NCBI GenBank assembly: GCA_019244185.1
Contig: JAFATB010000012.1
Coordinates: forward strand, 32,001 to 96,000
Length of the DNA stretch: 64,000 nucleotides
Reading direction: 5' to 3'
From: Acidobacteriota bacterium
GTDB taxonomy: Bacteria; Acidobacteriota; Thermoanaerobaculia; Gp7-AA8
Of the stretch, positions 1-64,000 are shown piece by piece. How positions within the stretch are numbered: the stretch's first letter is position 1; every line of letters starts with the position of its first letter. The notes beneath the pieces are model-generated. The model did not search any database, had not been told where the DNA came from, and worked only from the letters and a program-made list of their open reading frames with translations. The position numbers and the translations under genes were made by a program.

Positions 1-2
1 GC

Positions 3-263
3 GAGATCACCTTCATCGTCGCGCACGCGGACTGCGACTACCGCAGGCAGCTCGGCGTCGAACCGATCGAGATCGCCACGCGTATCGGCGAGATCCGCAA
101 CAGCTCCTTCGAATTCCTCGCGGAGATCCGCAAGGAAGGCGGCGAGGTCGCGGCGACGAGCAAGGTCGTGGTCGTGCTGTTCGACTGGGCACGACAATCG
201 AAGATGTCCATCGACGAGACGTTGCGGAGGAAACTGACCGAATGCAGCCGGGCCGCCTCCTGA
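3..263 (+). CDS. Acyl-CoA thioesterase (hotdog fold, YbgC/FadM-like), 5'-truncated by window edge
   Basis: Manual translation of frame 3: EITFIVAHADCDYRRQL...IGEIRNSSFEF...VVVVLFDWARQSKMSIDETLRRKL, stop at 261-263; typical 4HBT-like C-terminal half. Confidence 0.75.
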   Translation, partial: EITFIVAHADCDYRRQLGVEPIEIATRIGEIRNSSFEFLAEIRKEGGEVAATSKVVVVLFDWARQSKMSIDETLRRKLTECSRAAS

Positions 264-1096
264 CTCATCCTGCTCTCGCACGGCGGCGGTTCCTCGAGCT
301 TGCCGCGCGGCCCGATGCGCTGCTCGATCTCGTCGAGGCCTCGCTCGTCATCGCGCTCGAAGAGAATCCCGCCGTCGACGTCGAACGCCACCTCGGTCAC
401 GTGCAGCAGTGGAGCGATTGCGTGCGCGCGCGCCTGGAAGGCTCGCGCGACGTCGAGCGGATCGTCGAGACGATCAACCGCGTGCTCTTCGACGAGGAAG
501 GTTTCCGCGGCGAGAACGACGACTACTACGATCCGCGCAGCGCGCTTTTGAGCGAAGCGCTCGAGCGTCACGCGGGACTGCCGATCACGCTGTCGGTGCT
601 GTATCTCGAGCTCTCGCGCCGCGCGGGCATCGAGGCCGCGGGCGTGTCGCTGCCGGGACGCTTTCTCGTGAAATTCAGCGGCGCGTTCGGCGTGATCGTC
701 GTCGATCCGTTCGACGGCGGGCGCGTGCTGACGACGGTCGAGCTGCAGAAGCTGCTCGACGCGATGTACGGCGGCGGCGTGAGGCTGCGCGAGCATCACC
801 TGCGCTCCTTCGCGCCGAAAGAGATCCTCGCGCGCGAGCTCGCGCAGCTGAAGGCGGCGTATCTCGCGCAGCACGATCTCGCGCGCGCGGCGGCGTCGAT
901 CGACCGGCTGCTCATTCTCGACGACCGCGACGCGTACGAGGTGCGCGACCGCGCCGCGCTGGCGATGCAGATGCACGCGTACCGTCAGGCCATCGAGCTT
1001 TTCGAGCGCTATCTGCTGCTCATGCCTTCCGCCGACGATCGCTTGCGCGTGCGCGACGAGATCGCGTATCTGCGCGCGTGGCTCGATCAGAACTGA
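242..1096 (+). CDS. SirB1-family protein (transglutaminase-like core plus C-terminal TPR)
   Basis: GFRGENDDYYDPRSALL, GLPITLSVLY, GVSLPGRFLV, VDPFDGGR motifs; EVRDRA TPR tail. Confidence 0.85.
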   Translation: MQPGRLLTHPALARRRFLELAARPDALLDLVEASLVIALEENPAVDVERHLGHVQQWSDCVRARLEGSRDVERIVETINRVLFDEEGFRGENDDYYDPRSALLSEALERHAGLPITLSVLYLELSRRAGIEAAGVSLPGRFLVKFSGAFGVIVVDPFDGGRVLTTVELQKLLDAMYGGGVRLREHHLRSFAPKEILARELAQLKAAYLAQHDLARAAASIDRLLILDDRDAYEVRDRAALAMQMHAYRQAIELFERYLLLMPSADDRLRVRDEIAYLRAWLDQN

Positions 1097-1130
1097 CGCC
1101 GCGAGGCGTCTGTTAACATTAGCCGCTCGC

Positions 1131-1859
1131 GTGATTACCGGCTTCAACACCGACATCAAACACAACGAAAAGGTCTACCACGTGCAGACCGAGGATAAAG
1201 GTGTCGGGAACCCCTACATCGAGTCGCTCGTGTATGTCGGCGGCGAGATTCTGGCGTCGAAAAAGACCTCGTACGCGGAGCAGCTGAAGAGCGGCGTCGA
1301 CGACAAATGGATCGGCGGGCTGATGGAACAGCAGCACCGCACGATGATCGCCGCGATCAAGCGCGGCCGCTTCGACGCGCCGGCGGACACGACCAAGGCC
1401 TCGCAGAAAGCGACGATGGACGGCAGCAGCGTCGTGCTCGAAACGCCCGCGGCGCCCGCGCCGGTTTCGGGATCCGCGCCGCTGTCGACGCTCGCCGAGG
1501 AGAAGACGCTCGATCAGGTGATCATCGATTACCTGGCGTCGGAGGCGGAGAGCGAACATCTCGAGCTCGCGCTACTCGACCAGCTCGACTTCTTCGCCGG
1601 CGCGTCGATCGAGATGCGCATCGCGGCGCGCAAGAGCCTCTCGCAGGCGCCGATTCCGGCCGCGGCCATCGAGGTGAAAGTGATCTCGACGGTCGAGCCG
1701 CCGCGCGTCATCTTCCGCGGCAAGACCGCCGCCGACGGCACGGCCACCGTCCGCTGCACGATCCCGCTCTTTCGCGAGGGAACCGCCGCGGTGATCATCT
1801 CGGCCCAAAGCCCCATCGGCAACGACGAAGTCAAACAACTGGTGAAACGCCGCAAGTAA
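1131..1859 (+). CDS. Conserved hypothetical protein
   Basis: Natural composition; conserved-looking N-terminus ITGFNTDIKHNEKVYHVQTEDKG, linker, Ig-like C-terminal part. Confidence 0.7.
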   Translation: MITGFNTDIKHNEKVYHVQTEDKGVGNPYIESLVYVGGEILASKKTSYAEQLKSGVDDKWIGGLMEQQHRTMIAAIKRGRFDAPADTTKASQKATMDGSSVVLETPAAPAPVSGSAPLSTLAEEKTLDQVIIDYLASEAESEHLELALLDQLDFFAGASIEMRIAARKSLSQAPIPAAAIEVKVISTVEPPRVIFRGKTAADGTATVRCTIPLFREGTAAVIISAQSPIGNDEVKQLVKRRK

Positions 1860-1882
1860 TCAGCCTCTTCAGGGCAACCGCA

Positions 1883-1952
1883 CGTGCGGATAGGCTAGGC
1901 CCTGAGCGCAGCCGGCCGGGCCGGCCGTGCGGATAGGCTGGGCCCTTAGCGC
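1883..1952. repeat. Intergenic 27-bp direct repeat pair with palindromic spacer
   Basis: cgtgcggataggctaggccctgagcgc (1883-1909) and cgtgcggataggctgggcccttagcgc (1926-1952), 2 mismatches; spacer contains gccggcc-g-ggccggc. Confidence 0.85.
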
Positions 1953-2000
1953 TGGTGGCCGCGCCACCTGGCAACCTTCTTTCATTGGGCACGAATCCAG

Positions 2001-4418
2001 ATGTTCCGCTCCAGACTCTTCCGTGCACTGAGCCTCCTCGTCGGGATGGCCGCGGTGATCTACGTGATCATCAGCCTTTTCCTCCCCTCGTCGCGCCGCT
2101 TGATCTTCGGCGTCGACAAGCACAGCGGAAAAGTGCGGCTCGTCACGAACCACGTCACGTTCCTGCCGCCGCATCAGTTCTATCGACTGTCGTTCGACAA
2201 GCGCGACGGCGCGGCGCAGCGCGACGACCTCGTGCGCATCTACTCGAAAGAGCACGTCCCGGTGACGATCAGCTACCGGCTGCGCTTCAGCATTCCGGGC
2301 GAGAAGATCCCGGACGCGCGCACGCTCGTGCGCGACGGCTGGAGCGCGTGGATCCGCATGCGCGTCGGCGAGGCCGTGTCGGCGGTGACGCAGCAGGTGC
2401 CGATCGAAGAGCTCGTGTCGCCGACCTCGCAGTTCGCGACGCGACGCGACGTCCTGCGCCGCGTCGTCGCCGGACATCTCGCCCGCAGCGGACTGCAGGT
2501 GACCGCGTTCGAGATCGCGCGCATCGAGCCGGACCGGCGCGCGCTGCTCGACGCGAAGCGCGCGGAGCTGCGTCGCGGCGCGCGCGGCGTCGCGGGACGC
2601 GTGGCCGTTTTTGCCATCGACGGCGCGGACTGGGAGCTGTTGTCCGAGCTTTCCGATGACGGGCGCATCCCGAACATCCAGGCGCTCGCGCGCGGCGGCG
2701 TGACGGGAACCACGCAGACCATCCAGCCGACGGTGTCGCCGCTCGTCTGGACCACCGTCGCGACGGGACTCACGCCCGACCGCCACGGCGTCATCGATTT
2801 CATGGACGCCGCGCGCAAGCGGCCGGTCGATGCGACCACGCGCCGCGCGCCGGCGGTGTGGGACATCGTAGAAGCGTTCGGGCGCCGCGCGGAAGTGGTC
2901 AACTGGTGGACTGATTGGCCGCCGCTGCCCGACAGCGCGGTGACGTACGACGCGCCGGTCGAGCTGCTGCGGAGCGCCGTCTATCCGCGCGAGCTGTTGC
3001 CGCGCGTCGGCCAGCTCGACGTCACGCCCGATTCGATTCAGTACGCGCAGGTCGCGCGCTTCCTCAACATCACCGGCGCCGAGTACCAGCAGGCCGTCGC
3101 GAGCGGCAATCCGAACGATCCGATCAACGTCTTCCGCAACGTGCTCGCGAAAACGTGGACCGACCATCGCGTCGCGATCAACCTCTATCAGCAGCAGGAA
3201 CCGCTGCTGTTGATGATGTCGTACGAGGGCACCGACGTCGTCAACCACCTCTTCGCGCCGTACCACCCGCCGTACCGCGAGGACATCAACGAGACCAACT
3301 ACCGCCGCTACTGGCCGACGGTCGCGAATTACTACTCCGAAGTCGACCGGCTCATCGGCGAGTGGATGAAGGTCCTCAGCGACGACACGACGGTCATCAT
3401 CGTCTCCGCGCACGGCTTCCGCTGGGGCAAGAACCGTCCGCGCGTGCAGCCGATCGGCCGCAGCGCGCTGTCCGATCACCGCAATCCGGGGATCTTCATC
3501 GCGTACGGCAATCACGTCGCGCCGTCGCGCGGCTCGCATTCGCTCTCGATCTACGACGTCGTCCCGACGGTCCTCTCGATCCTCGGCTTGCCCAAGTCCG
3601 CCGAGATGCCGGGCAACGCCGTGACGTGGGCGTTCCGCGACATCACGCCGGTGACGAGCGTCGGCGTGGTCAGCTACAACGAGTTCTTCAACACGCGTCC
3701 CGTGGCCGGCTTGCCCATCAGCGATCCGAACGTCTACACGCACACGCTGCAGGCGGTGGGGCATCTCAGCGATGCGTCGCGGATGCAGCCGGTCTTCGAG
3801 GATCAAGACGAAACGCAGACCGCGGCGAACAAGCCCATTCCGCCGCAGCAGTGGGCCGCCTACGCGTACTACAACAACCTCGGCATCGAGCTGCGCAAGC
3901 AGGGCAAGTTCAAGGACGCGGTGGACGCGTTCCAGAAGGCGATCGATCTCAATCCGAGCCGTCCCGCGCCGTATCTCAACATGGCCATGACGCTCTTCGA
4001 CCGGCAGCAGTACACCGCCGCCGACGAGGTGTTCGTGCAGGCGGTCGCGCACGGATTGCCGAACGCCGACCGCTGGTTCGTCGACTTCGCGGCCCTGTAC
4101 CGCTCGCGCGACATGAACTCCCGCGCGATCGCGCTGCTCTACAAAGGCAAGCAGATCTTCCCGCAGTCGTACGACGTCGCGGCGAACCTCGGCTCCGCGC
4201 TGGCGCAGGCGAGCCGCTACACCGAAGGGCTGCCGGAGCTCGAGCGCGCGCTCGGCCTGCAGCCGTCGTCGACGCTGGTGCTGAACAACCTCGGCATCTT
4301 CTACGCGAAGAAAAAAGACTTCGCGCGCGCGCTCGACTTCTGGAACCGGTCGCTGACGATCGACCCGCGCCAGCCGAGCATCCGCTCCGCCGTGAGCGCG
4401 GCGCGCACGCAACTCTGA
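2001..4418 (+). CDS. Membrane-anchored SPFH-like plus alkaline-phosphatase-superfamily (phosphodiesterase) plus TPR protein
   Basis: N-terminal TM; VFAIDGADW, SPLVWTTVATG, TDVVNH, IIVSAHGF, DH, IYDVVPTVL motifs; C-terminal TPRs (YNNLGIEL, LNNLGIFY). Confidence 0.8.
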   Translation: MFRSRLFRALSLLVGMAAVIYVIISLFLPSSRRLIFGVDKHSGKVRLVTNHVTFLPPHQFYRLSFDKRDGAAQRDDLVRIYSKEHVPVTISYRLRFSIPGEKIPDARTLVRDGWSAWIRMRVGEAVSAVTQQVPIEELVSPTSQFATRRDVLRRVVAGHLARSGLQVTAFEIARIEPDRRALLDAKRAELRRGARGVAGRVAVFAIDGADWELLSELSDDGRIPNIQALARGGVTGTTQTIQPTVSPLVWTTVATGLTPDRHGVIDFMDAARKRPVDATTRRAPAVWDIVEAFGRRAEVVNWWTDWPPLPDSAVTYDAPVELLRSAVYPRELLPRVGQLDVTPDSIQYAQVARFLNITGAEYQQAVASGNPNDPINVFRNVLAKTWTDHRVAINLYQQQEPLLLMMSYEGTDVVNHLFAPYHPPYREDINETNYRRYWPTVANYYSEVDRLIGEWMKVLSDDTTVIIVSAHGFRWGKNRPRVQPIGRSALSDHRNPGIFIAYGNHVAPSRGSHSLSIYDVVPTVLSILGLPKSAEMPGNAVTWAFRDITPVTSVGVVSYNEFFNTRPVAGLPISDPNVYTHTLQAVGHLSDASRMQPVFEDQDETQTAANKPIPPQQWAAYAYYNNLGIELRKQGKFKDAVDAFQKAIDLNPSRPAPYLNMAMTLFDRQQYTAADEVFVQAVAHGLPNADRWFVDFAALYRSRDMNSRAIALLYKGKQIFPQSYDVAANLGSALAQASRYTEGLPELERALGLQPSSTLVLNNLGIFYAKKKDFARALDFWNRSLTIDPRQPSIRSAVSAARTQL

Positions 4419-4438
4419 GCCGGCCGGGCGTCCCGCGC

Positions 4439-4483
4439 TTGACGCCCGCCGCCGCTCTCCCCTAAACTGAGACTCAGTCTCAA
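4439..4483 (+). promoter_or_regulatory. Sigma70-type promoter with overlapping 7-1-7 operator (candidate Fur box)
   Basis: TTGACG (4439-4444)-N18-TAAACT (4463-4468); TGAGACT-C-AGTCTCA at 4468-4482. Confidence 0.8.
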
Positions 4484-4492
4484 CTCGTCTCC

Positions 4493-4993
4493 ATGCCCGC
4501 CGTCGCCCGAGAAGTCGACCGATTCCAGCAGTTCCTGCAGCAGCAGGGGCTGAAGCTCACCTCCGAGCGCACGGCCCTCGTGCGCGAGATCTTCTCCACG
4601 CACTACCACTTCGAGGCCGACGAGCTGCTCTTCAAGATGAAAGAGAAGAGCGTCAAGATCTCGCGCGCGACGGTCTACCGCACGCTCGAGCTCCTCGTGA
4701 AGTCGGGCATGGTCCGCCGCGTTCACCTCGGCGAAGACCACTATCACTATGAACACGTCAGCGGAAACTCGCACCACGACCACCTCATCTGCACGACCTG
4801 CGGTGGCGTCATCGAGTTTCACGACGAGGAGATCGAGCGGCTCCAGCGCGCGATCTGCGAGAAGAAGAAGTTCACGCCCACCTTTCACAACCTTCAGATC
4901 CTCGGCGTCTGCGAGTCGTGCACGCGCCGCGGAGAGACTCCCGACGCGCCGGATCGCGTGAAGATGATCCAGGCGACGCGACTCAGGAAATAA
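4493..4993 (+). CDS. fur: Fur-family transcriptional regulator
   Basis: ISRATVYRTLELL, HHDHLICTTCG, GVCESC motifs. Confidence 0.92.
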   Translation: MPAVAREVDRFQQFLQQQGLKLTSERTALVREIFSTHYHFEADELLFKMKEKSVKISRATVYRTLELLVKSGMVRRVHLGEDHYHYEHVSGNSHHDHLICTTCGGVIEFHDEEIERLQRAICEKKKFTPTFHNLQILGVCESCTRRGETPDAPDRVKMIQATRLRK

Positions 4994-4998
4994 CCGAC

Positions 4999-5760
4999 AT
5001 GCTCCAGGCGCTCATCATCGTCTTTCGCGAAGGCTTCGAGGCTTTTCTCAGCGTGGCCATCATCTTTGCGTATCTGAAGAAGACCGGCCGCGACTGGCTG
5101 CGTCCCGCCGTCTGGTGGGGCATCGCCTTCTCCGTCGTCGCCAGCTTCGGCCTCGGCTACCTGCTGCAGCGCGTGAATCAGCCGCTGTGGGAGGCGGTGC
5201 TCGGCTTCGTCGCCGCGATCCTCGTGGCGACCTTCGTCATTCACATGTGGCGCGTCGCGCCACGCATGAAGCGCGACATGGAACAGAAGCTCGAGCAGCA
5301 CGCGACGAGCGGCTCGCGCGCGCTCGCGCTTCTCGGCACGTTCGTCTTCACCGCGTTCATGATCACGCGCGAGGGCATGGAGACGGCGCTGATGCTCATC
5401 CAGGTGCGCGTCGGCCGGTTCTGGCTCGGCTGCGCGCTCGGTCTCGCCGCCGCGGCCGCGATGTCGTGGCTGTGGGCGCACTTCGGCCATCGCATCAACC
5501 TCAAGCGCTTCTTCCAGGTCACGGGCCTCTTCCTGCTGCTGTTCACCGCGCAGATCGTCTTCTATTCGATTCACGAGCTGGCGGAAGCGGAGGTGCTCCC
5601 CAACAGCGAAGCCATTCACGCCGCGACGGAGCCGTATTCGTCGGATGGCCGCTACAGCGTCTGGATCACGCTTGGGATGCTGACGGTGTGCGCGGGGTGG
5701 CTCGTCGGCAGCGCGGCCGTCGACAAGGCGCGCGCGCAGCGGGCGGTGGAAGCGGGCTGA
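4999..5760 (+). CDS. FTR1/EfeU-family iron permease
   Basis: Two RExxE motifs (REGFE, REGME), multiple TM helices; ATG 4999 just after the fur stop. Confidence 0.9.
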   Translation: MLQALIIVFREGFEAFLSVAIIFAYLKKTGRDWLRPAVWWGIAFSVVASFGLGYLLQRVNQPLWEAVLGFVAAILVATFVIHMWRVAPRMKRDMEQKLEQHATSGSRALALLGTFVFTAFMITREGMETALMLIQVRVGRFWLGCALGLAAAAAMSWLWAHFGHRINLKRFFQVTGLFLLLFTAQIVFYSIHELAEAEVLPNSEAIHAATEPYSSDGRYSVWITLGMLTVCAGWLVGSAAVDKARAQRAVEAG

Positions 5761-5761
5761 G

Positions 5762-7171
5762 TCAGACGAGCGACGGCAGCCGCTCGATCAACCGCTGCAG
5801 CCTCCGCAATGTCCGCTCTTTCCCCAGCACCACCGCGACGTCGAAGATCGGCGGCGACGCGCCGCGTCCCGTGAGCGCGAGCCGCAGCGGATGAATGAGC
5901 TTCGCCGCGGAGACGCCGCGCGCTTCCGCCAGCGCGCGCAACGCGGCCTCGCTCGTCGCGACGTCGAACGGCTCCGTCGCCGCGAGCGTGTCGTGCAGCT
6001 CGCGCAGGCGCCCGGCGAGGTCGTCGCCCTTCAGATGCTTCTTCACCGCGTCGGCGTCGTAGTCGATCGATGCGTCGTCGGTGAAGAACGGCGTCATCAG
6101 CTCCGCGAGCTCTTTCAACGTCCGCGCGCGCGACTTGTTCAACTCGATCACCGCGCGCAGCTCCTCGAGCGGACGCGGATCGTCGCCGAGGAACGGGACG
6201 AGATGCGGATGGATCTCGTCGGCCGACATGCGCATCAGATACTGGCCGTTCATCCAGAGCAGCTTCTCCGGATCGAACACCGCCGGCGCCTTGTTGACGT
6301 CGGCGAGATCGAAGAGCTGCGCGGCTTCGTCGAACGAGATCAGCTCGCGGTCGCCGCCGGGATTCCAGCCGAGGAGCGTGAGGAAGTTGAAGAGCGCCTG
6401 CGGGACGATGCCCATGTCGCGGTACTCCTCGGCGGACGTCGCGCCGGTGCGCTTCGAGAGGCGCTTGCGGTCGCCGCCGAGGATCAGCGGGAGATGCGCG
6501 AACGACGGCACGCTCGCGCCGAACGCGCGAAAGAGCAGGATGTGCTTCGGCGTGTTCGAGAGGTGATCGTCGCCGCGCGCGACGTGCGTGATCTCCATGT
6601 CGATGTCGTCGACGACGACGGAGAGGTGATACGTCGGATGATCGTCGGAGCGGATGAGCACGAAGTCGTCGATGAGCTCCGCCTCGAACCGCACGTCGCC
6701 GCGAATGAGGTCGTGGAACTCGATCGCGCCGGAGCCGACCTTGAAGCGGATCACGTGCGGCGCGTCGTCGGGCTGCGGCTCGCCCGCTTCCGCGCGGCGG
6801 CGGCACTTGCCGGAGTAGCGATACGCGGTGCCTGCCGATTCCGCGGCGGTGCGCTCCGCGTCGAGCTCTTCGACGGTGCAGTAGCAGCGATACGCCTTAG
6901 CGCTCGCGATCAGCTCTTCGGCGCGCTCGCGGTAGCGGTCGAGCCGGTCGCTTTGGTAGACCGGACCTTCGTCCCACGCGACGCCGAGCCACTGCAGCGA
7001 GCTGACGATCTGCTCGGCGTGATGCTGCTTCGAGCGCTCGACGTCCGTGTCTTCGATGCGCAGCAGCATGCGGCCGCCGAAGTGCCGCGCGTGAAGGAGA
7101 TTGAAGATGGCTGTCCTGGCGCCGCCGACGTGCAGGAAGCCGGTCGGCGAAGGGGCGAACCGGAGTTTCAT
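5762..7171 (-). CDS. gltX: Glutamate--tRNA ligase
   Basis: RFAPSPTGFLHVGGART, LRIEDTD, RLSKR; start trimmed to MKLRF. Confidence 0.95.
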   Translation of the reverse strand: MKLRFAPSPTGFLHVGGARTAIFNLLHARHFGGRMLLRIEDTDVERSKQHHAEQIVSSLQWLGVAWDEGPVYQSDRLDRYRERAEELIASAKAYRCYCTVEELDAERTAAESAGTAYRYSGKCRRRAEAGEPQPDDAPHVIRFKVGSGAIEFHDLIRGDVRFEAELIDDFVLIRSDDHPTYHLSVVVDDIDMEITHVARGDDHLSNTPKHILLFRAFGASVPSFAHLPLILGGDRKRLSKRTGATSAEEYRDMGIVPQALFNFLTLLGWNPGGDRELISFDEAAQLFDLADVNKAPAVFDPEKLLWMNGQYLMRMSADEIHPHLVPFLGDDPRPLEELRAVIELNKSRARTLKELAELMTPFFTDDASIDYDADAVKKHLKGDDLAGRLRELHDTLAATEPFDVATSEAALRALAEARGVSAAKLIHPLRLALTGRGASPPIFDVAVVLGKERTLRRLQRLIERLPSLV

Positions 7172-7207
7172 GCGGTCGCGGAGCATAACGCAAATACAAT
7201 CGCCTCC

Positions 7208-7597
7208 ATGCGCCAGCGCCAGCGCGGCTTCACGCTCGTCGAGGTTCTCGTCGCGCTGCTGATCCTGACGCTGGTGATCACGACGTCGCTGGCCGCCTTC
7301 GTCGAGCGCACGCGGCGCCTCCGCCAGGCGAACGAGATTGTGCTCGCGTATCAGGCGCTGGCGAACGAGGCCGAGTACCGCCGGCGCATCGACTTCGCCG
7401 CGGTCGCGCCGTCGACGACGTTTCTCAGCGACACGACCGTCCTCGCGCCGCTCGAGCCGTTCGCGACGGAAGTGCAGGTCGCCGCGCCGAAGCCGGGCGT
7501 GAAGAACGTCACGATGATCATCCGCTGGCAGCACGGCGACCGGCAGGCGAAGCTCGGGATCGTGCGCGTCGACACCGGAGGCTCCACGCTGTGGTGA
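7208..7597 (+). CDS. Prepilin-type N-terminal cleavage/methylation protein (minor pilin/pseudopilin)
   Basis: MRQRQRG|FTLVEVLVALLIL class III signal. Confidence 0.88.
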   Translation: MRQRQRGFTLVEVLVALLILTLVITTSLAAFVERTRRLRQANEIVLAYQALANEAEYRRRIDFAAVAPSTTFLSDTTVLAPLEPFATEVQVAAPKPGVKNVTMIIRWQHGDRQAKLGIVRVDTGGSTLW

Positions 7598-8118
7598 CGC
7601 GGCGCGCGCGCATGCGCGGCTACACGCTGCTGGAGGTCGTCATCGCCATGGCGGTGTTCGGCATGTTCCTGCTCATCGTGACGATGCTGACCAGCGAGAT
7701 GCGCAACCTCGAGAAGCGGATGCCGGTCGACTTCATGAGCCATCCGCAAGTCGCGGCCGTGCTCTCGCGGCTGCGGCGCGACGTCGAGGACGTGCACGGC
7801 GCGAATCCGTATCCGACGAACGCCGGCAGTTACTCGCAGACGCCGCAGACGCTCATCCTCGAAAGCGTGCAACCGAACGGCGGGCTGCAGACGATCGTCT
7901 GGGATTTCTCGTCGCCCGGCGTCGCCGTGCGGCACGCGACGAACGTCGGCATCACCACCGACTGGACCGCGCGCGGTCTGCCGCCGGAGTTCTCGAACCA
8001 GTTCGCCATCGACGCGATCGACATCCCCGGACGTCCGTACGGCGTGCGCGTCACCGCACGCGATCAGAAAGGCCGCATTGCCATCGATCAGCTCTTCCAG
8101 CCGCGCGCGCACGACTGA
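7591..8118 (+). CDS. Prepilin-type protein (PilW/GspJ-like)
   Basis: RG|YTLLEVVIAMAVF signal; overlaps the upstream gene. Confidence 0.88.
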   Translation: MVTRRARMRGYTLLEVVIAMAVFGMFLLIVTMLTSEMRNLEKRMPVDFMSHPQVAAVLSRLRRDVEDVHGANPYPTNAGSYSQTPQTLILESVQPNGGLQTIVWDFSSPGVAVRHATNVGITTDWTARGLPPEFSNQFAIDAIDIPGRPYGVRVTARDQKGRIAIDQLFQPRAHD

Positions 8119-8509
8119 ACGCCGTACGCGCGGCGGCGAGCGCGGCATCGCGCTCATCACCGCGATCGTGCTGTCGCTGCTCTACTTCATGCTCATCGAG
8201 CTGATGCTGATCGACTCCTCGCACGCGCTGGAGTCCGCGCGCAAGTTCCGCGGGCGCGTCGTCGCGGAGACACTCGCGGAAAATGCCGCCGAGCTCGCGG
8301 CCGCGAATCTCGTGACGAGCGCGTCGACGACGATCACCGCGAGCGACTGGCAGGGCACGATGTCCGCGAAGATGATGCGCGATGCGTCAGGCGCGTTTCA
8401 CATCACCGCCTCCGGCGCCGCGACGACGCACGAGCAAGCGATGGTGCAGGTGTACGGCGAGGTGACGGGCACGCACCTGCGTGTCAACTACACGATGCAC
8501 ACGCCGTGA
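8078..8509 (+). CDS. PilX/GspK-like minor pilin (start uncertain)
   Basis: ERG|IALITAIVL lacking E5, as in PilX/GspK; third gene of the cluster. Confidence 0.75.
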   Translation: MPSISSSSRARTTERRTRGGERGIALITAIVLSLLYFMLIELMLIDSSHALESARKFRGRVVAETLAENAAELAAANLVTSASTTITASDWQGTMSAKMMRDASGAFHITASGAATTHEQAMVQVYGEVTGTHLRVNYTMHTP

Positions 8510-8551
8510 GGCGGTGGGCGGCGGCGAGCGCGAGCGCCCGCCGCCGGAACG

Positions 8552-8821
8552 TTACCGATACTTGCGCAGCAACCCGGCGCCGATCGCGAGCGCGGCGAGA
8601 CCGCCGAGCACGAGATGGCCGTTGTCGCGCGCCATGCCGCGGACCTTATTCACGTCGACATTGCTCATGCGATTGCTGATCGCATCGATCTTGCTCTGAT
8701 CGATGCCGACGCGATTGAGGATTCCGCCGAGGCCGGATGCTTTGCGCGATTCCGTCTGCGGGGTAGCATCCTGCGGCTGATACGGGTGGAACTGGCTGTT
8801 GGGATTGACGTTGTCAACCAT
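8552..8821 (-). CDS. Small hypothetical protein with C-terminal membrane anchor
   Basis: AGGAGG RBS upstream; ends LVLGGLAALAIGAGLLRKYR. Confidence 0.75.
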   Translation of the reverse strand: MVDNVNPNSQFHPYQPQDATPQTESRKASGLGGILNRVGIDQSKIDAISNRMSNVDVNKVRGMARDNGHLVLGGLAALAIGAGLLRKYR

Positions 8822-8850
8822 GCAAGTCCTCCTTTGCAGTTATTATGAAT

Positions 8851-8867
8851 TGCTAATGAAGTGCCAA
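8851..8867 (-). promoter_or_regulatory. Sigma-54 -24/-12 promoter
   Basis: Minus strand TTGGCAC-TTCAT-TAGCA; GG and GC at consensus spacing. Confidence 0.65.
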
Positions 8868-8907
8868 GACGCTGGATTTTCAGGCAGTTACGGCTGAAAG
8901 GTGACCG

Positions 8908-9105
8908 ATGGCAGGCAATCCCCGCGAGCATGTGAAAGACAAGGGATTCTGGGACGGCGGTACGCCGGGCCAGAGCGGCAACGGCGAAACGGCGGGACGT
9001 CCGAGCGGCGTGCCCGGCTCGCGCCGGCCGGGACGCGTCGGCGTGAACACCGACATCGACTTCCCGCCGGCGGATCCGGACGGCACGGAGGTCGTGAAGG
9101 AGTAA
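8908..9105 (+). CDS. Small Gly/Pro-rich hypothetical protein
   Basis: 65 aa with GC3-rich codons, AAAGGTGA before the ATG, lies just upstream of the ECF gene. Confidence 0.55.
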   Translation: MAGNPREHVKDKGFWDGGTPGQSGNGETAGRPSGVPGSRRPGRVGVNTDIDFPPADPDGTEVVKE

Positions 9106-9128
9106 AATCGCGGAGCACTCTCAATTCG

Positions 9129-9695
9129 ATGAGCTCCACGGTCTCCGGAACGGCACTCCTTCCTGCGATCGCACGTGGCGATGTCACGGCGTTCGAGGAG
9201 TTGTACGACCGCCACTCCTCCACGGTCTACGCGATCCTGCTCCGCATCCTCGGCAATGCGCAGGACGCGGAGGAAGTGCTGCAGGAGACGTTCGTCAAAG
9301 CGTGGTCGAGCGCGAAGATGTTCGACGCGCTGCGCGGCAGCGAAGTGGCGTGGCTCATCTCGATCGCGCGCAGCCGCGGCATCGACCGCCTGCGTTCGCG
9401 CAGGATCCGCGTCGAGCGTGAAGACGAAGCGGGACGCGAAGTGGCGATCATCTCCGACGGCGCCGATCGCTCGAACGGCGTCGACCAGGTGATCCGCGCG
9501 CAGGAACGCATCGCCGTCCGCGGCGCGCTCGCCGAACTGCCGGAACCGCAGCGCGTCGCGTTGGAGCTCGCGTACTTTGAGGGGCTGTCGCAGTCGGAGA
9601 TCGCGGCGAAGCTCAACGAGCCGCTCGGCACGATCAAGACGCGCATGCAGCTCGGGATGAAGAAGCTGCGCGACCGGCTACAGGCGTTTCATTAG
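9129..9695 (+). CDS. ECF RNA polymerase sigma factor (SigK-like)
   Basis: AFEELYDR, DAEEVLQETF, WLISIARSRGID, LAYFEGLSQSEIA, PLGTIKTR. Confidence 0.92.
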   Translation: MSSTVSGTALLPAIARGDVTAFEELYDRHSSTVYAILLRILGNAQDAEEVLQETFVKAWSSAKMFDALRGSEVAWLISIARSRGIDRLRSRRIRVEREDEAGREVAIISDGADRSNGVDQVIRAQERIAVRGALAELPEPQRVALELAYFEGLSQSEIAAKLNEPLGTIKTRMQLGMKKLRDRLQAFH

Positions 9696-10465
9696 AGCCC
9701 GACGATGTTGTAGCCGCAGTCGACGAACATCACTTCGCCGGTGATGCCGCTCGACATCGGCGAGACGAGGAACAGCGCGGCGTTGCCGACTTCCTCGAGC
9801 TCGACGTTGCGGCGCAGCGGCGCTTTCTCGGCGTGGTGATGCAGCATGCCGGTGAAGCCTTTGATGCCGCGCGCGGCGAGCGTGTTCACGGGACCGGCGG
9901 AGATCGCGTTGACGCGGACGTTGCGCGGGCCGAGGTTCGCGGCGAGGTAGCGGACGCTCGCTTCGAGCGATGCTTTCGCAACGCCCATGAGGTTGTAGCC
10001 TTCGACCGCTTTTTCGGCACCGTAGTACGTGAGCGCCACGACGGAGCCGCCGCCCGATTTCTCGAACAGCGGCAGCGCGGCTTTGGTGAGCGCGACGAGC
10101 GAGTAGGCGGAGATGTCGTGCGCGAGCTTGAAGCCTTCACGCGAGGTGTTGACGAACTCGTTCTCGAGATCGTCCTTCGGCGCGTATGCGACGGAGTGCA
10201 CGAGGCTGTCGAGGCGTCCGAGCTCGGCGTCGACGCGCCCGAAGACGTCGGCCACTTCGGCGTCATTCGTCACATCGCACGGCAGGAGCAGCGAATCGGG
10301 CAAGGTCGAGGTGAGCGCGGCGACGCTGTCCTTCAGCCGCTCGCCCTGGTACGTGAAGGCGAGTCGCATGCCTTCGCGCGAGAGCGCCTGCGCGATGGCC
10401 CACGCGAGCGAACGCTTGTTCGCCACGCCGAACACGATTCCGGTTTTTCCCTCCAGCAAGCCCAT
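9692..10465 (-). CDS. fabI: Enoyl-ACP reductase
   Basis: GVANKRSLAWAIA, YNLMGVAKASLE, NAISAGPVNTLAA. Confidence 0.95.
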   Translation of the reverse strand: MGLLEGKTGIVFGVANKRSLAWAIAQALSREGMRLAFTYQGERLKDSVAALTSTLPDSLLLPCDVTNDAEVADVFGRVDAELGRLDSLVHSVAYAPKDDLENEFVNTSREGFKLAHDISAYSLVALTKAALPLFEKSGGGSVVALTYYGAEKAVEGYNLMGVAKASLEASVRYLAANLGPRNVRVNAISAGPVNTLAARGIKGFTGMLHHHAEKAPLRRNVELEEVGNAALFLVSPMSSGITGEVMFVDCGYNIVGL

Positions 10466-10512
10466 GAGCCCGACTCCTTCCGCGCCGCATCATAGCAGCG
10501 CGAAACGGCGGC

Positions 10513-10830
10513 TCACGCGCAGTGCCGCGCCACTTCCGCGCCCATCGTGCCGGTGAGCATCTTCCAGAGCATCACGTAGTCGGCGGCGAGCGAGTAGAAC
10601 GGGTGGCCGAACGTGGCGGGCTTGTTGTGCTCGACGAAGAAGTGGCCGTACCACGCGAAGCCGTAGCCGATGAGCGGCGCGCCGAGGAAGAACCACGGAC
10701 TGACGGTGATGCCGAGGACGACGGACGCGAGCGCGAGCAGCGAGCCGGTGGCGTGGAGCAGGCGCGTGCGCGGTCGCGAATGCGCGCGCACGTAATACGG
10801 CCAGAAGTCGGCGAACGAACGGATGTCCAT
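10513..10830 (-). CDS. DUF962/Mpo1-like membrane protein
   Basis: FWPYYVRAH, GYGFAWYGHFFVEHNKPATF motif. Confidence 0.88.
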   Translation of the reverse strand: MDIRSFADFWPYYVRAHSRPRTRLLHATGSLLALASVVLGITVSPWFFLGAPLIGYGFAWYGHFFVEHNKPATFGHPFYSLAADYVMLWKMLTGTMGAEVARHCA

Positions 10831-10868
10831 CGGCGGCCCGGGCGTGATTCTCGCACGACGCTCATGGC

Positions 10869-11111
10869 ATGGCGCAGGATTTCGAATCGCTACTCAAAGA
10901 GGTTTTCGGCGAGCCGCTGAGCCGGCTCACGCAGTTCCAGACCGATCAACTCGGGCGGCTCACGGGCAAGCTGCAGGAGATCGCGCGCGCGGCCGTGCAG
11001 GAAGAGCTCACGCGTCTGCAGACCGAGGTGTCGGAGTTGCGCGCGCGTCTCACGCGGCTCGAAGAAGAGCGTCTGCAGAACGCCGCCGACTCGGTCGAAT
11101 CCGCCGTCTGA
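10869..11111 (+). CDS. Small coiled-coil hypothetical protein
   Basis: 80 aa with heptad pattern ELTRLQTEVSELRARLTRLE. Confidence 0.65.
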   Translation: MAQDFESLLKEVFGEPLSRLTQFQTDQLGRLTGKLQEIARAAVQEELTRLQTEVSELRARLTRLEEERLQNAADSVESAV

Positions 11112-11221
11112 CGCGCGGGCGGCTCCGCGGGCGGCGTTGTGGCTGTATGGAAGTGCGTCCTCCCTCGCCGCGCGTCTCTGTTAGCGTTGCGTCGCACGCA
11201 AAAACGATTGGAGGCGACTGC

Positions 11222-11941
11222 ATGCGGCAATCCACGCTGACGCTGTGTCTCATCGTGCTTCTCGTTTCCGCCGGCTCTGCATTCGGGCAGGCGATCACCG
11301 CGGTCGAACCAGGCTCGTACGACGACGTGAACACCTGCAACGATCAGGGTGCATTCACGAACGTCGCGGGCAATCCGCCGCCGGGCATCATCCTGCAGAA
11401 AGGCTGCACGACGGCGACGTTCGCGTATGCCTACGCGGACATCATCACCCCGCTCGAAGGCGGTCCGGTCAGCGCGCTGACGAGCGCCGGCTTCGACGTG
11501 CTGAACTCGAGCAGTTGCGGGTCCGGCTCGCCGCGCCTCAATCTCGTGCTCAACGGCGGCGCGATCTTCGTCACGGGTCTCGGCTGCGCCTATGGCGCGC
11601 GTGCGGACCTCGGCAACGGCTGGTCGCGCATCACCTTCAGTGCCGCCGACATCGCCACGGCAGTCCTCGCCGCCGGAGGCAGCCCAAGCAGCACGCTCGA
11701 CGACATGTACATCCTGATGGACGAAGGCACCGACACGCCGACGTCTCCGTACAACACGACGCAGGGCACGGCCTTCGTGGTCACGCCCGGCACGTCGTTC
11801 ATCGACAACATCATGATCAACGGCGACGTCGTCGGCGCGCCTGCGGCCGCGGCGCCCGTGCCGACGGCGAGCGAGGCCGGTCTCCTCGCGCTGGCGGGGC
11901 TGCTCGGACTCGCGGCGATCTTCGTGATGCGCCGCGGTTGA
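11222..11941 (+). CDS. Secreted protein with IPTL-CTERM-like sorting signal
   Basis: GGAGG RBS; signal peptide MRQSTLTLCLIVLL; C-terminus VPTASEAGLLALAGLLGLAAIFVMRRG. Confidence 0.82.
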   Translation: MRQSTLTLCLIVLLVSAGSAFGQAITAVEPGSYDDVNTCNDQGAFTNVAGNPPPGIILQKGCTTATFAYAYADIITPLEGGPVSALTSAGFDVLNSSSCGSGSPRLNLVLNGGAIFVTGLGCAYGARADLGNGWSRITFSAADIATAVLAAGGSPSSTLDDMYILMDEGTDTPTSPYNTTQGTAFVVTPGTSFIDNIMINGDVVGAPAAAAPVPTASEAGLLALAGLLGLAAIFVMRRG

Positions 11942-11955
11942 CGGTGTGAACTCCC

Positions 11956-11987
11956 GCTCTCCCCGCGTACGCTCGCGCGGGGAGAGC
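11956..11987. terminator. GC-rich hairpin between convergent genes (terminator or REP-like)
   Basis: gctctccccgcg-N8-cgcggggagagc, 12-bp stem. Confidence 0.65.
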
Positions 11988-12003
11988 CCCGACGCCACGT
12001 TCT

Positions 12004-15000
12004 CTAGAACGCGTAGCCGAGGCTGATGAAGTACGTGAACGCGCGCTCGTGCTCGCGGCGCTGCAGGGGCCAGCCGAGGTCGAAGCGCAGCGGGCCGACC
12101 GGCGAGAGGTAGCGCACGCCGAAGCCGAGGCCGTAGCGCAGCATGTCGAAGCGGATCGTGTCGTCCTTGTAGACGTTACCCGCGTCGGCGAAGAGCGCCC
12201 CGCCGAGACTGGAGACGATCGGGAAGCGGTACTCCGCGTTGAAGAGCAGCAGGCCGCTGCCGCCGAGCGGCAGCACCGGCCCGACTTCCTCGTGCGTCTC
12301 GGGATCGATGCGGCGGAAGAGCGTCGGCTGGCAGATGCCGCTCTTGTCGAAGTCGCGCGGATCGGTGCACAGCGTGCCGAGGAGGTCGGTCATGAAGCCG
12401 CGGTGCGTGGTCTCGCCGCCGGCGGTGAAGCGCTCGGACAGCGGCACGTCGTCGTGCGTGGTGATGCCGTGCGGCTGAATGAGGCCGAGGCGGCCGGAGA
12501 GCGCGAGCACGGTGCGCGTGGAGAGCGGCAGGTAGTACGCGCCCTGCGCGAATTCCTTCGTGAAGTTCGCGTCGGCGGCGAAGAGCGGGAACGCGTACTC
12601 GATCGACGCGCTGGTGAAGAAGCCGCGGTGCGGATCGATGATGTCGTCGCGCGTGTCCCAGAAGAACGTCGGCGTGAGGCTGGAGATGGCGATGTTGAGC
12701 AGCGAGCGGTCGATGCCTTCGACGGGATCGCCGCTGTTGATCGCGTCGCAGACGTCGCCTTCGCGGCAGTCGGAGATCTTGTACTCGTAGCGCACCGACC
12801 AGCGCGTGCGCGTCAGCGCGACTTTCGTGATCTCGATCGACGTACCGCGCTGGAGGATGCGCGTGCCGGGACGCGTGGCGTCGTCGGTCTGGAAGACCTG
12901 CAGTTGCAGCGGCACGTTCCAGCGGCTGATGAACGGCTCGCGGTACGTGATGAACGCTTCCTGTTCTTTCTGCTGGCCGCGGCTGAGGACCGTCTCGATG
13001 CCGAGGTAGCGGCCGGTGCCGAAGAGGTTGCGGTGCGCGGCCGCGAGCGCGACGCGCGGCTCGATCTGCACGCCGTCGCCGACCGTGCCGCGTTGCGCGC
13101 GCAGTCCGACCGAACCGGTCAGCGTGAGGTTGCGTCCTTCCTCCACCTGCAGCACGACGTTGCGATCGCCGACGGTCGTGCCGGCCTGCTCGGGTTGCAC
13201 CTCGACGCGGTTGAAGATACCGAGCGCGTAGAGATTGCGCTGCGCCGCGAGAAGCGCGGTGTAGCTGAACGGCTGGCCCGCGTGGATGTCGGCCGTGCGC
13301 AGCACGACGTCGCGGTCGGTGTACGTGTTGCCGCGCACGGTGACGTCGCCGATGTCCACGTGCGGCCCTTCCGTCACGACATACGTCAGCACCGCCTGCG
13401 TTTTGTCGGTGCTGAGCTCCACCCGTGGGGCAACCTGTACTTCCGTATGGCCGGCGTCGGCGTAGTACGTCTGCAGCGCGACGACGTCGTTGTGCTCGAG
13501 CTGCGGATTGAGCGGATCGCCCGCCTTGAGCACCGGCTTCGGCGCGTTGCCATGTTCTTTCGGATCGATGCCTTCGGTCGTGACGGTGGTGAGGATCGTC
13601 TGCGGACCTTCGGTGATCGGGAAGTCGACGGTCATCGTTCCCGCCGCCTCATTCGGCGTGACCGCCGGCTCCCCGACGGTCGCCTCGGAGAATCCATTGA
13701 GGCGGTAGTACGACTCGAGGGAATCGCGGTCGCCGCTCAGCTGCTCGCGCGTGACGCCGGTGGGGCGGCGGAAGATCGTGGCGACGAGGCGCTTGATGCC
13801 GCCGCTCGGCGACGTGGCCACGAGCTTCTGCAGCGCCTTGTCGGTGACTCTCGCATTGCCGCTGAACGTGACGCCGGCGAGGCGCAGCTTCGGCCCCGGG
13901 CTGACGTTGAACGTCGTCGTCCAGACGTTGCCGGAGAGCGCGCTCTCCGTGTCGACGGCGGCGAGGTAGTAGCCGCGCTCCTGCAGGCCGCGCGTGATGT
14001 CGTCGGCGGCCTTGTCGACCGCGTCCTCGCTGTACTCCTGGTTGCGCGCGAACGGCAGCCACTTGCGGACCATGCTGCGCGGCACGCCTTTGACCGCGAC
14101 CTGCACGGTCGGGCCGACGGTGACGCGGTAGCGCAGCGCGACGGTGTGCGTGGCGGCGTCGTAGGTGTCGCTCACGTACGTGACGTCGGCGCGACGGTAG
14201 CCGCGGCGCAGGAGGAAGTTCTTCATGCGCTCGGCGTCGAAGCGCGCGTCCTGCCGCTCGAACGTTTTTCCGGGACGGCGCTTCATCCGCCCGATCAATT
14301 GCGCGGTGGTGAACGGCGCCGTGTTGCCTTCGATGGTGACGTTGCCGACCTTCGCCAGTGGCCCGGGCGTCACCTCCAGCGTGACGTCGGCGATGTTGCG
14401 CGCGCGGTCGAAGGTCGTCGACGGATCGACGATCGCCTCGAGGTAGCCGTAGCGATGCAGCATGTCCTCGACGGCGAGCGCGCTGTCGTTGACGTCGTCG
14501 AGCGAGAGCACCTCGCCCGGCCGCACCGTGAGCTCGCGCTCGGCGCGCGCGCGGTCGTTGTGTCCGACGCCGCTGATGGTGATGTTGTTCACGCGGTAGT
14601 GAAGGAAGAGCGAGAACGTGAGCACGACGCCGGCGGGATCATTCGCCGCGTCGACGCGGATGTCGCGGAAGTTGCCGGTGCCGAAGAGGTTCTTGATCGA
14701 CGACTGCAGCTCGCGCATGGTGACCGGCTGTCCCGGCTTGAGCGTGACTTCCTGCGCGACCGTAGCGGTGTCGAAGCGCGCGTCGGCGCGGAGGTCGATG
14801 CGCGCGATGGTCTTGCCGTTCGCCGCGCGCGCGTTGACGGCGGTCACCGGCAATGGCGGCGGCGCGGCGACCGGCGCGGTGCTCGTCGCAGTTGCAGCGT
14901 TCGCGACATTCGCCGGCGTCGTCGTGGTCTGTCCCGGCGTGCCGCTGCTGCTGATCGTCGCGGCGGTGGCGTAGTCGTCTTCCTTCGCGTCGCGGAAGCT

Positions 15001-18000
15001 CCAGCGCGCGTCGTAGCGGCGGCGGAAGCGCGCGTCGATGCGGTACTCGTCGGTCTGGTCGCGCGTGAGCTGCAGCGAGTAGTCGCGGCTCACCGTCCAC
15101 TCGAGCACCTGGCGGCTCTGCTGGTTGTCGAGCCAGTAGACGAGGAGGAACCGGATCTTCGGCGAGAGGCGCTTCTCGAACGTGACCTTCGGCCCCGAGC
15201 CGGTGCCGGTTTCGAGCGTGCCGGGGTCGTACGCGAACGAGTCGACGAACGGAAAGACGCGCGCGCCGACGAGATTGACGAGGCTCTGGTAGAGCAGCGA
15301 CTGTCCGACCGCGCCGACCGGCTGCTGCGTGCCGTTGGTCGGTCCCATTCCCAGTCCGCCGAAGCCGAGAATCGAGAAGAGCGTGATGTCGCTCGCGGGA
15401 GGATCGCTGGTGATCGTCGGCGTGATGCGGTCGAGCGTGCCGGTGATGTTCACCGTGACGTCGTACGGTCCCGACTCCGCCTCGGTGCCGAAGCCGTTGA
15501 CCGTGCCTTCGATCGTGACGTCGAAGTAGGGATCGATGCGGAACGGATTCTGGAACGCGACCGTGCCGCGCGAAACGCGGTAGTCGACGTTCTGGATGCG
15601 CACGGTGCCGCCTTCGTCGAGCGTGACTTCGCCGAGGATGACCGGGTTCGCGACGGTGCCGGTCACGTCGAGCGTCGCGCTGCCGGTGACGTCGGCGATG
15701 TTGTTGCGCACGGCGAGCGTGCCGGGCGCGTTGAGGTGCAGGCGCAGGCCGATGCGGTCCTGCCACGTCGCGGCGCTGACGGGCGTCACGCGGTTGCGCG
15801 CGAGGATCACGTTGAGCAGCGTCTGCTGGATGTCGAAGTCGCGGAAGTAGAGCGCGCGCGTGACGTCGACGTCGCCGGTGAGCACGGCCTTGTCGAGATC
15901 GCCAGACAGGAGCAGCGTGAAGTTGCCCTGCACGGTGACGCCCTCGTAGTAGCGCACCGCGACGTCGGTGCCTTGCAGCGTGATGCGCGCCGACTGCGGC
16001 TTGATGCCGTCGAGCAGGATCGCACCGCCCATCACGATCGTGCCGCCGCCGACGGTCGCGCGCAGCTGCTCGATCTCGATGCGGTCGCCGCGGAAGTTGA
16101 GCCGGCCGTTGATCTGGTCGATGAGCTGCGGGAAGCCGGCGAACTTCACCTGCGCGTTTTCGAGCGTCGCGGTGCCGGTGATCTGCGGCGAGGTGAGCGT
16201 GCCGTCGACGCTCATGGCGACGTCCATGTGGCCGTCGGCGCGCAAGCCCGTCGCGAAGAGTTGCAGCAGCGCCGCTTCGACGCGGCCGCGCACGTCGACG
16301 TCGAGCCGCTTCGCACCGATCAGCTCCGCGAAGCCGTTCGCGGTGAACATCGACGTGCCGCTCTGCAACGCGAACGTGTCGAGCTCGACGCGCCCGTTGC
16401 GCAGCGCGATGTGCAGCGGCTGCTGCGTGGAGAACGTCTCGTCGGCGATCTGGAGGTTGAACACCGGAGCCGTTGCGTCGATCGTCAGCGCCTCGATCGG
16501 CGTGAGATGTCCGCCGAGCTTCAGATCGACGACGATGTTGCCCGACGCCGGCAGCGACGCCGTCGCGGGCGAGACGGCGAGCGCGCGCGCGATGTCGGTG
16601 ATCGTCACGCGCACGTTGCCGTCGACCGCGAGATTCGGTCCGACCGCGCCTTCGCCTTCGATCGTGACGATGTCGGCGATGTTGCCGCGCACGACGAGCC
16701 GTCCGTTGCGAATGGCGATGTAGAGCGACGGCGGCGCCGCGCCTGCCGGCAGCGAGAGTCCGCGCAGCGTGGCGTCGTTGAGCGTCGCCTCGACCACGAG
16801 CTCCGGCTGCGCGAACGTGCCCGCGCCGGTCGACTTCAGCACGACGTTGCCGCCGAGGAGATCCTTCAGACTCTCGAGGACCTTCAGCTTCGAGAGGTTG
16901 ATGCTGCTCGAGGTGATGTTGTAGCTGAAGTTCTGGTTGTTGAGATCGACCTCGCCTTCGCCGCGGATCTCGCCGGCCGGCGATTGCACGAGCACGTTCG
17001 TCAGGCGCGCGCGTCCCTGCGTGAACGTGATGTCGGCGCTGGCGAGGTTCACCGGCTCGCCGTAGACGACGCCGTTCTTCACGGCAACCGTGCCGCTGCC
17101 TTCGAGCTGCTGCTTCGTGCCCGACAGCCGCAGCTTGCCGGTGAGATCGCCGCTCACGGGGAACGTGCCGAGGTCGAGGAAGGCGATGATGTCGCCGACC
17201 GGGAAGTTCGTCGCGGCGATGTCGAGGTCGAACGCGACGTTGCCTTTGCCCGGCAGCCAGTGCAGCGTGCCGTTCAGCGCGAGACTCGCATTCGCGCGGC
17301 GCACGTTCACGTTGACGAACGTCGCGCGTCCATCGTCGGGCGTGCCGGCGACGATGAGCCGTCCCGTCGCCAGCCCGTCGCCGATCTTGAGATCGAGTCC
17401 GACGGCGTCGATGGCGCGCTGCGCGGGATAGGCATTCGCGTCGACGGCGATGTCGAAGCGCGGCTTGCCGTTCTCCGGAAACGCGACGGTGCCGCTGAGC
17501 GCGAGCCGCCCCTGCCCGTTCACGAACGACGCGCGCTCGAACGTGAGCGTGCTCGCGTTGCCGTCGTAGCGCAGGTCGATGTCGGAGTCGCCGAGGAGCA
17601 CATTGTTGTACTGCGTCGCGCTGCTGACGATGTGCGCGGCGACCTGCGGCTTGTCGATCGGCCCGCTCACCGTGCCGGTGATCGTCCCGCCGCCGCCGAG
17701 GCCGAGGAGCGTGTAGTCCTTCTTGCCCGCGCTGTGCGCGAAGTTGTAGCCGAGGCGGTCGAGCTCGGAGAAGTCGGCGCTGCGGATCGTGGTCTGGAAG
17801 TTCGTGACGATCTTCTCGATGGCCAGCGTGCCGGTGAGGCTGACGTGCGAGTGATCGGTGTCGAGCTCCGCGCGGCGGAACGTGACCACGCCGTTGTCGA
17901 GCGCGAAGTCGGTGCTGCCGGCGATGCCGATCGGATAGCGCGCGTTCGAGAACGCGACGGCGTCCTTGGACAGCTTCGCGGTGCCTTCGCCCGCGCCTTC

Positions 18001-19284
18001 GAGCACCTTGTCCTTGTTCCAGTGATACGAGAGCTGTCCGGTCGCGGCGGCGCGGATGCCGGTGTTCTCCACCGTCCAGTCGTTGAAGAGCTGTTCGAGC
18101 GCGATTCCGTAGTAACGCAGGTCGACCTGCATCGGATACGGCTCGGCGTATTGCGCGAGCGTGTAGTGAGCGCCGATGGTGCCGCCGCCGTAACCGGCTT
18201 TCGTCACGTCGATGGTTAGGTGGTCGCCGCGCACGTCGAGCGTGCCCTTCGCGTTCGCGAGCGTGTACGCGTCCGCGGTGAGCTTCGGCGTCGTCCAGCC
18301 GCCCTGCAGCGTGAACTCACCCTGCTTGCCGCTGAGACGCCCGTCGAGTGCGAGCGTGCCCGCGAGCACTTTCTCGACGCGGAAGATCTCGCGCACGCGT
18401 TCGAGCGCGATCTGCGAGGTGACGCGCAGGTCGTACACGCCGTCCGCGAGCGGCGCGACGTTGCCGGAGAGAAACGCCTCGATGCCGCGGCCCTTGAGCG
18501 CGACCGAGCGCAGCGCGAGCTTGTTCGGCGTGAAGCGGAAGCCGCCGTGCAGATCGAGATCGAACGGCTCGTAGTCCTGCAGCCGCACGCGCACGAGCGG
18601 GCTGCTCAAAATCCCCTCGTACAGATCCTCGGCACGCGAGATCGTGATCTGCGAGTCGAGCTTCGTGGAGATGGCCGTGATGTCATGCTTGCGGTCGAGG
18701 AAATCGAACGCGCCGTTCGTCACGTACATCTTGCCGATGTCGAGATGCACGATCTCCGTGCGCGACTTCGGGCCGCTCGTCCAGTGCGGGAAGTTGTGCA
18801 CGAGCGGCGAGCCGTTCGGGAAGACTTCGAACCAGAGATGCGGATCGCGCACGTCGACGCGGTCGACTTTGATCGCGCGTCCCCAGAACGACTCGACGCC
18901 GCCGGTGATCTCGATCTGCCGCGCGGTCGCAAAGTACGGCGCCTTGCCGCCCGGCGCGTTGGCGATGCGGAGGTCGTTGAGGATCACGCGCTGCGGCCGC
19001 GTGCGCACGATCGTGACGCTGCCGATCGTGACCTTGCGGCCGAGGTGCGTCTCGAGGGTCTTCTCGATGCGCAGCTTCACGAGGCCGGCGAAGCTCGACG
19101 TACCGAGGTACCACCAGCCGCCGCCGACGAGCACGATGAGCAGAACCGCCGCGACGCCGAAGACCCAGATCAGCGCCTTGAGACACCCCCACATCGGACC
19201 GCGGCGCTGGCGTTCGCGCGCGGAGCGATGGCGCTTCTCCCGCGAGGGAGGCAGCAATGGATCTGCCGGGTCGTTGATGCTCAT
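12004..19284 (-). CDS. TamB/AsmA-like plus POTRA/Omp85 (BamA/TamA) fusion protein, 2426 aa
   Basis: N-terminal TM, beta-rich AsmA-like repeats, DUF490-like region, T/A/P linker, POTRA repeats, barrel motifs ERFTAGGETTHRGF, SPVGPLRFDLG, terminal YFISLGYAF. Confidence 0.9.
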   Translation of the reverse strand: MSINDPADPLLPPSREKRHRSARERQRRGPMWGCLKALIWVFGVAAVLLIVLVGGGWWYLGTSSFAGLVKLRIEKTLETHLGRKVTIGSVTIVRTRPQRVILNDLRIANAPGGKAPYFATARQIEITGGVESFWGRAIKVDRVDVRDPHLWFEVFPNGSPLVHNFPHWTSGPKSRTEIVHLDIGKMYVTNGAFDFLDRKHDITAISTKLDSQITISRAEDLYEGILSSPLVRVRLQDYEPFDLDLHGGFRFTPNKLALRSVALKGRGIEAFLSGNVAPLADGVYDLRVTSQIALERVREIFRVEKVLAGTLALDGRLSGKQGEFTLQGGWTTPKLTADAYTLANAKGTLDVRGDHLTIDVTKAGYGGGTIGAHYTLAQYAEPYPMQVDLRYYGIALEQLFNDWTVENTGIRAAATGQLSYHWNKDKVLEGAGEGTAKLSKDAVAFSNARYPIGIAGSTDFALDNGVVTFRRAELDTDHSHVSLTGTLAIEKIVTNFQTTIRSADFSELDRLGYNFAHSAGKKDYTLLGLGGGGTITGTVSGPIDKPQVAAHIVSSATQYNNVLLGDSDIDLRYDGNASTLTFERASFVNGQGRLALSGTVAFPENGKPRFDIAVDANAYPAQRAIDAVGLDLKIGDGLATGRLIVAGTPDDGRATFVNVNVRRANASLALNGTLHWLPGKGNVAFDLDIAATNFPVGDIIAFLDLGTFPVSGDLTGKLRLSGTKQQLEGSGTVAVKNGVVYGEPVNLASADITFTQGRARLTNVLVQSPAGEIRGEGEVDLNNQNFSYNITSSSINLSKLKVLESLKDLLGGNVVLKSTGAGTFAQPELVVEATLNDATLRGLSLPAGAAPPSLYIAIRNGRLVVRGNIADIVTIEGEGAVGPNLAVDGNVRVTITDIARALAVSPATASLPASGNIVVDLKLGGHLTPIEALTIDATAPVFNLQIADETFSTQQPLHIALRNGRVELDTFALQSGTSMFTANGFAELIGAKRLDVDVRGRVEAALLQLFATGLRADGHMDVAMSVDGTLTSPQITGTATLENAQVKFAGFPQLIDQINGRLNFRGDRIEIEQLRATVGGGTIVMGGAILLDGIKPQSARITLQGTDVAVRYYEGVTVQGNFTLLLSGDLDKAVLTGDVDVTRALYFRDFDIQQTLLNVILARNRVTPVSAATWQDRIGLRLHLNAPGTLAVRNNIADVTGSATLDVTGTVANPVILGEVTLDEGGTVRIQNVDYRVSRGTVAFQNPFRIDPYFDVTIEGTVNGFGTEAESGPYDVTVNITGTLDRITPTITSDPPASDITLFSILGFGGLGMGPTNGTQQPVGAVGQSLLYQSLVNLVGARVFPFVDSFAYDPGTLETGTGSGPKVTFEKRLSPKIRFLLVYWLDNQQSRQVLEWTVSRDYSLQLTRDQTDEYRIDARFRRRYDARWSFRDAKEDDYATAATISSSGTPGQTTTTPANVANAATATSTAPVAAPPPLPVTAVNARAANGKTIARIDLRADARFDTATVAQEVTLKPGQPVTMRELQSSIKNLFGTGNFRDIRVDAANDPAGVVLTFSLFLHYRVNNITISGVGHNDRARAERELTVRPGEVLSLDDVNDSALAVEDMLHRYGYLEAIVDPSTTFDRARNIADVTLEVTPGPLAKVGNVTIEGNTAPFTTAQLIGRMKRRPGKTFERQDARFDAERMKNFLLRRGYRRADVTYVSDTYDAATHTVALRYRVTVGPTVQVAVKGVPRSMVRKWLPFARNQEYSEDAVDKAADDITRGLQERGYYLAAVDTESALSGNVWTTTFNVSPGPKLRLAGVTFSGNARVTDKALQKLVATSPSGGIKRLVATIFRRPTGVTREQLSGDRDSLESYYRLNGFSEATVGEPAVTPNEAAGTMTVDFPITEGPQTILTTVTTEGIDPKEHGNAPKPVLKAGDPLNPQLEHNDVVALQTYYADAGHTEVQVAPRVELSTDKTQAVLTYVVTEGPHVDIGDVTVRGNTYTDRDVVLRTADIHAGQPFSYTALLAAQRNLYALGIFNRVEVQPEQAGTTVGDRNVVLQVEEGRNLTLTGSVGLRAQRGTVGDGVQIEPRVALAAAHRNLFGTGRYLGIETVLSRGQQKEQEAFITYREPFISRWNVPLQLQVFQTDDATRPGTRILQRGTSIEITKVALTRTRWSVRYEYKISDCREGDVCDAINSGDPVEGIDRSLLNIAISSLTPTFFWDTRDDIIDPHRGFFTSASIEYAFPLFAADANFTKEFAQGAYYLPLSTRTVLALSGRLGLIQPHGITTHDDVPLSERFTAGGETTHRGFMTDLLGTLCTDPRDFDKSGICQPTLFRRIDPETHEEVGPVLPLGGSGLLLFNAEYRFPIVSSLGGALFADAGNVYKDDTIRFDMLRYGLGFGVRYLSPVGPLRFDLGWPLQRREHERAFTYFISLGYAF

Positions 19285-19329
19285 TCGTGGGCCGGGAACA
19301 ACCGTGGCGTTTGCTTGCGAACGACGGGC

Positions 19330-20373
19330 CTAGCCGAACGCCTCATCTGCAGTGACGAGAAACAGGTCGCGCAGGTTGTTCCCCGTCGGCGCAATCATAA
19401 TCGGCTCACCGACTTGCGCGGCGATCCGATACGAGTTCGAAACAGCGAGTTCCGCGTTCGCGACGGCGTCGTCGAGACGCTCGTTCCGCCGCGTCAGATG
19501 GATGCCCGCGACGCCGCTGTTGCCGTCGACGCCGTCCGAGCTCGCGAAGAGCGCCTCCGCGCGCGAATGCATCGCGAACCGCACCGCGAGCTCTGTGCAG
19601 CGTCCGCCCCGTCCGTCGCCGCGAATGCGCACCGTCGGCTCCCCGCCGGCGACGAGGATCCGGCCGCGCGCGAGCTTCGTCGACGCGAGCGTTCGCGCGA
19701 CGTCTTCGACGTCGGCTTCGAGCTGTTCGTCGATGACAACCGCGCGCTCGCCGATGACCTCCGCCGCCGCGCGCACGAGCGTCGTGTTGTCGGCGATGAG
19801 CGTGCCGTTCGCGACGGGGCCGCTGGCGACGTCGTCGAGTCGTCCGCGCGCGACGTCGGAGTAGATCAGCGCGACGGCGCGGCCACGCACGCGCGCGCCG
19901 AGGCGGCCGCCTTTGATCGCGGAGAGCGCGCGACGCCGCGCGTTGATCGCGCCGATCGGCAGCTCGCTCGCGACGAGCCGCGCGTTTTCCTCGATGAGCT
20001 CCGCCTCGCTGTGCGGCGGCAGCGCCACTTCGACGCACGCGGAGCCGCCGCCGGACACGAGGAACAGGATGTCGTCGTGACCATCGACGAAGTCGAGGAG
20101 CGCGCGTCCAGCCTCGAAGCTCGCGTGCGTCATCCGCGGATGTCCGCCGCGGTGAATCTCCGCGTGCGTGACCGGCGCCCGATATCCGTCCGGCAACGCG
20201 ACGAACGCGTGCGCGACGTCGTGTACCGCGGCCACGCCGTCCAGCAGCGCGCCCGCGCACTTGCCGATCGCGACGACGTTGCGCGGCAAGTCGGGCGTGA
20301 CGTGCGCGCGAATCAGCCGCTCCGGCGCGCAACGTTCCAGCGTTGTGAGGTAGATCGCTTTGAGGTCCACCAC
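19330..20373 (-). CDS. Glycerate kinase type 2 (DUF4147/MOFRL), compact form
   Basis: AIGKCA, LVSGGGSA, SAIKGGRL, SDV, ASGP, GGEPTV, GGRCTE, SDGVDG, PTGNNLRDL. Confidence 0.88.
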   Translation of the reverse strand: MVDLKAIYLTTLERCAPERLIRAHVTPDLPRNVVAIGKCAGALLDGVAAVHDVAHAFVALPDGYRAPVTHAEIHRGGHPRMTHASFEAGRALLDFVDGHDDILFLVSGGGSACVEVALPPHSEAELIEENARLVASELPIGAINARRRALSAIKGGRLGARVRGRAVALIYSDVARGRLDDVASGPVANGTLIADNTTLVRAAAEVIGERAVVIDEQLEADVEDVARTLASTKLARGRILVAGGEPTVRIRGDGRGGRCTELAVRFAMHSRAEALFASSDGVDGNSGVAGIHLTRRNERLDDAVANAELAVSNSYRIAAQVGEPIMIAPTGNNLRDLFLVTADEAFG

Positions 20374-20393
20374 TCGCCGATTATCCTCGGCAG

Positions 20394-21596
20394 GTGACCC
20401 GCCGCCATCTCCGCTCGCGCGTGCTCTGGCTCACCGGAGCGTTCACGCTCGCGCTCTTCGCGATGGCGTTCGGCCTGAGCTGGCGCGCGCAACGCGCGCA
20501 GGCGCGTTGGACGCGGCTGCTGTCGGTCGAGACGAAGGCGGTTGCGGCGCTCGAGGAGCTGATCCGCGCGCAGAACGCGTTTCACGCGCGCTTCACCGCG
20601 GGACTCGAACCGGCGTCGCGCTACGGCCTGGTCGTGCAGCTGCTCAACGACGAGTCGCTGGCGACGTTCGATCTCAACGCGCTGCGCGGCCGCGTGAAGG
20701 CGTATCGCATGCTGATCCACGAGCCGTCGCCGCGCGCGGTGGATCTCGATACGACGTCGCGCGCGATCGTGAACGAGGCGCTGCAGCTCGCCGCCGCGCG
20801 CAAGGAAACGATCGCGCGGCAGCTGCCGGAGCTCGAGAACGAAACGCGCTGGATGATGTCGAGCGGACTCGCGGTCGCGTGGATCGTGGCCATGCTGTCG
20901 TTCGCGGCGGTGCAGACCACGCTGCGCAAGGTGGTGAAGCCGATCGAAGAGCTCTCCGCCGCCGCCGATCGCATCGCCGCGGGCGATCTCACGGCGCGCG
21001 CGCCTGTCGCGGGAGATCGCGAGATCGCGACCTTGGGCGTCGCGTTCAATCACATGGCGGACGAGCTGAAGGCGCGCGCGCGCACCGACGAGCTCACCGC
21101 GCTGCCGAACTTCCGCGCCTTCCGCGAGCGCATCGACGCGGAGCTCGAGCGCGCGGATCGCTATCCGGAAACGTTCGGCATCCTCGTCCTCGATCTCGAT
21201 CGCTTCAAAAACTACAACGACACGTACGGTCATCTCGCCGGCAACGAGGCGCTGCGCCGCGTCGCGCAGACGATCCGCGAAACGGTGCGCGCCGTCGACT
21301 TTCCCGCGCGCTATGGCGGCGAGGAGTTCGCCGTGGTCGTCCCGCAGGTCGACGCCGCGTCGCTCGTCACGATCGCCGAACGCATCCGCACGAACATCGC
21401 CGCGCTCCCCGCCCCGCCGGATGGAGCGATCGTGACCGTAAGCATCGGCGCCGCGCTGTATCCGATTGACGGCCTCAATCGCGAGGCGCTCTTCCAAACC
21501 GCGGACGCGCGCCTTTACGAGGCGAAGGAAGCGGGGCGGAATCGGGTGGTGGGGCCGGGCGGTGCCTGGAAGGTCGCCGGATCACCAGCTCGCTGA
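20394..21596 (+). CDS. Membrane diguanylate cyclase (HAMP plus GGDEF)
   Basis: Two TMs, HAMP, DLDRFKNYNDTYGH, ARYGGEEF. Confidence 0.92.
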   Translation: MTRRHLRSRVLWLTGAFTLALFAMAFGLSWRAQRAQARWTRLLSVETKAVAALEELIRAQNAFHARFTAGLEPASRYGLVVQLLNDESLATFDLNALRGRVKAYRMLIHEPSPRAVDLDTTSRAIVNEALQLAAARKETIARQLPELENETRWMMSSGLAVAWIVAMLSFAAVQTTLRKVVKPIEELSAAADRIAAGDLTARAPVAGDREIATLGVAFNHMADELKARARTDELTALPNFRAFRERIDAELERADRYPETFGILVLDLDRFKNYNDTYGHLAGNEALRRVAQTIRETVRAVDFPARYGGEEFAVVVPQVDAASLVTIAERIRTNIAALPAPPDGAIVTVSIGAALYPIDGLNREALFQTADARLYEAKEAGRNRVVGPGGAWKVAGSPAR

Positions 21597-21597
21597 A

Positions 21598-22344
21598 TCA
21601 GAATTTTTGCGTCAACAACTTCTGCTGGTCTGACCGGAGAACGTCGAGATTCGGGTGTAGCCACCCGAATCGCTCGAAGAGCCACGTTGTACAACGCAGT
21701 GCTTCCTCTGCGGCGGACGAAACAAGGTCCGCAGGAGAGTATGCGTGCGAATAGTGAAACTCGTCCTGCGTTGCGACAAAGTCTGGCTTCCACAAACGGT
21801 TGTGGTCGGCCGCTAGCATAAACCCCTTGATGCCCTTGATAGATATCGAGACTGTAACTGAATCGGTATATACCTCCGCCTGCGCGAGGCGTGCGGCGAA
21901 CTCGAAATATTCTGTGAGGTTATACACGCATTCGACTACAGAGAGAAACCCGGGCACCTCGTCAATGTTGACGCGATCTCGGGCATGCCATTTCATCGTC
22001 GTCCGAATCTTTTCGGCCCATTCCGGATCGGTCACCTCCCGCACACTACCCAAGTATAGAAACTGTGAGCTTTGATAAAAGCGCCAGTATTCGAGATGAC
22101 CCATGAAGTCGCTTGACCCAGCAACCCATGTATCGCCAAATTCGAATTCTGGTTGCGTGGGAACAAACGGGAAATCCCATCCGCGAAGGCGAACGCGTGT
22201 CTTGTGGAGAAGATCGATGCAGTCGGACAGCGTCTGGACACGGCTGGCTACGTATGTCGACGGACGAAGATTGACTCGCCAGTGCGGATGCTGCAAGACA
22301 GGCACCGCTAGAGGAGCCATAGACGTAATCGCTGAGGCGGTCAT
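21598..22344 (-). CDS. Hypothetical protein (LRGWDFP / WRFYQS domain), partner of the AlbA_2 gene
   Basis: 248-aa ORF; its ATG overlaps the repaired upstream stop (TGATG at 22346-22342). Confidence 0.75.
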   Translation of the reverse strand: MTASAITSMAPLAVPVLQHPHWRVNLRPSTYVASRVQTLSDCIDLLHKTRVRLRGWDFPFVPTQPEFEFGDTWVAGSSDFMGHLEYWRFYQSSQFLYLGSVREVTDPEWAEKIRTTMKWHARDRVNIDEVPGFLSVVECVYNLTEYFEFAARLAQAEVYTDSVTVSISIKGIKGFMLAADHNRLWKPDFVATQDEFHYSHAYSPADLVSSAAEEALRCTTWLFERFGWLHPNLDVLRSDQQKLLTQKF

Positions 22345-22963
22345 CAAAGCCCTCCGAGTTCCTCGTCAAACGCCCTTCGTGCCGGTGGTGCTTCTAATCC
22401 GATCTTTCTCGCAGTCTCTAGAATGCGGCGCGCGCGTTTCTCGGCTGCCAATTCCAGGAGATCATGCATCTGCTCCGCAGACCGCACCTCTGTTGTGCGA
22501 GCCATACCGGCAGGACGAACGTAAACTGCTCCCTGCCTGATTTGAGAGTTTGGCGGTCATCGCGTCGACACACAATCGGCGTGGCGCCGAACTCAGATAC
22601 GCTTACGCACAGGAACCGGCGCGCATTCCATGGTACGACGACGAGTATCACGTCGACAGAGGGTGAGGCGAACTTGTGGATCGCATCGATCACGTCATCG
22701 ACCTGATACGTCGCTAAGTGTTCGTTGCTGATGCCAGGAAGCTCCCATTGGTCCCCACGTTCACTAACGCCAATGACGATCACGCCGCCATCCCGCAGAT
22801 TGGCCATGGCGAGTGTCGTTCGAATGATCTTATGCTGAAGCTCTTCCCAGGGCGCCGACTCCTTGAAGTCGATCGATTGCACTTCCACGCAGCTTTCGAG
22901 TGCGGCTACGGCGCGTTGGTGAAGTGCGCGATGACCGGGCAGGTCCGAAATTGGAATCGGCAT
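22344..22963 (-). pseudogene. AlbA_2/Schlafen-domain gene with one frameshift near 22557 (real or sequencing error)
   Basis: EVQSIDFKE, AMANLRDGGVIVIGVSE; continues in another frame as IRQGAVYVRPAGMARTTEVRSAEQMHDLLELA...EELGGL stop. Confidence 0.78.
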
Positions 22964-23009
22964 CGATGTCCATCGTACCTCGGGCTCTTGCCCGACGACG
23001 TCGGGCCGG

Positions 23010-23438
23010 CTATGCGGACAGCGCGTCGATCAGCCGCGCCACGACCCGCGTGAGCGATTGCAGGTCGCGCTCGGAGATGTGCTCGGCGCCGATGGAACGG
23101 ACCCATTCGTCATACGCGGGGCGCACCTTGTCGACGACGCCGCGGCCGCGGCGCGTGAGCGCGACGCCGGACGAGCGCAGATCGTTCGGATCGTCGTGTC
23201 GCTCGGCGAGGCCGAGCTGTTCGAGGCGGGCGATCATGCCGGTCATGTTCTGTTTCGTGACCATGAGGCGCCGCGCGAGGGCGACCAGCGTCTGCGGCAC
23301 GTCCTCGTCCGAGATGGCCGCGAGCACGGCCCACTGTTGCGGGGTGATCTTCGACTTCTCGAAGATCGGCGCGAGCCGCCGGTTGAGAAGGTTCGCGAGC
23401 TGCATGATGCCACCGACGAGATCGCGTTCGGCCGCCAT
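23010..23438 (-). CDS. MarR-family regulator
   Basis: ITPQQWAVL, LARRLMVTKQNMTGMIARLE, DPNDLRS, LTRRG. Confidence 0.92.
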   Translation of the reverse strand: MAAERDLVGGIMQLANLLNRRLAPIFEKSKITPQQWAVLAAISDEDVPQTLVALARRLMVTKQNMTGMIARLEQLGLAERHDDPNDLRSSGVALTRRGRGVVDKVRPAYDEWVRSIGAEHISERDLQSLTRVVARLIDALSA

Positions 23439-23441
23439 CCG

Positions 23442-23473
23442 GTCAATCTATTGACTAAGCGGCCCGGAGTCAA
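23442..23473 (-). promoter_or_regulatory. marR promoter with palindromic operator
   Basis: Minus TTGACT-N17-TAGATT, 6 nt before the ATG; palindrome GTCAAT-N2-ATTGAC at 23442-23455. Confidence 0.75.
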
Positions 23474-23482
23474 ATCGGCGCG

Positions 23483-25276
23483 TCAGCGGAGCACGGCCGC
23501 GACCTTCGTCTCCACCGCGGCGTGCAGCGTCGGCGGCGCGCCGTAGAACACGCCCGCGGTCTTCCCCGTTTTGTCGAAGAGGAAGAGCGTCGGCACGGCG
23601 CTGATGTCGCCGAACGAGCGCGCGAGCTCCGGCGTCGCGAGGCCCCAGCGCACCGGCAGCGCGAGCTCGCGCGTCAGCTTGCGCACGTCGGCTTCGGGCG
23701 ATTCGACGGCGAGGCCGACGACGGCGACGCGGTCGCCATATCGCTTCTTCAACGTCCCGAGCCACTCCAGCGTTCCGCGGCACGGCGGACACCACGTCGC
23801 CCAGAACTCGACGATCACGGCGCGGCCGGCGAGTTGCGCGCGCGTCAGCGGCTTGCCGTCGAGGTCCGTGATGCTGAGCTGCGGCAGCGCCGCGATCTCG
23901 TTCGACGTCGCGCTCGCGGCGCGCGCCCGTGCGTCGTCGGTCTTGCCGGCCAGCACGAGCTGCAACATGCGCGTGAGATCGGAGCGGAAGCGCTCGTGGC
24001 TCGCCGCGCTGCGCAGCGGCGCGTAGCGTCCGGAGTTGCCTTCGCCTTTGCCGAAGAAGCCGAAATCGTTCGGCGTCGCCACGAGGATGTCGTCGACGAA
24101 GATCGCGGGATAGCGCTTCACGCCGAAGCGTTGCGCGAGCTTCGACTGCCCGTAGTTCTCGACGACGAACCGCACGCTTCCGTTGAACTGTTGCACCACG
24201 CTCTGAGCCAGCAGACCTGCCGGATCGGAGAGGTTTCACGTGTATGGCCAGCGAATGAGCGTGACCGTCGCGCGCGGCGCGGGCAACGCTTTCACCGGCG
24301 GCGCGGGTCCGATCGCGGCGAAGTAGCGCGGCAGCGATGCGGACGCGATGGCCGACGCGACCGCGCCGCCGTCCGCGCGTGCGAGATCCGCCTGCGCGCT
24401 TTCGACGAACATCCGCGCGATGCTGTGATCGACGTTCGGCGCGGCGGCGATGCGCGCGGACGTCTCGCGCAGACGCTGCTCGATCTCCGCCCGCGCGAGC
24501 GGTGTCGTCGCGCGGATCTGCGCCGTGCGCCGCACGGCTTCGAGATAGCGCACGAGCGCGCCGCGGCGCAGTCCCGCGGCATCGAGCTCGCGCGCTTCCT
24601 TCAAGAGCGAGCTCGCGTTGATGAAGTCCGAGTGGCGATCGATGGACGCGGGCGGACGATACGCGGCGAGCAGCTCCCGTTCGAGCGCGTCGAGCTCCGG
24701 CGCGATCGAGCGGAACGCCGGCGCGCGCTTCGCTTCCGGCTGCGACGCGCGGCGCGCGAAGGCGAGGAAGTCGCGCTGCGCCACGGCCTGCCCGAGGTAG
24801 AAGTAACCGGCGAAGGGGCTCGTGTTCTGCGCGTAGATCAGGCTCGCGCCATACAACTCGTGCACCTGCGGGATCGCGGTCTCGAGGAGGCCGCGCACGG
24901 CGGCGGGCTGCACGTCGTCGAGTTTCGGCGCGGGCGCGTTCTGCAGTTGCGGGCCGAGGCGCTTCCATTCGGCTTCGAGCCCGTCGAGATTCTGCATCGC
25001 CGTCGCCGGTTGTTTTGCGACATACGCGGCGGCACCGAGGTTCGGCCATGCGCTGGCGAGCTGCTGCAGCGCGTAGAGCCGGCGTCCGTCGCGCAGCGCG
25101 TCGGAGGCGCGGTCGAGCGCCGGCTGCGCGCCGCCTTTCACCTCGTCCCACGCGCCGCCTTTCGACTGCGCGAGCACCGACGACCAGCGCGCGACTTCCT
25201 GCGCGACCGGATCGGCGGCATTCGTCGCGGCGAGCAACGCCATCGCGGCCGCGGCGACGAACGAACGTGCGTGCAT
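23483..25276 (-). CDS. Probable selenoprotein, 597 aa: signal peptide, helical domain, Trx-like domain (UxxS), TlpA-like domain (WCPPC)
   Basis: ORFs 24236-25276 and 23483-24199 are in frame, separated only by TGA at 24238-24236; SECIS-like hairpin follows. Confidence 0.85.
24201..24235 (-). promoter_or_regulatory. Bacterial SECIS element
   Basis: After UGA: AACCUCUCCGAU-CCGGCAGGUCUGCUGG-CUCAGAG; GCAGGUCUGC core starts 15 nt after the UGA. Confidence 0.82.
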
Positions 25277-25327
25277 GTCAGCGGTATAGCACCGCCCGCC
25301 TGCGCGCTCGTTGAACGAACGGCAAAC

Positions 25328-27099
<1,772 letters not shown>

Positions 27100-27104
27100 G
27101 GGCT

Positions 27105-27773
27105 TTAGTGGAGTCCTTCGAAGAAGCGGTCGAGTCGCGGAACATACCAGTGGGAGCGGTCGAGGGAGAAGGCCACGGCGACGGCTTTGCCGACGATGCG
27201 CCTTCGCTCGATGAAGCCGATGAAGCGGCTGTCGTTGCTGTTGTCGCGGTTGTCGCCGAGGACGAAGTACGAGCCCTTCGGCACGGTGAGCGGACCGTAG
27301 TTGCGGACCGCGGGGATCTCCGGCGTCAGCATGACTTTGTGAATGTGGCCGTCGAGGTCTTCATCGTTGACGTACGCGGAACCGTAATCGCCGGCGCCGA
27401 CGATGGCGATGGGCGACTGCTTCGCGAGATGGCCGTTGATGAAGAGCTGGTTGTCGCGGAGCTCGACCTGATCGCCGGGGAGCGCGGCGACGCGTTTCAC
27501 GAGGCGCGTGCCGTCGACGGGCGAGAAGAGCACGACGATGTCGCCGCGATGCGGATCCGCCCATTTCGTGATCTCGATCGTGGTGAACGGGACCTTGAGG
27601 TCGTAGGCGAGCTTGTTGACGACCACGCGGTCGCCTTCCTGGATGGTCGGCTTCATCGAGCCGGTGGGGACGTCGTTCCAGTCGGCGAGCGCCGAGCGCA
27701 GCGAGCTGACGATGAGGATCATCAGCGCGAAGACGCGGATCTCGTAAAGAACCTTCTTTTTGTCGATGGCCAT
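27105..27773 (-). CDS. lepB: Signal peptidase I
   Basis: VPTGSMKPT, LVKRV, LGDNRDNSNDSR. Confidence 0.93.
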   Translation of the reverse strand: MAIDKKKVLYEIRVFALMILIVSSLRSALADWNDVPTGSMKPTIQEGDRVVVNKLAYDLKVPFTTIEITKWADPHRGDIVVLFSPVDGTRLVKRVAALPGDQVELRDNQLFINGHLAKQSPIAIVGAGDYGSAYVNDEDLDGHIHKVMLTPEIPAVRNYGPLTVPKGSYFVLGDNRDNSNDSRFIGFIERRRIVGKAVAVAFSLDRSHWYVPRLDRFFEGLH

Positions 27774-27786
27774 GGCACCTCTTCAG

Positions 27787-27811
27787 TACGCGACGGCCGG
27801 TGCAACGTTTC
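27787..27811 (-). promoter_or_regulatory. ECF-type promoter upstream of lepB
   Basis: Minus GAAAC-N16-CGTA. Confidence 0.5.
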
Positions 27812-27883
27812 GCGGCGGAAAACTACTCCAGCGACGGAACGGTGACAGTGAAGGGGCGGACGAACGTCTGCCCCTCGAACGAT

Positions 27884-29296
27884 TTACGCCGATTTCTCGC
27901 TGCCGCCGATGAGCTTCACCTTCGAGAGGAGCTCCGACATCTGCATGCCGGAGAGCGACTCGAAGAGCGCCGGCACCTGCGCGGCGATCGCGGCGAGGTC
28001 GCCGGTGATCTTGTGCGCGCCGGCGGCGTTGGCGTCGCCGGTGGAGACGATGGTGATCTTGTCGACGTTGGCGAGCGGCGCGGCCATCGCGCGCACCATC
28101 TCCGGCATCTGCGTCATCAGTTTGTCGACGACCGCGGCCTGGTTCCACTCCTGATACGCCTCGGCCTTCACGTTCATCGCCTTCGCTTCCGCCTCGCCTT
28201 TACGGAAGATGATGTCGGCCTCGGCCTCACCTTCGGCGCGCACCGACGCGGCGCGGCCCTCGGCTTCGATGCGCAGGCGCTGGCTCTCGGCGGCGGCGAG
28301 CGTCTCGATGCGCGCGCGCTCGACTTCCGCGGACTTGAGGACGTTAGCGATCAGTTCCTTCTCGTGGCGGACGATCTCCGCCTCCTGCACCTTGATCTGT
28401 TCCTGCTTTTCGATCTGCTGCACCTTCACCGACTCTGCGATGACCTGCTGCTGCATGACCTGCGACTGGATCTCGTACGCCTTGTCGGCCTGCGCCTGCT
28501 GGCGTTTGGTCGTTTCGACGTAGAGCGCTTTCTTGACGTCGAGGTCGCGCTGCGCCTCCGCCTGCGCGGCGAGCGACAGCGTCTCGGCGAGCACCCGCTG
28601 CTGATCGGCTTCGGCGCGTTTGATCGCGGCTTCGCGCAGCGCCTCGGCGCGTTTGATGGCGGTGTCGCGCTCCGCTTCCGCGGCGGCGATGTCGGCCATC
28701 ATGCGGATGCGCGCGATGTCGGGGCGGCCCATGTTGGTGATGTACTCGTTGCCGTCCTTCACTTCCTTGATCGTGAACGACACGACCTCGAGGCCCATCT
28801 TGTCCATGTCGTCCGCGCACGTGGCCCGCATGCGGTCGGCGACCATCTCCGGCTGCTTGACGATCTCTTCGACCGTCAGCTGGCCGATGATGCCGCGCAG
28901 GTGGCCTTCCATCACCAGGCGGATGAGGCCTTCACGCTGCGGCGGCGTCTTCGAGAGGAACTGCTCCGCGGCGGTGAGGATCGACTCGCGGTCGCTCTTC
29001 ACCTTGATCTGCGCGACCGCTTCCACGGTCACGGCGACGCCCTGCTTCGTGTAGAGGTCCTGCTTCGGCGCGACGTCGAACGACATCAGCTCGAGCGAGA
29101 GCGCCCTGTAGCTGTGGATCATCGGGAAGATGAGCGTGCCGCCGCCTTTGATGACGCGCGTGCCGCCGACGCCGAAGACGACGAACGCCTCGTTCGGGCC
29201 GACTTTCCGATACATCTGAGCGATGAAGCCGAGGAGCATCAGCGTGGCGAGCACGATGCCGCCGGCGATCATCCACATCGGTATTTGGTTGAGCAT
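27884..29296 (-). CDS. Flotillin (SPFH) family protein
   Basis: YRKVGPNEA, EGHLRGIIGQLTVEEI, AEAE coiled-coil repeats, PLANVDKITIV. Confidence 0.93.
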   Translation of the reverse strand: MLNQIPMWMIAGGIVLATLMLLGFIAQMYRKVGPNEAFVVFGVGGTRVIKGGGTLIFPMIHSYRALSLELMSFDVAPKQDLYTKQGVAVTVEAVAQIKVKSDRESILTAAEQFLSKTPPQREGLIRLVMEGHLRGIIGQLTVEEIVKQPEMVADRMRATCADDMDKMGLEVVSFTIKEVKDGNEYITNMGRPDIARIRMMADIAAAEAERDTAIKRAEALREAAIKRAEADQQRVLAETLSLAAQAEAQRDLDVKKALYVETTKRQQAQADKAYEIQSQVMQQQVIAESVKVQQIEKQEQIKVQEAEIVRHEKELIANVLKSAEVERARIETLAAAESQRLRIEAEGRAASVRAEGEAEADIIFRKGEAEAKAMNVKAEAYQEWNQAAVVDKLMTQMPEMVRAMAAPLANVDKITIVSTGDANAAGAHKITGDLAAIAAQVPALFESLSGMQMSELLSKVKLIGGSEKSA

Positions 29297-29316
29297 GGAC
29301 AGTTTCTCCTTCTGCG

Positions 29317-29901
29317 CTACTCGAGCGCTTTCAACGCGCCGTTGGCCGGCGCGAGCTCGTCCCACGTGGTGACGTAGGCGATTCCTTTTTCATAACGGGT
29401 CACGATGACCTCGGTGCCTTTGGCGATGGCGCGGCCGTCGTCGCTGCGCGCGCCGCACACGCGTCGCGTGCCGGCGTGGCGGAAGACGATCTCGCCCGTG
29501 CCGTCGACCGCGCGGATGGGGATCGTCGTGCGTGCGACGACGCCGAGCATCGACAGCGGCGCGGCGACCGCCTCGTCGCGCGCGAGACGTCCGATGACGC
29601 TGTTGATCACGGACGCGCCGACCGCGCCGATGACGATCGCGCCGGTGGCGATCAGCCGCGGCGACCATGGCGTCAGCCGCTCGATGAGCAGTCCGCCGCC
29701 GCCGAACCAGGTCAGGAACGCGGTGATCGCGGCGGCGTTGACCATCGACGCGCGGCGCCCGCCGTGCGCATGCGGATGCAGATGCAGCGCGCGGTGCGCG
29801 AACACGCGGTCGAAGACGTTGACGTGCTCGAGGCCGGAGACGAACGAGACGACGCTCAGCCCCAGGCCTGCGATGAAGCAGACGACGAAGAGTGTGGTCA
29901 T
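29317..29901 (-). CDS. NfeD-like membrane protein
   Basis: TM helices plus C-terminal OB fold (GTGEI, IAKGTEVIVTRYEKGIAYV); adjacent to flotillin. Confidence 0.82.
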   Translation of the reverse strand: MTTLFVVCFIAGLGLSVVSFVSGLEHVNVFDRVFAHRALHLHPHAHGGRRASMVNAAAITAFLTWFGGGGLLIERLTPWSPRLIATGAIVIGAVGASVINSVIGRLARDEAVAAPLSMLGVVARTTIPIRAVDGTGEIVFRHAGTRRVCGARSDDGRAIAKGTEVIVTRYEKGIAYVTTWDELAPANGALKALE

Positions 29902-29914
29902 GAAGATGTGCCTT

Positions 29915-30406
29915 TCAGGCGCGCCGTTTCTTTCGCGCCGGGCGCGGATGGACCTCGAGCGTGTCAACGAGGCGCTCGATGAGCTGCCGGTTCTCGACGA
30001 TCGAGCCGAGGAGCACGAGGCAGTCGCGCGACTTGTCGTGCTTGGCGATCTTCAGCAGCGCGTCGGCGAGCATGCGGTCCTCGGCGAAGGTCTCCGCGCC
30101 GTCGATGAGCCAGAGATCGACGCGGTCGTCGAGCGCGCGGCGCGGCTTCATCGAGTGATGGCCGTCGAGGTCGTCGACGAGATGACCCGGATGCACTTTG
30201 AAGAAGCGCGCGAGCAGAAGGCGCGTGTTCGCGGTCATGTGCGGACGCGCGCCGCTCTCGAGCTGCGAGAGATACGACTGGCTGATCTGCCCGTCCAGCT
30301 CTTCCCGCACGCCGCGCGCGACTTCCGCCTGCGTCAGCTCGCGCTCCAGGCCGCGGGCGAAGCCTTCCAGCGTTCGCAGGCGGGCCAGCTTTTCTCCGAT
30401 GGTCAT
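29915..30406 (-). CDS. XRE-family HTH regulator
   Basis: MTIGEKLARLR, LTQAEVA, ISQSYLSQLESG. Confidence 0.88.
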   Translation of the reverse strand: MTIGEKLARLRTLEGFARGLERELTQAEVARGVREELDGQISQSYLSQLESGARPHMTANTRLLLARFFKVHPGHLVDDLDGHHSMKPRRALDDRVDLWLIDGAETFAEDRMLADALLKIAKHDKSRDCLVLLGSIVENRQLIERLVDTLEVHPRPARKKRRA

Positions 30407-30445
30407 TGCAATTTGCAATATATGGCAAATTGCAATCTTTTGCAA
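30405..30445 (-). promoter_or_regulatory. Promoter and long palindromic operator of the XRE-nfeD-flotillin operon
   Basis: ATTGCAATTTGC-N8-GCAAATTGCAAT (30405-30436); minus TTGCAA-N17-TATATT. Confidence 0.8.
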
Positions 30446-30490
30446 GTGGCGGGGCGGCGGCAGGGTGGAACTCCCCGGGAAACGGCGCCG

Positions 30491-33256
30491 CTACCGCAGC
30501 GCGACGACGACCAGCGTGAGGTCGTCTTCCAGCTCGCCGCGGGCGAAGGAGGTCGCCGCGTCGACGAGCGTCTGCTGGAGTTCTTCGGCCGAAAGATCGC
30601 GCGCGTCGGCGACGAGCTCCTCGATCCGCTGCTCGCCGAAGAGCTCTCCCTCCCCGTCGCCCGCCTCGGAGACGCCGTCGGTGAAGAGCACGAGCGTGTC
30701 GCCCGGCGCGACGGCGAGCTCGCGCTCCTCGTACGGCTGCGTGAACAGCCGCGAGATGGCCGGGCCGCCTTCCGCGAGCCGCACGATCGTGCCGTCCGCG
30801 CGCGCGAGCACCGGCGCGTTGTGCCCCGCGTTACACCAGCGCAGCGTCATCGACGCGGTGTCGAGCGTGGCGTAGAAGAACGTGACGAAGCGTCCGCCGG
30901 AGAGACTCGACACGACCACGCGTCGCACGCGCTCGCACAGATCGCGCGGCGAGCCGCTCGCCGACGCGCGCACCGCCGCCTGCAAGCCCGACATCAGCAG
31001 CGCCGCGGGCATGCCCTTTCCCGCGACGTCGCCGATGCAGACCGCGAGCTCGCGCTCGCCGAGCTTGATGAGATCGTAGTAGTCGCCGCCCATCGAGCGC
31101 GCCGGCTGCCAGACGCCGCTCGCGTCGATGCCTGCGACGCGCGGCATCTCGCGCGGGAGCAGCGTCTGCTGAATCGCACGCGCCTGCGTGAAGTCCGCTT
31201 CATCGACGGCCATGCGAATGCGATCGGTGGCGATCGAAATCTGATCGGCGGCCGAGCGGAGGAAGTCGATGTCCTCGACGTCGAACTCGCCGCCCGACAA
31301 CTTCGGCGCGAGCGCGACGAAGCCGCGCGTACCGATCGGGACGACGAGCGTTGCCTCGATCTTCGCCAGCGGCGCGCTCGCGGCTTCCGGCAACGTCCGC
31401 CGCCGCGGATCGAACGGGCGGTCGAGGAACTCGCTGAACGTGCGCGGCACGCGCAGGCGCCCGAGGAGCGCGTCGGCCACGCCGACTTTCGCCACGGCCA
31501 CGAACTCTTCCTGGCGCTCGACGAACAGCACCACCGCGCGGTTCTGCAGCGCGTGCTGCAATTCCTCCGCGGCGCCGCCGAGGTACGCGCCGAGGTCGTG
31601 CGCGGCCATCGTTTCCGCGCCGATCGCCCGCAGCGCCTCGGGGTACTCGTACTTGTGGCGGAAGAGGTTGCGGTCGACGAGCGTCTGCAGCTTCGTCCGC
31701 AGCGGCACGAACAGCAGCGCCACGACGAGCGTCGAGGCGATGACCAGCGTCTGGTTCTGCACGTGGGCGATGTTCACCAGCAGCGCGCCGAGTCCGCCCA
31801 CGATGCCGACGTACAGCACGAGAATCGCGCCGGTCAGGATCGCGTAGACGACCGTTTTGCGGATGATGACGTCGATGTTCATCAGCCGGTACTTGAGGAT
31901 CGCGAACGCGAACGAGATCGGGATGAGCAGGTACAGCAGCGTCGGCACGACCTGCACGAACTGCCCCGCGCGCAGCCACCACGAGACGTCGCCGCCGCGC
32001 ATCACCGTGCCCGCGACGACCAGCTGCGAGATGAACGCGATCACCAGCCGCGCCGCGAGCGCGATGAGCGTGCCCCACAGCGGCCACTGCACCTGCCGCC
32101 GCTCCTCGGCGCCCGCATCGCGGTACGAGCGATAGAGCGCGATGCAGGCCAGGATCGGATAGACGGCGAGCAGCGGGAACGGCAGCAGCACGAGCATCGC
32201 CGCGACGACGACGGCGGCCCACTTCAGATGCAGCGCCATGAAGATGCGCGCGAGGCCGAGGAAGAGCGCGACGATCGAGAAGATCGTCTGCAGCGGACGC
32301 AGCGCGAACGCGTGACGCGTGCCTTCCGTGCGTCCGCGATATGCGATGCGCAGCGCCACGAACATGCCGATCACGGCGAGAGCGGCCGAACAGACGTGCA
32401 CCGCCGTTTCGAGCGTGTGCAGGCGTGCCGCGTTCGCGGTGGGAAAGAGCACCGACGTGCCGAGGAAGACCATCACGCCGGCGACGGCGGACGCCGGCAC
32501 GCCGTAGACCCAGCGCAGCACGTGCGGCGCGCGCGTCACGATCGGCCGTTCGCGCGGGAAGATCAGCGCGAGGTGGAGCGTGAGCGGCGCGAACGCGTAC
32601 GCGCCGGCGAGCAGCGCGAGCAGCGGAAAGACGCTCGTCAGCGGCGCGGTGAAGATCCCGCGCATGTTGAGCAGGCTCTCGATCGCGACGACGGCCGTGC
32701 CGACGATCGACACCGCGCCGACCGACGTCATGATGCAGAAGACGCGGGCGCGGCGATCGCCGGGACTGCGGCTGAAGACGAAGATGCCGATGGCCACGAA
32801 GACGATGGCCACGAAGATGGACGTCAGGAACGCGAAGAGATACGACGCGCCGATCGGCGACGCGAGCCGCACCGGGATGTCGAGCAGCTTGCCGCCGCGC
32901 TCCACGCGGAACGTGATGACGTCGCCGGTGTGCACGCGCATGTCGAGGGCGCGCAAACGCGGCTGGTCGTACATCGGAATGCCGTCGATCGCCTTGACCA
33001 CGTCGCGGACGTGCATCCCGCCGGCGCGCGCACCGCCCGACGGATCGAGCATGATCACCATGCCCGGCTGCAGCCCCATCACCACGCGGCCCGGCTTCGC
33101 GCCCTGTTCGCCGCGCGTGTACTCCTGGATGTAGGTGACGCCCGCCGTGCCGGCGTGCCGCCAATGCCGCAGCCGCACGATGCCGTACGCGAGCTCCAGC
33201 CCGGCGACGGCGATCGCGATGATGACGAAGAGAGTGACTTTACGACGATCGGACAT
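30491..33256 (-). CDS. Membrane PP2C/SpoIIE (RsbU-like) phosphatase with PDZ and GAF-like regions
   Basis: PDZ-like N-terminal part, many TMs, GGDYYD, GDVAGKG, CNAGHN, LFTDGVSE, DDLT. Confidence 0.88.
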   Translation of the reverse strand: MSDRRKVTLFVIIAIAVAGLELAYGIVRLRHWRHAGTAGVTYIQEYTRGEQGAKPGRVVMGLQPGMVIMLDPSGGARAGGMHVRDVVKAIDGIPMYDQPRLRALDMRVHTGDVITFRVERGGKLLDIPVRLASPIGASYLFAFLTSIFVAIVFVAIGIFVFSRSPGDRRARVFCIMTSVGAVSIVGTAVVAIESLLNMRGIFTAPLTSVFPLLALLAGAYAFAPLTLHLALIFPRERPIVTRAPHVLRWVYGVPASAVAGVMVFLGTSVLFPTANAARLHTLETAVHVCSAALAVIGMFVALRIAYRGRTEGTRHAFALRPLQTIFSIVALFLGLARIFMALHLKWAAVVVAAMLVLLPFPLLAVYPILACIALYRSYRDAGAEERRQVQWPLWGTLIALAARLVIAFISQLVVAGTVMRGGDVSWWLRAGQFVQVVPTLLYLLIPISFAFAILKYRLMNIDVIIRKTVVYAILTGAILVLYVGIVGGLGALLVNIAHVQNQTLVIASTLVVALLFVPLRTKLQTLVDRNLFRHKYEYPEALRAIGAETMAAHDLGAYLGGAAEELQHALQNRAVVLFVERQEEFVAVAKVGVADALLGRLRVPRTFSEFLDRPFDPRRRTLPEAASAPLAKIEATLVVPIGTRGFVALAPKLSGGEFDVEDIDFLRSAADQISIATDRIRMAVDEADFTQARAIQQTLLPREMPRVAGIDASGVWQPARSMGGDYYDLIKLGERELAVCIGDVAGKGMPAALLMSGLQAAVRASASGSPRDLCERVRRVVVSSLSGGRFVTFFYATLDTASMTLRWCNAGHNAPVLARADGTIVRLAEGGPAISRLFTQPYEERELAVAPGDTLVLFTDGVSEAGDGEGELFGEQRIEELVADARDLSAEELQQTLVDAATSFARGELEDDLTLVVVALR

Positions 33257-33296
33257 CGTGCGTATGAGGCTACGAGCCGATTGTCCTACGGTTGCA

Positions 33297-33965
33297 TCAG
33301 TCGCGCGAGCCGCGCCGGTTCACGATGGACATGAACTCCTGCCGCGTGCGCTCGTCGTTGAGGAACTCGCCGCGCAGGACGTTCGTTTCCATGAACGATT
33401 CCTCCTGCTCCACGCCGCGCATGACCATGCAGAGATGCACGCCGCCCATCCACACCGCGATGCCGCGCGGCTCGAGGATCTTCTCGATCGTGTCGGCGAC
33501 GTCGTGCGCGAGATGCTCCTGCGACTGCAGCCGCCGCATGTGCACTTCGACGATGCGCGGGATCTTCGACGCGCCGATGATCATCCGCTCGGGGATGTAG
33601 CCGATGATGAACTTTCCGAAGAACGGCAGGATGTGATGCGCGCAGAGCGTCTTGTACGTCCCGCCGATGACGACCAGGTTCTGGCAGTTCTCGTCCGCCG
33701 CGGAGCACGCCTTGCGGAACAAGGTGGTCAACTTCTTGACGTCCGTGTAGTCGTAGCCGCTGGTCATCGTGACCAGCGAATCGGACCAGCGGCGCGGCGT
33801 GTCGAGGAGGTTCTCGTCCGTCAGATCGACGTGCAGCAGCCGCAGCGCCTCGCGGAGGTGATGCTGCAAGGCGTCGCGGTCGATGGAGGGGCGGGGATTC
33901 GAGAGCAGGCCGCGATCGTCCAGCACGTCGATCTCGCGGGCCAGAGCGAGTTCGGTTTCGTCCAT
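33297..33965 (-). CDS. folE: GTP cyclohydrolase I
   Basis: TPRR, LCAHHILPFFG, GASKIPR, RRLQSQE, HLCMVMRG. Confidence 0.9.
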   Translation of the reverse strand: MDETELALAREIDVLDDRGLLSNPRPSIDRDALQHHLREALRLLHVDLTDENLLDTPRRWSDSLVTMTSGYDYTDVKKLTTLFRKACSAADENCQNLVVIGGTYKTLCAHHILPFFGKFIIGYIPERMIIGASKIPRIVEVHMRRLQSQEHLAHDVADTIEKILEPRGIAVWMGGVHLCMVMRGVEQEESFMETNVLRGEFLNDERTRQEFMSIVNRRGSRD

Positions 33966-33997
33966 GACCGCGACAGAGTACGCGCAATGGCCCGTTC

Positions 33998-34027
33998 TTG
34001 ACGACTGAATGACCATTCATTCATACT
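33998..34027 (+). promoter_or_regulatory. Promoter with TetR/FadR-like operator upstream of acyl-CoA dehydrogenase
   Basis: TTGACG-N18-CATACT; TGAATGA-CCAT-TCATTCA at 34006-34023. Confidence 0.75.
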
Positions 34028-34061
34028 GGCCCGGAAGCTGTATTTCGTAGGAGTCTCGATC

Positions 34062-35954
34062 ATGGCCGAAGTCAAAACGCAGGGTGCCGTCGAAGCGATG
34101 GAGGTGGCCGAAGCCTCCCGCGAGACCGAATGGGAAAAGCCTTCCTTCGTCGGCGATCTCTTTCTCGGCAAGCTGAATCTCGACCTCATTCATCCCTTCC
34201 CCGAGCAGCCCGCCGCCGACAAGGCGGAAGGCGACGCGTTCCTCACGAAGCTCGAGCGCTTTCTCGCCGAGCAGGTCGACGCGGAAGAGATCGACCGCAA
34301 AGGCGAGTACGACTACTCGCTCTTCGACGGCCTCAATGAGATCGGCGCCTGGGGGATGAAGATCCCGAAGGAGTACGGCGGCCTCGGATTCAGCGCGACG
34401 AACTACAACCGCGCCATCGGACTCACGGCGACGTGGTGCGGCTCGACGGTGGCGTGGCTCTCCGCGCACCAGTCGATCGGCGTGCCGCAGCCGCTCAAGC
34501 TCTTCGGCACCGAGGAGCAGAAGAAAAAGTATCTGCCGCGTCTGGCGAAAGGCGCGATCTCCGCGTTCGCGCTGACCGAGCCGGGCGTCGGCTCCGATCC
34601 CGCGAAGATGGAGACGCGCGCGGTGCCGACTCCCGACGGCAAAGGCTGGACGCTCAACGGCGAGAAGCTGTGGTGCACGAACGGCCTCAAGGCGGAAGTC
34701 ATCGTCGTGATGGCGCAGACGCCGCCGAAGATCGTCAACGGCAAAGAGAAGAAGCAGATCTCCGCGTTCATCCTGGAAACGAACACGCCGGGCGTCGAGA
34801 TCGCGCACCGCTGCCAGTTCATGGGACTGCGCGGCATCGGCAACGTGCTCATTCGCTTCAACGACGTCTTCATCCCGAAAGAGAACCTGCTGTGGGGTGA
34901 AGGTCTCGGCCTCAAGCTCGCGCTGATCACGCTCAACACCGGACGCCTCACGATCCCCGCGGGCTGCGCGGCCGGCGGCCGGCGCATGCTCGAGATCGCG
35001 CGCGACTGGGCGAACGAACGCGTGCAGTGGGGCGCGCCGATCGGCAAGCACGAGGCGGTCGCGGCGAAGCTGTCGTGGATGGCCTCGCACACGTTCGCGA
35101 TGGAAGCGATCGTGTGGCTGACGTCGGGACTCGCCGATCGCGGCGACGTCGATCTCCGCCTCGAAGCGGCGATGGCGAAGCTCTTCAACACCGAGATGGC
35201 GTGGAAGTGCGTCGACGAGCTCGTGCAGATCCGCGGCGGCCGCGGCTTCGAGACGTCGTGGTCGCTCAAGGCGCGCGGCGAGAAGGGCTATCCCGTCGAG
35301 CGGATCATGCGCGACATGCGCATCAACCGCATCTTCGAAGGGACGAGCGAGATCCAGCATCTCTTCATCGCGCGCGAGGCGGTCGATCCGCACATGAAGC
35401 GCGGCTACAAGATCCTGCTTCCTGAAACGCCGACGAACGAGAAGCTCAGCGCCGCGGCGAAAGCGGGCGCGTACTACGCGACCTGGTATCCGTCGCGTTA
35501 CGTCGGCTGGAGCCGCTTCCCGAAATACGGCGACTTCGGCCGCCTCTCCACGCACCTCGGATACATCGAGCGCCAGTCGCGCCATCTCTCGCGCTCGATC
35601 TTCCACGCCATGATGCGCTTCCAGGCGAAGCTCGAGCGCAAGCAGATGGTGCTCTTCCGCATCGTCGACATCGGCACCGATCTCTTCGCCATGTCCTCCG
35701 CGATTACGTACGCGGAGATGCTGGCGAAGAAGGGCGAGAAGAACGCCATCGATCTCGCGGACCTCTTCTGCCGCGAGGCGCGCGTGCGCATCGACCAGAA
35801 CTTCCGCACGCTCTTCGACAACCACGACGAACTCGCCTATCGCGTGGTGCAGAAGTTCATGAAGGGCGAGTATCAGTGGCTCGAAGGGCAGCTCGTCGAG
35901 CCGCTCGTGCCGACCGCGGAACAGGTCGAAGAAGCGATCCGGCAGCTCGCCTGA
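34062..35954 (+). CDS. Acyl-CoA dehydrogenase (long, ACAD9/VLCAD-like)
   Basis: AFALTEPGVGSD, LNGEKLWCTNG, LNTGRL, QIRGGRGF, RIFEGTSEI. Confidence 0.93.
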   Translation: MAEVKTQGAVEAMEVAEASRETEWEKPSFVGDLFLGKLNLDLIHPFPEQPAADKAEGDAFLTKLERFLAEQVDAEEIDRKGEYDYSLFDGLNEIGAWGMKIPKEYGGLGFSATNYNRAIGLTATWCGSTVAWLSAHQSIGVPQPLKLFGTEEQKKKYLPRLAKGAISAFALTEPGVGSDPAKMETRAVPTPDGKGWTLNGEKLWCTNGLKAEVIVVMAQTPPKIVNGKEKKQISAFILETNTPGVEIAHRCQFMGLRGIGNVLIRFNDVFIPKENLLWGEGLGLKLALITLNTGRLTIPAGCAAGGRRMLEIARDWANERVQWGAPIGKHEAVAAKLSWMASHTFAMEAIVWLTSGLADRGDVDLRLEAAMAKLFNTEMAWKCVDELVQIRGGRGFETSWSLKARGEKGYPVERIMRDMRINRIFEGTSEIQHLFIAREAVDPHMKRGYKILLPETPTNEKLSAAAKAGAYYATWYPSRYVGWSRFPKYGDFGRLSTHLGYIERQSRHLSRSIFHAMMRFQAKLERKQMVLFRIVDIGTDLFAMSSAITYAEMLAKKGEKNAIDLADLFCREARVRIDQNFRTLFDNHDELAYRVVQKFMKGEYQWLEGQLVEPLVPTAEQVEEAIRQLA

Positions 35955-35974
35955 CGGCGAGCTGCCTCGCGCTC

Positions 35975-36190
35975 TCAGATCTTTGCGGCGTCGTCGACGC
36001 TCTCGTGCCCCTCGTACTTCATGAGGCAGTCGCGGCAGATGAGCTGCGCGCTGTTCGAGCCGGGGCGCGGCACCCAGCCGTCCTGATGCACGGCGTCGTC
36101 GAACGAGCGCGTGTACTCCTCCGGAATCTCACCCACGATCTCGCGTGTGAGCTCGCATTCACCGCAGCGGAGGAGGACCCGTCCTTCCAT
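35975..36190 (-). CDS. Small putative zinc-binding protein
   Basis: 71 aa with CGEC...CRDC; starts 2 nt after the upstream stop. Confidence 0.7.
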   Translation of the reverse strand: MEGRVLLRCGECELTREIVGEIPEEYTRSFDDAVHQDGWVPRPGSNSAQLICRDCLMKYEGHESVDDAAKI

Positions 36191-36192
36191 GG

Positions 36193-37938
36193 CTATTGCT
36201 CTCCGGCAGCCGGGAAGACCGGCGTAATGTCGACCGGGATGTCTTTCAATCCGGCGATCACGCCCTGCATCTCGGGCGTCGAAACGCCGTAGCGATCGAG
36301 CAGCCGCTGCGCGCGCGGCAGGTCGCCCGTCGCCTCGATGGTGAGGAGCTCGGTCGCCAGCGTGCGCACGCCGTCGCGATACTTCGTGAAATCGACGTTG
36401 TACGTGCCGTTGCCCGCCGGCGTCACGGCGCCGTGCTCGCGCAGCCAGTTCCACTGCACGGCGGTGCCGCGGCCGTGCGCCTCGTCGATGCCGAAGCGCA
36501 TGGAGCGGAACATGAGTCCCGTGTACGTCGCGAAGAGCTGCCGTTCATCGAACGAGTTGAGCAGCCCGTGATCGCGCGCGTAGAGAATGTTCCAGAGGCC
36601 GACCACGTCCGCCTTGCACTCTTCGATCGTCGAGTAGAGGTTCTTGAGGAGGATGCGCGAGTCGACGCGCTGGCCCGAGCCGGCGGGATCGGGGATGAGT
36701 CCCGGCCCGAGGCCGTGCGACAGCTCGTGGAAGAGGGTGTGGTTGAAGTAGGCGTCGAACGAGAGGAGGTCGCGCAGCGACGGATCGAGCACGCGGTTCG
36801 CGATGGGCACGCCGCTCTGCCGGAACTTCGCGTCCATCACGTTCTTGAGCAGCACCTTCTTCGAGCCCTTCTGCTCGCGCACGACCTCGTCGTTCGGCAG
36901 GTTGAACGCGGCGGTCTGCACGCCGCGGCGCGCGTCGCCGGCGGTGTAGATCTCCTGCACGACGCGGATCGGCGAGTCGGTGCCGCGGTTCGGGTTCATG
37001 TACTCGGCCGGCTCGGGGAGATTGCGCTCCATGTCCGGCAGATGCTGCGCGTACGCGGCGAGCTTGTCGCTCTCCGGCTTGTCGACGACGGTGACGAACG
37101 ACTCGAACGCCGCCTTGTAGTTGAACATCGAGTCTTCGTAGACCTCGTACGGTCCGATCACGACTTCGAGCGGCCCGTTGAGATCCATCCACGCGATGTC
37201 GCTCTCGCGGTAGTTGTCTTTCATGAACGCCGCGGCGAGCTTGGTGAGGTAATCGCGCAGCGAGGCGTTGTTCGTCAGCGCGGCGGCGTCACGCAGCGAC
37301 GCGGCGGCGCGATCGAGCTCCGCGGCGTAGTAGCGCGAGTACGGAATCGCCTCGAGATCGTTGCCGCGGCGGCGGATGACGGTGAAGAGTCCCTCGAACG
37401 CTTCCTTCTGATCGGGATGCGCGGCCACCCAGCGCTCGAACTCTTCCTTCGACATGTCGGGCGGATAGAACGCCGCGCCTTCCGGCTTCGCGCCTTCCTT
37501 GCCGAACGGCTCGATGAACGGCTCGTCCTGCGCGAGACGGTCCCAGCGTCCCTTGTTGATGAGGAAGTACTCGTACGCGTCGCGCTCGAGCGGCGAGTTC
37601 TGCGCCTGCGAGGAGAGCTTCGTGCGATAGACGGGATTGCGCTCGTCGACCTGGCGCCAGTAGATCTCGTCGATCACCTTCGACGCGTCGATGAGCTTCG
37701 CCACGACCTGGCGCTCGTTGTCGTCGAGCAGCGCGTGGTCGTAGTCGATGGTCGTGCGCGGCAGCTGCGCGAGCCGCTGCGGCACGTCCTGCTTCGGCGC
37801 GAGGCGTGCCGGCGCGACGTACGTCGTCTCGGACGGCGACGGCGGATTCGGAGTCGCGGCCGGTTTCGTCATCGGCCCCGTAGTCTGACACGCGAGCGGC
37901 AGGAGAAGAGCGAGCGGGAGCAGCAGCAGCTTCTTCAT
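36193..37938 (-). CDS. Peptidase M49/DPP-III-like (NUDT3-like) lipoprotein
   Basis: Lipobox LPLAC; IGPYEVYED, AFNLPND, FHELSHGLGP, EECKAD. Confidence 0.88.
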   Translation of the reverse strand: MKKLLLLPLALLLPLACQTTGPMTKPAATPNPPSPSETTYVAPARLAPKQDVPQRLAQLPRTTIDYDHALLDDNERQVVAKLIDASKVIDEIYWRQVDERNPVYRTKLSSQAQNSPLERDAYEYFLINKGRWDRLAQDEPFIEPFGKEGAKPEGAAFYPPDMSKEEFERWVAAHPDQKEAFEGLFTVIRRRGNDLEAIPYSRYYAAELDRAAASLRDAAALTNNASLRDYLTKLAAAFMKDNYRESDIAWMDLNGPLEVVIGPYEVYEDSMFNYKAAFESFVTVVDKPESDKLAAYAQHLPDMERNLPEPAEYMNPNRGTDSPIRVVQEIYTAGDARRGVQTAAFNLPNDEVVREQKGSKKVLLKNVMDAKFRQSGVPIANRVLDPSLRDLLSFDAYFNHTLFHELSHGLGPGLIPDPAGSGQRVDSRILLKNLYSTIEECKADVVGLWNILYARDHGLLNSFDERQLFATYTGLMFRSMRFGIDEAHGRGTAVQWNWLREHGAVTPAGNGTYNVDFTKYRDGVRTLATELLTIEATGDLPRAQRLLDRYGVSTPEMQGVIAGLKDIPVDITPVFPAAGEQ

Positions 37939-38008
37939 GGCGCCGCGGATTCTATTCGAGTCGGCGGCATGCTATCGTCCGCCGCAGTCTCAGCCGAGGT
38001 TGCGCCGC

Positions 38009-38620
38009 GTGATCATCGAGTGCCCGAATTGCCGTTCGAAGTACCAGTACGACGAGCAGCGCTTCGAGGGAAAACCGTCGAAGAAGATCAAGTGCTCGCG
38101 CTGCCAGCAGATCTTCGAGATTCAGAATCCGGCCAACGCAAAGCCGGCGGCCGCACCGGAAACGCCGGCGACAAAGAAAGCCGACGTCAACGCCGACGCC
38201 ACGCTCACGCCGCGCGATCGCACGCTGCACTCGCGTCCCATCCCGCCGCCCGACACGACCGAACAATCGCCGCTGCCGCCGCCGACCGGGCCGCAGCTGA
38301 CGACGCCGCAGTTGCCGAAAGGCAAGCGCCTGTCGCTGGCGATCATCGGCGGTCCCGACGCGGGAAGCGTGCATCGCATCCAGCAGCCGCGCACGACCAT
38401 CGGCCGCGCGGGCGCCGATCTCACGCTCAACGACACCGAGGCGTCGCGGCAGCATGCGGCGCTCGAAATCTACGACACCGTGTGCAAGCTCTCCGACCTC
38501 GGCTCGACGAACGGCACACTGGTGGGCGGCGAGAAGATCACCGAAGCGGTCGAGCTGACGGACAAGTCGGAGTTCGTCGTCGGCGCGAGCACGTTGATGC
38601 TCATCGTGACGGATGAATGA
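38009..38620 (+). CDS. Zinc-ribbon (MJ0042-type) plus FHA domain protein
   Basis: CPNC...CSRC; IGR, SRQHA, DLGSTNGT. Confidence 0.88.
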   Translation: MIIECPNCRSKYQYDEQRFEGKPSKKIKCSRCQQIFEIQNPANAKPAAAPETPATKKADVNADATLTPRDRTLHSRPIPPPDTTEQSPLPPPTGPQLTTPQLPKGKRLSLAIIGGPDAGSVHRIQQPRTTIGRAGADLTLNDTEASRQHAALEIYDTVCKLSDLGSTNGTLVGGEKITEAVELTDKSEFVVGASTLMLIVTDE

Positions 38621-39401
38621 TCTCGCGGTTCTGTTCCGCCACCGCCAGCTCATCGCCGCGCTCACGGCGCGCGATCTGAAGGCGCGCTACCGCGGCTCGA
38701 TCCTCGGATTTTTCTGGTCGCTCGCGAATCCGCTGCTGCTGCTCGCGGTCTACACGCTCGTCTTCACGCGCTTCTTCCCGAACTCCATCGAGGCGTATCC
38801 GCTCTTTCTCTTCGCGGGCATCCTGCCGTGGACGTTCTTCTCCGCCTCCATTCTCGAATCGACGACGTCGATCTCCGCGAACGCGGGCCTCATCAAGAAA
38901 GTGATGTTCCCCGCGGAGGCGCTGCCGCTCGTGGTCGTGCTCTCGCACCTCGTGCACTTCGCACTGGCGATCCCGATCCTGCTCGCGGCGATCGTCGCGT
39001 TTGCGGCGCTCGGGAAGTTCACGATCAGCGCGACGATCCTGCTCGCGCCGCTGCTCATGCTGCTGCAGACGATCTTCATCGCCGGCGTCGCGTTGATCGT
39101 CTCGTCGGCGTCGGTGCTCTTCCGCGACCTGCGCGACATCATCGCGAACCTCATGCAGCTCGGCTTCTTCGTGACGCCGATCATCTATCAGATCTCGACG
39201 GTTCCCTCGCGGCCGTTGCGCGCGCTGCTGCGCCTCAATCCGATGACACCGTTCGTCGTCTCGTATCAGAAGATCTTCTTCGAGCGCGCGCTGCCGAATC
39301 TGTCGGACAGCGTTCTGATGCTCGTCTACGCGGCGGCGTCGCTGCTCCTTGGCTTCTTCGTCTTCGATCGGCTGCGCGACACGCTGGCGGAGGCGATCTG
39401 A
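38613..39401 (+). CDS. Polysaccharide ABC exporter permease (Wzm-like)
   Basis: RDLKARYRGSILGFFWSLANPL, FVTPIIY, LNPMT. Confidence 0.9.
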   Translation: MNDLAVLFRHRQLIAALTARDLKARYRGSILGFFWSLANPLLLLAVYTLVFTRFFPNSIEAYPLFLFAGILPWTFFSASILESTTSISANAGLIKKVMFPAEALPLVVVLSHLVHFALAIPILLAAIVAFAALGKFTISATILLAPLLMLLQTIFIAGVALIVSSASVLFRDLRDIIANLMQLGFFVTPIIYQISTVPSRPLRALLRLNPMTPFVVSYQKIFFERALPNLSDSVLMLVYAAASLLLGFFVFDRLRDTLAEAI

Positions 39402-39402
39402 C

Positions 39403-40776
39403 ATGGCCGACGCCGCGCCGGACTTCGCCATTCAGGTCGAGAGCGTCTCGAAGAGCTATCGACTGTGGGGACGCCGCTCGCAGTTCGCGACGCTCAAGAG
39501 CGCGTTGCTCAAGCGCGACCTGAAGCTCGACCCCGACGCGAGCGTGGCCGCGCTGCGCAACGTCTCGTTCACCATCGATCGCGGCGAGGCGTTCGGCATC
39601 ATCGGCCGCAACGGCTCCGGCAAGTCGACGATGCTCAAGCTGATCTCGGGCATCCTGAAGCCGACGTCGGGCACGGTCGCGGTGAACGGCCGCATCGCCG
39701 CGCTCATCGAGCTCGGCGCCGGCTTTCATCCGGAGATCACCGGCCGCGAGAACATCTACATCAACGGCATCATGCTCGGACTCTCGCGCCGCGAGATCGA
39801 ACAGCGCTTCGACAAGATCGTGGAGTTCTCCGGCATCGCGGAGTTCCTCGATCAGCCGGTGAAGACGTACTCCTCCGGCATGTACGTGCGCCTCGGCTTC
39901 GCGGTGGCCGTGCACGTCGATCCCGATATCCTGCTCATCGACGAAGTCCTCTCCGTCGGCGACGAGGAGTTCTCCGCGCGTTGCATCGCCAAGATTCAGG
40001 AGATGAAGTATCGCGGCGTGACGCTCGTCTTCGTCACGCACCAGCTCGACCAGGTGCGCAACCTCTGCGACCGGGCGGTGTGGCTCGACCGCGGCCAGCT
40101 CGAGGCGATCGGCGATCCGATGCGCGTCGTCGATGCGTACCTGCAGGAAGTCAGCGGCACGTCGCTCGCGGAGCCGCCCGTCGAAGCCGCGCCGGAGGAA
40201 ACGCCCGCGCCGCCGCCGCGCGACGAGGAAGAACGCTGGGGCAGCGGCGAGGTGCTGATCAAACGCGTGTCGTTAACCGATGAAGAAGGACGCGAGCTCG
40301 TCGCGCTCGGCGCCGGTACGCCGGTCACGATCGACATCGACGTCGAGGCGCGCGCGCCGCAGGACGACTTCGTCTTCGGCCTCGGCCTCTACCACGCCGA
40401 CGGCACGTGCGTGTACGGCACGAACACCGACCTCGAGGGTTACGCATCGCAGCGCCTCGACGGCAACGCGCGCGTGCGCTTCGTGATGCCGTCGCTCGAT
40501 CTCGTGGCCGGCACGTATCGCCTCGACGTCGCCGTGCACACGCGCAACGGACGCTCGTTCGACTACCGCCGCAACGTCGTGCGCATCGTGGTCGGCTCGC
40601 GCGTGCACGACGTCGGCGTCTACCGCCCGAAACACGAGTGGAAGTTCGACGGCGCGATCGCGTTCAAGGCCGTCGATCCGCATCGCGCGAACGTCCCCGC
40701 GCCGATCGCGGAGGCGATCAGGGAGGTCGAAGGCGACTCGTCGCCGCAGCCGCTGCGCCCGCGCCGCAAACGCTGA
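39403..40776 (+). CDS. Polysaccharide ABC exporter ATPase with Wzt C-terminal domain
   Basis: GRNGSGKST, YSSGMYVRLGF, LLIDE, C-terminal beta domain. Confidence 0.92.
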   Translation: MADAAPDFAIQVESVSKSYRLWGRRSQFATLKSALLKRDLKLDPDASVAALRNVSFTIDRGEAFGIIGRNGSGKSTMLKLISGILKPTSGTVAVNGRIAALIELGAGFHPEITGRENIYINGIMLGLSRREIEQRFDKIVEFSGIAEFLDQPVKTYSSGMYVRLGFAVAVHVDPDILLIDEVLSVGDEEFSARCIAKIQEMKYRGVTLVFVTHQLDQVRNLCDRAVWLDRGQLEAIGDPMRVVDAYLQEVSGTSLAEPPVEAAPEETPAPPPRDEEERWGSGEVLIKRVSLTDEEGRELVALGAGTPVTIDIDVEARAPQDDFVFGLGLYHADGTCVYGTNTDLEGYASQRLDGNARVRFVMPSLDLVAGTYRLDVAVHTRNGRSFDYRRNVVRIVVGSRVHDVGVYRPKHEWKFDGAIAFKAVDPHRANVPAPIAEAIREVEGDSSPQPLRPRRKR

Positions 40777-40804
40777 CGGACGCGAGCGGGACTATCATCA
40801 CCGC

Positions 40805-41566
40805 ATGCTACCCGTGTCGTTCTCGCTCATTCTCGCCGTCATCATCGGGATCTACATCCTCTCGTCCATCAAGATCCTGCCCGAGTACGAGCGCGGCGTG
40901 ATCTTCCGCCTCGGCCGCCTCTTGCCGCAGGCGAAAGGGCCGGGCCTCTTTCTCGTCTTCGCGCCGATCGACCGCATGCAGCGCGTGTCGCTGCGGCAGG
41001 AAGCGTTCGAGGTGCCGCCGCAGGACATCATCACGCGCGACAACGTCACGCTGAAGGTGAACGCGGTCGTCTTCCTGCGCGTGATCGAGCCGCGCCGCGC
41101 GGTGGTCGAGGTCTACGACTACCGCTACCAGACCTCGCAGTTCGCGCAGACGACGCTGCGCTCCGTCCTCGGCGAAGTGGAGCTCGACGACGTACTCGCG
41201 CATCGCGATCAGCTGAACCTGCGCATCCAGTCGATCCTCGATCAGCACACCGAGCCTTGGGGCGTGAAGGTCGTGAACGTCGAGGTCAAGCAGGTCGATC
41301 TGCCGGAGTCAATGCTGCGTGCGATGGCGAAGCAGGCCGAGGCCGAGCGCGAGAAGCGCGCGAAGCTCATTCACGCCGAAGGCGAGTTCGCGGCGTCGCA
41401 GCGCCTCGCCGACGCGGCGAAGATCCTCGCCAGCGAGCCGGCCACGATTCAGCTGCGCTACCTGCAGACGCTCACCGAGATCGGCGTCGAGAAGAACACG
41501 ACCATCGTCTTCCCGCTGCCGGTCGACATCATCAGCGGCCTGGCGAAGGCGCTGCAGCGCGAATGA
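40805..41566 (+). CDS. Stomatin/slipin SPFH protein
   Basis: EYERGVIFRLG, ITRDNV, AQTTLRSVLG, QAEAERE, QLRYLQTL. Confidence 0.93.
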   Translation: MLPVSFSLILAVIIGIYILSSIKILPEYERGVIFRLGRLLPQAKGPGLFLVFAPIDRMQRVSLRQEAFEVPPQDIITRDNVTLKVNAVVFLRVIEPRRAVVEVYDYRYQTSQFAQTTLRSVLGEVELDDVLAHRDQLNLRIQSILDQHTEPWGVKVVNVEVKQVDLPESMLRAMAKQAEAEREKRAKLIHAEGEFAASQRLADAAKILASEPATIQLRYLQTLTEIGVEKNTTIVFPLPVDIISGLAKALQRE

Positions 41567-42123
41567 ACGAGCTGGCGATGATGGAGGCGGCGCTCTTTCA
41601 GCTGCGCGCTGCCGTCGCGGACGATCCGTCTCTTTTGCCGATCCGCCTCAGCGCCGATCTCGTCGCGAACGCCGTGCAGGCGGCGAAGGACGGCGTGAAT
41701 GCCGCGCGCGTGAACGACATCGACTTCGCGCTGCACGACCTGATGGAAGCGACCGACGACGCCGGCGCACCCGACGCCGTCATTTCCGCGATCGCGCTGC
41801 TGCAGAACGACGTCGCCACGCTCCGCGCCGCCACCGCCCTCCCGCCCGCGCTCGTGGCGAGCATCCGCGAGCTGCAGGCGAAGTTGCGCGTGCGCGCGAG
41901 CGCGATGGAGCGCGCGCAATACCGTGCCGAAGGTGCCGCCGCCGCCGAGCTTCCGCATCCGCCCGAAGAACTGCGCGCCGCCGCGACGTCGATCGCGCAC
42001 GCGCTCGCGGACGCCGGCTTCACGACGCCGTCGCTCGACGAACTGCTGCGCCCCGGCGCGCAGCTGCGCTATCACACGCTCAATGAAGTGGTGGACGAAC
42101 TGGACGTGATCGCCGGCGGCTGA
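41563..42123 (+). CDS. Hypothetical helical protein
   Basis: ATGA overlap with the stomatin stop; host-like codon usage. Confidence 0.7.
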   Translation: MNELAMMEAALFQLRAAVADDPSLLPIRLSADLVANAVQAAKDGVNAARVNDIDFALHDLMEATDDAGAPDAVISAIALLQNDVATLRAATALPPALVASIRELQAKLRVRASAMERAQYRAEGAAAAELPHPPEELRAAATSIAHALADAGFTTPSLDELLRPGAQLRYHTLNEVVDELDVIAGG

Positions 42124-42126
42124 ACG

Positions 42127-42603
42127 CTACGATTCCGAACGGATCTGCTGCGTTAGGTAGCCCTGCAGGCCGACCTGCTCGACGAGCGCCATCTGCGCCT
42201 CGAGCCAGTCGACGTGCTCCTCTTCGTCGTGCAGGATCGCTTCGAGCAGCAGGCGCGAGTTGTTGTCGCCGAGCTCACGGCATTTTTCGATTCCGGCATT
42301 GAGCCGCGGAAGCGCGTCGAGCTCGAGCGCGTAGTCGGATTTGAGAATCTCCGGCACGTCCTCGCCGATGTTGATCTTGCCGAGGCGCTGGACATTCGGG
42401 ATGCCTTCGAGGAACAGCACGCGTTCGATCAGCTCCTCGGCATGCTTCATCTCGCCGATGGAGTGCTTGCGGATGACGGCGTGCAGGCGGTCGTAGCCCC
42501 AGTTCTCGCACATCTCCGCGTGGACGAAGTACTGGTTGATGGCGGTCAGCTCCGCCGTCAGCACGTCGTTGAGCAGCTCGATGATCGTTCCGTCGCCCCG
42601 CAT
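42127..42603 (-). CDS. bfr: Bacterioferritin
   Basis: ELTAINQYFVH, EMKHA, EEEHVDWLE. Confidence 0.95.
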   Translation of the reverse strand: MRGDGTIIELLNDVLTAELTAINQYFVHAEMCENWGYDRLHAVIRKHSIGEMKHAEELIERVLFLEGIPNVQRLGKINIGEDVPEILKSDYALELDALPRLNAGIEKCRELGDNNSRLLLEAILHDEEEHVDWLEAQMALVEQVGLQGYLTQQIRSES

Positions 42604-42616
42604 GCGCGGGAGCCTA

Positions 42617-42850
42617 TCACGCGTGTACGGCGTCGATGTGCGGGTGCGGAGGATGCGCGGCGTTCGCCGCGGCGGCGCTGCACGCCGAGGCTGACGCGTG
42701 CGCGCCGAGCATCGAGCGGAGCGAGATGTGGCAGGAGCCGCACTGGTCGCCGATGCCGCAGCGCTGCAGGTCGCGCACGGTGGATGCGCCGGCGTCGAGC
42801 GCCTTGCGGACTTCGCGTTCCGATTTGCCGCGGCAGATGCAGACGATCAA
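42617..42850 (-). CDS. bfd: Bacterioferritin-associated ferredoxin
   Basis: TTG start, MIVCIC...CGSC; adjacent to bfr. Confidence 0.85.
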   Translation of the reverse strand: MIVCICRGKSEREVRKALDAGASTVRDLQRCGIGDQCGSCHISLRSMLGAHASASACSAAAANAAHPPHPHIDAVHA

Positions 42851-42878
42851 GGTGAAGGGTTCCGTCCTCTTGCAGATT

Positions 42879-42925
42879 CTGAGACTCAGTCTCAATCGCC
42901 ATGATGCCGGTTCTGTTCCCGGACG

Positions 42926-42929
<4 letters not shown>
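42879..42929 (-). promoter_or_regulatory. bfd promoter with 7-1-7 operator identical to the fur site
   Basis: Minus TTGACG-N17-CATCAT; plus strand CTGAGACTCAGTCTCAA at 42879-42895. Confidence 0.8.
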
Positions 42930-45142
<2,213 letters not shown>

Positions 45143-45183
45143 AGGGTTGTCCGCGGTTACGATACGACGAGGGACGAGGCCGC

Positions 45184-45807
45184 ATGAAGCGATTCATCCG
45201 CGTGGTCGATGACTTTTACGCCGATCCGCAGGCGGTGCGGCGACGCGCGCTGGAGATGACGTACACCGAGCCGGAGAACCTCGTCGGCTGGCGCACGAAG
45301 GCATATCAGCCGCGCGGCATCAGGCAGCGCATCGAGTCGCGGTTCGGCGTGCGCATCCCGTACTGGGAAGCGGACCTCGACGCGATCGAGGCGTGCAACG
45401 GCGTCTTCTTCACGAGCTACGCGAAAGGCGCGCGCAGCGAGCGCGTCGGCATCCACTTCGACGATCCGCCGCGGTGGGTGATGTTTCTCATCTACCTCAC
45501 GCCCGACGCGCCGTACGACGCCGGCACGTCGCTCTGGCAGCACCGCAAAACCGGCATCGTCGCGAAGCCGACGCGGCGCGACGCCGAGCGCCTCGGCATC
45601 CCGCTCGATGAGCTCTTCGCCACGATCGAGCACGACGCGAAGATCCGCGGCCGGTGGATCGAGATCGACCGCGTCGGCAACGTCTTCAATCGCGCGGTCA
45701 TGTTCCCCGGCGGCTTCTATCATTCCGCGTCGCGACACTTCGGCTCCGGCTTCCGCGACGGGCGCATCTATCAGTCGTTCCACTTCCCCGTGGAACTGTT
45801 GCGCTGA
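45184..45807 (+). CDS. DUF6445-like / 2OG-Fe(II) oxygenase-fold protein
   Basis: VVDDFYADP, IHFD, IYLTP, GTSLW, FNRAV, YHS. Confidence 0.72.
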   Translation: MKRFIRVVDDFYADPQAVRRRALEMTYTEPENLVGWRTKAYQPRGIRQRIESRFGVRIPYWEADLDAIEACNGVFFTSYAKGARSERVGIHFDDPPRWVMFLIYLTPDAPYDAGTSLWQHRKTGIVAKPTRRDAERLGIPLDELFATIEHDAKIRGRWIEIDRVGNVFNRAVMFPGGFYHSASRHFGSGFRDGRIYQSFHFPVELLR

Positions 45808-46668
45808 TCACGGCGACGCGACGACGCTCGCCTTCGCGAGGTGCATCATCTCGCCGACGCGCAACCCGTCGCGACGCTGGTCGAGATAGCGCGCGTTCAG
45901 CTCCGCGGGGCCGAGATCTTCGATCTGCGTGAAGCCGGCGTCGTGCAACAGCGCTCGCAGCTCCGCGGGTGCGAAGAAGCTTTTCCACGGCTCGCCCGCG
46001 GCCGCGACGCGCGCGGCCATCGCATCGAACACGAGTCGTCCGACGAGACTCAGCTCGTGCGGCGGCGTGCCGTAGTCGAAGACGACGGTCGTCTCCGCGT
46101 TCTGCATTGCGATGAAGCGCAGCGTGTGCGCGATCGCCTCGGGCTCGAGATACGGCACGACGCCGAGCCACGAGAAGAACGCCGGCGCGCCGCGATCGAA
46201 GCCCGCGGCGGCGAGCTCGCGTTCGAGCGTGGTCTTCGCGAAGTCGACCGGCACGTACACGGTGTCCACGGCCGGCGAAATCGCCGCATCGGCGAGCCGT
46301 TGCCGCTTCGCGTTTTGCGTGTCCGGATGATCGACCTCGAAGACGCGCAGCCGCGCGTACGGATTGCGCAACGCGAAGGTATCGAAGCCGGCGCCGAGCA
46401 CCACGTACTGCGCGCATCCGCGCAGCACCGCCTCGCGCAGCTCATCCTCTGCATACCGGCTGCGCACCGCCAGCGCGATGCGCAGATACGCCGCCGCGCG
46501 CGACGAATCGTAGGCATGCGGATCGGCGCGCACGCGCGCGGCGACCTCCGGATCGAGCACGCGGAACGCGAACGGATCGTCGAAGACGAGCGGGTCGTCG
46601 AGAAGCTGGTGCGCGGCGCGGCGGGCGGCGACGCGTTCCGCGGTCCGGCTGCCCTGTCCTTCCTTCAC
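45808..46668 (-). CDS. SAM-dependent methyltransferase (LCM/YktD family)
   Basis: DDPFA, QYVVLGAGFDT, FEVDHP, WLGVVPYL. Confidence 0.9.
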   Translation of the reverse strand: MKEGQGSRTAERVAARRAAHQLLDDPLVFDDPFAFRVLDPEVAARVRADPHAYDSSRAAAYLRIALAVRSRYAEDELREAVLRGCAQYVVLGAGFDTFALRNPYARLRVFEVDHPDTQNAKRQRLADAAISPAVDTVYVPVDFAKTTLERELAAAGFDRGAPAFFSWLGVVPYLEPEAIAHTLRFIAMQNAETTVVFDYGTPPHELSLVGRLVFDAMAARVAAAGEPWKSFFAPAELRALLHDAGFTQIEDLGPAELNARYLDQRRDGLRVGEMMHLAKASVVASP

Positions 46669-46674
46669 GCGGCG

Positions 46675-47136
46675 TTACGGGATGTCGGGCTCGACCAGCT
46701 GCGCGAGCAGCGTGAGCGAGTCCTGCCAGCCGAGGTAACAGGCCTCGGCGGGAATCGCCGCGGGGACGCCTTCCTGGACGATGTTCACCTCGGTGCCGAC
46801 GGAGACCGGCGTCAGCGTGACCGTCGTGGTCATCGAGCCGGGGAGGTTCGGGTCGTCGAACTTGTCGGAGTAGCGCAGGCGCTCGTTCGGCACGAGCTCG
46901 AGGTACTCGCCGCCGAACGCATGTTCCTGCCCGGTGCCGAAGTTGCGGAACGACATGTGGTACCGGCCGCCGACGCGCGCGTCCATCGCGTGCACTTTTC
47001 CGATGAAGCCGTTCGGCGGCAGCCACTTCGGCAGCGCGTCCGCGTCGAGGAACGCGCGGTAGATCTTCTCGGGCCGCGTGCGGATCACGCGATGAAGGCG
47101 GATGGTGTTCGTCGACTTGCCGTTGCTCTGCGTCAT
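46675..47136 (-). CDS. SRPBCC/AHSA1 family protein
   Basis: IYRAFLDADALPKWLPP, GEYLELVPNERL, CYLGWQDSL. Confidence 0.9.
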   Translation of the reverse strand: MTQSNGKSTNTIRLHRVIRTRPEKIYRAFLDADALPKWLPPNGFIGKVHAMDARVGGRYHMSFRNFGTGQEHAFGGEYLELVPNERLRYSDKFDDPNLPGSMTTTVTLTPVSVGTEVNIVQEGVPAAIPAEACYLGWQDSLTLLAQLVEPDIP

Positions 47137-47192
47137 GCGGCGAACGATAGCGGAAGAAATCGAGCGCGTCGACCACGTGTTCCGCTCGCCTG

Positions 47193-48560
47193 ATGCACTT
47201 CCGCCAGTTCTACCTGAACTGCCTCGCCCACGCGTCGTATCTCGTCGCCTCCGACGGCGAAGCCGCGGTCATCGATCCGCAGCGCGACATCGAGCAGTAC
47301 CTCGACGAAGCGCAGCGCCTTGGCGCGACGATTCGTTACGTGATCGAGACGCATCTCCACGCCGACTTCGTGAGCGGCCATCGCGAGCTCGCCGCGCGCA
47401 GCGGCGCGGAGATCGTGTTCGGCCGCGAGGCGCACGCGGAGCTGCCGCATCGCGCGGTCGCCGACGGCGACGAGCTGCGCGTCGGACGCATTCGTCTGCG
47501 CGCGCTGGAGACGCCGGGACATACGCCGGAGAGCGTGTCGTGGCTCGTCGTCGATGAAGACGGCGTCGCGCGCAAGGTGCTCACCGGCGACACGCTGTTC
47601 ATCGGCGACGTCGGCCGTCCCGATCTCGCGGGCGGACGCGGCTTCACGCCGCGGCAGATGGCGTCGCTGCTGTACGACTCGCTGCACGGCAAGCTGCTGA
47701 CGCTCGACGACGAGGTCGAAGTGTGGCCGGCGCACGGCGCGGGCTCGGCGTGCGGCAAGAACATCTCGAACGAACGCTCGTCGACGATCGGCCAGCAGCG
47801 CCGGTTCAACTACGCGCTGCAGCCGATGACGCGCGAGGCGTTCGTCGACATGATGACCAGCGACCTGTCGCCGGCGCCGCGCTACTTTCCGATGGACGCG
47901 GAGCTCAATCGCCGCGGTGCGCGCGCGCTCGACGACGTCCGTGCGACGCCGCTCGATGCACGCGAAGTCGAACGGCAGCTCGCGGACGGCGCGCTCGTCC
48001 TCGACGTGCGCGACGCGGCGGCGTTCGGCGCGGGACACATCGCCGGCGCGATCAACATCGGCCTGCGCGGGCAGTACGCGTCGTGGGCGGGAACGCTGCT
48101 CGCGCCGGAGTCGCGGCTGATCGTCGTCGCGGACGACGACGCGCAGGCTGCCGAGGCGGTGATGCGGCTCGCGCGCGTCGGACTGGAGAACGCGATCGGC
48201 TATCTCGACGGCGGGATCGCGGCGTGGCGCGCGGTGAGACTGCCGCTGGCGACGCTGCCGCAGCTCGCGGTGACGGAGCTGCGCGATCGGCTCGCCGACG
48301 TGCGCGTACTCGATGTGCGGCGTCGCGGCGAGTACGCGTCGGGACACGTGCCGGGCGCGGTGAACGTGCCGCTCGATGTGCTCGAAGACGAGCTGGATGC
48401 GCTGGCGATCGATCGCGACGAGCCGCTGGCGATCATCTGCGCGGGCGGGTATCGCTCGTCGGCCGCGGCGAGCCTGCTGCGGCGGCATGCGTTTGCCTCG
48501 CTCGTAAACGTGAGCGGCGGGACGACGGCCTGGGTTTCTGCGGGATTGAAAACGGAGTGA
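47193..48560 (+). CDS. MBL-fold persulfide dioxygenase-like protein with two rhodanese domains
   Basis: ETHLHADFVSG, TPGHTPE, GDTLF, PAHGAGSACG, ICAGGYRS. Confidence 0.9.
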   Translation: MHFRQFYLNCLAHASYLVASDGEAAVIDPQRDIEQYLDEAQRLGATIRYVIETHLHADFVSGHRELAARSGAEIVFGREAHAELPHRAVADGDELRVGRIRLRALETPGHTPESVSWLVVDEDGVARKVLTGDTLFIGDVGRPDLAGGRGFTPRQMASLLYDSLHGKLLTLDDEVEVWPAHGAGSACGKNISNERSSTIGQQRRFNYALQPMTREAFVDMMTSDLSPAPRYFPMDAELNRRGARALDDVRATPLDAREVERQLADGALVLDVRDAAAFGAGHIAGAINIGLRGQYASWAGTLLAPESRLIVVADDDAQAAEAVMRLARVGLENAIGYLDGGIAAWRAVRLPLATLPQLAVTELRDRLADVRVLDVRRRGEYASGHVPGAVNVPLDVLEDELDALAIDRDEPLAIICAGGYRSSAAASLLRRHAFASLVNVSGGTTAWVSAGLKTE

Positions 48561-48562
48561 GA

Positions 48563-48584
48563 GGCGCGGCGTGAGAGCCGCGCC
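48563..48584. terminator. Hairpin between convergent genes
   Basis: ggcgcggc-gtgaga-gccgcgcc. Confidence 0.55.
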
Positions 48585-48590
48585 CCATCA

Positions 48591-49804
<1,214 letters not shown>

Positions 49805-49808
<4 letters not shown>

Positions 49809-50548
49809 GCCGCGTCCTCCTCGACGTGGAGCAGGTCTTCGGCCGCCTTGCGGCGGTTCGCCACCGGCTCGTCGCGGCGGATGTGGCCGTCGCGGATCTC
49901 GACGACGCGCGTGGCGTACGCCGCTACGTCCGGCTCGTGCGTGACGAGCACGATGGTGATGCCCTGCGTGTTCAGCTCCTGAAAGAGCGCCATCACCTCA
50001 ATGGTCGTTTTCGTATCGAGGTTGCCGGTCGGCTCGTCGGCGAGGACGAGCGCCGGCTCGGTGACGAGCGCGCGGGCGATGGCCACGCGCTGCTGCTGCC
50101 CGCCGGAGAGCTCGCTCGGCTGATGGTCAAGACGTTGACCGAGTCCGACGCGCTCGAGCGCGGCCACGGCCAGCTTGCGCGGATCGCGTTTCTTTCCGCC
50201 GCGGTCGTAGAGCAGCGGCAGCTCGACGTTCTCGACCGCCGTCGTGCGCGCGAGCAGGTTGAAGCCCTGAAAGACGAAGCCGAGCTTCTGGTTGCGAATG
50301 GCCGCGAGCTCGTTCTTTCCCAGGCCGTCGACGCGCACGCCGTCGAGCTCGTAGGTGCCCGACGTCGGCGTGTCGAGGCAGCCGAGGAGATTCATCAGCG
50401 TCGACTTGCCCGAACCGGACGAGCCCATGATGGCCACGAGCTCGCCGCGATGGATGGTCAGGTCGATGCCGCGCAGCGCGTGCACTTCCGTCGCGCCGGT
50501 GGAGTACGTCTTCGTGAGACCGTGGACTTCGATGACGGCGTCGCCCAT
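49805..50548 (-). CDS. MacB/LolD-like ABC ATPase
   Basis: [28 protein letters not shown]. Confidence 0.94.
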
Positions 50549-51903
50549 CAGAAGCCTCCCGGTCCGCCCGCTCCGCGGCGCTGTCCCTGCGGCTGCTGGC
50601 CGCCGCCGAACGGGTTGTTGCTACCGGTCGAAGTCGACGCGGTCGCGGGAGTGTTCTTCTGCGAGGCGCCGGCGACGATTTTCATCCCTTCCTTCAGATT
50701 GCGCCCGCGAACTTCGGTATACGTTCCGTCGGTGATGCCGGTGCGGACGCGGACCGGGACGAGCTGGCCCTTCTCATTGAGCGTATAGATCGTGCCCATG
50801 CCGCCGCTGCGCGTGCGTCCCGCGCCGCCACCACCCTGCTGCCGGCGCTGCATCCACTGCGCGCGCTGTTCGGCCGTTGGCGTTCCATTCGCGCCGCCGG
50901 CATTCGCACCGCCGCCGTTTGCGGTCGACGTGCGTCCGCCCGTGCCGGTCGATGCGGTCGTGTCGGTCTTGACGACGTCCGCGTCATCGGCGGGCTTGAA
51001 GCGCAGCGCCGCGTTCGGAACCTTCAGCACCGCGCTGGCGGTCTTGACGAGGAACTCGACGCGCGCGGTCATGCCGGGGAGGAGCTTCTTCTCCGGGTTC
51101 TCGACGGAGACGACGACGGTGTAGTTGACGACGTTCTCGGTCGTCGCGGACTGCAGGCGCACCTGCTGGACGGTTCCTTTGAAAGTTTGTCCCGTCAGCG
51201 CGGCGACGGTGAACTGCACCGGCTGCCCTTCCTGGATCTGGGCGATGTCGGCCTCGCCGACCTGCGCGAGGATCTGCATGTGCGTGAGGTCGTTGGCGAT
51301 GAGGAACAGCTCCGGCGCGGAGAGGCTGGCCGCGACGGTCTGGCCGATGTCGACCTTGCGCTCGACAACGACGCCGTCGATCGGTGCGTAGATGTTCGTG
51401 TACGACAGGTTCTGGCGCGCGCGGTCGAGGGCGACGCGCGCAGATTTCACGGTCGCGGCGGCGACGTCGGTCGATGATTCGGTCTGTTCGAGCTCGCTCT
51501 TGGCGATGAGGCCGGACGCGGAGAGCTCGCGGTTGCGCGCGTAGTCGCGGCGCGCCTGGAGAGCCTGCGCCTGCACCTTCTGCAGATTCGCTTCGGCGTC
51601 GGTGACGGCCTGTCGGGCGAGCGTCGGATCGATGCGCGCGAGAAGCTCACCTTTCTTTACTTCATCGTTGAAGTCGGCATGCAGCTCCGAGACCTGTCCG
51701 GAGACCTGCGTACCGACCGTGACGGTGTTCACGGCGCTGAGCGTGCCGGTCGCCGAAACGGTGGAGCGAAGGTCACCCTTTTCGACGGTGGCAAAGCGGT
51801 ACGTCGGCGTTTCCTTCGCGAGAGCCGCGCGATGGACGAGCACGCCAACGACAGCGAGCACGACGATCAGCGCAACAGCGATGAGAGGTTTTTTCGAGTG
51901 CAT
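50548..51903 (-). CDS. MacA-like periplasmic adaptor
   Basis: VSATGTL, QVSGQV, IYAPIDGVV, LLPGMTA, VPNAAL. Confidence 0.92.
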   Translation of the reverse strand: MHSKKPLIAVALIVVLAVVGVLVHRAALAKETPTYRFATVEKGDLRSTVSATGTLSAVNTVTVGTQVSGQVSELHADFNDEVKKGELLARIDPTLARQAVTDAEANLQKVQAQALQARRDYARNRELSASGLIAKSELEQTESSTDVAAATVKSARVALDRARQNLSYTNIYAPIDGVVVERKVDIGQTVAASLSAPELFLIANDLTHMQILAQVGEADIAQIQEGQPVQFTVAALTGQTFKGTVQQVRLQSATTENVVNYTVVVSVENPEKKLLPGMTARVEFLVKTASAVLKVPNAALRFKPADDADVVKTDTTASTGTGGRTSTANGGGANAGGANGTPTAEQRAQWMQRRQQGGGGAGRTRSGGMGTIYTLNEKGQLVPVRVRTGITDGTYTEVRGRNLKEGMKIVAGASQKNTPATASTSTGSNNPFGGGQQPQGQRRGAGGPGGF

Positions 51904-51924
51904 GATGACTCCTTCAGAAAGACT

Positions 51925-51948
51925 GTGGGAGGCGTCGCCGCCTCCCAC
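51925..51948. repeat. Intra-operon hairpin (REP-like)
   Basis: gtgggaggcg-tcgc-cgcctcccac, perfect 10-bp stem. Confidence 0.7.
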
Positions 51949-51972
51949 GGGTTCACTGCGCGGCGAGACTGC

Positions 51973-52449
51973 TCACTGATTGCTGCGCTGCTTGCGTTCC
52001 TGCATCCGCTGCGCCCGTTCAGCCTTCAGCGTGTCCCACTGGGCGCGCTGCTCGGGCGTGAGGATCTGCGCGATCTTCTGATCCTGCGCGGCGCGGAGCT
52101 CCTTGAACTGCGCGCGTTGCGCATCGAGCGTGGGCTTCAGCGCGTCGAGCTTGGCCTGGTCGCCGGCCTGCTTCGCGGCGCGAAGCTCCTGGCGCGTCGC
52201 ACGAGCCTGCTGGAAGAGCGGCTTGTTGGCTTCGTAGAAGCCTTTGCGGATGTCGCGGATCTGCTGCTTCTGCGCGTCGGTGAGGCCGAGCTTCTCGGCG
52301 AACTTCGCGCCGAACGCGCCCTTGCGGCCGTGGCGGCCGTGATGGAACTGACGCTGGCCGTCCGCGGTGCTCGGGTCGCCGGTGGCGCCGAAGGCGAGCG
52401 TCGCGCCGAGGGCGAGGACTCCAACTGCTGCGATCACTTTGTTTTTCAT
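51973..52449 (-). CDS. Spy/CpxP-family periplasmic chaperone
   Basis: Signal peptide; LTDAQ and LTPEQ (LTxxQ) motifs; an alternative start at 52461 is possible. Confidence 0.88.
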   Translation of the reverse strand: MKNKVIAAVGVLALGATLAFGATGDPSTADGQRQFHHGRHGRKGAFGAKFAEKLGLTDAQKQQIRDIRKGFYEANKPLFQQARATRQELRAAKQAGDQAKLDALKPTLDAQRAQFKELRAAQDQKIAQILTPEQRAQWDTLKAERAQRMQERKQRSNQ

Positions 52450-52513
52450 GGTGGCTTTCATCTCCTTGGTGCCTAGAAAGACGTTTTCGGGAAGGCGTCT
52501 GTTTCGCCAAAAC

Positions 52514-52565
52514 CATGAGCTGCACGGGGTTGTCACGAACTGCACGGAACGCGGCACCAGCGGCA
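52514..52565. promoter_or_regulatory. Three direct repeats, candidate LytTR binding sites
   Basis: CATGAGCTGCA (52514), CACGAACTGCA (52534), CACCAGCGGCA (52555); period 20-21 bp. Confidence 0.6.
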
Positions 52566-52591
52566 GCGCGGACATTGCACAATGGCGCTGC

Positions 52592-53743
52592 ATGAGGGAA
52601 ACCGAACGCGATTACGCCCGGCTGAGCCCGCGTGAGCTGGCGCTGATCTTCGCGTTCTGGACCTTCCTCGCCACGCTCTCCTCCGTCAACCGCATCCTCG
52701 ATCCTCGCGGCCTCGGCTTCCGGCTGATGTCGCCCGCGGGGCCGATCGTGCTCGCCTTTATCGAGTCGTGGCTGTGGGCCGCGTTCACGCCCGCCATCTT
52801 CTGGCTCTGCAGCCGGATGACGCACGCGCAGGCGTCGTGGCTCGCGCGCGTGACGCTGCTGATCGTGATCGGGTTCGCGGTGTCGATCGCCGCGTACGTG
52901 GTCGTCGACTTCGCGCGCGAGGTGCTGCTGCCCGTCCGACCGCCGCGCCGCCCGCCGCCGCCCGGCGGACCGCTGCGTGACATCCTGCGGTTCCGTTTCG
53001 TCAATCAGCTGCTCTTCTACATGGCCGTGCTCGCCGCGGGCTTCGCGCGCGAGTTCTTCCTGCGCGACCAGGCGCGGCAGCGGCAGGCGAGCGTGCTCGC
53101 CGCGCAGACCGCCACGCTGCAGGCCCAGCTCGCCGACGCGAAGCTCGACGCGCTGCGCATGCAGCTCAATCCGCACTTCCTGTTCAACACGCTGCACGCG
53201 ATGTCGGCGCTCGTCGAGCGCGATCCGGCCGGCGTGCGCAAGATGATCGCGCGCATGAGCGAGCTGCTGCGCCGCACCATCGATCGCCGCGCCGCCGACG
53301 AGGTGCCGCTGCGCGACGAGCTCGGCCTCCTGCAGCGCTACATCGAGATCATGGAGATCCGCTTCCAGGGGCGGCTGCGCGTCGAGCAGTCGATCGATCC
53401 GAACGTGCTCGAGGCGCTCGTGCCGAATCTCATCCTGCAGCCGCTCGTCGAGAACGCGCTCGAGCACGGCGTGAGCCGCATCGAAGGCGAGGGCCGCATC
53501 GGCATCAACGCGTCGCGCGCCGATGATTCCGTCGTGCTGCGCGTCACCGACAACGGCCCCGGTCTGCACGAGACGCAGAGCGGCGGCGTCGGTCTCGCGA
53601 ACACGCGCGCGCGTCTCGAACAGCTCTACGGCGACGCGGCGCGCGTCACGCTCACGCCGGCCAGCGGCGGCGGCGTCGTCGCCGAGCTGGAGATTCCGTT
53701 CCACACGTCGGCGGACTTGCGCGCGGAGGGACGCGATGATTGA
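52592..53743 (+). CDS. LytS-type histidine kinase
   Basis: QLNPHFLFNTL, LQPLVENA, DNGPG, GVGLAN. Confidence 0.92.
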   Translation: MRETERDYARLSPRELALIFAFWTFLATLSSVNRILDPRGLGFRLMSPAGPIVLAFIESWLWAAFTPAIFWLCSRMTHAQASWLARVTLLIVIGFAVSIAAYVVVDFAREVLLPVRPPRRPPPPGGPLRDILRFRFVNQLLFYMAVLAAGFAREFFLRDQARQRQASVLAAQTATLQAQLADAKLDALRMQLNPHFLFNTLHAMSALVERDPAGVRKMIARMSELLRRTIDRRAADEVPLRDELGLLQRYIEIMEIRFQGRLRVEQSIDPNVLEALVPNLILQPLVENALEHGVSRIEGEGRIGINASRADDSVVLRVTDNGPGLHETQSGGVGLANTRARLEQLYGDAARVTLTPASGGGVVAELEIPFHTSADLRAEGRDD

Positions 53744-54539
53744 AGCTCCGGCGAAGAAAACGATTCGCGTCGTCATCGTCGACGACGAGCCGCTCGCGCG
53801 GCAGCGCATCGAGGACCTGCTCGCGCGCGAGGAAAGCGTCGCCATCGCCGGCAGCGCGTCGAACGGCAACGACGCCGTCGACACGATCCGGCGCCTGCAG
53901 CCCGACCTCGTCTTCCTCGACGTGCAGATGCCGGGGAAGACCGGACTCGAAGTCGTGGAGACGGTCGGCGAGGCGATGCCGGCGACGGTCTTCACGACCG
54001 CGTTCGATCAGTACGCGCTGAAGGCGTTCGATCTCGCCGCCGTCGACTATCTCGTCAAGCCGTTCGACGACGACCGCTTCGCGCAGGCGCTGCGCCGCGC
54101 GCGCAAGTCGATCGAGCTCGAGGAAGTCGGACGCGTGACGCAACGCCTGCTCGCGCTGCTGCAGGAAGCGCCGGAAGGCCCGCCGCCGCAGCCGGCCAAG
54201 CGCGACTATCTCGAGCGCATCTCGGTCGAACTGCGCGGCCAGGTGCGCGTCGTGCCGGTGTCGAAGGTCGACTACATCACCGCGAGCGGCCCGTATGCGG
54301 AGCTGCACGTCGGCGACCGGACGTTTGCGATTCGCGAGCGCATGCAGGCGCTCGAGGAGCGCCTCGACCCCGACGTCTTCTTCCGCATCCACCGCTCCGC
54401 CATCGTGCGCCTCGACCGCATCGACACGATGAAGCACGCCGCCGGCGGCGACTACGCCGTGCGCCTCAAGGACGGCACCGAGCTCTCCGTGAGCCGCACG
54501 CGCCGCGAGGAGCTCGAGCAGCGCCTCGGCATCACCTAG
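53736..54539 (+). CDS. LytTR response regulator
   Basis: VDDEPLAR, FLDVQMP, DYLVKP, FFRIHRSAIV, VSR. Confidence 0.93.
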   Translation: MIEAPAKKTIRVVIVDDEPLARQRIEDLLAREESVAIAGSASNGNDAVDTIRRLQPDLVFLDVQMPGKTGLEVVETVGEAMPATVFTTAFDQYALKAFDLAAVDYLVKPFDDDRFAQALRRARKSIELEEVGRVTQRLLALLQEAPEGPPPQPAKRDYLERISVELRGQVRVVPVSKVDYITASGPYAELHVGDRTFAIRERMQALEERLDPDVFFRIHRSAIVRLDRIDTMKHAAGGDYAVRLKDGTELSVSRTRREELEQRLGIT

Positions 54540-54541
54540 CG

Positions 54542-55389
54542 TCATTTTCGCGGCCGCAGGATCAGCCGCGCGTGCGCGTAGTCGAACGTGACGATGAAAC
54601 GCGACAGCACGCCCGCGCCGATCGCGCTCTCGGTTCCCGGCAGCGGTCCGCAGCAGCTCGCATCGACGTCGTGCAGCACGAGCGAGTCGAAGCGGATCGT
54701 TTCGACCGTGCCCGCCACGCCGCCGCCTCCCGCCGCGCCGATGCCGTTGCCGACGGTGATCGTCTTCAGCGGCGCCGTCGATCGGCGCAGCAGCGGATGG
54801 TTCACCGAGTCGGTCGAGCCGGAGTCGACGAAGAACTCCGTCGTCTGCTCCGGCACACCGGCGACCTTGATGAAGCCGCGGACGTAGATCCATTTCCCCT
54901 TCGTGCCGCCGAAACGGATCGGCATCACGACGTCGTTCCGTCGCGGCCGCGCGTCGCGCGCGAAGACGATCCGCCGCGCGTCGGGATCGAATGTGATCGC
55001 GAAGCGCGCGAGCAACTCGTAGCCGAAGAAGCCGTCGAGCCGATGACCGATCATCGCCTCGATGCCGGAGAGATCGGCGACGCGCACGCCGTCGAACGTC
55101 ACGCGCGTGTCGTCGAACGCGAAGGTCACTCGATCCGCGAGTCGCACCGGCACCGCGCCGCCGCCCGCGCCGGAGACAGCAGCGCCTTCGTGCGTCGCGA
55201 GCCGCAGCCGCGCGGCCGCGCGCGAATCGAGAAAGGTGTACGGCGAGCCGCTGTCGATGAGAAACCAAGCGGCGCGCTGCCGTTGACGCGGACTGCGAAG
55301 AGCCGCAATCCGCTTGCGGAGGTTGTCGGAACGGCGTGCGCGCACGCGGCGAGCAGCGGCAGCGCGCATGCGAGTGCGAGCCCTTTCAC
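54542..55389 (-). pseudogene. Aspartyl protease (retropepsin-like, two domains) lipoprotein with frameshift near 55268
   Basis: GTG start overlapping the upstream stop gives MKGLALACALPLLAAC...VRVNGSAP, then a frame change to WFLIDSGS; second motif FVDSGS. Confidence 0.75.
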
Positions 55390-56369
55390 AGCATCCTCCG
55401 CAACGCGAGCGTCACGTGCAGCGTGCGCGTGCCGCGGCGCACGACGAGCGCGTGCGTGCGTACGGAATGGAACGCTTTCCAGACGCGATCGACGCCGAGG
55501 ACGAGAGCGGACTGGCCGTCGATCGCCGTGATGATGTCGCCTTTCTGCAGGCCCGCTTCGGCGCCGGGCGAACGCGCATAGACCTGCGCGATGACGAGAC
55601 CGTCGCGGCCTTGTTCGAGCTCGAGGCCGCTCGTGTCGAATAGCCACGCGTCGCCGAAGTAGCGGTTCGGTTCGAGAAAGAGGCGCTGATGCGGAAAGTC
55701 GGCGATGACGTGAAAGCGATGCAGCAGCTCGCCGCCGAACTTTGCGTCGCCCGACGTGGCATTGATGCCTTCGAGGCGGAATGGACCGAGAACGAACCGT
55801 TCCGCGCGCGCCAGGTCGGGGCCGATCGGTTCGCCGCCGTCGCTCTTGAACAGCGGATCGGCGAGCGCGCCGCCGGAGCCGCTGTCGACGAGATCGTCGC
55901 GCGTCACCGCGTCGTGACCCGCGACTTTCAGCTCCACGCGCACGAACGGACGGTTCTTCACGAGCGTCACCGGAATCGCCGCGACGTCCGGCGGCGGCGT
56001 GAACGTCGCGGGATCGTGCAGGCGGACGAGTCCCGCGTCGTAGTCCATCTCGACGACGAACTGTTGAAAGACGTCCATGCCGATCACGCCGTCGAGATGC
56101 TTGCCGCTGATGGCTTCGAAGAACGCCAGGTCGAGCGTGGCGAGCTTCGGGACGCGCACGCGCTTGCCCGCGATCGACAGCGTTGCCGGTCCCGCTTTGG
56201 TGAGATGCGGATCGATGTACGACGTCGGCGCGGCGGTGTCGAGCAGAAATGTGCGCGGCGGTCCGCCGTTCACGCGCACGGGCACGAGGAGCAGGTTCTC
56301 GTGGACGGTCGCGGGAACGAGGTACGCCGCGTCGGCGGTGGCGAGGAGGAGCGCGAGCGCGAGGAACAT
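55386..56369 (-). CDS. Secreted aspartyl protease-like protein with PDZ domain
   Basis: Signal peptide; LLDTAA and LVDSGS motifs; SPGAEAGLQKGDII PDZ. Confidence 0.82.
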   Translation of the reverse strand: MFLALALLLATADAAYLVPATVHENLLLVPVRVNGGPPRTFLLDTAAPTSYIDPHLTKAGPATLSIAGKRVRVPKLATLDLAFFEAISGKHLDGVIGMDVFQQFVVEMDYDAGLVRLHDPATFTPPPDVAAIPVTLVKNRPFVRVELKVAGHDAVTRDDLVDSGSGGALADPLFKSDGGEPIGPDLARAERFVLGPFRLEGINATSGDAKFGGELLHRFHVIADFPHQRLFLEPNRYFGDAWLFDTSGLELEQGRDGLVIAQVYARSPGAEAGLQKGDIITAIDGQSALVLGVDRVWKAFHSVRTHALVVRRGTRTLHVTLALRRML

Positions 56370-56412
56370 GCGCGCACGTTGCGGCCGCGCGGAATCGAAG
56401 TCGATGGACGAA

Positions 56413-57225
56413 TCATGAGTTTGTGCTGAGCGCGACCCTTGCGGCGAGGCGCGCGTAGACGGCGCCCGGATCGGCGCTCGCGGGAAGCTCTTCGTCCGCC
56501 GCCCACGCCTGGCGGTTGTCGGCGACGCGGAAGAGCTGTGCCGTGACGCGGAGCGACGCGCCGTGCTGTCGCACCGCGCCGAGGAGGACGTATTGCGCGT
56601 CGAGCTGCCGGCCGATGTGGATGATGCATTCGCCGCTGCGCTTGAACTTCGCGGCGGTGAGCGGGTCGATGACGCCGAGGCGTTGCGGATCGATCTTCGC
56701 GAGCGCGGTGATCACTTCCTCGGTCGCCACGTCTTCGGCGCGGGCGGTGCCGCCGAGGTTGTCGAAGGGGAGGACGAGGACGGTCGTGCGCGGCGTCGTC
56801 GCGTGCAGGCGGATGCCGCCGGCGAGGAGCGCGAGTGCGAGCGATGCGGCGAGCGCGGGCCAGCGGCGGACGCGCGGTGACGAAGTCGGTATCGGCGTTG
56901 CGGCCGGCGTCGCATCGAGCGTTGCATCGACCGTTGCGATGAAGCGATAGCCGCGGCGCGGCACGGTCTGGATGAAGCGCGGTGCGGACGCGTCGTCGCC
57001 GAGAGCTTCGCGGATGCGGCGGATGCACCAGTTGAGACCCTGGTCGAAATCGACGAACGTCTCCTCGCCCCAGACGTGACGGCGGATCTCCTCGCGCGTC
57101 ACGAGCGTGCCGGCGCGCGCGGCGAGGAGCGCGAGCACGCGCATCGGCTGCGGCTGGAGGTGCACGGGCGCGCCGTCGCGCCGCAGCTCGTTGGTGTCGG
57201 TCAGTTCGAAGCCGGCGAAGTGCAT
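56413..57225 (-). CDS. OmpR/CadC-type winged-helix membrane regulator with TolB-like domain
   Basis: LQPQPMRVL, LVTREEI, FIQTVPRRGYRF, TM, VLPFDNL. Confidence 0.87.
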   Translation of the reverse strand: MHFAGFELTDTNELRRDGAPVHLQPQPMRVLALLAARAGTLVTREEIRRHVWGEETFVDFDQGLNWCIRRIREALGDDASAPRFIQTVPRRGYRFIATVDATLDATPAATPIPTSSPRVRRWPALAASLALALLAGGIRLHATTPRTTVLVLPFDNLGGTARAEDVATEEVITALAKIDPQRLGVIDPLTAAKFKRSGECIIHIGRQLDAQYVLLGAVRQHGASLRVTAQLFRVADNRQAWAADEELPASADPGAVYARLAARVALSTNS

Positions 57226-57245
57226 GCGTGAAGAGTACGGCCGGA

Positions 57246-57260
57246 TGGCGTAGCGGTTGC
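57246..57260 (+). promoter_or_regulatory. Sigma-54 -24/-12 promoter
   Basis: TGGCGT-AGCGG-TTGC. Confidence 0.65.
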
Positions 57261-57303
57261 GAATACTCGCGCTCGCAGTCGATCGAACCTGGAGGCGAAG
57301 CTC

Positions 57304-57954
57304 ATGAAAACAAAAGGATTCCTGGCAGCAGCAACGGCGCTCTCGATGCTCATGGGAGCGTCCGCATTCGCGGATTCGCGTCATCGTGACGAGACACGAG
57401 ACCGCTACGAGTCGAATCGCAGCGTGACGATGGAAGGACGCGTCCAGCGTCTGTCACGCGAACGTGACGGCTACCGCGTGACGCTCGATCGCGGCGGCGA
57501 GTCGTACTTTGTCCCGGCGTCGGCGCTGCGCCGCGGCGGGCGCGCGCTCGACCTGCGCGTCGGCGTCTCCGTGCGCTTCTACGGCACGTACGACTCGCGC
57601 GGTTACGTCAACGTCTCGTCGTGCGACTGGCTCGACGACGACGGCGGGTACTACGGCAACGACGGCTATCGCAATGATGGCTACCGCAACGACGGTTCCT
57701 ACCGCGGCGGACGCGAGGCGTTCGTGAGCGGCGTGATCGATCGCGTCGACGACCGCCGCGGCGTCGCCGAACTGCGCGACGGCCGCAGCCGCCAGCGCAT
57801 CACCATCGTCATGCGCCGTGGCGACGATCGCCGCAACCGCGGCATCGACCTCAACGACCTGCGCCGCGGCGACGCGGTCACGTTCGCCGGCTCGTGGGGA
57901 CGCAACGGCGTGTTCGAAGCGTGGCGGATCGACAGCGTGAACTCGCGGCGGTAA
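57304..57954 (+). CDS. Secreted protein with two OB-fold-like repeats
   Basis: GGAGG RBS; signal peptide; DLRVGVSVRFYG and DLRRGDAVTFAG repeats; NDGYR repeats in the linker. Confidence 0.78.
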   Translation: MKTKGFLAAATALSMLMGASAFADSRHRDETRDRYESNRSVTMEGRVQRLSRERDGYRVTLDRGGESYFVPASALRRGGRALDLRVGVSVRFYGTYDSRGYVNVSSCDWLDDDGGYYGNDGYRNDGYRNDGSYRGGREAFVSGVIDRVDDRRGVAELRDGRSRQRITIVMRRGDDRRNRGIDLNDLRRGDAVTFAGSWGRNGVFEAWRIDSVNSRR

Positions 57955-58033
57955 GGCGAAGGCAGAAGGCGGAACCCGCAGGTGAGGTGAACGGCTTCAA
58001 CGTTCTGCCTTCTGCCCTCTGCCTTCTGCCTTC
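57953..58033. repeat. Inverted heptamer arrays (GGCAGAA / TTCTGCC)
   Basis: aaggcgaaggcagaaggcggaa, then TTCTGCC TTCTGCC CTCTGCC TTCTGCC TTC at 58003-58033. Confidence 0.8.
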
Positions 58034-58072
58034 AAGTCGCGATCTCGCGCCGACCGGTTAGCATGCTCGCGG

Positions 58073-59899
58073 ATGACGGCACGCGGCGCAGCGACGATGA
58101 GCGGCCTCGCCGCCGCGTTTCTCGTCACGCTGCTGCTCGCCGCCGACGTCCCTGCCGCGCTCGAGTTGCCAGCGCGCGATCTCGCGTTGCGCCTGCTGCC
58201 GCGGCGTCCCGCGCGCGCGACCGCGATCGTCGCCATCGATGAACGCTCCGTGCGCGCGGTCGGACCGTGGCCGTGGCCGCGCGCGACGCTCGCGCGGCTC
58301 GTCGACCGCGCCGCGGACGCGGGCGCGCGCGCGGCGATCGTCGACATCCTGCTGACGGAAGCGCGTCCCGGCGACGAGCTGCTCGCACGCGCGATGAAAC
58401 GGCTGCCGTCGATTGCGGTGTGCGTGCTCGCGGAACGCGGGCAGTGGCTCGTCCCCGCGCCGGCATTCGACAGTTCCGCGATCGTCGCGCACGGCAACTT
58501 CGAGCTCGATCGCGATGGCATCCTGCGCCGTTTCGCGTCGACGAAACAGGATCGCAGCCGCGCGTTCGCCGCTGTGTCCTTCGAGGCCGCGTCGTTCATC
58601 CGCGTGACGGCAGTGCCGGTCGGCCGCTCCGTCGCGCCGGCGTTTCGCACCGCGCCGCGCGACGTGCCGGTCGTGAGCGCCGTCGACGTGCTGCGCGACC
58701 CGAACGCCTCGCGCTCTCTGCGCGGAAAGCTCGTCTTCATCGGGCCGACCGCGCTCGGACTCGGCGACCGCGTGCTGACGCCCGTCTCCGCGCGACTCGC
58801 GCCCGACACCGGCGTCTCCGTGCACGCCGCGGCCACCGAGTCGATCCTGCGCAACGAAGACGTGCGCGCGTTGCCGCCGCTCGCCGGCGGCGCGTTCGCG
58901 GGCATCGTCGCCGGAACGATCGTCGGCGTGCGTCGCCGCGCGCGCGGCGTCCGCGTCATCGTCGCGGGCGCGTTTCTCCTCGCGATTCTCGGCGGCGGCT
59001 ACGCGCTCCTCGCGAGCACCGGCATCGCCGTTCCGTCGGTGACGCTGATGCTCGCGCTGCTCGTCGCCGCCGGCGGCGCGGAAGCGACGCGCATGGCCTC
59101 GCGCCTGCGCCAGAGCCGCGAGGCCGCCGCGCGGCTCGAGACGAACCTCGGCTACGCGTCCGCGGCTCCCGGCGACGAAGTCGGCCTGCGCCTCGAGGAG
59201 ATCGCCACGCGGCTCGCGGAGCGCCGCGCGCAGGAGCTCGAATCGCAGCGCGTCCTCGCGCACGAGCTCAAGACGCCGCTCGCGTCGATGCGCAGCCTCA
59301 CGCAGCTCCTCGGCGGCTTCGAGCTCTCCGACGCCGAGCGCCGCCGCGTCACCTCGCTCCTCGAGGCGGAAGCGGGCAAACTGCAGCTGATGGTCTCGGG
59401 CCTGCTCGATCTCGAACGCCTCGCGCTGCGCAACTTCGACTCCGCGTCCGCCGTCACAGACCTCGGCACGCTCGCCGCCGCGCGCGTCGAGCTGCTGCGC
59501 GCGAGCGCCGATCGTCCGGTCGCCGTCGACGCGCCGCCGGGCATCCGCGTGCGCGGCGATGCGATCCTGCTCGAGCGCATCATCGACAATCTCGTGACCA
59601 ACGCCATGAAGTACACGCCGCCGCGGACGCCCGTGCACGTCGCCGTCGAACGACGCGACGGCATCGCGCTGCTCGCCGTCGAAGATCGCGGACGCGGCAT
59701 TCCGACGAGCGAACGTGCACGCGTGTTTCAACGCTTCGCGCGCGGCTCGACGGCGGCGGGCACGGAAGGCCTCGGGCTCGGACTCGCGCTGGTCGCCGAG
59801 GTCGCGCGGTGGCATCGAGGTGAGGTCGCGGTGGAAGATGCGCAGGGCGGCGGCGCGCGTTTCGTCGTGACGTTGCCGCTGATCGAGGATGAACGCTGA
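58073..59899 (+). CDS. CHASE2-domain sensor histidine kinase
   Basis: IVAIDERS, GPWPWPR, DRDGILRR, GVSVHA; HELKTPL, NAMKY, DRGRG, GLGLGL. Confidence 0.9.
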   Translation: MTARGAATMSGLAAAFLVTLLLAADVPAALELPARDLALRLLPRRPARATAIVAIDERSVRAVGPWPWPRATLARLVDRAADAGARAAIVDILLTEARPGDELLARAMKRLPSIAVCVLAERGQWLVPAPAFDSSAIVAHGNFELDRDGILRRFASTKQDRSRAFAAVSFEAASFIRVTAVPVGRSVAPAFRTAPRDVPVVSAVDVLRDPNASRSLRGKLVFIGPTALGLGDRVLTPVSARLAPDTGVSVHAAATESILRNEDVRALPPLAGGAFAGIVAGTIVGVRRRARGVRVIVAGAFLLAILGGGYALLASTGIAVPSVTLMLALLVAAGGAEATRMASRLRQSREAAARLETNLGYASAAPGDEVGLRLEEIATRLAERRAQELESQRVLAHELKTPLASMRSLTQLLGGFELSDAERRRVTSLLEAEAGKLQLMVSGLLDLERLALRNFDSASAVTDLGTLAAARVELLRASADRPVAVDAPPGIRVRGDAILLERIIDNLVTNAMKYTPPRTPVHVAVERRDGIALLAVEDRGRGIPTSERARVFQRFARGSTAAGTEGLGLGLALVAEVARWHRGEVAVEDAQGGGARFVVTLPLIEDER

Positions 59900-61260
59900 T
59901 GGCCACCGTGCTCGTGGTCGATGACGACGCCGGCATCCGCGAGAGCGTCGTGCTCGCGCTGACGAAAGTGGGCCATCGCACGCTGCAGGCCGACAGCGCG
60001 GGCGCGGCGCTGCAACTGCTGCGCGACCATCGCGTCGACCTCGTCGTCAGCGACATCTACATGCCCGGCGACGACGGCCTCGCGCTGCTGCGCGCGATCT
60101 CCGAGCGCCGCGATCCGCCGCGCGTCATTCTGATGACCGCACGCGGCACGATCGAGACGACCGCGCTCGCGCAGCGCTTTGGCGCGTTCGACTACCTGGC
60201 AAAACCGTTCGAGCTCTCCGAGCTCGTCGCGCGCGTCGGCGCGGCCACACGGCGCGTGCCGATTGCGGAAGAGCAAATCGAAGCCGCGCCGCCGTCGCGC
60301 ATCATCGGCTCGCATCCGTCGATGGTGGCGATGTACAAGGCCATCGCGCGCGTCGCGCCGCTGCGCGTGCCGGTGCTGATCCTCGGCGAGAGCGGCAGCG
60401 GCAAGGAGCTCGTCGCGCAGTCGATCCACGATCTCGGCGACCGCGCGTCGGGGCCGTTCGTCGCGCTCAACTGCGGCGCGATTCCCGACACGCTGCTGGA
60501 AAACGAGCTCTTCGGTTCGACGCGCGGCGCGTTCACGGATTCGCGTCAGGACCGCCGCGGCGCACTCTCGCGCGCGGACGGCGGGACGCTGTTCCTCGAC
60601 GAGATCGGCGACATCTCCGCCGCGTTTCAGGCGAAGCTGCTGCGCTTCCTGCAGGACGGCAGCGTGACGCCGCTCGGCTCCGACAAGAGCCATCGCGTCG
60701 ACGTGCGCGTCGTCGCGGCCACGCATCGCGATCTCAAGCATCTCGTCGCTTCCGGCGCGTTCCGCGAAGATCTCTACTATCGACTGGCGGCCTACGAGAT
60801 CGACGTGCCGCCGCTGCGCGCGCGCCGTTCCGACATCCCGCTGCTCGTCGAGCACTTCCGCCGCCGCATCGCCACGGAGATGCATCGCGAGACGCTTCCC
60901 GGTCCGTCGCGCGCCGTGCTCGACGCGCTCGACGCGTACGACTGGCCGGGCAACGTGCGCCAGCTCGAACAGGTGCTGCGCCGCGCCGCCATCGACTCGA
61001 ACGGTCTCACCGATGCGCGTGCGGTCGAGAGCGCGCTGCAGTCGATCGCGCCGCGCGCGGCGGAGGCGCGCGAGGAGCACGCGGACGAAGCGCCGCGCGA
61101 CGAGCTCGTGTCGCTCGACGAGGCCGAACGGCGCCACATCGTGGCCGTCCTCCGCGCGACGGCGGGGAATCAGACGCAGGCGGCGTTCATTCTGGGCATC
61201 GAACGGAAAACGCTTGCGCGCAAAATGAAGCGTCTCCAGATTTCCCTCGATCAGGAATGA
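59899..61260 (+). CDS. Sigma-54-dependent response regulator (NtrC-like)
   Basis: Receiver, GESGSGKE, GAFTD, FLDEIG, WPGNVRQL, HTH. Confidence 0.93.
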   Translation: MATVLVVDDDAGIRESVVLALTKVGHRTLQADSAGAALQLLRDHRVDLVVSDIYMPGDDGLALLRAISERRDPPRVILMTARGTIETTALAQRFGAFDYLAKPFELSELVARVGAATRRVPIAEEQIEAAPPSRIIGSHPSMVAMYKAIARVAPLRVPVLILGESGSGKELVAQSIHDLGDRASGPFVALNCGAIPDTLLENELFGSTRGAFTDSRQDRRGALSRADGGTLFLDEIGDISAAFQAKLLRFLQDGSVTPLGSDKSHRVDVRVVAATHRDLKHLVASGAFREDLYYRLAAYEIDVPPLRARRSDIPLLVEHFRRRIATEMHRETLPGPSRAVLDALDAYDWPGNVRQLEQVLRRAAIDSNGLTDARAVESALQSIAPRAAEAREEHADEAPRDELVSLDEAERRHIVAVLRATAGNQTQAAFILGIERKTLARKMKRLQISLDQE

Positions 61261-62021
61261 GGCATCGCATGAAACAGGTCCTCGCGTCGCTGTTGACTGT
61301 CTTCGCCGTACAGAGCGCGGTGCCGCAGTCCGCGTTGCTCGACTACCGTTTCGAGGAAGTGCGCCACACCGTGACGCTGACCGCGGAGCACAAGAGCGTC
61401 GTGACGGGCGAGCACGCGCGCAGCGGCGACGGCGTGGAGACGGGCTGGTTCTCGTACGCGCGCATCGCGTCAGCGACGCACCGCGCCGAGTTCGAGCTCT
61501 TCAGCTCGACCAGCGTCACGCTCGCCGGCGGCACGCCTGGCGTCGTGCTCTCGCTCCAGCGCGGCCGCATCCGCGCCGCGTTCGACAAGCTCACCGGCAG
61601 CGAGCCGCGCATCGTGCAGACGCCCGGCGCATTGCTCGCCGTGCGCGGCACGAAGTTCGACGTCGAGGTCGCGCGCGACGGCAACACCACCGTCGACGTC
61701 TTCGAAGGCGTCGTCGAAGTGCGCTCGCCGCTGCAGCACGAGCCGCTCTTCGTGCGCGCGGGAGAGGAGTCGATCTACGGACACGGACGCGCGCCCGCCG
61801 TGCAGCCGATGCCGCAGGATCGCCGCAACAACGCCCCCGGCCACGACGGCGAGCGCGGCACGCAGCCGCACGACGGCTCGCATCGCGACCCGCGCGGCGG
61901 CGACGGCAACGAGCCGGGCAACGGTCCCGGAGGCTTCGGCGGTCCCGATGGTCCGAGCGGACATCAACCGCCTCCGCCGCCGAATCCCGGTCCGCCGCCG
62001 AACAAGCCGCCCGTCGCGTAA
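61257..62021 (+). CDS. Exported FecR-domain protein with Gly/Pro-rich tail
   Basis: VQTPGALLAVRGTKFDV, VDVFEGVVEV. Confidence 0.82.
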   Translation: MRHRMKQVLASLLTVFAVQSAVPQSALLDYRFEEVRHTVTLTAEHKSVVTGEHARSGDGVETGWFSYARIASATHRAEFELFSSTSVTLAGGTPGVVLSLQRGRIRAAFDKLTGSEPRIVQTPGALLAVRGTKFDVEVARDGNTTVDVFEGVVEVRSPLQHEPLFVRAGEESIYGHGRAPAVQPMPQDRRNNAPGHDGERGTQPHDGSHRDPRGGDGNEPGNGPGGFGGPDGPSGHQPPPPPNPGPPPNKPPVA

Positions 62022-62115
62022 CACCGAGTCACTTCGACGCGCCGCGCCCCGCGCATACGCATCGCGGCGCGTCATTCGATCCCGCTCTGCAACCGTCTCC
62101 TCTCTGCGCGATGCG

Positions 62116-62130
62116 TGGCACCGCGCTTGA
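62116..62130 (+). promoter_or_regulatory. Sigma-54-like promoter
   Basis: TGGCAC-CGCGC-TTGA (one mismatch at -12). Confidence 0.55.
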
Positions 62131-62186
62131 GCTAGTCGTCCGCCCATCGCGGCGGACGCGCTCCGCCGGAAAAGGAGATCAAGCAG

Positions 62187-62744
62187 ATGAAACGCACACT
62201 GGTTCTCGTACTCGCAATGTGGATGATCGCGGCCGTCGCCAGCGCGAACGGCGGTGGTCATGGCGGCCCGCCTCCAAGCGGCTTCGACGATCGCGGCGGC
62301 GATCACGGTGGTGGTCCCGGCGGCGAGCCGCTCATCGTCGGCACCGACGGCACGGTCTACATCACGCGCGGCATCACCGACTCGGCGACGAACACCACGA
62401 CGACCACCGTCAGCGCGATCACGCCCGCGGGCGCCACGGCGTGGACCGTCACGCTTCCGAGCGGCCGCGGTCCGCTGCTCCTGTCGGGCAGCAACCTGCT
62501 CACCGTGCGTGAGACGGAAGCGAGCGACGGCAGCGAGACGTCGACGATCACCGCCATCGCGACGTCGAACGGCGCGACCGCGTGGACGCTCAACCTCAAT
62601 GGCGACGTCACCGGCCTGCGCCCGTTCAGCGGCGGCACGTACGCCACCGTCGTCGTCCCGCCGGCGACGTCGACCGCGAGCCCGACGCGGTCTCTCGTAG
62701 CGATCAGCAACAGCGGCACGATCCTCTGGACGGTGACGTTGTAA
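62187..62744 (+). CDS. Secreted protein with PQQ-like beta-propeller blades
   Basis: AGGAG RBS, signal peptide, repeated G-xx-x-WT motifs (GATAWT x2, GTILWT). Confidence 0.75.
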   Translation: MKRTLVLVLAMWMIAAVASANGGGHGGPPPSGFDDRGGDHGGGPGGEPLIVGTDGTVYITRGITDSATNTTTTTVSAITPAGATAWTVTLPSGRGPLLLSGSNLLTVRETEASDGSETSTITAIATSNGATAWTLNLNGDVTGLRPFSGGTYATVVVPPATSTASPTRSLVAISNSGTILWTVTL

Positions 62745-62775
62745 TCCGCCCGCGCACGTGACGTTGTGAGGTCGG

Positions 62776-62817
62776 CAGGGCGCGCGGCGGAGAGCGACCG
62801 TCGCGCGCCTTGTTTTT
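62776..62817 (+). terminator. Rho-independent terminator
   Basis: ggcgcgcggcgg / ccgtcgcgcgcc stem followed by ttgttttt. Confidence 0.75.
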
Positions 62818-62866
62818 CACGGTTCCATCTTTACGGCGTCGTGCAATTCCGTTAGCGTCATCCGCC

Positions 62867-64000
62867 ATGCACGTCAGACGCTCGCTCCTGCTCCTCGTGA
62901 TGCTCGCGTCCCCCTTCGTCGTGGCCGCGCAGCAGAAATCGATCCTCTTCGACGCCGCGCATCAGCAGACCGCCGGCAACGCCGACTGGACACTCGACGA
63001 AGACTCGTGCGGTACCGCCCAACGCTACCCGACGCCCGATCAGGCGGGCATCACCTCCGCAACCAGCGAGACGTACTGGTCGGGCGCCTTCTCCGCGATG
63101 GGCGTCGATCTCGTGAAGAAAGGCTTTCACGTCGAAAGCCTTCCCAACGGCGGACGACTCTCGTACAACGACACCTCGAACGCGCAGGACCTCAAGAACT
63201 ACAACGTGCTCGTGCTGCCGGAGCCGAACGTGCGCTACACGGCGGCGGAGATCACCGCGATCCGCAATTTCGTCACGAACGGCGGCGGCCTCCTGATGAT
63301 CTCCGATCACGCCGGCTCCGACCGCAACAACGACGGCTACGACGCGACGAAGATCTTCAACGAGGTCATGGGCTCTCCGAGCGTCTTCGGCATCACCTTC
63401 AACACGAACTCGAGCGACCGCACCTACGGCTGGTTCGACGATCATCCCGACGGCAACTTCACCACCGACACGTCGTCGCCCATCATCTACACGGGCAAGT
63501 TCGGCAATCCCTCTTCCTCGCGCGGCCTCGGGCTCTTCGGCTCGACGTCGATGACGCTCGCCTCGCCCGCGAAAGGTCACATCTGGCGCACCGTCGCCAC
63601 GCACGACACGTCCAGCGGCGTGACGTTCGCGACGTCGACGTACGGCAATGGACGCGTCGCGGCGTTCGGCGATTCGTCCGCCGCCGAAGACGCGACGAAC
63701 AACTGCGGCCACACCACCTACCTCGGCTACAACGATCCGTCCTACGACAACGGTCTCATCATCGCCAACGCGATCGCGTGGCTCGCCAACGGGACGGTGA
63801 CGCAGCCGCCGCCCACCGGCACCGACATCTCCGGCTGGAAAGTCGTGCAGGCCAACAGCGCGATCACGTACACCATCCCCGCGGGAACGACGATTCCGGC
63901 GAACGGCTACGTCGTCATCGCCCGTCAGGCGACGAAGGCGCAGTTCGAATCGTTCTGGGGCCGCACGCTCGCGTCGAACGTCGTCTTCATCAACAGCAAC
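62867..64000 (+). CDS. Secreted protein, GATase-like/DUF4350 domain then lamin-tail-like domain; 3'-truncated and absent from the ORF track
   Basis: Manual translation: MHVRRSLLLLVML...ILFDAAHQQTAGNADW...VLPEPN...GGGLLMISDH...GRVAAFGDSS...DISGWKV...IPANGYVVIAR; open to window end. Confidence 0.82.
   Translation, partial: MHVRRSLLLLVMLASPFVVAAQQKSILFDAAHQQTAGNADWTLDEDSCGTAQRYPTPDQAGITSATSETYWSGAFSAMGVDLVKKGFHVESLPNGGRLSYNDTSNAQDLKNYNVLVLPEPNVRYTAAEITAIRNFVTNGGGLLMISDHAGSDRNNDGYDATKIFNEVMGSPSVFGITFNTNSSDRTYGWFDDHPDGNFTTDTSSPIIYTGKFGNPSSSRGLGLFGSTSMTLASPAKGHIWRTVATHDTSSGVTFATSTYGNGRVAAFGDSSAAEDATNNCGHTTYLGYNDPSYDNGLIIANAIAWLANGTVTQPPPTGTDISGWKVVQANSAITYTIPAGTTIPANGYVVIARQATKAQFESFWGRTLASNVVFINSN

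What the first reader, a model, noticed from the sequence alone, without database searches (positions are those of the whole stretch)
23483..25276. Hidden exported multi-domain selenoprotein with a canonical SECIS
Seen: the two called ORFs are one frame reading ...ATVTLIRWPYT-UGA-NLSDPAGLLAQSVVQQF..., with no other stop. The UGA (codon 347) is followed after 15 nt by GCAGGUCUGC inside the hairpin CCGGCAG-GU-CUGCUGG, and a lower CUCU/AGAG pairing is possible. Known (from memory): E. coli fdhF reads UGA-CACGGCCCAUCGGUU-GCAGGUCUGC, the same core at the same offset. Inference: the first beta strand of a thioredoxin fold lies before the UGA, while its helix and cis-Pro loop (RFGVKRYPA) lie after it. 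The domain is therefore complete only with readthrough, giving a UxxS site. Architecture: signal peptide, about 320-aa helical domain, Sec-Trx domain, TlpA-like WCPPC domain. This suggests an intramolecular Sec/dithiol relay in the periplasm. I do not recognise it as a characterised family, and gene callers would split it.
Basis: partly seen in the sequence, partly recalled or inferred. Interest (0 to 1): 0.92.

Follow-up and report, generated by a model that had tools for sequence, protein, structure and literature searches.

The report
Uncatalogued exported selenoprotein, split by callers
Two neighbouring "genes" are really one 597-residue exported redox protein whose internal UGA codes for selenocysteine, and it belongs to a widespread soil-bacterial (Acidobacteriota) family that I did not find in current selenoprotein catalogues.

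Summary
On the minus strand, 25276..23486 is one reading frame. Its only internal stop is UGA at 24238..24236 (codon 347). The hairpin CCGGCA-GGUC-UGCUGG follows, at the same offset and with the same 10-nt core as E. coli fdhF (checked on K-12).

Evidence for selenocysteine:
- The genome has selA, selB, selD and tRNA-Sec.
- All 185 distinct homologous DNA stretches recovered keep TGA in the invariant motif RWP[YF]T-U-xxSDP.
- Eight database proteins carry Cys at that column.
- The hairpin codons show no synonymous variation.
- The two bases flanking the loop GU covary (A:U 113, G:C 69, G:U 1), with at least 13 switches on a tree.

Structure prediction gives a signal peptide, a roughly 300-residue helical domain of unknown fold, a thioredoxin-fold domain with Sec at the catalytic position (UxxS), and a TlpA/ResA-like WCPPC domain.

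No Pfam or NCBIfam model covers the Sec domain. The family is absent from a 2026 table of 119 prokaryotic selenoprotein families.

Selenium incorporation and the proposed Se/S relay are untested. This is best filed as a new family within a well-known class.

The parts
23486..25276 (-). Complete coding sequence, 597 residues with Sec at 347. The terminal stop TGA is at 23483..23485.
   Evidence: Aligned full length with 12 Sec-type relatives and 2 Cys-type relatives.
25214..25276 (-). Predicted N-terminal signal peptide (MHARSFVAAAAMALLAATNA|AD), residues 1 to about 21.
   Evidence: Read from the sequence. Relatives have a basic N-terminus plus a hydrophobic stretch, often ending in a lipobox Cys. 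No signal-peptide predictor was available, so this is inference.
24302..25213 (-). All-helical domain, about residues 22-325, with no known family.
   Evidence: The AF2 model shows helices through residue 321 at high pLDDT. There is no Pfam or NCBIfam hit in this part. Nearly invariant residues include R128, S145, Y148, Y160, K226 and E227.
23924..24280 (-). Sec-containing thioredoxin-fold domain, residues 333-451, with the motif T..RWPYT-U-NLSDPA.LL and the cis-Pro loop RYPAIFVD.
   Evidence: Domain model pLDDT 91.6, topology b-a-b-a-b-b-a. Foldseek and VIA hits are thioredoxins, PDI and Grx. It is the most conserved part of the protein.
24236..24238 (-). UGA codon 347, read as selenocysteine.
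   Evidence: TGA is at this column in 185 of 185 distinct homologous stretches. Cys is at this column in 8 database proteins.
24205..24226 (-). SECIS hairpin: GA.CCGGCA-GGUC-UGCUGG.UC. The upper stem is 24223..24218 with 24213..24208, and the loop is 24217..24214.
   Evidence: fold; pair counts; zero synonymous variation; covariation of loop flanks; same loop and offset as own fdhA and E. coli fdhF.
23486..23905 (-). TlpA/ResA/DsbE-like thioredoxin domain, residues 458-597. WCPPC is at 23780..23794.
   Evidence: Pfam Redoxin 5.5e-12 and AhpC-TSA 1.4e-10. Foldseek 3or5 3.4e-7. VIA 3gl3 Z 19.8, rmsd 1.9, 138 residues aligned.

Best explanation
This is one gene for a 597-residue selenoprotein. 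During translation, SelB carrying Sec-tRNA(Sec) binds the hairpin that starts 12 nt after the UGA, with the GU-containing apical loop 18 nt after it, and inserts selenocysteine at codon 347 instead of terminating.

The product has four parts:
- an N-terminal export signal;
- a roughly 300-residue helical domain of unknown role;
- a divergent thioredoxin-fold domain with Sec at the N-terminus of helix 1, the classical catalytic position, in a U-x-x-S (single-nucleophile) motif;
- a TlpA/ResA-like domain with a WCPPC dithiol.

Inferred mechanism, not shown: in the cell envelope the selenolate attacks an oxidised substrate (a disulfide, sulfenic acid or peroxide) and forms a selenenylsulfide or selenenic acid. 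Because the domain has no second Cys, the neighbouring CPPC dithiol resolves this intermediate. A membrane electron transporter of the DsbD/CcdA type then re-reduces the CPPC.

Shown here by computation: the recoded UGA, the SECIS, the Sec machinery, the Sec/Cys pairs, the fold and the architecture. Inferred: export, the chemistry, the relay and the substrate.
For: Frame and SECIS:
- There is one frame with a single internal UGA.
- The hairpin meets the bSECIS model read. [quoted passage not shown]
- Core and offset match E. coli fdhF. The GGUC(U) loop and the position of GGU as 7th codon after UGA match this genome's own fdhA.

Sec machinery:
- selA scores 479.5 bits, selB 378.1 and selD 371.8 (selD itself has one TGA). 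tRNA-Sec scores 71.1 bits, and ARAGORN calls it tRNA-SeC with anticodon TCA.

Conservation of the TGA:
- All 13 matches covering the column among 41 related genomes have exactly one TGA.
- All 23 matches in a phylum sample of 401 genomes have one TGA.
- 81 of 81 motif sites in 80 genome-contig loci are TGA.
- 79 of 79 motif sites in 80 metagenome loci are TGA.
- After removing duplicates, 185 of 185 distinct stretches are TGA.
- All 23 carriers in the phylum sample have selA, against 301 of 401 overall.

Cys forms:
- P0002, P0003, P0018, P0031, P0032, P0035, P0043 and P0053 have Cys at the column.

RNA-level constraint:
- Codons +6 (GCA 33/33), +7 (AGT 24/24 among Ser) and +9 (CTG 33/33) have zero synonymous entropy. 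Other invariant residues show 1.1-1.9 bits.
- Four stem pairs are invariant. Pair 24-35 is G:U or A:U. The loop-flank pair is A:U 24, G:C 8, G:U 1 and never unpaired.
- At least 13 state changes of the loop-flank pair map on a FastTree tree of 114 sequences.

Fold:
- The whole-protein model has pLDDT 86.7. The Sec-domain model has pLDDT 91.6.
- The best VIA hit is Z 10.2 (rmsd 2.0, 83 residues aligned, designed thioredoxin 7q3j), and nearly all of the 50 rows listed are thioredoxin-fold proteins.
- The C-terminal domain scores Z 19.8 to DsbE/TlpA-type proteins.

The TGA is not an assembly error:
- Contigs of four runs cover it with no differences, though three of these may be the source sample.
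Against: - No experiment shows selenium in the protein.
- Hairpin stability is not unusual against shuffles (z -0.22 and -0.76).
- No Rfam family matched at E <= 10.
- The lower stem is poorly conserved.
- Sequence-profile similarity of the Sec domain to solved thioredoxin-fold proteins is not significant (best E 0.12). Foldseek on the domain gave no hit at E <= 0.001 (best 5.6e-3).
- I could not obtain DNA of any Cys form, so the expected loss of the hairpin in Cys forms was not tested.
- Two metagenome stretches have a different loop (CCAGCC-GGGA-UGCUGG).
- One 117-aa database fragment has Arg at the column.
- Relay and function: there is no conserved neighbouring gene (best is 12 of 81 loci) and no coordinates or PAE to check domain docking. 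One relative lacks the TlpA domain and six lack the helical domain, so neither partner domain is obligatory.
Confidence: 0.9

Rival explanations
1. Two separate genes. A 346-residue helical protein ends at a true UGA stop, and an independent TlpA-like protein starts at the GTG at 24199.
For: This is how gene callers read it. The database holds the 346-aa product (P0007). Nine of the ten best representative hits start at their residue 1-3, just after the UGA. In one relative (L031) the helical domain is indeed a separate upstream ORF.
Against: The most conserved block of the whole protein straddles the UGA. Strand 1 of the thioredoxin fold lies before the UGA and the rest after it. Even in L031 the short protein begins upstream of the UGA, with its own signal peptide, and reads through it. 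Cys forms are continuous. The codons after the UGA are frozen at synonymous sites in a base-paired pattern.
Confidence: 0.03
2. The UGA is decoded, but not as selenocysteine. Instead there is near-cognate read-through (Trp, Cys or Arg) stimulated by the downstream hairpin.
For: Stop-codon read-through stimulated by downstream structure exists in bacteria (recalled, not tested here). One database fragment has Arg at the column.
Against: The hairpin matches SelB-type SECIS elements in loop, offset and core, both in E. coli fdhF and in this genome's fdhA. All 23 carriers in the phylum sample have selA. The natural substitute at the column is Cys, the usual Sec partner, at the catalytic position of a thioredoxin fold.
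Confidence: 0.04
3. A pseudogene or a sequencing or assembly error created the stop.
For: A single in-frame stop in a draft genome of 26 contigs is the usual signature of either.
Against: 185 of 185 distinct homologous stretches have TGA at the same column. Contigs of four runs show no other letter there, although three of them may be the source sample.
Confidence: 0.01
4. It is a genuine selenoprotein with a different job. The UxxS domain binds or transfers a metal or metalloid (Cu, Hg, As or Se itself), or acts as a substrate-specific disulfide isomerase or trap, rather than as a reductase or peroxidase recycled by the CPPC domain.
For: TlpA-type proteins service copper-centre assembly (structures 4txo and 4txv appear among the Foldseek hits). 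Several catalogued selenoproteins are metal-handling proteins (Table 1 read). Single-nucleophile CxxS thioredoxin-fold proteins often hold mixed disulfides (recalled).
Against: No conserved Cys or His lies near the Sec apart from the CPPC of the other domain. No metal-transport gene is a conserved neighbour.
Confidence: 0.2

Closest known systems
E. coli fdhF SECIS (SelB-dependent bacterial SECIS)
   Same: It starts with UGA, then 15 nt, then the same 10-nt core GCAGGUCUGC, so the GGUC loop lies at the same distance from the UGA. The element lies inside the coding sequence immediately after the UGA.
   Different: The stem below the core differs. Here it is a continuous 6-bp stem with a G:U or A:U pair. 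In fdhF the fold has a single bulged base in the 5' arm. In about 60% of relatives the loop is AGUU, not GGUC.
TlpA / ResA / CcmG (DsbE) extracytoplasmic thiol-disulfide reductases
   Same: The C-terminal domain has the fold (VIA Z 19.8 to 3gl3, Z 18.1 to ResA 2f9s, Z 16.8 to CcmG 1kng). It also has the WCxxC motif and Pfam Redoxin/AhpC-TSA hits. A Cys-type relative is named 'TlpA family protein disulfide reductase' at NCBI.
   Different: NCBIfam TlpA and ResA models score far below their cut-offs (49-56 bits against 170-230). The domain is fused to two further domains, one of which carries Sec.
Catalogued thioredoxin-fold selenoproteins: Trx, Grx, thiol:disulfide interchange protein, UGC-containing TlpA family, Redoxin family, Prx-like UxxS
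   Same: Sec sits at the catalytic position of a thioredoxin fold. There are Cys homologues and a SECIS immediately downstream.
   Different: In those families the Sec replaces a Cys of the CxxC in a recognisable Pfam or NCBIfam domain. Here the TlpA domain keeps CPPC, and the Sec lies in a separate domain that no Pfam or NCBIfam model detects, with the motif RWP[YF]T-U-xxSDP.
Envelope methionine-sulfoxide reductase fusions with a TlpA-like recycling domain (Neisseria PilB type; recalled, not tested)
   Same: A catalytic redox domain is fused to a TlpA-like thioredoxin domain that would recycle it outside the cytoplasm.
   Different: There is no Msr domain here, and the catalytic residue is Sec in a thioredoxin fold. 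The analogy concerns mechanism only.

Membership tests
Bacterial SelB/SECIS-dependent selenoprotein | In-frame UGA conserved at the same column in orthologues | tested here: met
   185 of 185 distinct stretches.
Bacterial SelB/SECIS-dependent selenoprotein | Homologues with Cys at the Sec column | tested here: met
   Eight proteins. One of them is a full-length 599-aa protein from an Armatimonadota MAG.
Bacterial SelB/SECIS-dependent selenoprotein | bSECIS model: 3-9 nt loop, 4-16 bp upper stem, G in the first two loop positions, 16-37 nt from UGA to loop, MFE <= -7.5 kcal/mol (criteria from PMC13188914, section 5) | tested here: met
   Loop GGUC, 6-bp stem, 18 nt spacing, -10.1 kcal/mol. Covariation and frozen synonymous sites support it.
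Bacterial SelB/SECIS-dependent selenoprotein | selA, selB, selD and tRNA-Sec in the same genome | tested here: met
   all are over the curated cut-offs.
Bacterial SelB/SECIS-dependent selenoprotein | Selenium shown in the protein (75Se labelling or mass spectrometry) | not testable with these tools
   No RNA or proteome data are available. No listed run is on record as RNA.
Rfam bacterial SECIS families | Covariance-model match | tested here: not met
   No SECIS family matched at E <= 10 in 23000..26000. I did not check which bacterial SECIS types Rfam models.
Thioredoxin fold (Sec domain) | b-a-b-a-b-b-a topology, with the redox residue at the N-terminus of helix 1 and a cis-Pro loop before strand 3 | tested here: met
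   Models. VIA Z 10.2 to 6.9, with nearly all of the 50 rows listed being thioredoxin-fold proteins. Foldseek hits are all Trx, PDI or Grx, at E of only 5.6e-3 or weaker.
Thioredoxin / glutaredoxin families (Sec domain) | Sequence-family membership and a CxxC-type dithiol motif | tested here: not met
   No Pfam or NCBIfam hit covers residues 1-452. The PDB profile search gave a best E of 0.12. The motif is UxxS with an invariant Ser.
TlpA/ResA/DsbE family (C-terminal domain) | Pfam Redoxin/AhpC-TSA domain, WCxxC motif and fold | tested here: met
   CPPC is present at 108 of 114 sites.
TlpA/ResA/DsbE family (C-terminal domain) | NCBIfam equivalog or subfamily cut-offs for TlpA, ResA or DsbE | tested here: not met
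   ResA 56.1 bits against 170, TlpA 49.4 against 230, DsbE 24.8 against 123.
Any of the 119 catalogued prokaryotic selenoprotein families (PMC13188914, Table 1) | Matching domain identifier and Sec motif | tested here: not met
   I read the whole table. No listed Pfam or NCBIfam identifier hits the Sec domain. The listed UxxS entries are rhodanese, ArsC and Prx-like cd02970. Families named only by cd or PTHR identifiers could not be scanned, and supplements were closed.

The most novel reading that the evidence does not exclude
This is a selenoprotein family missing from current catalogues. It is widespread in soil Acidobacteriota and scattered elsewhere, with 166 relatives in species-representative genomes and 538 in JGI metagenome contigs. 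It is almost obligately Sec: every DNA copy examined has TGA, and only a handful of Cys forms exist. It is built from a new helical domain plus a new thioredoxin-fold subtype with a single selenol (UxxS), recycled in cis by a TlpA-type dithiol. That would make it an extracytoplasmic selenium-based redox relay, and possibly one reason these soil bacteria keep the Sec machinery.
Probability: 0.5. Interest if true: 0.7.

Novelty: new member of a known kind. Interest (0 to 1): 0.62.

Why it matters
Annotation: public records truncate this gene at the UGA, so the protein is recorded as a hypothetical protein plus a generic "TlpA family" reductase. One profile built from the RWP[YF]T-U-xxSDP domain would repair hundreds of records. 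It would add an abundant family to the selenoproteome of Acidobacteriota, a phylum not mentioned in the three selenoprotein papers I term-searched.

Biology: this would be an envelope selenoprotein with a single-selenol thioredoxin fold fused to its probable reductant. It offers a compact system for asking why Sec is preferred over Cys outside the cytoplasm.

Tractability: its SECIS core is identical to that of E. coli fdhF, so heterologous expression in E. coli may work without engineering. That makes the claim cheap to test.

Tried and rejected
- Rfam scan of 23000..26000 at E <= 10 gave no SECIS family, only a chance miRNA row.
- Folding-energy z-scores do not separate the hairpin from shuffles, so stability was dropped as an argument.
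- Whole-model fold searches list almost only the C-terminal domain (residues ~455-597), a few alignments starting at 385-446.
- The PDB sequence-profile search of the Sec domain was not significant (best E 0.12).
- Gene-neighbourhood clustering over 81 loci found no conserved partner. The most frequent was a MacB/FtsX permease in 12 of 81 loci, then a metallo-beta-lactamase-fold protein in 10 of 81. In the window, enolase lies upstream and a MarR regulator downstream.
- I tried to get DNA of Cys forms with a Cys-form alignment on metagenome contigs. All 79 motif sites in the 80 loci returned were TGA, so the control "hairpin lost in Cys forms" could not be run.
- No RNA holder was listed among the sequencing runs.
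- The Haft & Tolstoy 2025 paper (PMC12013261) is not held. One term search failed on a colon and was not repeated.
- My motif pattern did not find the site in L070, L223 and L224, and I did not inspect these further.
- Complex prediction was not used, because the Sec domain cannot be given under code 11.
Full report
**What is in the sequence**

The feature lies on the minus strand. One search lists two ORFs in the same frame: 25276..24236 (346 aa, ending ...TLIRWPYT) and 24199..23483 (238 aa from a GTG). Reading 25276..23483 with TGA=U gives one frame with TGA only at codon 347 and at the true stop.

One search shows TGA at 24238..24236, then AACCTCTCCGATCCG (15 nt), then GCAGGTCTGC. This folds as CCGGCA/GGUC/UGCUGG, with two more pairs below (-10.1 kcal/mol for the 28-nt element).

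It reads TGA, 15 nt, GCAGGTCTGC, so the core and the offset are the same.

Taken alone, the site is only weakly above chance.
- Folding energies are ordinary for this 67% G+C genome (z -0.22 and -0.76).
- The 10-mer occurs 14 times in the genome, against about 23 expected from composition.
- The combination with a TGA 15 nt upstream occurs only here.

**Sec machinery**

The window's genome (26 contigs, 98.9% complete) has all four components over the curated cut-offs.
- selA scores 479.5 bits.
- selB scores 378.1 bits and matches over the full length of the model.
- selD scores 371.8 bits and itself has one in-frame TGA.
- tRNA-Sec scores 71.1 bits, and ARAGORN calls it tRNA-SeC with anticodon TCA.

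The genome also has a formate dehydrogenase alpha subunit with one TGA. Its hairpin, GGUGCCC-GGUCU-GGGCACC, places GGU as the seventh codon after the UGA, exactly as here.

**Comparative evidence for the UGA**

- Related genomes: in 41 genomes, all 13 matches covering the column have exactly one TGA, at 36-56% protein identity. In all 13 it sits in the same motif.
- Phylum sample: in an even sample of 401 genomes, 23 have the Sec domain and all 23 have one TGA.
- Species-representative genomes: a scan found 166 relatives. In the 80 loci kept, 81 of 81 motif sites are TGA.
- JGI metagenome contigs: a scan seeded with Cys-type proteins found 538 relatives. In the 80 loci kept, 79 of 79 motif sites are TGA; two loci did not match my pattern.
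- Combined: the collections overlap, and after removing identical 390-nt stretches 185 remain, all with TGA.
- TGA as a normal stop: 44 of 114 family genes end in TGA, so this is not a general reassignment of the codon.
- Co-occurrence with selA: all 23 carriers in the phylum sample have selA, against 301 of 401 genomes overall. Related genomes are not independent, so this is supporting evidence only.

**Cys forms and gene calling**

Protein databases hold Cys at the column in eight proteins (P0002, P0003, P0018, P0031, P0032, P0035, P0043, P0053).
- P0032 is a full-length 599-aa protein that NCBI names "TlpA family protein disulfide reductase", from an Armatimonadota MAG.
- Of the 12 proteins I fetched, six have Cys, one 117-aa fragment has Arg, one is divergent with no Cys, three are garbled by frameshifts, and one starts after the column.
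- Nine of the ten best representative hits start at their residue 1-3, just after the UGA. The database also holds the window's 346-aa N-terminal piece (P0007). Gene callers do split the gene.

**Evidence that the hairpin is a constrained RNA element**

In 33 aligned sequences the codons forming it show no synonymous variation.
- Ala +6 is GCA in 33 of 33.
- Ser +7 is AGT in 24 of 24.
- Leu +9 is CTG in 33 of 33.
- Pro +5 is only CCG or CCA.
- Other invariant residues of the same domain vary freely at synonymous sites, at 1.1-1.9 bits.

Pair counts give the following.
- Four stem pairs are invariant.
- One pair is G:U in 25 sequences and A:U in 8.
- The outermost pair is lost in 8 sequences.
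- The two bases flanking the loop GU form A:U in 24, G:C in 8 and G:U in 1, and are never unpaired.

Over the 185 distinct stretches these flanks are A:U 113, G:C 69 and G:U 1. Two further stretches have a different loop. The G-to-A change alters the protein (Gly to Ser), while the C-to-U change is a silent Leu change, yet the two always go together. On a FastTree tree of 114 sequences, built with these codons masked, the state changes at least 13 times. The tree is quick and unrooted, so the number is rough.

The element meets all four constraints of the published bSECIS model (section 5 of PMC13188914, read). That model also describes a base pair flanking the G[G|U] of the loop. No Rfam family matched.

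**The protein**

The AF2 model on a 15-row alignment has mean pLDDT 86.7 and pTM 0.75. It shows:
- an N-terminal helix (the signal sequence, at low confidence);
- helices up to residue 321;
- strand 336-342, a low-confidence loop at 346-349 holding the Sec, helix 352-364, strand 368-374, helix 379-383, strands 391-394 and 397-400, and helix 424-442;
- a C-terminal thioredoxin-like domain.

*Sec domain.* Folded alone on 61 rows it gives pLDDT 91.6 and pTM 0.87, with the same b-a-b-a-b-b-a order.
- Foldseek hits are all thioredoxins, PDI domains or glutaredoxins, but they are weak (best E 5.6e-3, about 70 columns).
- VIA-align gives Z 10.2 (rmsd 2.0, 83 aligned) to a designed thioredoxin, and Z 8-9 to natural thioredoxins. 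Nearly all of the 50 rows are thioredoxin-fold proteins.
- Sequence profiles do not reach significance (best E 0.12).
- No Pfam or NCBIfam model touches residues 1-452.
The fold is complete only if the UGA is read, and the Sec sits where thioredoxins have their first Cys, in an invariant U-x-x-S-D-P context.

*C-terminal domain.* It is a clear TlpA/ResA/DsbE-type domain with WCPPC (Pfam Redoxin 5.5e-12; VIA Z 19.8 to 3gl3). It scores below every NCBIfam equivalog cut-off.

*Export.* This is inferred from the N-terminus here and from lipobox-like signals in many relatives. No predictor was available.

**Variation of architecture**

| Architecture | Sites (of 114) |
|---|---|
| Long N-terminal part + CxxC domain | 104 |
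| Short N-terminus (signal only) + CxxC domain | 6 |
| Intermediate; two of them cut by a contig end | 3 |
| No CxxC domain (L032) | 1 |

In L031 the helical domain is a separate upstream ORF. The constant unit is the Sec domain. Cys-type stand-alone domains with a signal peptide also exist (P0031, P0035). One Cys form is fused to what looks by eye like an ECF sigma-factor N-terminus (P0053; not scanned).

**Context**

In the window, enolase lies upstream and a MarR-family regulator downstream on the same strand. Across 81 loci no neighbour is conserved. The most frequent is a MacB/FtsX permease, in 12 of 81 loci.

Record titles place most relatives in Acidobacteriota (Thermoanaerobaculia, Vicinamibacteria, Holophagales). 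A few MAGs are labelled Eisenbacteria, Planctomycetota, delta proteobacteria, Kofleriaceae or Acidimicrobiia.

Contigs of three metagenome runs cover the whole gene with no differences, but these may be the source sample. A 244-nt contig of a fourth run spans the UGA with no differences.

**How it probably works**

The recoding mechanism is the standard bacterial one and is well supported. The chemistry is inference.

A thioredoxin-fold domain with a single selenol and no resolving Cys must pass its selenenylsulfide or selenenic acid to another thiol. The fused CPPC domain is the obvious candidate. In other bacteria, TlpA-type domains are kept reduced from the cytoplasm by DsbD/CcdA-type transporters (established knowledge, not tested here). 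I put about 0.4 on a reductase or peroxidase relay of this kind. Metal or metalloid handling, or a substrate-specific isomerase or trap, are the main alternatives. The role of the helical domain is open.

**Novelty**

I read the whole of Table 1 of a May 2026 review listing 119 prokaryotic selenoprotein families (PMC13188914). None has this motif or architecture. The listed identifiers that I could scan (Pfam, NCBIfam release 20) do not hit the Sec domain.

| Literature check | Result |
|---|---|
| Full-text search for the motif strings | No occurrence of WPYTU, WPYTC or YTUxxS; only unrelated word matches for the other two strings |
| Search combining selenoprotein, Acidobacteri-, novel selenoprotein and thioredoxin | Nothing relevant |
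| Passage search in the BSepDB paper (PMC13326102) | No mention of Acidobacteria or TlpA |
| Passage search in the 2022 review (PMC9312934) | No mention of Acidobacteria or TlpA |

Haft & Tolstoy 2025 is not held, supplements are closed, and I could not query BSepDB or RefSeq directly. The family may therefore be listed somewhere I could not see.

New bacterial selenoprotein families of the thioredoxin-fold class are found regularly. I file this as a new member of a known kind. It is notable for its abundance, its near-exclusive use of Sec and its three-domain exported architecture.

**Unpublished genomes**

G030 contributes one row to alignments A1-A3 and one count each. G002 and G024 and G087 and G185 contribute only to tallies. 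No conclusion depends on them.

Noticed in passing
Own genome G000:C6:611614-612546 (locus L008), outside the window: The selD gene of this genome itself has one in-frame TGA, so it is a Sec-type selenophosphate synthetase. The RNA after its UGA does not obviously resemble the GGUC hairpin.
   Followed up: partly
Own genome G000:C4:575618-578527 (locus L050), outside the window: The formate dehydrogenase alpha subunit has one TGA. Its hairpin GGUGCCC-GGUCU-GGGCACC lies at the same codon offset as in the finding.
   Followed up: yes
L109 (JBKKAU010000575.1), two sites: One Thermoanaerobaculia contig carries two copies of the Sec-domain motif, both with TGA and the GGUC hairpin. They may be tandem paralogues.
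   Followed up: no
L031 (G007:C4) and L032 (G011:C41): These are natural domain variants. In L031 the helical domain is a separate upstream ORF, and the Sec-Trx-TlpA protein has its own signal peptide. L032 has the helical and Sec domains but no TlpA domain.
   Followed up: partly
Protein P0053 (438 aa): This Cys-type version of the domain is fused behind an N-terminus that looks by eye like an ECF sigma factor followed by a hydrophobic segment. It was not scanned against Pfam.
   Followed up: no
Two metagenome stretches among L156-L235: These have a variant hairpin, CCAGCC-GGGA-UGCUGG, after the TGA. The loop differs while TGA and the stem are retained.
   Followed up: no
window 22418..22963 (-) and 23010..23438 (-): A MarR-family regulator lies directly downstream of the selenoprotein gene on the same strand. 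It is followed by a 181-aa ORF with a Schlafen AlbA_2 domain. The MarR gene is not a conserved neighbour in other loci.
   Followed up: partly
window 12004..19284 (-): This is a very long open frame of 2426 aa, with an equally long antisense frame. It was not examined, and in DNA of this G+C content one of the two may be a shadow ORF.
   Followed up: no
L070 (G069:C8:45138-45473): the genome search reports a Sec-domain match with one TGA here, but my motif pattern did not find the site. It may be a divergent motif.
   Followed up: no
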